64,000 nt of DNA from Octopus bimaculoides (lineage: Eukaryota), in assembly GCF_001194135.2 (NCBI RefSeq), contig NC_068990.1, forward strand, positions 94,160,913 through 94,224,912. The letters are read 5' to 3'. The position numbers were made by a program, and so were the translations under genes. Under the pieces are notes generated by a model. It did no database searches, was not told where the DNA came from, and worked only from the letters and a program-made list of their open reading frames with translations. How positions within the stretch are numbered: the stretch's first letter is position 1; every line of letters starts with the position of its first letter. Below, in pieces: positions 1 through 64,000 of this stretch.

Positions 1-475
1 GTTTACTTTCGAATATTATGATGGAAATTTCATCCAAGCCCATATAAGCAGTATTGAGAAATATATTCTACGAATTCTATGCAAATCAATTACTAAGCCA
101 AGACTGTTGCGTGCAAAACAAATGTGCAACTTGTGTGCAGGTGCAACTTTTAAAAATATCTATATATGGTAGATGGCAAAGAATAAGGAAAAGATAGATT
201 ATGGGTCAAGACTTTGGCATATTAATGTTTAAATTAATATACTAATTACCCTTTTGGGGTAATTAATGGGTTTGAAATGTTTGTATGTCTTAAGAACGTT
301 GTGCATGAAGAAAACATGTGGAATGTTTGTTGAGAAGAGAAGCTTTGGGAAAGAGGATTTTTAGGCTTTGTGGAGAAACAGAGATTGCATTGTTTGTTGT
401 TAACCAAGTACAAAACGGGATTTTTCAGTTGCCACATATATAGTAAAGTTTTGGTAAGACATGTTGGTTTTTGAA

Positions 476-623
476 AGTGGTTTTAGGAAGAGCATCCAGC
501 TGTAGAAACTCTGCCAGATCAGATTGGAGCCTGGTGCAGCCTTCTGGTTTCACCAGTCCTCAGTCAAATCGTCCAACCCATGCTAGCATGGAAAGAAGAC
601 GTTAAACGATGATGATGATGATG

Positions 624-625
<2 letters not shown>
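476..625 (+). mobile_element. RTE LINE 3' end fragment with (GAT)n tail
   Basis: Motif gcatccagctgtagaaactctgcc...ccatgctagcatggaaa..gacgttaaac(gat)n is shared with the 33325-33782 copy, which is joined to an RTE RT C-terminus. Confidence 0.85.
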
Positions 626-662
<37 letters not shown>

Positions 663-724
663 TGCACACACATATATATATACACACACATACATATATA
701 TGTATATATACACATACACATACA

Positions 725-1106
725 GATCGTTGCCAGTGCCCCTGGACTGGTTCTTGTGCGGGTGGCACATGAGATGCACCATTTTGAGCGTGGCCGTTGC
801 CAGTACCGCCTAACTGGCTCCTGTAGGATTTTCGAGCGAGATCGTTGCCAGTGCCCCTGGACTGGCTTGTGCGGGTGGCACATAAAAGACACCATTTCGA
901 GCGTGGCCGTTTTCGTGCGGGTGACACGTAAAAGCACCCACTACACTCTCTGAGTGGTTGGCGTTAGGAAGGGCATCCAGCTGTAGAAACTCTGCCAAAT
1001 CAGACTGGAGCCTGGTGTTGCCATCCGGTTTCACCAGTCCTCAGTCAAATCGTCCAACCCATGCTAGCATGGAAAGCGGACGTTAAACGATGATGATGAT
1101 GATGAT
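725..1106 (+). mobile_element. Young RTE LINE 3' UTR fragment (5'-truncated) with internal ~70-bp tandem subrepeats
   Basis: Only 2 differences over ~275 nt from the reverse complement of 33365-33641 (hand comparison); CpGs intact; (GAT)n tail. Confidence 0.9.
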
Positions 1107-1146
<40 letters not shown>

Positions 1147-1149
1147 GTC

Positions 1150-1590
1150 AGGTGCTCTTATTTTTTCATACAAATACCACAATTGTGTGGCCTTCTATGA
1201 TATATTCACATAAAGTAAGAAACTCAAAATGCTATTTTGAAATCATACCGCTTCCGTCACTAATAATGAATTTTTACTTCTGCCTGCCAGCTATTTGCTA
1301 ATCACTATTTTTTCTATGTCAGGTGAGGCTAAATTCGTCTAAGCATGTGGTTGCTGGCAGATGCTTGCTACTGATGATATGCAAATATGCAGAAATCTGG
1401 ATTTAACACTACTGCCAGACAATTTTGGTTGGCTACAAATATTCTTCTGTGCTTTTGAGCATAATCTGTTCATCTTTCTCAAGGCAAATACCATAGTCGT
1501 GTGGATTCTTAGATTATATCTGCATTAAATAGGATATATAGAAGGCTGTTTTGAAATAATGCTGCATCCATTACTAATAATGAATATATA
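1150..1590 (+). mobile_element. Retrozyme-like or Penelope-derived non-autonomous element: direct repeat, hammerhead, direct repeat (314-nt period)
   Basis: 1171-1271 and 1485-1585 align ungapped at offset 314 (72/101 identical by hand count). A hammerhead motif lies between them, and microsatellite flanks both sides. Confidence 0.65.
1350..1423 (+). ncRNA. Type I hammerhead ribozyme motif (degenerate)
   Basis: CTGATGA 1371-77; stem II tatg/CAAATA/tgca; GAAA 1392-95; stem III atc-tg-gat; NUH triplet ATT 1401-03. Stem I: tgcta/taaca (4 of 5 pairs), internal loop, ctggcag/ctgccag (7 bp), ttg/caa. Confidence 0.65.
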
Positions 1591-1599
1591 AGTGTGTGC

Positions 1600-1801
1600 A
1601 TGTGTATGTGTGTGTGTGTGTGTGCGTGTCTTCATAACTGGTATTGGTTTGTTCATGTCCCTGTAACTCAGTGGTTCAGCAAAAGGCACCAATAGAATAA
1701 GTATCAGATTTTAAAGTGCCAGGAGTGACCAGTTCAACTTTCAAGGTGGTCTCCAGCAATGTCATGGTTAAATGACCGAAATGAATAAAAGATAAAAGAT
1801 A
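1600..1801 (+). mobile_element. 3' half of composite SINE (microsatellite + ...aatagaataagta...ctccagca... tail)
   Basis: Similar to the tails at 4140-4247 and 30162-30245. Confidence 0.6.
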
Positions 1802-1967
1802 TCACAAAGCACATGTGATAATTGTTACAAATGAGAACCAACAGATGTGATTGGCCATTTCCAAGCAAGATTCTCAAAGTCATTCTTCCAATGTTGACTT
1901 GGTGTTGCTATTTTTGTCCTTATTTGTCATTTTCTGCTCATTGATTTCATTAATAGGCTGCCTTGCT

Positions 1968-2406
1968 GAAAAGGACAATCGATTATATGAAGAGGACAGT
2001 TGACTATCTAAAGAGGACAGTTGACTATATAAAGAGGACAGTCGATAATCAAGAGAGGACAGTCAATTATCTAAAGAGGACAATGGATTATATAAAGAGG
2101 ACAGTTGACTATCTAAAGAGGATAGTTGACTATATAAAGAGGACAGTCGATTATCTTAAGAGAACAGTTGATCATTTAAGACAATAGTTTCATTATTCAA
2201 AGTGTACACTTGATCATCTAAGACGATAGTTGATTATCCCAAAAGGACAGTCGATTATCTAAAGGGGACATTTGATCATCTAAAACGATAGTTGATTATC
2301 TAAAGAGAAAAATCAATTATGTAAAAAGGACAGTTGATTATTCAAAAAGAACAGTTAATCATCAAAGACGATAGTTGATTATCCAAAGGAGACAGTTGAT
2401 TATCTC
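1968..2406 (+). repeat. 21-bp minisatellite, ~21 units, consensus aagaggacagttgactatcta
   Basis: Tandem units are directly visible. The first 10 are in frame and read (KRTVDYL/I)n; later units degrade, some to 20 nt. Confidence 0.95.
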
Positions 2407-2890
2407 CATATTGTGCTGAGAGATTAATCATTTACTGAATATAGTTTTGTTATTCTATTTATAATCAATGTGCTATTTTCGTGCTTTCATAAATTTGTCA
2501 TGGCTTTCCTTTTGAAAGCTTCATGTGTTTCAGATGGATTAATTTCTAATATTTTCACATTTTTCAATAACCGCCTCAGATTCCCAGGGTGCTTTTCTCT
2601 TGATTTTCTATTTGAATCAACTCCAGCTTACAGCTGCATCATAATGTAACATGACAAAATTTTCGTATAAGCACATTGGTTCTATTTAATTCAATGAAGC
2701 ATATTTAATAATGTTGAAGTTTGATTTTTATTTTATTTTTCTCTATGGTGGGAAAATGTAAGAATAACTTGCTTCAAGCATAACTAATCTTTACAAATTG
2801 CAAATATAGTCAAATAGTAACTATAAAAGGGAGCAGTATAAATATGTATGCCTGCAGGAGGATTTTGTTCATGTAGATTGTGTGTCAAAT

Positions 2891-3165
2891 TCATCATCAT
2901 CATCGTTCAACATCCGTTTTCCATGCTGGCATGGGTTGGACGGTTCGACTGGGGTTTGGGAAGCCAGGAGGCTGCACCAGGCCCCAATCTGATCTGGCAG
3001 TGTTTCTACAGCTGGATGCCCTTCTTAACGCCAACCACTCCATGAGTGTAGTGGGTGCTTTCTACATGCCACCGGTACAGGGGCCAGAGGAACTGGCATC
3101 GGACATGAGTGGATGGTGCTTTTTACGTGCTACCAGCACGGGGTTTCACAACTACAATTTCCATT
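2891..3165 (-). mobile_element. RTE LINE 3' end fragment, older subfamily
   Basis: (cat)n cgttcaacatccgttttccatgctggcatgggttgg...tttctacagctggatgccc, the reverse complement of the 476-625 motif. Confidence 0.85.
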
Positions 3166-4139
3166 TGAAAAACTAATAAACTGACAACACCCACTCAATC
3201 AGTCACAAAGTATACATAATGCATTTAAGGTTAGTATAGAGTTTCACAAGAGGTGTTTTTCTCTTAGTTTTTAATATTAACTTCAAAAGCTAGAATATTT
3301 CTTTGTGCTTATCAGTTTAAGAACGAATTCAAGTTTGGAGCGGAAATAGAAGTAGTTTCAAAAATAACTTAAGTCGTGTTGATCAAGTCATTGACCACAA
3401 GTCTCTCTTCAGTCTGTCAGGAAGCATCACTCACTCATTCTATGAATGTTTACACTTCTTTTATTTACAAGGAAGAAAATACTACCAAAGAAATAGTTTT
3501 AATTTTGAAAGAAAGAAATATTTAGTGAGTAGTTGTTATTAATGGTACCTAATCTCAAAGAATAATTGGCAAAGTCAAATATGTGATATTTGGTTTTAGA
3601 ACAGTAAAGTACTGAGTTAGAATCAAAAATCCACTGCACCATTTCCAATGTCTTGGTGTGCAAAGACTAGAGAGAGTTAATTTTTAGTGTAAAATCTGAG
3701 AAATTGTTAAAAACATATTAGGCATCAGTGTAAAGTGATAGTTCTTACATTTTGAGAGTGATGGTATTTAGCGAAATTGACACAGAATTAAAATAATGGT
3801 CACTCTGAAGGATACAAGAGAAGATGTTATATTGGAAGAGTAGCCATGATAATGATCAAGCAATTATTGATATTTAAACAATCATCATTTATCAAATTGC
3901 AATGATTTCAAAAGTGAGATGATATTTATTGGAGAGATCTAGTCGAGGAATATAATGAATGTATGTTTATTATCACTGGTTGATAAAATAGTTATTTTCA
4001 TTTAAAAATGATGATGGATATACAAAGCACATATTTGGGTAAAGAATTGGGTGATGAGTGTTAGAACAGTGACTGTGATAGCAGGCACAATTTCTAAATA
4101 GATGTATCTAGTACTTAGTAATTTAAGAATAAATCAAAT

Positions 4140-4247
4140 GAGTCAACTTACGGAATGAATAAGTCCTGGGGTCGATTTGCTCGACTAAAGGCAGTGCTCC
4201 AGCATGGCCGCAGTCAAAATGACTGAAGCAAGTAAAAAAAAAAAAAT
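4140..4247 (+). mobile_element. SINE 3' tail fragment
   Basis: aataagtcctggggtcgatttgctcgactaaaggcagtgctccagcatggccgcagtc..tgactgaagcaagta + A-rich tail. Confidence 0.75.
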
Positions 4248-4519
4248 TAAAAAAGAATTTGTGTCATTTTTCAACAAAAAAAATTTCTAAAATAAATTCT
4301 GGAAATGTACGCACCTCCTAAAGTTTATTTTTATTTTTGTGGTAAAAAGTGTGTAAATTACATAGGTTTTTGCAGTACTTATAGAAACAACTTTGGTAAG
4401 ATAACATGCAGAAACTAAGTCAAGGTATATACATTAAAATAAACTAACATATTCTGCATATCCTTTCTCTAGACATGAATCCATATTTCTGATGGAATTA
4501 GCATTCACCTTATCAGTTA

Positions 4520-4730
4520 ATATCCATGTTTTATGTTGGCATAAGTTGGACAGTTTGACAGGATCCAACAGGTCAAATAACTGCCCCAGGCTCCAATGTG
4601 TACTTTGGCATGATTTCTACAGTTGGGTGTCCTTCCTAGCACCAGGGACTTTACATTGTGGACAGGGTGCTCTTTTCACTGCACCGGTACTAGTGAGGTC
4701 ATCGTGCAGCTTGCAAAACTACAATTCCTG
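4520..4730 (-). mobile_element. Decayed RTE 3' end fragment
   Basis: ggcataagttggacagtttgac...ggctccaat...tttctacagttgggtgtccttcct is a diverged version of the RTE tail. Confidence 0.6.
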
Positions 4731-4829
4731 AGAAAGGTGGCTTTATACTAGGAGATTAGGAATAAAGCTTGTATATGTGTCCTTGGTTTTGAACTGTGCT
4801 GATTTCATCATCAGACATTAGTTTGGAGG

Positions 4830-4970
4830 TCTGTGAAAACATTTCCAGATTAGGGCAAACATCTTGCCTGAAGACAGGTGAGGGTTGGCACCAAGAAGAG
4901 CATCTGACTGTAGAAAATTAATGAATTTTGTTGATCCATGCAAGCATAGAAAAGTCTAAGTTTTAAAAAA
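4830..4970 (+). mobile_element. Fragment of SINE with RTE-related tail
   Basis: caggtgagggttggc..gcatctgactgtagaaaa..gatccatgcaagcat; same family as 13205-13420, 57630-58078 and 58640-59060. Confidence 0.55.
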
Positions 4971-6032
4971 ATCACAACATGGATGACAAACACAACAAAG
5001 TTAATGATGATGATGATGCTGGTATTGGGGGTGGGGAAGAGGACGACACCATTGTCAGTGACATAGTTATGGCTATCATTCAAGACATTAAAACCCTAAA
5101 ATATTTGCTCCAGTAAGTTAAGCTAATGTTCTAATTTTCATAATCATTTAACATATTTATGAAGGAAATCTAAATTTCAAGTGAAAAAAAAAAAATAAAA
5201 GAAAAAAGTAAAGTTATTAACAATATTCTATAAATTTTTATTCAGAACAATTCATTAGAAATGTTATCGCTAAAATTATACACAAAGGAGAAAGTTATAA
5301 CGCTGTTGATTTAAACTTTTTTCAGTAATAAAAAACACAGTAAAACAATATTGAAAACACTCAGTTAGAAATCCCAGAGAAGTTGTCGGCATTAAAATGA
5401 ATTATTTTTCCTTTTTTGTTTTTCCTTTTTTGTTTTTCCTTTTTCTGACAACCACTTTATTTCATGCAGAGATAGTGATAGATCCAATACAAATTTAGCA
5501 TATTTTAGGGTGGTGACCCACTTTTCATGTCTGATACACAGAAAGAATTATATTACATTCAATGCCAGCTATGTTACTGAATGAAACTGTTGTTTCTATT
5601 TTGTATTAATGTGTTAAGTTTTTAAATTCCTTAGACTTTGCAACAAAGAAATTGTGAAGAAAAAAAGGGTGAAAACGCTATAACAAAGTTTCATGTAAGG
5701 AAATATTATAAGTCCATTGAAAAACTATACATATGAGAAAAAAATGGAGAAGTTATATTTGCTTCCAGAAATTAAATAGAAAGAGATTCCGGGGTACGAT
5801 CAAATTACCAATTATTACATTAGGGTCAATGTAAAATTATTAAAAATTTTGAAAGATCATAAATTGACAAACTAAATTCAGAAAGATTAATTTTAAAATT
5901 TATAAAAAAAAAAAAACTACAATTCAAAGGAAAATTGCTAAAAACAGAAATTAATTACATAGAAGAGAAAATTTTCATTGCAAATCTAATTAAGATTTAA
6001 CGAACTAGAAGAGAACTAGGGACTAGAAAAAT

Positions 6033-6649
6033 NNNNNNNNNNNNNNNNNNNNNNNNNNNNNNNNNNNNNNNNNNNNNNNNNNNNNNNNNNNNNNNNNNNN
6101 NNNNNNNNNNNNNNNNNNNNNNNNNNNNNNNNNNNNNNNNNNNNNNNNNNNNNNNNNNNNNNNNNNNNNNNNNNNNNNNNNNNNNNNNNNNNNNNNNNNN
6201 NNNNNNNNNNNNNNNNNNNNNNNNNNNNNNNNNNNNNNNNNNNNNNNNNNNNNNNNNNNNNNNNNNNNNNNNNNNNNNNNNNNNNNNNNNNNNNNNNNNN
6301 NNNNNNNNNNNNNNNNNNNNNNNNNNNNNNNNNNNNNNNNNNNNNNNNNNNNNNNNNNNNNNNNNNNNNNNNNNNNNNNNNNNNNNNNNNNNNNNNNNNN
6401 NNNNNNNNNNNNNNNNNNNNNNNNNNNNNNNNNNNNNNNNNNNNNNNNNNNNNNNNNNNNNNNNNNNNNNNNNNNNNNNNNNNNNNNNNNNNNNNNNNNN
6501 NNNNNNNNNNNNNNNNNNNNNNNNNNNNNNNNNNNNNNNNNNNNNNNNNNNNNNNNNNNNNNNNNNNNNNNNNNNNNNNNNNNNNNNNNNNNNNNNNNNN
6601 NNNNNNNNNNNNNNNNNNNNNNNNNNNNNNNNNNNNNNNNNNNNNNNNN
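6033..6649. other. Assembly gap (N). Other gaps: 15355-15828, 16626-17566, 22040-22285, 29918-30161, 33225-33297, 35401-35410
   Basis: Runs of N. Confidence 1.
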
Positions 6650-7149
6650 TTGTATAAATACAGGATTATTGTTTCCTGGAGGCAACTTATATATATAATC
6701 TAAATTTCTTTATCTCTGTTGTATTGACTTCATTTCTCAAATCACCCAGATAAAGAAAAACAAATTTAAGTGTTATCATGTACATTGTTTTGTCTTGGTA
6801 TAAAAAAAATGGGCAAATACAGCAAACATTCTGCTCAATACCACAGATTTGCTTATCAGTTTTTTTTACTGTAACCAGTTGAGCATGTCCCTTGGTGGCT
6901 GACAATATGTGCATCTCTGATCACGAACAGAAGTAGTGGGAGAGTATCATAGCCATGTGTTGAGAGGAATTCTTTGGGGTTTGGATAATTCACCTTTGGA
7001 AACATGTGTGTTTTGTTCAAAATACTTAAACAACCTATATTCAAGGACCATTTGAGTGGGAGGGGTCACTTGACCTGAAGAAAATTCTAATTGGACCCCA
7101 CCTGCAAGGTCGTGTGCTGTCATAATGGAAGAAGTACTACAAGGCATTT

Positions 7150-7315
7150 GCCCAGCCCTCTAATAGTTCAGTCAATTTTCACCACTGAATTGTTGCTTTT
7201 CTATTGATCCCTAAAAGAATAAGTTGACCTCAACATGATTTGAACACAGCTTAGAAAATCAGAACAAATATCACAAGGTATTCTTTCCAACACTCTAAAG
7301 ACTGCCATTTCACCA
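7150..7315 (-). mobile_element. Decayed tRNA-derived SINE
   Basis: ctattgatccctaaaagaat..aagttgacctcaacatgatttgaac resembles the reverse complement of the SINE at 40999-41198. Confidence 0.5.
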
Positions 7316-8516
7316 TTTTTCTCACAAGAAATTGATTTATGTACATATTAGAGAATTACAGGTAGAAAGAGAAAAGGACCCGTGGTTGCTGGAAAGAAAA
7401 TTATATGCATGATGCAGCAGGTATACAAATGAGTGAATAAGGAGAAATTGCAAGACAGGTAAGAAAGTGAGAAGCAATTATGGCCTTTGGATAGGGTTTA
7501 CAAGGTAATATATTCTCTATGTCAGAGTGCAACCTTAGAACATCTTGACGAGCGTTGATGAAAGATGGAACTAGGTGAATAAGACTTGTTTTATTAATCA
7601 GTCCAACCCACATCAGAAGAGAAAGCTAATTTGGCAATAGTGATAAGTATGACAACATAATTGATAATAAAACTGAATTGAAGGAAGATTAAGTGTTTGA
7701 AAATATCCCGATTTATTAAAGAATCCATATTTAGCTTGAGTCCATCCATTTTATCTGGATGGAAGCAGAATTTTCAAAGTATATATTTAGCTTATGCACC
7801 ACACCCTTCTCTGGTTCTTGTATAACTAACTACCTGTAAATTCTAGGAGTCTATGTATCATGACTGGTGAATGAAAACTATGGCTTCTCTCTTTCACATT
7901 TCCATATTAAACATATTTATTATCTGATGTTTCTTGCAAATTGAATTTGTTTTGCAGATGAATGATTAGACGGCCAACTCTATTGAAGTAAAATACGAAT
8001 TAATCTAACCAATCAGTTTGTATGAAATCTTTCATTAAAGGTTCTGACCCAAAAGCTTATCTGAAATCATTCTTAAGAACATTTCATTTATAGATTAATA
8101 GACATAAACTCAGAGTATATTAACATAAATTTGACTCAGCAAAAGGTAACAGTTACCTTCGGTTGTGGTTTTTCTTAATTTTAGAGAAAATGCTAATATA
8201 ATTTAATGACAGTGAAGAAATACCACGCAAAATCTATTTTTATTTTGAAATCCATCAATCGGTGAAGAATATCACTAATGAAATTATCTTTGCAAAGGTT
8301 TCATTTCAGTTGTTAATAATCAGATCATCAGCCTACACAACACAACTTTATTTGAAATTCAACAGCTTCCATGATACCAATATATAAAGCAAGCACTTTT
8401 ATAGTTAAATTGAAAGAAAATTGAAAAACAAAATATGGAAAAAAAAAAAAAAAAGCGCAATCAAATTAGCAGCACCCTGATAAAGAACCAAACGAGATAA
8501 TTTATGATGTCTAGAT

Positions 8517-8656
8517 CTAAGTTGAACTATAAGCCCCATTAATCATATTTTCAAATGTTGCAGCACATTTCACTCTTCTTTTAGATAAAGCATGAGACTC
8601 TGCATAACGCAATCCACCAATTGGAAATATTACCGATTCTGACCGCAGCCACTTGG
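8517..8656 (-). CDS. Candidate exon of an unidentified gene (AKWLRSESVIFPIGGLRYAESHALSKRRVKCAATFENMINGAYSST*)
   Basis: Strong acceptor tttatttatgtgtttcag followed by a 46-codon open frame containing CpGs; no homology recognised. Confidence 0.25.
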
Positions 8657-11217
8657 CTGAAACACATAAATAAAAATAAATAAATAAATATGCACTATTT
8701 ATTTCAAGAATTGAAAAACAACCTAAACCACTATTCTGTTTCATGACATTTTACATTAATATAATTTCTCTTCATGAAACAGATTCGTGGCTAAATATAT
8801 AAACTATTCTGTTTCAAGACTTTCTTCCATTGTCTCTTTTTTTCTTTCCTTATTACTACAGTAAGCTCTTCAGCACTTACCTTCACCTCATTGAAAAGAA
8901 GTAATTGACCTTTCTATCTTCTAACTCAGCTTTCAAAGCCAAAACTATTCATCACAGCACTGAAAATTTCTCCAACAAACTCCCTATCATCTTTTTAAGC
9001 CCTTACTTCTTGTACAGCATTTACTAGAATGAAGACAGATGGTCAGGACTAGAAACATTGATCAAAAGCTTTTTGTATTATGTTTACTCTAGCACAGCTA
9101 ATGCAACCTATTCAACTCTTTTATTTATGTGTGTCCACCAAATAACGATTTCTAACCTTTCTTTCAACCCATATGAAATTTTTTTCTCCTTTTGGCAAGG
9201 AACAAATGGTTACCCAGCTTCAACATTAAATAAAAGAGATTAAAAAGAAAAAAACTGAAGCCAAAGAGTGAAGAACAAACAAAATTTAATACCCATATCA
9301 CTAAATTGCATATTTAGTATACATTGGTAGCAACTCAGTTCAGTGGGAAAAGAAAAAAAGTCATCCAAAAAATCCAGAGTGAATCTTAAAAATGATAAAG
9401 CTCAATAAACATTTAAAATCTTCATTATTACACCTTTAGTAAGCTTCACTATTGCAGTTATTAGGAACTCAGCTTGGAATGTTCCAAATGCATTTAGATG
9501 CCAACCACAAACAGATCCTCAAGAAAGCACTTTATTGCATCCTGTTACAGAGATCTAACAGAATGCAATAGAGTCGTCCTCTGAGGATCCATGCAAAGGC
9601 ACTTAGAATATCCAGTACTGAATTCCAAACAATTGAAATGGTGAAACGTACACAAGAACTAAGTATTTATGCTTCTGTTTATCTTAATTTTCCACTACAT
9701 ATGCTTAGTTAACACTGCTAAGAACAAACTACAGCATTTAAAGCTGACTGGATAATGATAATCTATGTGCAGCTCAAACTCATGCAGAAGTTGTCATACA
9801 TCTAACAGGACACACAAAATATAATTATACCTTTCCAAAGAAATTCAAAGATAAAAAAATTACACTTAATGTGACCCAGTATAATGTAAATATAATCGTA
9901 GACTGAATTCTGTATAAAACTTAAAACTTTAGCTTGTATAATAACAACCATTTTTTGTGCCAGATCTGCAACAAATTTGAGCTTCCTTTGAAAATCTGAT
10001 ATGTTGAACTACACTCTTGTAGCTTTTAATATAGTAATTCTTGTTTTTTGATATGTCTTGGAGGAAATAGAAAGACAGTTTTAAATAATCGTGGGAACTA
10101 ATTAACTTGCAGTTGATTAGGAACAATTAAAAATAACATATGTAAGCCTGCTTTGATGTATGTATGTGTGTGTGTGTTTTTGAAATTTCTTCGTTGGATT
10201 TGTTTTATGAATGAAAACTTCAGCCAATAGTTGACAGGAAATGTAGTGGAAATTATCAAATAACTCATTCCCATGAGTTCAGCTTCTCACAGTGATGTTT
10301 TGAATCAAATGTAAAAGTATATTGTAATTTAGTTGGTTCACACGCTATTTATTACCAATATATACCAGTTAATTTATGGCAAATACTGATGTAATCTTAA
10401 AATATGTTTTATTTTATTTTACGCTATAAATATCACATTTTTCTTTTGCTTTCTTGTTACTTTTATTCATTTATATATTTATTTATTACTTCTACATGAT
10501 GATAAACACATGAGAAGACAAGCCTACTATATCAAAAAGAACTTAGAGCTATACACTTGCACATAAACAATTAGTGTGTTAATATACACACATGTATAAG
10601 TGCATGCATGCAAGAAGAGAGATAGTAAAAAGAGAGAGAGAAGAGAAAACCATTTGTGTGCATAATGTTTGTGTATGAGGATTGGGTGACGGTATTGAGA
10701 CAAAGAGAGAGAGGAAATAAGATAGGAAAAAGATGAGAAAAGGAAAAATATAATGAAAGAAATATAAAAAACAAAATTGATATGGTTTAGCACCTAAGCA
10801 GTATGATCTACTATATTTTATTCTCAGTTGGTAACTGGAATAGACAACATATTTCCACAAATTTCTCAGTGTTGATCAAGTTAAATATAATCCTGGCAAT
10901 CTTTTCTTTTATGAATTCCATCAAGAATACAAGAATAGACTCTTTGGCCTCTAAGTAGATTCCAATCTCCTGTAAATACTTATAAGCTCTAATTGTTTTA
11001 AGAACCTTTTTCAAGTGTTTATATAGATATTTAGACCTTATTAAAAGACACCAAAATACAACTGAAATCAATAGAATTTAAACATTTCATCTAATCCTAA
11101 CTCATCTAAATTAAAAGCAGTATCATTCTGACAAATTAATATAGTCATCTCCATTATTTTATATAATTCTATGATATTATAGTGGCTTTGATGTTTCAAT
11201 AGATATAACAATACAGA

Positions 11218-11447
11218 TTAAACCTTTCATTACCATATTTCTGTTGAAATACATCACCTCCATTTCAATTAATTTTAAAGATAATGAAAAACTTAATTTA
11301 ATAACTTTGTCATTATTAAGCTGATGTTTAGAACGTTAATTAACATTGAATTTTGATAGAATGTTTTAAATTAGATCAGTTTAAAATAAGAAGCTTGTGT
11401 CACCAGACCAAAAGTGGCCTCAGGCTGGTCAGTATCAAAAAGGTTAA
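11218..11447. mobile_element. piggyBac-type MITE (~230 bp) with TTAA at both ends
   Basis: Left end ttaa-acctttcattacc; right end (reverse complement) ttaa-cctttttgatact; non-coding interior. Confidence 0.7.
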
Positions 11448-12049
11448 AACCTAGAATTTGTATTGTAGAATCAAGGGTGGTTTCAGGTGGATTGGTAGCC
11501 CAAGGTTTATATAAGGTTCAGCAACATCTGATGATCATGACTGGAACATTAATGAACATTTGAAACATGTCCTATGACCATCCCATCTTTTTCCAGTCAT
11601 ATTGTTCATTAGATGTCCATTTGTCGGTTCCATTTTTAATATGGTTTCAAGATTTGGCTACCATCTTAAGCAAGTCAAATGACTGCAGAGAAGAAACACT
11701 TTCACTGGCTCATTCGTTGTAATATCTCTTTAGCAATCTTTAAGGAATTCATTTTCATTTTGTAAATAAATATATTATTTAATGGTTTTGTCGCAATACT
11801 GTACAAGTATTGAGATTTAGGATACCATCTGACAAAGGACCAGCAAGAAGAGCAAAGAAAATCCATCACATGAATATATTTCTTTCTTATCTCACTGATT
11901 AAAATGAACTTGTAAACTTGTTCACTTGAGATTGGAATTGAGTTAGAGGCCAAAGAAAAGAGCATTAATATGTTCTGTGGTAGCAGCTACAAGCTTATTT
12001 TACAAGTTTAAAATTTGCAAAGTAACTGAAATATATAAACATTACTATA

Positions 12050-12620
12050 TGTCACTTCCCAACTCTCCACTTCTACTTCCCTCAATACCCTGCTCATTCA
12101 CTCCCTCCCACCTCTTGCTCTGACTCTCCTATCTCTTCTTGCCCTTCCTTGCTTCAACATCACCCCACCACCACCAAATTGCCTTCTTCCTCTCTCCACT
12201 TCTATTGGTTATCCTCTTCATCCATTCAACCTTTAAATTTCCCTGCATTTGAAATGTTAGATACCAATCTCTCCACCCTGAAGACAGAGATCAGATTTAC
12301 CTAATGTCTATATACTTCCACTACTGGTTGCATGTCCTTAATTTTTTGCGAACTATATCTGCCAACATTACGACATAATTCCGACCCTCCAGAAACAGCT
12401 GTTGAACCTGTAATATCTTACCTCCTCCCCTTAATTTCTTGTGTCTTTGTATTCTGTGTTAGTCTGCTCTGTTAAAATATAAATATCTATATATTTATAC
12501 ATGAATGTTCATTGTCTGACTATTGTCAGTCTTTGTTTTCTCTCTATTTACATGTATATATTTATGTATATTTTATATATCTAGCCCAAGCAGTTTTATT
12601 TGTTTATTTGTATCTTTCTA
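12050..12620 (+). mobile_element. Probable Penelope-like element terminal repeat relic with hammerhead-like core
   Basis: Pyrimidine-rich tract, then ccaatctctccacc-CTGAAGA (12278)...cctcca-GAAA-cagctg-tt (12386-12403); homologous to 38512-38900. Confidence 0.5.
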
Positions 12621-12624
12621 TCTT

Positions 12625-12679
<55 letters not shown>

Positions 12680-13204
12680 AGAAAATCTCAATAAGAGAGC
12701 TGATCTCTTCACCACTTGAAGCCATTTTGGATTTTGGATGGCACTGAAGGAAGCAAACCAAACTAGAATATCATAAGAACAGAACCCTGATTATTAATAC
12801 ACTGAATAAACATGGTCTTATGATAAGAACGTTTCAAGAAAATGCTCAGTTTCAACTATAATGTGAAGCTCAACATATAATAGAATGAGTCTTAACAAGC
12901 TGAGCCTCAATGTGAAGCTCAACACACCATAGAATGCAGATTGTAGTTCAACAACTGCAGATGGAATCAATGAAATGATCATCAAGATCATCCAATAAAA
13001 ATAAAATCTCTTCCCAAAATTTGTCAAAGTAGATTCTAATCTGTGATGTACCTGCATCAATGATTTTAGAACTTGGAGATGTTGAAAGTGTTTCACACCA
13101 CTAAAATACCGCAGTTTTGCAGTTACTATCGATGAAAGATAAATATTAGTGTGTAACAACTGCCAAAATTTCAACCTGATTAATCATCATCTTATCCTCA
13201 TTAC

Positions 13205-13420
13205 AACTTCCACTTTTCATGCTTGAATGGGTCAGACAGAGTTTATTGTGACAGATTTTCTACAACTGGATGCCTTTCCTATCACCAATCCTCACCTCTT
13301 TCCAAGCAAGATAATATTTGCCCCATGGTCAGACATGCTTTTGCAGAATATTGGTAATGAACGACACTGCTTGTATGACAGTGACACTCATCTACAACTA
13401 TTGCACTATGTCAAAACAAA
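13205..13420 (-). mobile_element. SINE with RTE-related tail, 3' part
   Basis: ccacttttcatgcttgaatgggtcagac..ttttctacaactggatgcc..ttccaagcaag..gcttgtatgacagtgac; aligns with 57660-57870. Confidence 0.7.
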
Positions 13421-15039
13421 CATAAATATGCACTTACACACACAGAACGCACAAACATAAACATGCACTTACACACACAGACGTTAAATGATGATGAGGA
13501 TGATCTTTCAATGCATTGAAGTTAAAATTTCTAGGCACTTTTCCATGCAGTTCACTAAAACTCATTAATCTTCAAAGCCATTTATATTTTTGTATTTTTT
13601 TTTTTTAATCTATGAAGAAACTTCATTTGTTTTTTAATAAATTTACACATGATTCTATTTACAACTAAAAGAACGATTTAACAAAAGTTAAGTGTCCTAG
13701 CCATAGACACAGAGCAGTCACCAAAAGGAGGAGAATATTACAAATTAACGCTGTCTGGTAATTCCTTACCCAATCAACTCAACCAGCTAGGACTCTCAAA
13801 AGCATTAGCATTATTAATAGTTTCAGACAGAATATAATGGACAGCTATATTAAGAATAGAGAAGATGCCTGACATTGCTACGTGTGGTAGCATTTGCTCA
13901 AAACCCAATATATTTATATCAGGTTATAAATATAGGAATGAAATGTTTTTCACTTAGATCCAACATCCATAATATAATGCAGCTGCATAAAGATGGTTTG
14001 TGCTAACTTAACAGACTCTATTGAATCTAACCCGAATCTGGACAGTTTCTATGAAAATAAATTGTAAAATGTGAAAAAAAAAACAGTAGTGAAAACATGA
14101 AACAGGAGAGAAGGGGTGATTGATAGAAGGGTAGGTTGTGATAAATCATAAAATCAGGAAAAACTTGTACATAATACGATTACATAAGAAATTATATAAA
14201 TGACTAATTGTTGAAAATAAATATTACTGTGTTACTTAAACCTATAAAACTTATATTGAAGTAAAGTTTTTTCAGTTTAAGTTAGCATATTAGTGACAAC
14301 AGCCATTGCGTTAATGTCACTAAGCTAAGGTTTGATATTGTTTCCAGTGTTTTTTTTTGTTGCTCCAAAAAGACACCTGAACAATCTCAGAGTTAAATGA
14401 TTGATGGAAGGAAATGAAACGGTAACTGTTCCACCAAGTCACATGTATATATATTCTGTGTTCTGCTTGAAGCTACCTTAATCACCAGGGCATGGGAAAT
14501 TACATGTTAAATGTTTATTTATATACAGATATTTTAGTGCACTTATATAAAACGAATATTGTTTTTGATATATTCACAATCAACAAAACAATGATGTTTG
14601 CCTAATATATTTAATATTAAGATTTCTTAAAATCCATGTTGTTTATGTACATTGGTACATTTTGTTGCATCTTTTTATCTTCCGAGTTAGAATCCTAACA
14701 GAGTTAACTTTGCTTTTCATCCTTGTTGGGCAGGTATTAATAAGTATAAATCAAGGAATGAAATTGAAAAGAAAAATGAGAAAGGTTCTCAGTGTAAAAA
14801 ATTTCACTCCCACCAAAGCTGAGAAATGAATTCATTGAAAACCATAGAGGAAGGATTGGGTCACAGTTACTGATGATACAAAATTTCAGAATGATTTAAA
14901 TGTGGTGGGAAAGTTTTTTTACCAGGCATATCTGTGTGGTTCACTTCCCAAGTTGGGCTGTCGACTGCTTTCTATGCAGCCATTGTTCCTAGTTTTAGTC
15001 TCACTGGGTTTTATTGTGTCTTCTACTATGACTCTCAAT

Positions 15040-15088
15040 AGGGCCATAGTGAGTGGATTTCGGAGATGGAAACTGACAGAAGCCCATG

Positions 15089-15123
<35 letters not shown>

Positions 15124-15195
15124 GCACATACATATATAACAGTGGGATTCTTTCAGTTTCCATCAAACAAATTCACTCACAAGGCTTTTGATATG
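15040..15195. repeat. Inverted pair of SINE fragments around a (CA)n microsatellite
   Basis: gtgagtggatttcggagatggaaactgacagaagccc (15050-86) versus gggattctttcagtttccatcaaacaaattcactcac (15144-80). Confidence 0.75.
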
Positions 15196-16383
15196 AGAAA
15201 AGCCTACAACTTTCAACGCCAATAAATAATTATTGATCCTAAACATTGCTTTTTTTTTTTTACCACAGATTGCTTGAAGCTTACAAACTTCCTACACTTA
15301 TATCCTTGAATCTTACTATTACATATTGATAATATATATATATATATATATATANNNNNNNNNNNNNNNNNNNNNNNNNNNNNNNNNNNNNNNNNNNNNN
15401 NNNNNNNNNNNNNNNNNNNNNNNNNNNNNNNNNNNNNNNNNNNNNNNNNNNNNNNNNNNNNNNNNNNNNNNNNNNNNNNNNNNNNNNNNNNNNNNNNNNN
15501 NNNNNNNNNNNNNNNNNNNNNNNNNNNNNNNNNNNNNNNNNNNNNNNNNNNNNNNNNNNNNNNNNNNNNNNNNNNNNNNNNNNNNNNNNNNNNNNNNNNN
15601 NNNNNNNNNNNNNNNNNNNNNNNNNNNNNNNNNNNNNNNNNNNNNNNNNNNNNNNNNNNNNNNNNNNNNNNNNNNNNNNNNNNNNNNNNNNNNNNNNNNN
15701 NNNNNNNNNNNNNNNNNNNNNNNNNNNNNNNNNNNNNNNNNNNNNNNNNNNNNNNNNNNNNNNNNNNNNNNNNNNNNNNNNNNNNNNNNNNNNNNNNNNN
15801 NNNNNNNNNNNNNNNNNNNNNNNNNNNNTGGTGGTGGTGGTGGTGGTGGTGGTGGTGGTGGTGGTGGTGAGGAATCATGTAACGAAAAGCAAATTAAAGT
15901 AAATCTCTACAAATAGTCACTAAGTTGATATTATAATGAATATGAAAATGACTGGTGTTTACGGCAAAGGTAGAGGAACAACCATTAGAATTAGTGGCAA
16001 GTGTCTAACAGAAGTTGAACTGCTGCAAGTAGAACTGTATATGCCAGCCCCTGGTTGCCATGGTGCAATGACCAAGAATATCAGCAACCACAAGACCACT
16101 TCACTGCATTTAATCAAAGACGTTTTCCTCTCAACAAGCAAGTTGCTGTTATTTAGAAAAGCCATCCCTCGAGCAACAAGTGTGTGTGTGTGAGAGAGAG
16201 AGCGTGTATGTGTGTGTGAGTGTGAGCATATATGTGTGTGTGTGAGAGCATGTATGTGTGTACATGTGGGACTACAATACAAATGTTTCAGAGAAATAGA
16301 AATATACTGGATTTACTTGCCATTAGTTAAGCTGCCATTAAATAAAAGATTTAACCTACATATATATATGTGTGTATGTACCC

Positions 16384-16461
<78 letters not shown>

Positions 16462-16538
16462 GGAGAGAGAGGGAGAGAGAGAGAAGATATTTCTATTGGT
16501 GTGGAATAAAATAACTTTGTTTTCTATGTGTGTGTATG

Positions 16539-16589
<51 letters not shown>

Positions 16590-17565
16590 ATGTATGTATG
16601 TATGTATGTATGTATGTATGTATGTNNNNNNNNNNNNNNNNNNNNNNNNNNNNNNNNNNNNNNNNNNNNNNNNNNNNNNNNNNNNNNNNNNNNNNNNNNN
16701 NNNNNNNNNNNNNNNNNNNNNNNNNNNNNNNNNNNNNNNNNNNNNNNNNNNNNNNNNNNNNNNNNNNNNNNNNNNNNNNNNNNNNNNNNNNNNNNNNNNN
16801 NNNNNNNNNNNNNNNNNNNNNNNNNNNNNNNNNNNNNNNNNNNNNNNNNNNNNNNNNNNNNNNNNNNNNNNNNNNNNNNNNNNNNNNNNNNNNNNNNNNN
16901 NNNNNNNNNNNNNNNNNNNNNNNNNNNNNNNNNNNNNNNNNNNNNNNNNNNNNNNNNNNNNNNNNNNNNNNNNNNNNNNNNNNNNNNNNNNNNNNNNNNN
17001 NNNNNNNNNNNNNNNNNNNNNNNNNNNNNNNNNNNNNNNNNNNNNNNNNNNNNNNNNNNNNNNNNNNNNNNNNNNNNNNNNNNNNNNNNNNNNNNNNNNN
17101 NNNNNNNNNNNNNNNNNNNNNNNNNNNNNNNNNNNNNNNNNNNNNNNNNNNNNNNNNNNNNNNNNNNNNNNNNNNNNNNNNNNNNNNNNNNNNNNNNNNN
17201 NNNNNNNNNNNNNNNNNNNNNNNNNNNNNNNNNNNNNNNNNNNNNNNNNNNNNNNNNNNNNNNNNNNNNNNNNNNNNNNNNNNNNNNNNNNNNNNNNNNN
17301 NNNNNNNNNNNNNNNNNNNNNNNNNNNNNNNNNNNNNNNNNNNNNNNNNNNNNNNNNNNNNNNNNNNNNNNNNNNNNNNNNNNNNNNNNNNNNNNNNNNN
17401 NNNNNNNNNNNNNNNNNNNNNNNNNNNNNNNNNNNNNNNNNNNNNNNNNNNNNNNNNNNNNNNNNNNNNNNNNNNNNNNNNNNNNNNNNNNNNNNNNNNN
17501 NNNNNNNNNNNNNNNNNNNNNNNNNNNNNNNNNNNNNNNNNNNNNNNNNNNNNNNNNNNNNNNNN

Positions 17566-17602
<37 letters not shown>

Positions 17603-17639
17603 GCTATGATTATAAACAGGGCAAATTTTAGCCATTTCT

Positions 17640-18116
17640 CCACAGACTGAAAAAATGCGGAGGAGACTGGTGGCTGCCTTACATTTTATAACGATGGTTA
17701 AAAGTAACTGGACAGAAAGACAAAGATGATGGTGATGAGCTATTAGGACATACTCTCAAGGTATGGGTAGGTGGGAAGGTGTTCGTTAAGATATACAGAA
17801 ATGGAAAGGAAAGTTGGGAAGAAGATATAATAAGTAAACATTTAGAAAAAATGACGTAAATGGTAAAAGGTCAAACGTGGGAACACAAAAGACATTTAAA
17901 CCAAAAAGTTTACGGAAGAAAGAATAAGACATGAAGAACCAATGGAATTTCTTTATGAGATTTTTGACATCCCAGTACCTCAAGGAATGGTTGAACCAAT
18001 GAGTACATCAACTAGGAAAAGAAAACAAACAGAACTTTTGCAAGCAAAGCTAAAACGAAAAAATATTTCAATTTCTTCCCAGGGAACTAAGTAAAAAAAA
18101 TAGTTAAGGGTAGAGG
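17640..18116 (+). mobile_element. Gypsy LTR-retrotransposon relic: pol (post-integrase) C-terminus and possible polypurine tract
   Basis: From 17767: VGGKVFVKIYRNGKESWEEDIISKHLEKMT*MVKGQTWEHKRHLNQ, which fits the Gypsy pattern V.VR.Y..G..W..G.I....G...Y.V.....KRH.NQ. Purine tract aagggtagagg followed by TG at 18106-18118. Confidence 0.65.
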
Positions 18117-18429
18117 TGGTAATGAATATATAATAAATAAAAGAAAAATATTGACTTCCAAGGAAAGTCAAACTCAGAAAAGGGAGATGGTGATTTCTCA
18201 TTATATACTAAAAGGCAGCTGTATCAAAGATCTTTGCTATTCCAGCAAATACTTTTACAAAGCTTCTGAATACTATGGCCAGATGGAAGAAGGTTGTGTT
18301 AATATATATCAGCCAATTGTTTGGTTTGAGAAAGTTTTATGCAACTTTGTGCTGTGGTTCAGCATCACATCTAAACAATTTTTTGTTGTTGCTGTCAGAT
18401 TTCTCTCAGCATATTGTAATCCTAAGCCT

Positions 18430-18698
18430 AAAGGATGAGCTGAGGATAATAATATGCAGTTTAATGCTGAAAAATTCCAAGCCCTGTGCTACCAGTGTCT
18501 AAAACTGAATATGAAACTTACAGGGTACACTGATGCACAGGGGATTACAATCCCAGAGCCTAAATCAGTGAGGGACCTGGGTATCAACATGAATGATGAT
18601 ACCTCTTTCCAAGTGCACATTACCAGGATGGTGACAAAGTGCAGACAACTGGCTGGATGGATCCTGAGAACATTCAGAACCAGAGATAAAGAAACCAT
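18430..18698 (+). mobile_element. CR1/L2-group LINE reverse transcriptase C-terminal fragment
   Basis: NNMQFNAEKFQAL...SVRDLGINMNDDTSFQVHITRMVTKCRQLAGWILRTFRTRD; FN..KF, DLG, F..HI and GWILRTF motifs. Confidence 0.85.
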
Positions 18699-19575
18699 AT
18701 AAATACACACGTACAGGCATATGAATAAATCTGCAAAAGAACATAAATACATTTTAAGCTCTTCAGAAATTGCAATGACCTGAATATGCAATAGAGATAA
18801 CAGAATATAGAAATATAAATATGAATAATTGACTTGCATATCTTGTTCAAAGTATTTAGACATAAACTAGAACACTATGTGTATGTGTTTACTTACACAG
18901 ATTTATAAAACATTATAGTTTAACATAGGCTTTATGGTACCTAAATATCCCTACCCTTCCACCAGCCACAATGATTCTATGGTTCTATATTTCGTTCATT
19001 TTACAACAACATTCTTTCGTAGGTAAGATGCTAATCTCTCTTAATTATCAAGATGGAGTTACCCATACTAAAGTTTGTATATATTTTCTGACCAAAAGTT
19101 TGATGGTATGTATGCTGAAAATAAGCTTTTTTTCCTAACTACTGATAACTTTTTGTGTTAGAACTTATCTCTGTAACCATGGAATTATGAAAATCAAAGA
19201 ACTCATTGTTGAACAGGAAAATGGACAAAAAAAAAGAAAAACAGTAAAAAAGAAAAATTACAGTTTTCTTTCTTTTATCAATTTCGTGACTTGGTGAAGT
19301 GAAATAATTGGAGTAAAAACGTTGGGCAGTGATACATTAATGCAGAGCCAACAAACATGGATGTGTAATGCATATTATGTTGTAAGTGCAACACTTTCAC
19401 AGACACTGCCAATGCAACTTCAAACCAATCAGTCTAACAGCAGTAATCAAGATGTATTTAATTACATTTCATGTTAGAATTATCAACATTCCATTAAGTT
19501 CTTTTTTTTTTCCTTTTCCTTTTCCTTCTCTCACAAAGACAGCAGCTACCCCACCCCACACCCCGGATCTGTTAC

Positions 19576-19671
19576 CCTTTCATTGTCCCAAAGGAATCTA
19601 TTTCCTTTCTTAGGTCAGTAAATATACTCAAGTTCAGGTGTTTGTCACCCAGTGACACTGCTGGGGGCAAG
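19576..19671 (-). CDS. Candidate 96-nt phase 2/2 exon (LPPAVSLGDKHLNLSIFTDLRKEIDSFGTMK)
   Basis: Acceptor ggattacag, donor agg|gtaaca; the frame is open only between these sites, with a stop immediately after the donor. No homology recognised. Confidence 0.3.
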
Positions 19672-19836
19672 CTGTAATCCAAGCCCAAAAGTTATTGAAT
19701 TACAGAGCCAAAGTTCATGAGTTCAAGTCATACATCAGTCTTAGAACAAATGGTATTGAAAATCTTTACTTAATCAGAACTGAAAGACAGACATACAATG
19801 ATGAGGAGGACAGGAAATAATGAGCTTCAAATGAAC

Positions 19837-19837
<1 letters not shown>

Positions 19838-19892
<55 letters not shown>
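19838..19892. repeat. (ATT)n microsatellite; representative of dozens of TA, CA, AG, GAT, GGT and TATG tracts (e.g. 12635-12676, 15829-15869, 16583-16625, 30270-30338, 46627-46740, 62420-62515, 63925-64000)
   Basis: Directly visible. Confidence 0.98.
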
Positions 19893-19893
<1 letters not shown>

Positions 19894-20257
19894 AGTTATT
19901 ATCTCAATGATGATGATGATGATGATAATTTTTTATTTAAGCACAAAGACATATATTTGTAGGAGTGAGGAGGGGCAACTGAACCGTCCTTAATTAATAG
20001 TTTTATCAAGCAAAAGAGGAATTAAGGGTAAAAAAAAAAGCCCCAACAAAATACAAAGCCCAGAGAACAACTTTAGAATTGAAGACTGTAAAATAGTTTG
20101 TTCAGTGTTTTTACTTTTCCTGCCATAACTACCACCCTTGATAATGTTGATGATGAGGATGCTGGTGATGATGACGACGATGGCTGCAGTGGTAGTGACA
20201 GTGGTGACATTGATGGTGGCAGCGGTGGGGATGATAATAGTTGTGGTAATAGTAGTG

Positions 20258-20288
<31 letters not shown>

Positions 20289-20459
20289 CAATGGTGATAC
20301 TAAATTCAGATGACAATTTCTGCTTGTAAATGAATCTTCAGAAGCCAGGTAGATTTCACAGCAAGCTTATAATCCGTTTGGTCAATCGAAAGATTTAGTT
20401 TGCAGCTCTTAAGACCGGAAACAGTCATACTGCAAAATAAATAAAGTGATATTATTTCT

Positions 20460-20895
20460 CATTTTGGCAAAAGGCGAGTAATTTTTAGAGGGAGTTTATT
20501 AGTTGCTTATGTTGACCCCAGTGTTTAACTGGCCCTTATTCTATTGACCCTGTAAGGACAAAAGCTAAAATCAACCTCAGCCGAATTTGAACTCATAATG
20601 TAAAGAGCTGATCCCCTTTCCATCCTACTCAGCAAAGTAAACTGTGAGTTTGCATCAAATAATAATTATAAGAATAATAGTTTCAAATGTTGGCACAAGG
20701 CCAGCAATTTTCGGAGTGGCGGTGTGGGGTAGTCAATTTCATCAACCCCAGTATTTGACTGGTACTTTATTTTATTGACTCTGAAAGGATGAAAGGCAAA
20801 GTTGACCTTGGCAGAATTTGAACTCAGAACATAAAGAGAAGTGAAATGCTGTTAAGCATTTTGCCCAACATGCTAATGACTCTGCCAGCGCACCA
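20460..20895 (-). mobile_element. Two tandem tRNA-derived SINE copies
   Basis: ggtactt..ttattgactctgaaaggatgaaaggcaaagttgaccttggcagaatttgaactcagaac (B-box gagttcaaat on the minus strand) occurs twice. Confidence 0.8.
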
Positions 20896-21889
20896 TAAAC
20901 TGAGCCTTCATTTTTAGATTGTAAAGATACTCTCATGTTTCATCTCCTGTCACCAGACTGGGGAAAAAATGCATTCTCATTGGTTACAAATGACTCCAGC
21001 TGGTCAGCACAAACTTCCACTTCCCTCTTTTGTAGCCTTCTATGTATGTTGGACAACCTGCACCCTCCCCACTTCATCAAAAATTTGATAATGGTATATT
21101 GCTTCTGTTTTATGCCTGCAATGAAGAAGCAGAGGAAGAAGAGTTACTGAAGAGGAGGGGGAGCTGGTCTGCTAACATAAGCAATTTATGTGACCTCTGG
21201 CTGGTAATGAAAAAATTATGCCTACTTTTGCATTTTGGCACAATCTCTGTAATAGTCATGCCGTTACTTCACTTTTCCTTTAACAAATAAACTTTTGTTT
21301 GAAGATAGCAAAAATTAAATACAGAGGCCTAGCATTGGAATGTTCATACAACTTCTTTCCTCTTCAAGCAAAGACATAGAATGATAGTTCCTACAAGAAC
21401 AGGCACCACAAAGAGGAACCATTTTCTGGATTAAGAATAAAACAATTAGAAATAAAAGAAACAGAAAAAAAGTTCAGGAATTCAGTAAAAAAAAATTGGA
21501 TACCTATTATTATTATATTCTCAGCTAAATAAAAAGGGAATATTAGGACCAGTTCACCTGATATAAACCTAGTGATATGATCCTAATACTGTGCACAACA
21601 CCGGATATAAATCTGATATAGGCAAACCTTATCACATGCGTTGACTCCATTATTCCACAAGTAGTTAGAAAACCCCGAAACAAAGAAACACATATAAAGG
21701 TTTTGATTGTATTGGAAAGCAGTGGACAAGACACACATTAATGATATCAAGAGTAATCATAATCTGTGAAAAGAAAGTGGAATCAACAACGGTCAAACAG
21801 AAATCTGTCTCTCATATTTGGAAGGAAAACATTTTATACAAGCATCATAAAGTAAATAATTTAAATTCAATTCAATGCTTATCATTAAA

Positions 21890-21925
<36 letters not shown>

Positions 21926-24900
21926 GACATGCATGCACATACATACATATGTATATATATATATATATATGCACACACATACATACGTACATACAAACAT
22001 ATGTATATATATATATATATATGCACACACATACATACGNNNNNNNNNNNNNNNNNNNNNNNNNNNNNNNNNNNNNNNNNNNNNNNNNNNNNNNNNNNNN
22101 NNNNNNNNNNNNNNNNNNNNNNNNNNNNNNNNNNNNNNNNNNNNNNNNNNNNNNNNNNNNNNNNNNNNNNNNNNNNNNNNNNNNNNNNNNNNNNNNNNNN
22201 NNNNNNNNNNNNNNNNNNNNNNNNNNNNNNNNNNNNNNNNNNNNNNNNNNNNNNNNNNNNNNNNNNNNNNNNNNNNNNNNNNNNNATATATTTGTATGTA
22301 ATATCACATACACATAATAAATATACATACACACACATGCCTACATATATGTATACACTCATACACATACACAAATATATATAACTTTGGAAGATTTGAA
22401 TTCAGAGTGGAATAAAGTAAAGATAGCACAAGTAATCCAGAGAAGTGCAAAGGGATTGGGTGGGTGGGTGCTCTGGTGGGGGTCTTTTTCTTTTTCTTCA
22501 AAGAGAGCCATGAATGAAACTAGCTTTTCTTCAAAATAACACAGTTCAATTATACAGAAACTTAGAAATTGAGATTTTTGCAGCATAATAAATGAATGGA
22601 TGACATAAAGTAGAAGGTAAATGGCAAAGTCAATCTAAACTACAGAATTAATACTGATTTGTGTGTCTGAGTTCCAGTAATACTTTTGAAATTGAAACAG
22701 TTTAACACAATATTGTAATATTTCACTGGGTTTTCATTTGATGTTGCTGACCAAACTGATAATTATTACAAACTTGTGTTTATATTTGCACAAAGAGAAA
22801 AAAAACCCTGAAAAGAGTGAAATTAAAAGAATCCCCATCATTTTTGTTAACGTCTGTACTATCAATTAGTTTTGTCATCATCAGCAGCAGCACTACAATC
22901 ATTACCAGCAGTGCTGCTGCTGCTGCTGCCATCATTGTCCTCCTTCCCATCATCATCATCACTATTATTGTTATTTTAGAAACTTAGAAAGCTAAAAACA
23001 CAAACCATGCTTAATTACTCTGATAATGAACTGGTACTTAATGCTTATTTCTCTAAGATTAAAAGCAATTGGTAAGGAGCAACGGGCTGAGAAAATATTT
23101 ATAAAAACTTGATGCAAATTTAGTGAATATTAAATAAATTTAATATGAATAAATGAGCAAGTTGAGTGGATTTTAGAAAATATAATTTAGGATTAGGGAT
23201 GGGATCAATTTTTATCAAGGCAATCTGATATTATTGGTCTATAAGCTATGAAAGTCCTCTGAGAGGCCAAAGGTAAAGTCAACAGGCAGAATTTAATAAT
23301 TAGAATACAAAAAGGGACAAATGAAATACTACAACGTACACTCAACTCATATTCTGCCAGTGTAAGGTATTGAAGGCAGTTCCGGTTGATCCCTAACACT
23401 ATCCTTCTTCTTGACAGTAGATGCAGAGTTATAATGAGAATAGATAATACCTGTTGATGACATTATTTGAAATAGCAGGTAAGAGGGGAAACTTGATACA
23501 AGAAATATTTAGATAATATTTTAAGATGAAAAGTCTTCCTATGTAAAATGATCAATGGAAAGAAATTATTACACAGACCCATCTAAAATGTCTAGTATGA
23601 AGTAAACATATTTTAAAACTGATAAAGATGTACATGGGGTGATGTGAAAATTGAATGAAAATGGTTTCAGATGGAAGAAGTTGTGAGAGAAAAGAAGACA
23701 GGTGACAAGAAAATCGAGGATATGTTGAATGTTGCTGGTAAATGGTATGTTTAGAAATGATTAAAAAAAGAAATGGCTACTCTAAAGTAATTCAAGAAAA
23801 TAACTAGAATCAGAGCTATCAAGTAATATGGTGGCAAAACCCATATAAATGGGATTGAAAGAGATATAAATGAAAATGCATTATGTTTTATTACATAAGC
23901 ATAATGCCTGAGAATATTAAGAGAGTTGAAATCAGAATTATGATCTTTATACGTTTCTCATGAGAGAAGTATAGTGACTGAACTTGAAATTAGAAAGATG
24001 GTTTATGAAGACTTACCACTAAATTATTGTATAGATGCACACACAAAAAGAACTGTTTTGTAATGACAATTTTGATGATAAGGATAATAATTCAAACCCA
24101 AACAATGAGAATAGCCAAAACAATTCATAATACATTTAGGATAATAATGATTTGTTTAATAGCCATGGAGCCTCAGACAAAGTAGAATTATCTTACTTCA
24201 GAACACAATACAATACTTGTAGCAAGATACATTTAATATAATGATTGCTTTTACTGAGGCACAAAAATCTCTTCTTTATAAAAAAAAAAAAGAAAAAGAA
24301 AATATTGTAGTCAAATTGCACACTGTATAAAACTGGTATTTATTTTCTAACTAGAGATGAAAAGAAAAGTATTTTACTTATCAACTGTAGAAGAATAAAG
24401 TGTAGAACTAGTCTAGAGGAGAAATTGAAATTGAGAATTGAAACTAAACATAAAGCACATGAGATTGATAAAGAAAGCAAACCAGACTGTCTCTACTGCA
24501 TTTTAGTTCAATAATGGCTTCTTAAGTAGTTTATTTAAATTGTCTCAAAGAACATAAGAAACTTGACTCGGTCACATGTAAAATATTTCATTTGGAAACT
24601 GATGGAAATCCTGTATTAACTGATAAATAACACAACATACACCTCCACTCGCTCACCTCAAAAAGACTAACTTTCATAATTCAAAAATTAGAGAAAGAAA
24701 TAGGAAGACAAATGAAAATCAACAAATTGATAAGACATAGAATTTTTTTTTTCTTAAATCACTTAAATTAACAACAATTCACAATGAACTTGGTTGCCAT
24801 CATCATCATCAGCAGCAGCTGCAGCAGCAGCAGCAATAACAACCACCATAACTGACACCACCCTAGATACATCAATGTATTCAGCAATAAACCCTAACAA

Positions 24901-37295: not shown

Positions 37296-37964
37296 ACTTT
37301 GCTTCTATGTAATCCAAATTGTGAGTCATGTTTCATTCCAGATGGGTTGATAAATAACTAGTTGCTACACTAATGACTGAAATAAAATAGAACTTATACT
37401 TTGAATAGTGCAGCTATAAATTTCTTATCAGCAATCATAGATGTCTTCTTGTATTTTCAGATAACATAGGTACCAAGCAAACAACTGACGACTGCATGAA
37501 GATAACCTTTAGGACAGGATGTTGTACACCTGTTGATGCCCCAGGCCAAACATTTTCTTTATTCTAGCCATATGGCTGGCTCTTTTTTTTTTTAACCTCA
37601 AGAAATTGCATTGTGTAAGTGCCTACACACAAAACTGTTAAATTCATTTAAAATATATTTTATGAGGTGTCAAAATGTTTTGTTGCACAACTGCAACTTG
37701 GTCACTGATTGACTTTTTGCAAAACTCCTTCTCCTGATTAACCTTTAAAAGAAAAACTCATTCACAGCTTTCTCAGTCAACTGGTTAATCATCTTAGTTG
37801 TTTGAGTGAGTAATTGGAGAGGAGACCAGAAGTTTTCATTCCAAGCCTTTTCCTCAATCTAATTTTTACACTATGAATTATTTTGTATTTGTAAATGCTT
37901 TAGTTCTTCTTCTGCAGCAGATATGGCTTCAGTGTTGCAATTTGAACACATGTAGGTTGTCAAC

Positions 37965-38480
37965 ACAAAGTGTGCCAAGAGGTGCCAATCACTTAAAGTG
38001 GAGGGAAGTTGTGGAAGAGGGCAACCCCAGGAAGACATGAGATGAAGCTTGAAAGCTAATCTCAAAACCCTGAACCTTACAAAGGAGAAGACAGAGGACT
38101 GCGAAGCCCTGCCCACCACAAGAGGACTGAGGTTCTAAAACCAAGGTACCATATAAAAGAGCACTGATGTGGGTGCTGGTGCACCCACTTAAAAAGCACC
38201 TGGGGTGGTTCCACATAAAAAGCACTTAGTACAATTTGTGGAGTGGTTGGCATTGGGAAGGACATCCAGCTGTAGGAACCAGACCAGACTATGGAACCTA
38301 GTATGGTCCCTGACCTTCCCAGTTCCTATCAAACTATCCAACCCATACCAGAATGGAAAACAGACATTAACTGATGATGATGATGATGACGACAACGACG
38401 ACGACGACAACGACCACGATGACGACAATGACAACGATTATGGTGATGATGGTGATGATGATGATGATGATGATGATGAT
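37965..38480 (+). mobile_element. Older RTE 3' end (RT C-terminus + UTR + GAT/GAC tail)
   Basis: CAKRCQSLKVEGSCGRG..., gagtggttggcattgggaaggacatccagctgtag, ..gacattaactgatgatgat. Confidence 0.8.
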
Positions 38481-38511
38481 GGTATATAAAATACATTCCT
38501 GTATGTATGTT

Positions 38512-38900
38512 GCCAATCTTTCCACTCTAACCATGGAGGCTGCTTTTATGGTAATGTTTATATGCATCCACTGCTGGTTGCATATCTTTGACTTTTTGCA
38601 CGTTCCATCTGCTAATTATGAATATTACAACTATAACATAATCCTGAGCCCTCAGAAACAGCTGTTGGACTTGAATTACTATGCCTTCTCCCCTAAGTTT
38701 TCTGTATATTTTTGCACTCCATGTAAATCTTTTCTGTAAATATATAAATATCTCAATACTTATACACGAATGTTCATCTTTTGAATATTTTCAGTTTTTG
38801 CTTCTCTTTATATGTATTGACATGTGTATATGTATATATATTTTATATATCAAGCCCAACCATGTTTATCTGCATTAATATCTGTCTATCTATCTTCCTA
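38512..38900 (+). mobile_element. Second copy of the Penelope-like terminal repeat relic
   Basis: Shares ccaatct.tccac.ct, ccact.ctggttgcat.tc, cagaaacagctgttg.ac and tatattttatatatc.agcccaa with 12265-12590. Confidence 0.55.
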
Positions 38901-40044
38901 TTTATCTACAAATGTGTGTGTGTGTGTACTATACATACATATGCATGTGTGAAAGAGAGAGAGACACACACAGAGAAATACAAACCGTGGTTTTATTACA
39001 GAACAATCTAAACTAAGAGTCACATCTTTTTGAAGTATAGGAAAATATATTACAGCCATTTTCAATAGTTCGGAGAGAGGTTGCTCCTTCTGTACACCAC
39101 TGCTGAATCCATGCCACATAAATTCAATGTATGACATCCATATGGTAAGGAAATGGCAAGAGGATTTTTTTCATTAAATATCCTTTGTACTCCTTTGTAC
39201 TTGTTGCCAAATTGACACTATTGTTATATCTTTGACTTATGGAGTCTTCCAAGAGAAAGCAATTTTTATTCAATATTTCTTTTATCAAATTCACAATCTC
39301 AGAGACTGTTTTCTCACAACGGCCTTTAAAAGGTAGAAATCTCTCTTGAATTTTAAACTCTCCATCTATACTTTGAAGGTAATGTATGGTAAATGTCAGT
39401 TTGACATGGAATCAGGTTTTGCTTTAACTATTATTGGATAGTATTTGCCTTTTATTTATTTTTTTTGTTTTTCAGAGAGTATGTGATGTGTTTCAAAATG
39501 AAATCAGAGTAAAGAGAAATAAATTCATTTTGTTATTCAACTGACAATTGATTTTCTTGTAACTTTCCTTTTTTTGCTAACTTTCATTGACCTTCCTGGC
39601 ATGGATTTTAAGTATGGGATCCGCAAAGGACAAAACTTCATCCATCCCAAAGAAATTACTGTTGTGAATAATGCCAATTAGATGAGATGTACCATAGAAC
39701 GCAAACTCCTTTTTTGTCCATAAATATAATAATACCTAAAAGACAATGTAAAATATTAGTCTAGATAACCTTTTCTTCAAAAATTTGTTCAAACAGAAAC
39801 TGTTCCCTGCATGTTGGAATAAATTCTTTGTTTCACCCTCTCCCTCTCTCTCTCTTCATGGTACATAATTCAACTTATACTGATTACTACATAAATTCTC
39901 CAGAATTCACTCATATATAATTTTTACCATTTCCCTAGGGTAGACCATCCACTCTCAGTTATCAAAGCCAATTCATAAACTCAACCATTTCCAAAGAGTT
40001 GACACAGAAACAAAATATGGCTTCTTTCTTAATGCTCCAGACTG

Positions 40045-40081
<37 letters not shown>

Positions 40082-40796
40082 ATATTTCACCATTGTCATT
40101 CCTGTGGTTGCAGTTGTCAACAGGAAAAGATTGTCTTTTTCAGCTGGAATTTGTTCCTTATATCCGTGTCACATTACTGTTCAACAATTTTAAGGAATTC
40201 TTTTGTTTCTTTATGAGTTTGGCAAGCTTAGATCTTGATTTCTATGTTAAACTAGGGTAAAGAATGTTAGTTAAAGAATAAGCAATTATAATGCACAGTA
40301 TGTAGAAAATTACACATGAGAACTCTAGTTGCGAGGAGAGTAAATTGACGGTTTCCATTTAAAGAAACTACTAGTTAAAGCAAGGTTCATTTCCAGAAAT
40401 AGAAAGAATGACTGAAAGATTTATAAACAATGAGATTCTACTTGGAACAGAAGCTAACTTGATTCAGTCTACAATTTGTTAGCAAATCTTGAAACCAGAG
40501 TAAACCAGAGATGAAACTACTCAGTCACATCAACAAACGTTTGTCTTTTGCCCAGAAGGATAAAGTGAGAATTATGAGAACATCTCTAATTTGATATATT
40601 AATGGTGTCCATGGAAAAAAACGTTAAAAGTTTAGGATTACTGAGTGCATACGCACTAGATTTGAGAGGGGAATATTTTTGTTTTGTTATATACAAAACG
40701 GTCCTGTTAACGAAGGCACAAAACCAAGTGATTAAGAGTATTTGGTTCATTAGCATAAGGTCATTGGAGTAATTACTGGACAACACATTATGTCCT

Positions 40797-40975
40797 TCAT
40801 CATCATCGTTTGACGTCTGCTTTCCATGCTGGCATGGGTTGGACGATTTGACTGAGAGCTGGCAAGCCAGAAGGCTGCACCAGGCCCCAATCTGATCTGG
40901 CAAAGTTTCTACAGCTGGATGCCCTTCCTAAAGCCAACCACTTTACAGATTAGATTGGGTGCTTTTCATGTGGCA
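40797..40975 (-). mobile_element. RTE 3' end fragment (further short ones at 29700-29750, 35357-35400 and 50943-51100)
   Basis: catcatcgtttgacgtctgctttccatgctggcatgggttggacgatttgactgag...tttctacagctggatgcccttcct. Confidence 0.85.
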
Positions 40976-40998
40976 CTATTATTATTGAAACTAAGGCA

Positions 40999-41430
40999 TA
41001 AGGCGGTGATCTGGCAGGATCGTTAGCACACTGGTATTTTGCCCATCACTATGTTCTGAGTTCAAATTCTGCCGAGGTCGACTTTGCCTTTCATCCTTTC
41101 AGGGTCAATACATTAAGTACCAGTGAAACACTAGGGTCAATCTAATCAACCAGTCCCCTCCCTGAAAATTTCAGACCTTGTGTCTATAGGAGAAAGAGTT
41201 ATTGAAACTAAGGCAAGATGGCAGAATCCTTTGCACAGTAGACAAAATGCTACTGTGTTTGTCTCTGTGTTCTCATTTTAAATGCTGCCAGGGTTAACTT
41301 TGCCTTTCATCTTTCCAGGGTCAATAAAATAAGTACCAGTTATGCACTGGGGTTAACAAAATTGATTATCGCTCTCCCACAAATTTTCAAGCCTTGTGAC
41401 TACAATAGAAAGAATTATTGTTATTATTAT
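40999..41430 (+). mobile_element. Two tandem tRNA-derived SINEs; the first is flanked by a 17-bp target-site duplication
   Basis: ttattgaaactaaggca at 40982-98 and 41199-215; B-box gagttcaaattc; shared core actttgcctttcatc.tt.cagggtcaata.a.taagtaccagt. Confidence 0.85.
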
Positions 41431-42559
41431 AATTGAAATTATCATTTTGACTACTAATGTTAGCATTGAAATATCTTGTGAAGAACCGAGGTGGCTTGTG
41501 ACAATCAGCAGAACAACCCTGGTGGCATAATCAAAACATCACTCAAAGTCATTTCTACATTCATTGCCAGTTATGAATGTATTATGATAACCTAGTGACA
41601 GTCTTTGAAAAAACAATAAACAAAAACATCAACAATCATTTCTATTTTTAAATATTTGTGTGTGTGACCTACTTTCTAAAATCCAAACATGCAACGAAGT
41701 ATTGAAAGGACAGAAAATGGCTACAATCTTTAAGCAACAATAACAACTACACTCACATAGAAATGAAAGCTCCATTCTCATAAAAATGTTTATGTTTCAT
41801 TGTTAGAAAATAAAAAATACAACTTGGTCCATTGTCAATACGTTCATTTTTTTTTTTTTTTGTGTCATAAAATCATAAAAGTTCCATTGTTATATAACAG
41901 TTTAACACCAACCATTAAGATATGTGAAGGTTATAGAATAAGACTAATTTTGGTCTTGATCATTGGTATTATTGTCCAGATTCATGTCAAGTGAGAATAC
42001 AGTTACTGATAGCATTGCAGTGTATCTATAGAAGAACTAGCAAACTCCGTGCCTACCAAACAAACAGACAAATGGATTAAGTTCTATCATTGAAGTTGAA
42101 TGTTTGGTGTTTAGAAAAGGATGCAGCTGTTAAAATATAATCCAAATGTAAAAGAATCCAATAAAATACTGCAAAGCATTTAATGCTGCTGTCCTGGCAA
42201 TTTATCGTTCAAATAAAAATAATGATTTTTCTCACTTAAAAGAAGTTTGCACAACTATAGAAGAAGGTTGTCCCTGATGAATCTATTACAGGACATAGCT
42301 GATACCTACTTACAGGAGGGATGAAATACAAAGTTGGTCCCAGCAACATAGTGAGGATGAAAATAATAAAAGCTCTTTGCTTCTATCAACTCACCACCAC
42401 CATTTTTGTGACTCTACCACTTTTATAAAAGCAGCAATAGTAATTCTGAGAAATATGAGCATACAACATTTTTAGTCTGTAGACTAAATTAATTCTTCTT
42501 GGGGTCTCCATCAGACAAAATTGACCATGCACTCGCAGAGTGAAGCCACTCATCACAGA

Positions 42560-43690
42560 TTGACCTTGGACTCTGCTGTGCATGCGCACTAAGTTTTAAC
42601 GTTCTAGCTCACTTCCGCTGTCTACAGCAGTACTTGAAAGGAAGGTGTGTAGCATGTGATCCTCACATTGACCATGACAGAGAAAGTTGAGCAGAGAATC
42701 TGCATCAAATTTTGCCAAAAGCTTAGTAATTGTTGCTCAGAGGCCTGTGCAAAGTTGCAGAAAGTGTATTGGGAAGAGTGTATGAGCTGCATACAAGTGT
42801 ACAAGTGGTTCAGACGTTTCCAAGATGGCCGAAAAAATGTCAATAGTGACAAACGTTCTGGAAGAGCCACAACTAGAAGAACTGAGAAAAACATCGTAGA
42901 TGTGTGTGCAGCTGTGAGGAGAAATTGTTGAATCACCATCTGTGAATTATCAGGAGATATGCAAATTAATTACAGTTCAGTTCAGTCCATTATCAATGAA
43001 GATTTGTGTATGAGACATGTATCTATCAAGTTTGAGCCAAAACTGCTTTCAGCTGACCAAAAATCACTCAGGTTTCAGTTGCACAAGATCTCCTTGATTG
43101 TGTTGAGAATGATGAAAACTTTTTGAAAACGGTCATAATGTGTGATGAATCGTGGGTCTATGGCTATGACCCAGAAACAAGGGCTCAGTCTTCACAGTGG
43201 ACAGCCCCAACTTCTCCATGACTGAAGAAAGCACAAATGAGTCAAAGCAATGTGTAGACACTGTTGACCGTTTTCTTTGACTACAAGGGGATTATTCATC
43301 ATGGGTGTGCTCCAGCTGGTCAGACAGGAAACAAGGAGTACTACCATGACATTTGGCGGCATTTGCAGGATGCTATTCATTGGAAAAGGCCACAATTGTA
43401 TGCATCCACTGAGTGGCAATTGCACCATGACAACACACCTGCCCATTCAGTGCAGCAGTTTTTGGCTAGGCACAGCATCCCCCAACTCCAACAGCTTCCA
43501 TATTACCAAGATCTCACCCCTTGTGACTTTTTCCTCTTTCCAAAAATCAAATCCTACTTGAAAGAAAGAAGATATCAGGACGTTGAGGGAATCAAAGTAT
43601 TTGCGACAAAGCAGCTGCTGATAATCCCAGAAAATGAGTTCCAGGAATGCTTCCTTCAATGGAAACCGCTGGATTAAGTGTGTGGCTTTG
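42560..43690 (+). pseudogene. Near-full-length mariner transposase pseudogene (ATG at 42674)
   Basis: MTEKVEQRICIKFC...VYKWFRRFQDGR..DKRSGR (HTH), CDESWVYGYDPET, TVFFDYKG, LHHDNTPAH, PYYQDLTPCDFFLFPKIK; several stops and frameshifts. Confidence 0.95.
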
Positions 43691-43765
43691 ACATCTGGCA
43701 ACTGACTTGGTCGACATCCACAATCTTTCCAACAACAACCTTGGTGGTGGTGATGAAGGTATATA

Positions 43766-43965
43766 CAAGGAGGTACTGAAAAGTTCCTGGCATCATGAAA
43801 GGCCTGGTTGGAGGCCCAACCTTCCAAGTTCTTTTACAGGGCTTAGAAACACTGAAGAACCGATGCAATAAGTGTGTGAAACTGAGAAGGGAATATGTTA
43901 GATAAAATCATAATTAACTGATCCTCTTGTATTTTCTTTTACCCAAAGCCAGGAACTTTTCAGCA

Positions 43966-43973
<8 letters not shown>
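43766..43973 (+). mobile_element. 208-bp mariner MITE with 26-bp TIRs
   Basis: Left caaggaggtactgaaaagttcctggc, right (reverse complement) cgagggggtgctgaaaagttcctggc (3 mismatches); TA on the left; the interior encodes WLEAQPSKFFLQGLETLKNRCNKCVKLRREYVR*. Confidence 0.9.
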
Positions 43974-44008
<35 letters not shown>

Positions 44009-45972
44009 TAAGATAAAGGTCATGCATTTAATTATTGCAACTGGCATTATCTTGTGCCCCAGGGCAGAGTACAGTTCTTGCTTCATTTAATATTTATTTT
44101 ACATCCATTTGCCAATCTAGCATAGGGGAAAAATAGGAACCGCTACCATTTCAAAGTTAAGTGATTAATGTTAATTAGAGGATCTAGATGTAAATTCCAA
44201 CAATTTAAGAAATATCTCAATTTTATAGAACTATTCAACCAATACAGAAAACTATAAATATCTGCATATAAACAAACAAAATCATTGCAGTGCCGAGGAT
44301 TGGAGGATGAAATACATTTTTAAATCATAAAAACAACATGACAAATTCGTTATGAACATAATAAGAGAGTTAGAATGTTCACAATATAATTCATATTTTA
44401 GAATGTATCATCAAGTCTTATTTAAAAATCTGGAACAAAAATGCTGTTGGTTTTCTGCTGCTGATGTTGATCTATAACACTTGTGTGCATAAGGCATTAA
44501 TAAATGTAAATGCTAAATGTAAGTGTGCATTGCACCAAAACCAAGCAGGATAGAAGAATATGATCAATAGAAAATGATTATTGGCAAGTAACCAAAAGCA
44601 TGTAGCTTTAACCTGCATTAAAATGGGGTAACAAATAGATTCTATGGAAACTGCTGAGGGACGAGTCAAATAGAATCAACCAAGAATAATGCTAAACTTC
44701 ATTCTTTTCTATTTTGTTGCAAAAAGGAAAAGTTACATTTTATTACAACTATCTTTTAGTATATATTTTTCAAAAATTTCTACCAAATTCAACAAATTCT
44801 TCATAACAAGCAATCAAAGATAAATTATTTCAGTAAGGATTACAGATTCCTATTGTTTATCATTGACAATTTAATTTCTGTAGAAATTTTGTGAGTTTTT
44901 TTTTTATGTAAAAAAAGATCACTTTTATTTTTAGGTCTTAATACTATTTCACAAAGATTGTGAAGAAAAAAGTGCCTCAACATACTGCCAAAGCAGAAGT
45001 ACTGTACTGTTTAGTTAAAATATATATTAATGCCATTTTTTGTGGTGGTGGGGGGGGGGGATTTTTGCTAATGAAATAGAACAAATTTAAAATATGCATA
45101 CATATAATTATAATTATCTTGATAGATGAAGTGGTTAAAAAGAAGGATAAAAGAAAAGACATTAAATAGAAAAACACCATTAATCAATTTTCTTACAAAA
45201 TTCTTATTTGGATATAAATGCTGAAAAGAGTATCAAATGCTGCCGTTTTAGGGGTGACTTTACTGAAGGGAATTATTTAGGGCCTAATATTACTGTCATA
45301 AATGAATGAATTCCACATTTTCTCAAATATTTACAATCACATCTATTCCTATTTTGAATAAAATAAATATATCTCACTTTACTTTCACATCAAGGATAAT
45401 GCACTCACTAGATACATATAGAAGCTGGGTAACAACGACAAACAAGTTATGCAACTTTTTGCAAGTTTACACTTGCAAATGCACAACCTTTGGCTCATTT
45501 TGTTATTATCCTCTGCTAATTCTACAATTACCACCATGCTGCTTTGAATTCACTCTTTCCTACTTCTCTCCAAGTTCTCTGACTGATTCCATGTCTCTGC
45601 CTCATACCAACTTATTTTCATTAGATTAATTATTTGTAACGACACCATATTTTGTTATACAACCATAACATACTAAAAAGTATATTAAATGCTTTAAAAG
45701 TCAATACTGTGCCCTGCAGGGACGGCACTAATATTAAATCACTTCTTAAGGTTATCTTAACAGATTTTCAGCAGAAATTGTTACCATCACTGATTTGTTA
45801 CAATGTTTCATATCCAAATACGTCTAATGTAAACAACATTGAGATCAAAGATGGAAAAATAGTAGATGTATATGCATATTTCAGATGTTCTTGTCCTTTC
45901 CTCAGCACCACATTCAATCTATTCATGAACTAATACAGCTTAAATAGTCACTGAATACATATTATTGGATAT

Positions 45973-46180
45973 CAGTAAAAGGGTGGATATTCCGGGTGTG
46001 CTAGGTGTGTGCTGCATACCCATTGAAAATGGCAAATTCATTATAAATACTAATTTAATCACACTTACTCATTAGTTTAATCACAAATTCTAATGGAAAA
46101 CTTTTGTTATACCCCTGCTGGAAATTTGGTGGCATTGTGTGCGGCAGCACGCCCAATACAACAACCACCAGATGTCACTG
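45973..46180. mobile_element. hAT-type MITE (208 bp) with perfect 8-bp TSD
   Basis: ttggatat at 45965-72 and 46181-88; ends CAGT...ACTG; subterminal gtgtgct/gcacgccc inverted motifs. Confidence 0.85.
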
Positions 46181-46623
46181 TTGGATATACCAATTTTACA
46201 CATTAAACTCACTTTTGACAACTGGTATGTAAATATTAATTAAGGTAATTCCTGGAATATGCATATACACCTGTTATCTATATTCCCATCTTCAATCACA
46301 TTGTTGTTTACATTAGATGTATTTGGAGACAAAACATCATAACAAATCAAGGCTGGTTATAATTTCCACAGAAAATCTGAGCCATTTTGTCTGTATTTTC
46401 TGGATATTGAAGTATTTTCTTGAATCATTTTGGGATTTACTGAGAACAAACGCATTGAAGCTTTCCTGGGCTGAAAAAATTCACCATCTTTATATTAGCC
46501 TTGTAATTCATGCTTATTATTCAGTTTGCATGAGATATTTTATCAAGAAAATTATTAGCATTCCAACTATTTGAATTTGAAAAACTTAAAAGGTACTGGA
46601 AAATATATATAAAAATACAAGAG

Positions 46624-46744
<121 letters not shown>

Positions 46745-48394
46745 AAGAAAGGGAAGAAAAAATGTTGATTTAATTTGTTTTGTTTTTTTTAACATTTCTT
46801 TTTCTTATATGAATATGGGTTGTATATTTTGCGAATTTTGATTGGTTATCTTCCAGGCAGATGCTAGGCCTTTTATTTCAAATATTTTATCTTTATGTTT
46901 AAGGGTTTTCTTAACACTTTACAATCAAATATAAAACTAAAATGAGAAGTATTTCTTATTTTAGTTATGACTAATAGCGTTTAATATTAGTTACTTTCAG
47001 GTTCTAGCAAATATTTTGGACATTAGAAATGATGTCAATAACATTCATTTATTGATTAATCAGATAATTTTAACACATTTCACACAAATAAAAAAAAGAG
47101 GAATACATATACAGACTTTTTTTTTCCATATTAATGTTACAATTTAACATTAAAAAGATTTACAATTCATAGAAAACAAAAAAGACAAAAGCAATTTATT
47201 TACTGTGAGTTTACCTTTGTTGCTATATTTAAACAAAATAGAAATATTTTTAATGAGAAACAGCAATATTTCTTTCAAAAAAAAAAATAATCACCAGCTA
47301 ATATTTTATGATGCTGCTATTACAAACAATGAGAGTATTAAGCATTTTCACCGTCTGTCCAGGCATTTTACTCCCAATACCAAAGAAGGCAACAGAAAAC
47401 ATCATGAGCATGGTGATGCTCAGAATATCATCACCTTTTCTCAATAGGACTTTGCATCACCAAACGGTAAATGGTGTTACTGCTGTTAGATGCTTGAGAT
47501 TTCCACTTACTATCTTAGAGTTCTGCTGATAAGAGGAGAAAATGATGTGAAGAAGAATACACAACATGCATACAACATTTCCATCACAGACACAAACAAG
47601 TTGCTTTCAACTGCATCTTGCAACACAATTGTGATCTGTTTTTACATCTTCAAAAGAAGTAACAAATCTCCATGAGAAATCTGAGTCTGACTCCAATTGA
47701 CACAATGGCAGAATAGTAGTTTAGAAGACAGAGACAGAAGAGATATTTCAGAGAAACGCTGAAGGAGGAGATCACTGCTATAAAGAGAGATTCTTGCTTG
47801 TTCACATATTTGGAATAGGAGTTACAATATCCAAATCTAAATTAATTGCTAATGAATGCTGTATGGAAAAACTGTCTAATATATTGAAATTTCCGTCTTA
47901 GTTGGAGGAAAAAGCAAAACAACTTTGTGGCGGCAATTGTTAACAACACTCAAACTAAAAGGGAACCACATTTAAAAGAACTGAAATTATCCTCCCTTTC
48001 TTCAAGTGTCTTAAAACCTTAAAAACATGGAAGTGAATGCAGTGGTCCACTTTGTGTTGAAGCCAGTTTTTTAATACAAAAATATATTTAATTTAAATCA
48101 GTGGTGCTGTAAATTAATTCTATATCTTGAACTTCTTATTCCAAGTCTTTTGGTAAGAGATTTTTTTCATTTTGAGTTTGGACTTTAAATTTTAAAACAG
48201 ATCCATTGGAACATAGACTGGACTGCTGTGGTCTTGACAGTAGATAAAAATAATAATTTCATACCAAGAAACATGTTCTCAAGTTTTCCTTAGTGTTTGA
48301 GAATTTCTAGAGTCTTCTAGAAGTTTTTTCCTTACATATACAGAAATTTTCTTTTAAAAATTCAAGTCTTTTGTGATTCTGAAATTGAAAAAAC

Positions 48395-48865
48395 ATGAAT
48401 TCTCTTGAAGCATTTAACATGCTCCAAACCACCTGGAATAAAATAATTATGGACTACAATTCTATAAAAGGAGGAGTTGATACACTTGACCAGCTGATTA
48501 GATACTGTTTGGTGAAACGAGCCACAAGAAGATGGCCAAACCTGATTCATACAGCAGAATGCAGTGTTTTTTGTTATATATTGAAAATCATCCAGAATGC
48601 AAACAAAAAAAAACAAACTTCAATCTAGATGTGGATTTCTTAAAATGCTGGCTGAAGAACTTCTTGGTGATGAAGAACCTGAAGAAATAATTTCAGTATC
48701 CAAAAGAGAAAAAACAAAAAAATCACAAGGATTTTGCAGGAATTATCCTTCAGGGAAAAAAAAAGAAAAAGAAAACGAAGGAAATAAGGTGTTAAAAATG
48801 TCAGATTTTTGCAAGTAAAAGCCACAGAGATGAAATAGTTTTGTGCTTGAATTGTGTAAATTAAT
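48395..48865 (+). pseudogene. piggyBac (PGBD4-like) transposase C-terminal relic
   Basis: KIIMDYNSIKGGVDTLDQLIRYCLVKRATRRWP, then RCGFLKMLAEEL and a decayed Cys-rich tail. Possible ends ttaacaaca at 47940 and tgttgttaa at 48928-36 (only a 9-nt match). Confidence 0.88.
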
Positions 48866-49230
48866 TTTTTTTATGTTTGTTTATATTTTTTGATGAAAAT
48901 TTGACTTGGATCAGCGTGGTCACCATATGTTGTTAATAATCACAACTGACATATATCACTGTGCACTCATATATAAATACACACACATACATATAATATT
49001 TGCTTCTTGATTCATTTACTGAAGATAATACAGATAATGACTGCTTTCATCATTATACTTGAAATGTGTATAGTGTGCCAGGCAGCCAAGAACAAGACAA
49101 AATACAAGGAAAAACAAAGACATCAACACAAAAAAACAATGTATTCTCAAGTAAATGGTACACATATCCAAAGAGATACTTCAAAGAAACAGCATTCAAC
49201 AAAATTGCCTTCAGGTTCTAATGATGACTC

Positions 49231-49526
49231 CACTGCCAGGATCAGTTGACTCTTCTACCCACTGCCAGGATCAGTTGACTCTTCTACCCACTGCCAGGAT
49301 CAGTTGACTCTTCTACCCACTGCCAGGATCAGTTGACTCTTCTACCCACTGCCAGGATCAGTTGACTCTTCTACCCACTGCCAGGATCAGTTGACTCTTT
49401 TACCCACTGCCAGGATCAGTTGACTCTTCTACCCACTGCCAGGATCAGTTGACTCTTCTACCCATTGCCAGGATCAGTTGACTCTTCTACCCATTGCCAG
49501 GATCAGTTGACTCTTCTATCCACTGC
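49231..49526. repeat. 29-bp minisatellite, 10.2 copies, cactgccaggatcagttgactcttctacc
   Basis: Directly visible; only 4 variant positions across the array; no spacers. Confidence 0.98.
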
Positions 49527-51729
49527 ACCTTAATTATTGCTTGTGTCACATTGGAATCTACTCTATTGATACTGTTGATTTGCCAGAAAGAGAAACGATA
49601 TAGTTAAAATTTGGTGCATTCTCTGTGATATTATGCTAAGTCATCTTCCATTTGTGTTTACGAATACCTGATATTCCTCATATTATTTTCTTAAAAGCAC
49701 TTATAATTTGGCATTGAAAAATAATCAAATATAACAAAAAGAAAAACTTTACAGACAAGAAAGAGACAAGAAATATTTTATTTGTATAACTCTAGAAAAA
49801 TAAAATTAATGAAAATGCACCTCACAACCTCAAAAACAGAAAAATATGTCTAATTGATTTTCTTCTTCAGAGAGATCTAGCAAAATAAAATCATACAAAA
49901 GAGATATTTACCATATTAGAATTAAAATTACCGACAGCATTAATCATTATTTTTTGACGAAGCTTTTTAAGCTAATACATCACGAAAAATGTAACACTTC
50001 ACATTTAATCTTTAGTTTGATTATTTGCAGTTATTTTCTTAGATCAGCCATTACTATCTATGTCTTCCAGAGTTCATATTTCAAGTAATCGCTAGACCAT
50101 GATCATTTCCTTTCAATATTTATTCTCGATTACCATTCTATACAGCTGTCATCTTGATATTTCTTTGTTGAAACAGAAATCAGAAAAATCATTGATCCCT
50201 GGCACCTTCTTATAAGCTCTGGCTATTTTCCTTTTTTTATGTTTCGTATTTAGCAAGTTATATTTACCTAATTTCTCTCTGACTTGTGTAACTTTATGAT
50301 CATATTAGCCACATTTACCTGAACTAACAAATCTTATATAGAAGCTTTATTTGGCCAAAATTTTAAAGGAAAACTGTTGCATAAGTGTTGCCAAAGACCA
50401 AGATTTAGGATCTAACCATGTCACCATTCTAGTGATGGATAACAAAATATATATCCCTTTATATCCCTTTCTAAGGTCTGAGTTCAAACCCTGATCAAAT
50501 CAACATTTACAGTCTATAAAACAAATAGCAGACAAGTACCAAAGTCGATGCAAATACTGTTCGCTTGATTGGAGTGTCCCAACATGGCTACAGGTCAATC
50601 ATTGAAATAACATCTCTGAAGTCTTTACAGAACTTTCATGCAACAACAGCTAAGCTTCATAAAGTAACACTTTTTTTTTGTGCCACTCAATAAAGAAATT
50701 GCAAGTAAAAATCCTGTAAGATAAATAAACAAATAAAAATGAGGAAACTAGCAGAGCCTCGATTCATTTCAAAGCCTGGTCCTCTTCTGCCTTTTATTTA
50801 CGACACTGTTGTGTTATCTAGACAGTGTCAGTGTAATTGACAATCCTTGGAGTTGAACTGAAGATTTTGTTTGTTACTTTCAGAACACTTGAAATGTTAA
50901 TTTATTCCTACATGAAACATTACATCACATTTGTTTTTCTCCACATCATCATTGTCATCATTTAGCATTTGCTTTCCATGCTGGCATGGGTTAGACAGTT
51001 TAGCTGGAGCTGGTGAGCTGGATGCTCTTCCTAACGCCAACCACTTCAAGAGTGTAGTGGGTGCCTTTCTCGTGTCACTGGCACAGGTGACACGCATACG
51101 ACTATTGGCCTACATGATAACATCTTGGCTTTAACCAATGAATTCAATGAATTCCTCCAGATTGATTTTTGCAATGAAAATCCAACCAAGTTCTTTGCAC
51201 AGAGGATTTCTGGGTAACAGCCAGCCTGCTTTCGCTAATTTCAATTTTGAAGAATGTTAATAACCTTTTTAAGGAAATGCATTGCAAATCCAAATTTTAC
51301 TTTTAACACTTTCATAAAGGTATTTCAATACTTTTATGATTAGAAACTAAGATATATAAAAATTAAATTGTGTTTTAGTTCTCTATTCACTACAACCCAC
51401 CCCTTCTTACTATCACTTCCTCATCTGTTAATATCAATTTCTTTTAAGTGAACATATTTATCTCCCTTGTTTGTCAGAATTAATTACATCGTTTACAGCA
51501 GTTAATAGAAATACCAAAATAGCAACTGTAGAAAATATACTGAAACAAACTAATTTGATGCAGTTTTTCTACTGTCACCTTTCCAAGGTTTCATCTGGTT
51601 TCTATACTTTTAAATTACTATTGCTGACTTAATTGCCATATAATGACTACTAAGTAAGTTGTTAATGAAAGTCATTAACATCTTTACTTAACAATCATTA
51701 TAACAGTATTGCTTTAACATTCATTTGCA

Positions 51730-52050
51730 GGCTGCCCCTAATTGCTGTCTCCCCTAATGGCACATGAATCTCAAATATCTATCACATTCTGTTGTCTGTT
51801 GTTGGCCTCCTGCTTTGCAAAGTCTACAAGCATTTGGACCACTAACCAATGCAAGATCTGCTTTGGTGATCTTCTGCTATAGCTTCAGTTCCCCTCCATC
51901 ATATTGACGCCAACTGAAACCATAAGTTAGATCAACGGTAGCATGGATGAAATTTCTGGAAGACATATGACCAAAACAGTGAAGACAATTATTTCACAAT
52001 GTAACTTGTGCTTGCAGATGTTAAATGCCATATGTAGTCCAAGTATCAAG
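51730..52050 (-). pseudogene. Possible second, highly decayed piggyBac C-terminus
   Basis: NACRLCKAGGQQQTTECDRYLRFMCH resembles the piggyBac C-x2-C...T..C..C...C domain; upstream motifs are not clearly recovered. Confidence 0.3.
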
Positions 52051-53629
52051 AACAGCTTTCATCTCACTCACCTGCTATAAAACACCTCCAAAGAGGTGCT
52101 TCTGTGGACACAGCATTCCAACTAGGCTGGTGGATAACCAATGCTCAGTCAGAAGTTGTCACAAGTGTACAATCATATCAAAATACTACTTGTAATTTTA
52201 AATTTATTGCTGTTCCTTCTGACTTTGGTAAGTCTACTGGAATAATATGCCAGTCTCCAGATTATTTTGATTAACATCACAAACTGGTTTTAAAGACAAC
52301 AAGAACCAAATCTATTGATTGCACTAAGAAACAGAAGTAAGCAACTGCAGCAGAAAATGAATGTATTTAATTAGATTGAGCAATTAAGGCAACATATCAT
52401 CTCTTTTCTATGATCTTCCCCAATGATTGATCGTGCACAGTCGAAAATGGTCACAAAGTTTACAATGCAATTAATATTGGTTGTTTAAAGCATCGAAATA
52501 TGAATGAAAATTTCATCAAACCATGCATGACAAGAGAAATAACCACCTTGATTTGGTCAAACTCTTCTCTATTACAGAAGAATCAGCTGGGAAGAAGGAG
52601 GGAAAAGATCTTCAGAGTGATTACTAATCAATCAGAATGATCTCATGGTAATTATTACACATAGTCCAATTAAATTTCTTCAAACTTGTGGTAATTTTTC
52701 ATCTTCTAAAATTCTTTAAAATGACAAAATGAAACATTTTTAATGTTTTATAAGAAGTATAGAATCTATTCTGATATCTTTAAAGTTCTTTTTTAGCCTC
52801 TTAGTTTGAAATTTAGATCAAATTAGGTGCAGGTATTGTAAAATACAATTACATTTAAAAAAGAACCAAAAAAGAGTAAAGAGAATCATGTATAAAAGTA
52901 GCACAAAGGGGAATCAGGGCTGAGGAAACATGGGATGCAAGAGAAGGGATCAGAATCATATTCAACTTGTCTGATAGCAACTGTAACAAGATAGTAAGGA
53001 GCCTGAATCTGTCCAGCTCAGAAATAATTGAGGTGAGGTTGATAAATTTAGATTTTCAAAAGGGTTTTCTGTGATGTGAGTAGGAAAAGCTTCATTGCTG
53101 TTAAGTTTTCTTGACCACAGAGGATCGAAGTTTCTACATTGACCATATACAGGAAAGACATTAATGGTTGAAATGCGTTTAGCATATACAGACAAGAAAG
53201 ATGTGGTTGAAGAAACAAACAGTTTAACCCCCTGACTCCAAGACCACCATATACGACAGGTAATGAAATATGAGCTGAAATTTTGCTATAGATTTAATAG
53301 TGAAGATCTTTCCTAAAGCTTGGTTATGGAATCCTGTAGCATAATTTGAGAATAGATCATTTAAAACACGAGGCCAAGTGAAGGAAATATGTTAGTTTTG
53401 ACAGAATAAGTATTTGCAAAATTAATAATGATAAACGAGTGGCATAAAAATTTAAACTGCTGATTTAATGTTAAACTAAACAGAAATAACTGCAAGATTA
53501 TGTCATACTTTCTTTTCATTTCTCACATTATAAAAAAAAAATAACTTTGATGAAATTAATGTTTCTCTTAAATGTTGTTTGAAAACTTTGTTGTGTATGG
53601 CTTATCTATGGTCCACTAAATTTGAAAAT

Positions 53630-53784
53630 GCACAGTGTAGTGGTTAAGGTGTTTGGCTCACAATCATAAGATTATGGGTTCAATTCCTGGATGAGACAGC
53701 ATGTTGTGTTCTTAAGCAAGGCACTTTATTTTACATTGTTCCAAGCAACTCAGTTGAAAACTAGTACCAGCTGGGTGCCGCTGG

Positions 53785-53790
<6 letters not shown>
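53630..53790 (+). mobile_element. tRNA-head SINE with CORE-like segment; second copy at 61908-62070
   Basis: gtggttaaggtgtttgg.c.caatcataag...gttcaattcctg...gcaaggcactt.attt shared by both copies. Confidence 0.75.
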
Positions 53791-53838
<48 letters not shown>

Positions 53839-54299
53839 TATCTATCTATCTCTAACTGTCACATACTCAGCATTCTGCTGGCTTCTGAGTGAGGAAGGTG
53901 ACAATGATGCCTGTGTCTGTTCACAATGACGTAGGAACCATCTTAAACAATTAGTGGAAGCATGGTTCATGCAACCATCTCATATTTGTTTTTAAGAGAT
54001 GACTAGAGTTTAGTAAGATTTTTTTCTTTTCCTTTTTATTCTCCAACGGTTATTCAGTCCACTCTCGTCTTATATTTTGAATTTTGATTCTATTTGATTA
54101 AACTGAAAATCATAATTTCTGTTGTGAAATCCTTATTGTTTTCTTCTGGGAGTAAGTTCAACAGTTCAAAGAATCAAACTGAAACGAATAGCTTAGGTCT
54201 GAATGTTATCAGTCAAGTTCTGTTTCCAGTCCTTTAGAAATAATATAGCAAGTCATTCTTAAGGCATGGGAAATGAAAACCAATCCTTCTTTTGTTATA

Positions 54300-54393
54300 A
54301 ATTTATGATTGAAGATATAATTTATGATTGAAGATATAATTTATGATTGAAGATATAATTTATGATTGAAGATATAATTTATGATTGAAGATA
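54300..54393. repeat. 19-bp minisatellite, 5 perfect copies, aatttatgattgaagatat
   Basis: Directly visible. Confidence 0.97.
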
Positions 54394-55503
54394 CAGACAG
54401 TACAGTCTTACACTGTATTGGTTGTATTGTTACAGTTGGTGATAATGGTTTGTTGGTTGGTACCGTTGTACTGTAACTGAATTGACTTCATGGACATGAG
54501 ATTTGTTTTTAAATTAGGGAAAAAAATGTGTTTTAATAATAATATTTAAGAAATCAAAGAACAATTATTAAAAAAAAAAAACGATTATTTGCTTAATGTA
54601 AGTTGCAGGAGTTTGAACTTCTGTGACAACTTCATAAGCACAAAAAGTATTGTAACAAAGCAAGGTTATTTATTTGTAGTGTTTGAGAAAAAAATTTCTT
54701 CATTGCCAGGAAGTGCAAATGGGTGTAAGTTACTTATCAAAGATTAGCTTATTTGACAAATTTCTACAGAAAAAAAAAGCATGACATCGTTCAAAGAATG
54801 TTTTCTTGAAATTGGAGAAGCTGTAGTTGAGGCGTCACCAGAAAAAATAGTTGGATGATTTTAATAAAGATGGAAAAGAAAATATAAAAAAAAACAAACA
54901 AACAAACCTTTACTAATTCTGACACCAGAATAGAATAAGATCATTTCAGAAAGCTTTCTTTTCTTTCTTTTTTGCTACTTTCTATAGAAAACAATCAACA
55001 AGAACATGAAAAAGAGTAACAACAAAAAAATATGGAAGTGTACAGTTACAAGTTTATTTCCCTAGTTGAGTTGTCTCGCCTTCAACATAAATAAACCATC
55101 ATAAACTCAGAAAAATACAAAGACAAACATTTTAAATCTAAATGTAAGCATACGCACACATGCACACACACACACATTATAGAAGAATATGGAAATAGTC
55201 TTATCTGTTCCCTAAAGCCCTTTAAATATTCAAATTTTATCTGGATGATGTATGTTTTTTAATAAAAGAATTCAATTAGAATTTCAGATGAAATATATCC
55301 TTGTCTCTTTTAAGGTACAATAGTTGTTTAAAAGAAAAAAGCATCTAACATTTTGGTAATAAATATTTGAAAAACTAAATTATACACCCAACTTAAAAAC
55401 ACAAAGAATTTAACTAAAAATTCTATTATATAGACAACCTGAGGTGTGTCTTTGAAAACATAATCTGGAATGCATTGCTGAATATATTTAAATTTACTCC
55501 AAA

Positions 55504-55538
<35 letters not shown>

Positions 55539-56181
55539 CAAACAGACAGACTGACAGATTCCTGAAAATTGGGACTTCAGTTGCTTTTACAAATGTTTGG
55601 CATTGCAATAAGGTTTGATAAATTAGCAAATTTTGATATCCTGCATGAACCGGTAAAGCAAAACTATTATGGTGGAATGCCTTACCCTAGAGCGCAAAAT
55701 CACGTAAAGTAAAATTGCTAAGTACTATTTCTTGATTACATTAACTAAAATAAACAGAACGATGGCTTAACTAATCAATTCCTTTTTAAACTTGTATTTT
55801 TCAAACTTAGATAATTATATTTTTCCCAAATTTACTAAGACATTGCTCACATTTATCAAACAAAAAATACACCACATTCACATACTAGACTTCATTCAAC
55901 TGAAATTGTTTGCCTGATAAGAAAAAACAATAATAATAAGACTAATAAATAAATAAAGCTTTTAATACACCAAACTGACCTTAGTCGACCTTGTCCCTTC
56001 TATGGAGTTGGGCTGAAAATTTCATAGGTTAACTCTATGCAGGAGTGATGCTAGAGCTGTGAAATCTTGCAGGCGTTCTTTTCAACTCTTCTTATTAATA
56101 ACTATATTGTTTCTTTCCGGGTAAACTGACATCTGACTCTTCAAAGAAGACTTCAAAAGTAACTAGTAGCGACTTTTCTTG

Positions 56182-57050
56182 AAAATGGACAAAATTTGGC
56201 ATCATGGTGTTATGAAGTCCCTGCAGAAAAACAGTTTAGTCCCCAACAACATTCATTCTGACATGGTTGCTACATTAGGGAATGATACTCCATGTTTATC
56301 AACAGTGCAAAAGTGGACAGCTGAATGTTGGAGGGGAAGGGAGAGTCTTGAAGATGACTCAAGGTCTGGACATCCTGTAATTGCTACTCCTGAGGAAAAC
56401 ATTGATCATGTTCACCACATGGTGATGGATGACAGGCAATTGACTATAAATCAAAGAATCAAAGTTATTAGAATGTCCCATGAGAAAGTTGAGAATATTC
56501 TGCACAAGGAACATGGCATGATGAAGGTTTCTGCTTGGTAGATGCCACATCTTCTGACACCTAATCAAAAGTACAACAGGCTGATCACATCACGAGAAAG
56601 TCTGATATAGTTTCTGGCAGATCCAGCTGGTTTCCTTGAACAATAATTCCTAAGCCAGGATGAGTTTTCAGTTCATCACTTTGAGCCAGAGACAAAGAGA
56701 CAATCCATGCCAGGGAAAAATCCCTCCTCACCTGTAGGGAAGGTGATGGCCTCAGTTTTTGGGATGCAAAAAGCATTGTGTTCATTGACTCTCTTCAAAA
56801 GGGCCACACCATCAATAGGAGAGTACTAAACCAACTTGCTGAGACAGTTATGAAAAACTATCAAAACCAAAAAGCCCAGGAAAACTGACAAAAGGGGTCT
56901 TGATTCCTTAGAACAACATTCCAGTATGCAAGCCCTTCGTTTCAGTGGCTGCTGTGCATGTCTGTGGCTTTGAACTGGTTGATCAGCCTCTCTATTCCCC
57001 TGATTAGGCTCCATCTGACTATCATCTCTTCCTCAACATCTTCCCACAGA
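56182..57050 (+). pseudogene. Mariner transposase pseudogene (irritans/Hsmar2-like)
   Basis: STVQKWTAE..RGRESLEDDSRSGHP, KVSAW*MPHLLT, QDEFSVHHFEPETKRQS, GKVMASVF, YSPD*APSDYHLF. Confidence 0.92.
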
Positions 57051-57629
57051 ACAACATCGTAGCAATGAACATGGAACGATGTGGTCTTATGAGATATTTA
57101 TGTGATTTTTACATTCTGAATTCACTGAAGGAAAGGACAGCAAAAACAGCTCCAATGGTATACTAACAAAAAAAAAATGTCATCTATATCCAATGTAAAA
57201 TGAAATAAATGATGTTTTCCCATGGTTTCAACAAGTGTTCCCAGCTGATCAATCAATGGAAAAAGCAATCCATTTAAGGAGTGTATAAATAGCTGAGTAA
57301 ACCAGAAATATATCTACCCCTAATGTAATTCTGAGGGAGAAACAGAGTGAAATACTGTGTGATGTGGCTGGCTCTTTCAATGACAGAGGCAACAGTCTAA
57401 TCAAGGAGCAAATCTCCCTAAAAGACTCAATCAATTCAATTTCACTGACAAGGTTTGAGTCGACCTGAAGCTCTGCTAAAAGACTCTTGCCTAAGATACA
57501 ATACAGTGGGACTGAACCTGAAACCTTGTGATAGGGAAGCAAGTTTCGTAACCATCTGGTCATGCCTGAATGCATTGCATCAATGTAAGAAACGGATACT
57601 TTAAGCGCTTAAGCCTGTATCATTGGTTG

Positions 57630-58078
57630 TCATCATCATCATCATCATCATCATCATTTTAATGTTCTCATTTCCATGCATGGCTCAGATAGAAATTGTT
57701 AAGGCCTATTTTCTATGTCCAGATGTCCCACATGGGTCACCAATACCCACTGGTTTCCAAACAAGGTAATATTTCTCTGTGAATGGACATGGTTTTATGC
57801 AAGATTGCATTGGAAACAAGTGACTCTGCTTGTATGACAGTGACTCTCATTTATGACTCTCACACAATGTCAAGAGAAGGAGGCACAAACATACACACAC
57901 ACGCGCACACACACACACAAGCTTCTTTCAGTTTCCACCTGCCAATTCCACTCACAAAGCTTCGGTTGGCCTGGAACTTGAGTAGAAGACACTTGCCCAA
58001 CGTGCCGTACAATGAGACTGAACCTAAAACCATGTGGTTGAGAAGCAAACTTCTGAACCACACAGCTGCGTTGCACCT
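57630..58078 (-). mobile_element. Full-length composite SINE (tRNA head + microsatellite + body + RTE-like tail); extra head fragment at 57430-57570
   Basis: (cat)n tail at 57630, body aligning with 13205-13420, head ggttcagaagtttgct..ggttcagtct near 58010-58070. Confidence 0.75.
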
Positions 58079-58639
58079 AAATTCAAAGTAAAAGTTTATG
58101 ACTTGATAGACTTTTCCTTCCTAATATCAAGAATATGTGGCAAGAAAGAAATGCCAGTTTTTCAATATTTCTGCAAAGAAGTAGATCAACAGCATAAATT
58201 ATACAAAGTGCTGAAAATCCATCTTTGCTGTTTCCAGCTAATAAAACCTTGCTTTGCAAAATGGAATGAAACCCATAAGTTCTCTGCTGCTGTTGGGTTT
58301 AGTGTAAAAAAAAATGAATCATTTGGTTGAGTTAGATGATACTTATTGTGGAAGAAAAACTACTGTTTTTATCCTCAGGGGCCTAACTGCTGCAATTACA
58401 GGAAGATCTACACTGATTCATCATCATCATCATCATCATCACTGAAACATGTCATTATGTGCCATTGTTCCATTTCCCAAGATTCTAAACAATTCCTAAA
58501 AGCTAATGCGTATGAGATCAAAATGGAATAAAGCTTGAGGGGAATTAATAAGCATTACCAGGAATGTGACACAAGTAAATCCAAAGAGACAGTATTCAGT
58601 CGAGTATATTTTGATTGTAAAGAGGTGGTTTCATAATAA

Positions 58640-59060
58640 AAATGTGGTTAAGAAGTTGGCTTAGCAAACATGTGGCTCTGAGTTCAGTTCTGAAGCGCAG
58701 CACCTTTGGTAATTGTCTTCAAAGACAGAAATTGAAAAGTATATGTGCATGTGTGTGTGTATGTGTGTGTGTGTGTATGAGAAAGAGAGAGAGTGTGTGT
58801 GTGCACGTGCATGCATGCGCGTGTGTGTGTGTCCCTTGTCATGACATCATGTGCTAATTGTAAACAGATTTCGCTGTCACACACGTAATGTTTGTCTGCA
58901 GTCTTCTATGAAAACATGTCTGGACTGGAGGAAAATATGACCTTGCCTAGAAGCAAGTGAAAATTGAAGACAAGGAGTGCATCCAGCCATAGAAAGTCAA
59001 CCACCACAAATCTTGTCTGATCCATGCAAGCATGTAAAAACAGACATTGAAGTGATGGTT
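58640..59060 (+). mobile_element. Full-length composite SINE of the same family in the opposite orientation
   Basis: gtggttaagaagttggctt..gagttcagttct head, (GT)n, catgacatca..gaaaacatgtctgg..gcatccagccatagaaa..gatccatgcaagcatg tail. Confidence 0.7.
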
Positions 59061-59789
59061 AGGAGGAGGAGGAGGAAGGTGCCAGTGAAACATATAAAGG
59101 AAATACTAATTTAGAAACATCTCAAGGAAAGTTAGAACATGTAGCTATTTTAAACACTTATTATTGTGATTTAATGTTTTCAAACAGTTTCAATCATTCA
59201 ACAACAAAATACACACAAACACTTAATGAAAACACAAAAAAAATAAATAAACTGTTTCCTCTGATGTTCAGTTAGCTTAAAGATGGTTCAGTCATAAATA
59301 TTGCTTCTGTCTATAAATTAATGAGCTGTTAAGTAGCTTATAAACTTTTTTTTTTTTTAATTAAAAACTGCCATTGTTAATAACTTAAAGACCATCCAAA
59401 TATATAAAATGGTTGAACTATACAAACTAGTTTCATATGAATAGATTGTGTTTGTGATGCATAGCTGCATGGTTAGGATGTTTGCTTCTCAACCACATTT
59501 CACCAGTTTGATTCCACAATATATAGAACTTTGTTTTGTGAGTGAAACAGTGAAGACTGCACTTGTTATCAATGGACAGATTTAATCCCTTTAACACCAT
59601 CACTTGGTACTTGGAACACTTTTAGCAAAGTCCACTCAGATACAAGTAACTGAAACAAGTCTTCTGGCTAAGAATACCAAGATCTTTCTAACCTTTTTTT
59701 TGCAGCAGTCTTAGAGAATTGGAGGTGCTGCAAAAAACCCCTCTTTGAAAACTATCAAGTGTTGTAGTCAGTTCATGGCCACTTTCAAC

Positions 59790-60500
59790 TCATCTGTTTA
59801 GTCAAATCATCATTCTAGAAAACTGCCGTTCATTGGACCAAACAGGTAGAAGCTGGGGAACACCAGACCCAAGCCATATGATGGACAGGGGACCACTGAC
59901 CAGTCCAATTTGCTGGCTGTCTGATCTGTTGTTAAATATGTCAAGCATTGTCATGGTGAATGTGGATTGCTTTCAGATTATTGTTTGGTCTTTTCTTTCT
60001 CACGGTTTCTTTAAGATTTTTTGAGTATCTTAATGTGCCACTTGCTGTTCATGGTGCTGTCACATTCCAGAAAAACCAAGAAGAACGATGCTCTGCCATC
60101 ACACAAAACAGTCAACATGACTTTCTATGGCAACTGCTTGCTCTTGAAATTCTTAGGCTTTGGAGAAGAGGTGTGACACCATTCTATGGACTGAAACTTT
60201 GTTTCTGGATCATAGACATGTGTCCATCTTTCAGATTGGGAATAAAATTGTTTTTATTGGCTTCAAATGCTTCCAGCAGATCAGAGCAAATTCCCACCTT
60301 TCTCTCCTTCAAATCAAATCTTAACTCCAGAGGTACTCTACCTTTTCCCATGCTATTCAAAGGGCAATGGTCTTCCATCACCTTCTGAAATACACTGTGA
60401 CCACAGTTCAGTTGTGCATCAAGCATAAAGATTGGTGGAAGTAATTGTCTTTGAAAACCATTTTGCATGCTAATACAGTTTGGATAGGTGAGGCCAGTCA
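59790..60500 (-). pseudogene. Mariner transposase relic
   Basis: Reverse complement: KVGICSDLLEAFE...WTHVYDPETKFQSIEWCH..SPKPK...KVMLTV...IHIHHDNA*...YGLGLVFPSFYLFGPM. Confidence 0.85.
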
Positions 60501-62849
60501 AAGTCAGCATATATTCAAAGGTGCTGCTTTGTGAGATGGGGGTCAGAGGATTGCATCTCCCTCATAAATTCTATTTTTGATTTGGTTTATATGAGTGAAT
60601 GTCTTTCCTATAGCCCCCCCCCCCTACAGAATGTATTGGGTGCTTTTTTTCCTTTTTTCAGAGTTTAACACTAGAGAGATGTCATGTCCTCAACAATATT
60701 AATGTCTTCTCAATTTTATGTGTTACAGAGCATACAGAACACATTTTCTCATGGCACGGCACTAGAGGTAGCCATGTCCATGACACAATTAAAGGGATCC
60801 CTTAACCCCTTGTCTGCTTTTTACTAACCCCTTTAGAGAGTGTTGGGCACAAAAGACAGACAAACAGATAGACAGATGCATGTACGATAGTGATAAGTGA
60901 AGAGGAATGCACTCAGTATTCTGAGACATCTTTGTACAAACATGGAAATATTAAATTCTTGATGTGTTCACAGCATTTTATTTCATTGCTATAATGTATT
61001 ATAGAACATATCTAAACATTTGTTAGTATGGTAAGTGTAAACATGTTTACATTTATTATAATGTTTATATATAAACATGTTTACTTTTGTCATAATATGG
61101 TGTTGGCTAAAAATCTATAGTTTTGTTCTACAGTACAATACAGAACTGAAACAAGGTAAGCAAGGGAACAGAGCAATGTGACCCCAGGAGACTGAGTGAT
61201 AAAAGAGGAAGAGCGGAGATGGGGGGGGGGGAAGAAGCAGTAATATATTATAAATCATTTTCACTTTGCATTCATCATTTAAAATGTTAACATATATTTT
61301 ATATACATGCATCTATATATATGCATCTATAAATTAATTGCCTCGTTAATAGGGAAACATTAACTGTCAAAAATCAATTTTTTTTTTCTTTTTTGTACCT
61401 GAAAGATTCCACATAGGGGAATTGGAGTATAGATTCATTGCAATAAACCAACAAATGGAAGTTTATTTCACTTATATGGATCACATCTTTACTTTACTAA
61501 CTACCTGCTGAATTTCCATGTAAACCACAACAATAATTTATTTTAATTAAATAATGTGGCTCTTATTGATCATTTCCACCATCATAATTACAATCACAAA
61601 TGCATTGTTACCTCAATTTTATCACTGATGTCATTGTCATTATGTGTGTGTGTGTGCGTACGTGTGTGTGCGTACGTGTGTGTGCGTACGTGTGTGCATG
61701 CATGCATGCATGTGTTTAATTTTTAGCTGTGTGGGTAACTATTATGTATCGTGTATCAGAGTTGTAACTCCTGAAATACTCCAACTTCAAGCAAGTGAGA
61801 GATATTAGATAAAAAGCCCAGAGATCGAACTTTTGCTTCCATGTGTCCGGAGGGAAGCTATCATCCTTTGATCATTTATCAACTAATTTATCTGCCAGGT
61901 ATGTAATGAAGGTGTATGGCTCAGTGGTTAAGGTGTTTGGACCACAATCATAAGGATATAAGTTCAATTCCTGAACTAGGCAGCATGCTATGAACTTGAG
62001 CAAGGCACTTCATTTCATGTTGCTCCAATTAAATCAACTGTAGATAAATGCCAGCCTTGAACTGGTGCAGTGCCCCCCACTCCCATCAGTTATCACATTG
62101 GGGGTATTCTGATGGATCAAGAGTTGGAGGACCAAGGAGGCATCTTGATAAATGGAACCTTAAACAAATGGCAAAAGTATGGTAGACATTACAAAGTTAC
62201 TGCCAAGTGATGGCTTACTTTCTGTAGGCTGACGAGCGTCTGCTCCATCATCTGCCACCCAAATTAAGAAGTCTCATGCAAGATGAGTTGAACAATGAGC
62301 TCTTAAGCATCGCTGCTTGTCACTTCATATCTAATACATGAAACACCAAAATGAAGAATAAATTAAAACAAAAAAAAAACACTGAGTTTATGACATTTTT
62401 GAACAAGGGAAGTTATCAATGATGATGATGATGATGGTGGTGATGATGGTGAGGGTGATGATGATGATGATGATGGTGGTGATGATGATGATGATGGTGG
62501 TGATGATGGTGATGGCAAAAGCGATAACAATCATGATGACGACTGACTTTTATTAAAACTACTGAAGAATACCATGAAAAGTAAAATTAGCAAAGAAAAC
62601 TTGAAATAATATCATTGTAATGTGTTATGTGGTTGTGTATGAGATTAGCCAGGGTTGCCTTCTGCATGAAAAAAATAGATTAAGTACAAGAATACTTTAT
62701 GTAGTAAACCAAGAAATTTTGATTAAAATGACACAATCAGTAACGAGGGCAATCATTATCTGAATGATTCTTAAATTAAGCGGAAAAAAAAAGGTTGAGA
62801 AGATAACCTAAAATGGTAATTTGAATATTAAAATAACACATGCACACAC

Positions 62850-62884
<35 letters not shown>

Positions 62885-63027
62885 TAAATACAGATGTGTG
62901 AGCTTTTAGTAACGGATGTGTGTGTGTGTTTGTGCAATATGTGAATGTCTGTCGTAAAGAAACAGTCAAAATTTCATTCACAGCAAACACATTAGCTTTC
63001 CCTCAAACTGATATTTTCATTTGCAAT

Positions 63028-63041
63028 GTTTCTATGGCAAC
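63028..63041. promoter_or_regulatory. RFX X-box-like motif GTTTCTATGGCAAC
   Basis: Exact match to the consensus GTHNYY-AT-RRNAAC with a strong GGCAAC half-site; no linked TSS identified. Confidence 0.25.
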
Positions 63042-63944
63042 AGTGCTGTCCTTTCCTCTTGTCAATGATCGAATGGTCAATATACTGATGTAAGCAAGCA
63101 GAGTAACATTATGCAACAACACAATATTCTGTCAATAATACTCTTTCACGGACATAGTTTTAGAGTACATACTTGACAACAAGCAAAGCGAAGCATCACC
63201 ATGGCAGTAAGATTTATAAAGGAAACAATGGCAGCAAGGAAGATAAATAATGAAACATGATGTACTTGGACTTCTTGCTGACTGGGATGACACAAATAGA
63301 CATTAAATAATTACTTGTAACTACAACTATAAAGCACTACTTACTTACCTGCCTACCTACATACCAGCCTTCATACCTTGACTATTCACATAACAACCGA
63401 TGCATTTAAATGGCTCCCTCCCATCAACACACACCTATCCAGCTTTGCCAATTTTTCATATCCAAATATTATGCTGGTTGATGGAACATTTATTGAAGAC
63501 TATCCTAAAATTATCCACTGCCATCAAATCCACATTCACCTACCCAGAATATCAGCTGCATTTTCAATTTATATATTCTATAAATAGTAACAACGCCATC
63601 CCAATTTAGTGACATTGTGTGTTTGACTGGCTGCTTGAAGAAATCTATCACTTCCATTTACAAAGCAACTCCAAAAGCATTCTTCTGTTTCTATTTCCAG
63701 CTCTTGTCTGTTGATGTCCAAAATAGATGGAAAGCTAATGCCAATCTTCTCAAGATAAATGGCCTTCTCGATATAAGGAACATCAGAACAATTTTACTAT
63801 GTTGTGGTTCATTTTCCCAAATCACAGACTTAGGTAGAGTACACTTAAATCTATAAATAACTTAATCACACAAATATATTGTGTATGTTCATGTGTGAAT
63901 ACATATACAGAAATATGTGTGTGTGTATGTGTATATATATATAT

Positions 63945-64000
<56 letters not shown>

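What the first reader, a model, noticed from the sequence alone, without database searches (positions are those of the whole stretch)
1350..1423. Decayed type I hammerhead ribozyme with Schistosoma-like geometry
Seen: CUGAUGA, 4 nt, loop CAAAUA, 4 nt, GAAA, exactly 6 nt, then UH, plus a stem I of 5 bp (one mismatch), an internal loop and 7+3 bp. Established: the Schistosoma Sm-alpha hammerhead has the same spacing (CUGAUGA GUCC CAAAUA GGAC GAAA CGCGCG UC), the same CAAAUA loop II, a bulged stem I and a short palindromic stem III that favours dimer folding. Inference: stem III atctggat is one CpG transition from the palindrome atccggat, and stem II tatg/tgca is a few transitions from tgcg/cgca. 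This looks like a methylation-eroded real ribozyme, probably inactive in this copy.
Basis: partly seen in the sequence, partly recalled or inferred. Interest (0 to 1): 0.85.

Follow-up and report, generated by a model that had tools for sequence, protein, structure and literature searches.

The report
Probable decayed hammerhead ribozyme relic
A 75-base stretch has every invariant base and the exact spacing of an animal-type (type I) hammerhead self-cleaving RNA, but one of its three helices is broken, so it is most likely a dead relic of a known ribozyme-carrying repeat, with a chance look-alike as the main alternative.

Summary
CTGATGA (1371-1377), N4, CAAATA, N4, GAAA, N6, TT are all present, with helix I plus a 12-bp distal helix (1349-1424). 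Standard Rfam scans report nothing. An 84-nt scan gives a full-length Hammerhead_HH9 match of 22.1 bits, against a gathering score of 52. A model I built from the two Rfam consensus sequences ranks the site first in the whole window on both strands (19.8 bits; next best 12.3). Chance expectation is about 1e-4 to 2e-3 per 64-kb window, which means tens of such sites per Gb-sized genome.

Support: the motif lies in a 1.4-copy, 314-bp, 34% GC tandem duplication, the usual setting of animal type I hammerheads (non-LTR retrozymes). CpG is strongly depleted in the window.

Against: helix II has 1 Watson-Crick pair of 4, the conserved G10.1-C11.1 pair is U-A, the hammerhead fold is about 20 kcal/mol above the MFE, and no second copy was found.

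No genome of the source organism could be searched, so copy-family and covariation tests remain open. My verdict is a probable inactive relic (about 0.62) versus a chance motif (about 0.33). Known kind, modest interest.

The parts
1349..1360 (+). Distal helix I, 5' strand (GGUUGCUGGCAG)
   Evidence: Pairs with 1412-1424 (7 WC bp, bulged A1419, 3 WC + 2 G.U). It is present in the MFE fold.
1361..1364 (+). Helix I internal loop, 5' side (AUGC). HH9 has UUAC here.
   Evidence: cmscan and cmsearch alignments. Only 2 of 4 bases match the consensus loop.
1365..1370 (+). Proximal helix I, 5' strand (UUGCUA)
   Evidence: 4 of 6 pairs with 1404-1409. The mismatches are U1365.C1409 and C1368.A1406.
1371..1377 (+). 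Catalytic core C3-A9 (CUGAUGA)
   Evidence: Exact match to the consensus.
1378..1391 (+). Helix II (UAUG / UGCA) and loop II (CAAAUA, 1382-1387)
   Evidence: In register the pairs are U-A, A.C, U.G and G.U. The alternative is UGCA(1380-83)/UGCA(1388-91), 4 WC bp with a 2-nt UA bulge. The loop equals the Hammerhead_1 consensus loop.
1392..1394 (+). Core G12-A13-A14
   Evidence: Exact match.
1395..1402 (+). Helix III: A15.1...U16.1 enclosing UCUGGA. The 8-mer AUCUGGAU is self-complementary as RNA with two G.U pairs.
   Evidence: The 2-nt loop rules out a monomer hairpin. The self-duplex of GAAAUCUGGAUUU is -10.2 kcal/mol, against -14.7 for the Schistosoma-like sequence.
1403..1403 (+). H17 = U. 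The predicted cleavage site is 3' of this base.
   Evidence: Position in the cmscan alignment. U is an allowed H.
1404..1424 (+). Helix I 3' strand (UAACAC), internal loop (UA), distal 3' strand (CUGCCAG-A-CAAUU)
   Evidence: 'UAC' aligns with the UAC of the HH9 consensus, and CUAC also occurs at this position in L012 and L019.
1147..1280 (+). Left copy of a direct repeat (start of a 314-bp unit, 1147-1460)
   Evidence: BLAST 73.5% over 102 bp, E=8.7e-8. nhmmer E=2.1e-9. Ungapped identity 66% over 134 bp.
1461..1594 (+). Right copy of the direct repeat. This is a second, truncated unit that ends before a second hammerhead would occur.
1107..1146 (.). (CA)n microsatellite at the left edge. It is the tail of the upstream SINE-like copy at 953-1105.
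1590..1629 (.). (TG)n microsatellite at the right edge, in inverted orientation to the left one

Best explanation
This is an inactive relic of a canonical metazoan type I hammerhead ribozyme. It was probably carried by a short, AT-rich tandem-repeat retroelement (a non-LTR retrozyme or Penelope-related repeat) with a monomer of about 314 bp. In a live element, multimeric transcripts would fold two neighbouring hammerheads into a dimer through the palindromic helix III. Each would cut 3' of H17 (here U1403), releasing monomers that a tRNA ligase circularises and a retrotransposon reverse transcriptase copies back into DNA. This mechanism is taken from PMC7229834 and PMC4209133 and is not shown here. 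In this copy only 1.4 units remain, there is no partner hammerhead, and helix II and part of helix I have been lost, partly through CpG-to-TpG decay, so self-cleavage is not expected. Shown: the sequence anatomy, the model scores and the tandem duplication. Inferred: descent from an active element, and the retrozyme identity of the unit.
For: (1) All invariant positions (C3-A9, G12-A14, A15.1-U16.1, H17) are present with the exact Hammerhead_1 spacing and the consensus loop II CAAAUA. (2) There is a full-length (model positions 1-77) Hammerhead_HH9 match of 22.1 bits, E=8e-4 in the 84-nt scan. (3) Model R1, built only from the two Rfam consensus strings, was run without filters on all 128 kb. 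The site is the top hit at 19.8 bits (E=0.0024) and the runner-up scores 12.3 bits. (4) Two bacterial coding sequences carrying the identical 25-nt pattern were scanned in the same 84-nt layout. Neither gives a hammerhead hit at E<=10. A repeated coral hammerhead-core family gives only 11.3 bits. (5) Simulation gives 3e-4 per window for helices plus a distal helix this good. (6) Context: a 314-bp-period partial tandem duplication, 34% GC, bounded by microsatellites. Canonical animal type I hammerheads occur in tandem repeats of about 150-450 bp with GC below 45-50% (PMC7229834). Penelope-like elements favour microsatellite targets (PMC8557442). Comparable local duplications cover only about 2% of the window. 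(7) A cephalopod genome is reported to hold 235 Rfam Hammerhead_1 hits as well as Penelope elements (PMC6962438). (8) CpG o/e is 0.26, and three pairing defects are TpG sites.
Against: Helix II is essentially unpaired in register. The G10.1-C11.1 pair, the most conserved pair after A15.1-U16.1 (PMC3088659; PMC4209133), is U-A, which needs two transversions or an unusual ancestor. The score is far below Rfam gathering (22.1 vs 52). The whole-window and 271-nt Rfam scans report nothing. With R1, core-matched chance sequences reach 17.9 bits (L015, a bacterial gene), and unclassified ones reach 18.5-20.6, so the helices add only about the top 2-5% of what chance gives once the core is present. 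The hammerhead fold is about 20 kcal/mol above the MFE. The 84-nt fold z-score is -1.5 and the 314-nt unit z-score is +0.6, so there is no compact retrozyme-like structure. No other copy of the unit or motif exists in the window, and six-frame translations found nothing among 5.8 billion proteins. The two repeat copies differ by about 30%. At that age an untouched 19-nt core plus loop is expected only about 2-5% of the time without ascertainment. TGATGATA also resembles the local (GAT)n SINE tail, and CTGATGA is about 1.5-fold over-represented.
Confidence: 0.62

Rival explanations
1. Chance look-alike. An AT-rich, (GAT)n- and TG/CA-rich repeat landscape happened to produce CTGATGA...GAAA inside a 12-bp inverted repeat. 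There is no descent from any ribozyme and no function.
For: Core-only sites are expected 1.8 times per window, and 3 are present. The pattern of a perfect core with poor helices is what core-first ascertainment selects. Helix II and G10.1-C11.1 fail. The score is sub-threshold. Per-window expectations of 1e-4 to 2e-3 imply about 6-100 such sites per 2.7-Gb genome, and the number of windows screened upstream is unknown. Core-matched chance sequences reach 18-20 bits with R1. Perreault et al. warn that consensus-conforming hammerheads arise by chance in large databases. There is no second copy anywhere I could search.
Against: The site is the top hit in the window by 7.5 bits. It combines the exact consensus loop II, the exact spacing, a quasi-palindromic helix III and a distal helix in the right place (3e-4 per window). 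Independently, it lies in a retrozyme-like 314-bp low-GC tandem duplication, a setting that covers about 2% of the window.
Confidence: 0.33
2. A still-active variant hammerhead that uses the shifted helix II (2-nt UA bulge after A9, UGCA/UGCA, AAUA tetraloop) and a G.U-containing dimeric helix III. It would cleave only when paired in trans or with another copy.
For: The shifted helix II is 4 perfect WC pairs and appears in the MFE fold. One unpaired base between A9 and 10.1 is normal in Penelope-type hammerheads and in the coral family CTGATGA-T-GATC-AAATA-GATC-GAAA. The helix III self-duplex is -10.2 kcal/mol. Natural hammerheads with helix II of 1-2 bp exist.
Against: I found no precedent for a two-base bulge. 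The closing pair would still be U-A rather than G-C. Helix I has two mismatches. No partner hammerhead lies within the 64 kb. Even the shifted fold is 6-10 kcal/mol above the MFE.
Confidence: 0.04

Closest known systems
Rfam Hammerhead_1 (RF00163), type I, Schistosoma Sm-alpha / amphibian satellite type
   Same: Identical core, identical spacing (4-bp helix II, 6-nt loop, GAA + 8 nt + H17), identical loop II CAAAUA, 6-position helix I, and a short helix III that cannot close as a monomer hairpin.
   Different: Helix II is UAUG/UGCA instead of GUCC/GGAC. U10.1-A11.1 replaces G-C. H17 is U rather than C. Helix I has two mismatches. It does not reach the gathering score.
Rfam Hammerhead_HH9 (RF02275), intronic amniote hammerhead
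   Same: It is the best-scoring Rfam family, with a full-length alignment. It shares the helix I architecture (6 bp, internal loop, distal helix), UAC on the 3' side of the loop, and a CAAA-A loop II.
   Different: 22.1 bits against a gathering score of 52. The 5' loop is AUGC rather than UUAC. Helix III is shorter by 3 nt. There is no evidence of conservation or an intronic setting.
Metazoan non-LTR retrozymes (PMC7229834), including the Mytilus 350-390-bp and axolotl 330/350-bp repeats
   Same: A hammerhead-like motif sits inside a tandemly duplicated unit of about 314 bp with 34% GC. The weak, palindromic helix III implies dimer-dependent cleavage.
   Different: Only 1.4 units and one motif are present. 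No multi-copy family has been demonstrated. The monomer RNA is not unusually structured (z=+0.6). No expression data are available.
Penelope-like-element min-hammerheads (PMC4209133) and the coral metagenome family found here (L027, L029, L011 and others)
   Same: An unpaired base or bases between A9 and helix II if the shifted register is used. A palindromic helix III. Microsatellite-flanked insertion.
   Different: Those have one bulged base, a G10.1-C11.1 pair, helix II of 6-8 bp, helix I of 4-5 bp and an adjacent RT/GIY-YIG ORF. None of these is seen here.

Membership tests
Hammerhead ribozyme, canonical metazoan type I (Rfam clan CL00010) | Invariant core C3 U4 G5 A6 N7 G8 A9 ... G12 A13 A14 | tested here: met
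   CTGATGA 1371-1377 and GAA 1392-1394.
Hammerhead ribozyme, canonical metazoan type I (Rfam clan CL00010) | A15.1-U16.1 pair followed by H17 (not G) | tested here: met
   A1395-U1402, then U1403.
Hammerhead ribozyme, canonical metazoan type I (Rfam clan CL00010) | G10.1-C11.1 pair closing helix II | tested here: not met
   The pair is U1378-A1391. It is also U-A in the shifted register. Its conservation is stated in PMC4209133 and PMC3088659.
Hammerhead ribozyme, canonical metazoan type I (Rfam clan CL00010) | Helix II of about 4 base pairs | tested here: inconclusive
   In register there are 1 WC pair, 2 G.U pairs and 1 A.C mismatch, and the fold scores +1.9 kcal/mol. The shifted register gives 4 WC bp but needs a 2-nt bulge.
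Hammerhead ribozyme, canonical metazoan type I (Rfam clan CL00010) | Helix I of about 6 bp, open-ended, continued past an internal loop | tested here: inconclusive
   4 of 6 proximal pairs, and a strong 12-bp distal helix.
Hammerhead ribozyme, canonical metazoan type I (Rfam clan CL00010) | Short helix III (1-2 bp) with a small palindromic loop, allowing a dimer | tested here: met
   AUCUGGAU is self-complementary with two G.U pairs. The self-duplex is -10.2 kcal/mol.
Hammerhead ribozyme, canonical metazoan type I (Rfam clan CL00010) | Loop I / loop II tertiary-contact nucleotides | tested here: inconclusive
   Loop II CAAAUA equals the consensus. The 3' UAC is present. The 5' loop is AUGC where HH9 has UUAC.
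Hammerhead ribozyme, canonical metazoan type I (Rfam clan CL00010) | Rfam gathering score | tested here: not met
   No hit at gathering. HH9 scores 22.1 against 52. Caveat: apparently good hammerheads in L019, L030 and L035 also fail gathering.
Hammerhead ribozyme, canonical metazoan type I (Rfam clan CL00010) | Covarying helices among homologous copies | not testable with these tools
   No eukaryotic genome collection is available. No copy was found in the window or through translated search.
Hammerhead ribozyme, canonical metazoan type I (Rfam clan CL00010) | Self-cleavage at H17 | not testable with these tools
   This needs an in vitro transcription assay.
Metazoan non-LTR retrozyme | Tandem repeats of 150-450 bp, dimers or longer, each unit with a hammerhead | tested here: inconclusive
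   1.43 units of 314 bp. The second unit stops before the hammerhead position.
Metazoan non-LTR retrozyme | Low GC (<45-50%) | tested here: met
   34.4% GC over 1147-1594.
Metazoan non-LTR retrozyme | Multi-copy dispersed family | not testable with these tools
Metazoan non-LTR retrozyme | Monomer RNA with a compact, highly paired fold | tested here: not met
   The 314-nt unit has MFE -61.1 kcal/mol, z=+0.60.
Penelope-like element pLTR min-hammerhead | One bulged base after A9, helix II of 6-8 bp, G10.1-C11.1, adjacent RT/GIY-YIG ORF | tested here: not met
   Helix II is 4 bp at most, the closing pair is U-A, and I saw no Penelope-type ORF nearby. The only RT-like fragment lies about 31 kb away and has no Pfam hit.

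The most novel reading that the evidence does not exclude
The locus is a member of an undescribed molluscan (possibly cephalopod) retrozyme family with a monomer of about 314 nt. Its hammerhead would natively use a U10.1-A11.1 closing pair, or a 2-nt bulge after A9, and a G.U-containing dimeric helix III, and it would still cleave as a dimer.
Probability: 0.05. Interest if true: 0.5.

Novelty: new member of a known kind. Interest (0 to 1): 0.3.

Why it matters
If it is real, it adds one dead copy to the already large catalogue of animal type I hammerheads and retrozymes. It would also hint that this genome, probably a mollusc or cephalopod, carries or once carried a retrozyme family of about 314 bp. 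That is useful for repeat annotation and for circRNA surveys, but it does not change what is known about the ribozyme. There is also a practical point. Standard Rfam scans with default filters miss this site entirely, and it appears only in a scan of about 84 nt. Decayed ribozyme relics are therefore systematically invisible to routine annotation.

Tried and rejected
1. Rfam at gathering on the whole window, and at E<=10 on 271 nt, gave no hammerhead. The only weak hits were R2_retro_el (18.3 bits) and Chlorobi-RRM, both dismissed as chance.

2. Other copies were sought by self-BLAST (word size 7), nhmmer --max, and a structure-first scan allowing one core mismatch. None were found.

3. Copies elsewhere were sought by exact look-up of local ORFs and by a concatenated six-frame query against 5.8 billion proteins. 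Nothing was found.

4. I planned to sample the source genome through transposase homologues. I dropped this because the best hits are only 64% identical, and the one Octopus bimaculoides protein (55%) has no contig on record.

5. The metagenome scan for CTGATGA-N4-CAAATA-N4-GAAA returned no relative of this locus. I used those loci as positive and negative controls instead.

6. I tried to build a model from the metagenome hammerheads. Their helices I and III could not be aligned with confidence, so I used the two Rfam consensus strings instead. The helix III positions hidden in the Hammerhead_1 printout were filled from memory as CGCG..CG and N.

7. The retrozyme-style compact fold of the 314-nt unit is not supported.

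8. Reverting the putative CpG decay improves the hammerhead fold from +0.6 to -17.2 kcal/mol, but it never becomes the MFE. This is uninformative, because the HH9 consensus also folds 5.5 kcal/mol above its MFE.

9. tRNA-derived SINE head near the locus: ARAGORN finds none.

Full report
**What is there.** The window is a eukaryotic draft assembly. It has 2,604 N, about 33% GC, many microsatellites, SINE-like repeats and mariner remnants.
- CUGAUGA is at 1371-1377.
- UAUG / CAAAUA / UGCA is at 1378-1391.
- GAAA is at 1392-1395.
- UCUGGA is at 1396-1401, U16.1 at 1402 and U17 at 1403.
- Helix I is UUGCUA (1365-1370) against UAACAC (1404-1409), with 4 of 6 pairs.
- The internal loop is AUGC / UA.
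- The distal helix is 12 bp (GGUUGCUGGCAG / CUGCCAG-a-CAAUU).

The spacing is exactly that of the Rfam Hammerhead_1 consensus, aUccag CUGAcGA GUCC CAAAUA GGAC GAA [8] C cuggAu, and loop II is identical to it.

**Is it more than chance?**
- Rfam at gathering thresholds finds nothing in the window. An E<=10 scan of 271 nt shows no hammerhead either.
- When only 84 nt are scanned, which loosens the filters, Hammerhead_HH9 matches over its full length (model positions 1-77, window 1352-1426). The score is 22.1 bits, the gathering score is 52, and E=8e-4 for that search. This rescales to about 1.4e-4 per 64-kb window for that model.
- I built an independent covariance model (R1) from the HH9 and Hammerhead_1 consensus strings alone. 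Run with filters off over the whole window on both strands, it puts this site first at 19.8 bits (E=0.0024). The next best hits score 12.3 bits or less and are plain hairpins that delete the core.
- A 200-Mb first-order Markov simulation gives 1.78 core-only sites per window (3 observed). It gives 0.034 with helices as good as here, and 3e-4 when a distal helix of 7 bp or more is also required.

The site is therefore a clear outlier within this window. The same numbers predict roughly 6-100 such sites by chance in a genome of about 2.7 Gb, and I do not know how many windows were screened upstream.

**Controls with the same core.** A metagenome scan for the exact 25-nt pattern returned 120 loci. 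They are a mix of hammerheads with a perfect helix II, a repeated coral-associated family, and bacterial coding sequences that match by chance.
- In the same 84-nt Rfam layout, two bacterial chance matches give no hammerhead hit at all. The coral family gives only 11.3 bits, locally.
- With R1, loci with a perfect helix II score 21.5-36.1 bits. The best clearly bacterial coding match (L015) scores 17.9. Three loci I could not classify score 18.5-20.6.
- At 19.8 bits the candidate lies below all likely-real examples and at the top edge of the chance distribution. Once the core is given, its helices are in about the best 2-5% of chance.

**Can it work?** Probably not.
- In the canonical register, helix II is U-A, A.C, U.G, G.U. 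The hammerhead secondary structure scores +1.9 kcal/mol against an MFE of -18.3.
- The MFE uses the distal helix and a UGCA-AAUA-UGCA hairpin.
- The 10.1-11.1 pair is described as the most conserved pair after A15.1-U16.1 and as 'highly conserved G10.1-C11.1'. Here it is U-A.
- A shifted helix II (UGCA/UGCA) gives four Watson-Crick pairs but needs a two-base bulge after A9. One bulged base is common in Penelope-type hammerheads and in the coral family found here. I found no precedent for two.
- Helix III cannot close as a monomer because its loop is 2 nt. AUCUGGAU is self-complementary as RNA through two G.U pairs (-10.2 kcal/mol), so the dimer mode typical of animal type I hammerheads would be available. 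No second hammerhead-like motif exists in the 64 kb.

**Context.** The motif lies inside a partial tandem duplication. Positions 1147-1280 and 1461-1594 are ungapped direct repeats (BLAST 73.5% over 102 bp, E=8.7e-8; nhmmer E=2.1e-9). This gives 1.43 units of 314 bp at 34% GC.
- The duplication is bounded by (CA)n on the left, which is the tail of a SINE-like copy, and by (TG)n on the right.
- The literature describes canonical metazoan type I hammerheads as residing in tandem repeats of 150-450 bp (about 300 bp) with GC below 45-50%. These are the non-LTR retrozymes, and they often need dimeric hammerheads (PMC7229834; PMC4209133).
- Penelope-like elements favour microsatellite targets (PMC8557442).
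- Comparable local duplications cover only about 2% of the window, so this is independent, moderate support.
- Against it, the 314-nt unit has no unusual folding stability (z=+0.60). The second unit stops before a second hammerhead. The roughly 30% divergence between the repeats implies an age at which an untouched 19-nt core plus loop would be expected only a few percent of the time.

**CpG erosion.** The window has CpG o/e of 0.26 and TG/CA o/e of about 1.3, so the idea is reasonable.
- T1380, T1388 and T1398 are TpG sites. Reverting them to CpG turns two G.U pairs into G-C and makes helix III the perfect palindrome AUCCGGAU.
- A fourth change, at A1379, is not CpG-type, and U10.1-A11.1 remains.
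- The reversions lower the hammerhead fold energy from +0.6 to -17.2 kcal/mol but never make it the MFE.

**Prior.**
- The giant squid genome paper reports 235 Rfam Hammerhead_1 hits and Penelope elements (PMC6962438).
- My only evidence on the source organism is a 55%-identical Octopus bimaculoides mariner protein.
- No eukaryotic genome collection was available. Translated and exact-ORF look-ups found nothing. The decisive test, homologous copies with intact and covarying helices, could not be run.

**Verdict.**
- The most likely explanation (about 0.62) is an inactive relic of a canonical type I hammerhead, probably from a retrozyme-type repeat of about 314 bp.
- A chance look-alike remains a serious rival (about 0.33).
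- An active variant is unlikely (about 0.04).

Either way the kind is well known, so interest is modest.

Noticed in passing
window 476-679, 953-1146, 28183-28287, 2879-2992(-), 40797-40895(-): A SINE-like repeat family (81-92% identical copies) ending in (GAT)n(CA)n tails. One copy abuts the hammerhead-like locus. Its tail TGATGATACACATATA is 81% identical to TGATGATATGCAAATA in the hammerhead core.
   Followed up: partly
window 1972-2405: A 21-bp minisatellite with 20.8 copies, showing a 62-bp higher-order period, 350 bp downstream of the locus.
   Followed up: no
window 49230-49526 and 54300-54393: Very regular minisatellites: 29 bp x 10.2 (98% matches) and 19 bp x 4.9 (100%).
   Followed up: no
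window 36933-37358, 42653-42928, 43258-43674: Mariner/Mos1-type transposase remnants: Pfam Transposase_1 at 75 and 24 bits, HTH_48 at 28 bits. The closest database proteins are only 64% identical or less, including one Octopus bimaculoides protein at 55%.
   Followed up: partly
window 33033-33224 = 33298-33489: A 192-bp duplicate at 100% identity, 265 bp apart, next to an N run. It looks like an assembly or gap-filling artefact.
   Followed up: no
window 20436-20838 and 41046-41420: Two further partial tandem duplications (periods 225 and 216 bp, 70-75% identity). They are unrelated in sequence to the 314-bp unit and have no hammerhead-like core.
   Followed up: partly
window 1379-1386: ATGCAAAT, an exact POU/Oct octamer motif, spans helix II and loop II of the candidate. 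It is probably coincidental.
   Followed up: no
L027 (2814+, 2400-), L029 (1621+, 1208-), L011 (8759+, 8725-), L066 (2323+, 2286-) and about 20 more loci: A repeated family in coral-associated and marine metagenome contigs, actCTGATGA-T-GATC-AAATA-GATC-GAAA-ACGT-TA. It has a hammerhead core with one bulged U after A9, a G10.1-C11.1 pair and a palindromic ACGU helix III, and it often occurs as head-to-head inverted pairs. This resembles Penelope-type min-hammerheads. Rfam HH9 gives only 11.3 bits.
   Followed up: partly
window 1332-1420: A weak R2_retro_el (RF00524) match of 18.3 bits, against a gathering score of 38, that deletes 125 of 212 model positions. I judged it to be chance.
   Followed up: no
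window 1144-1154 and 1315-1325: An exact 11-mer, TATGTCAGGTG, occurs twice, 171 bp apart, inside the 314-bp unit. The second copy reads CAG|GTGAGG, which resembles a 5' splice site.
   Followed up: no
whole window: Method note. The 22-bit HH9 match is removed by Infernal's filters in the 271-nt and 64-kb scans and appears only in an 84-nt scan. Several apparently good hammerheads in metagenome loci (L019, L030, L035) also fail Rfam gathering.
   Followed up: yes
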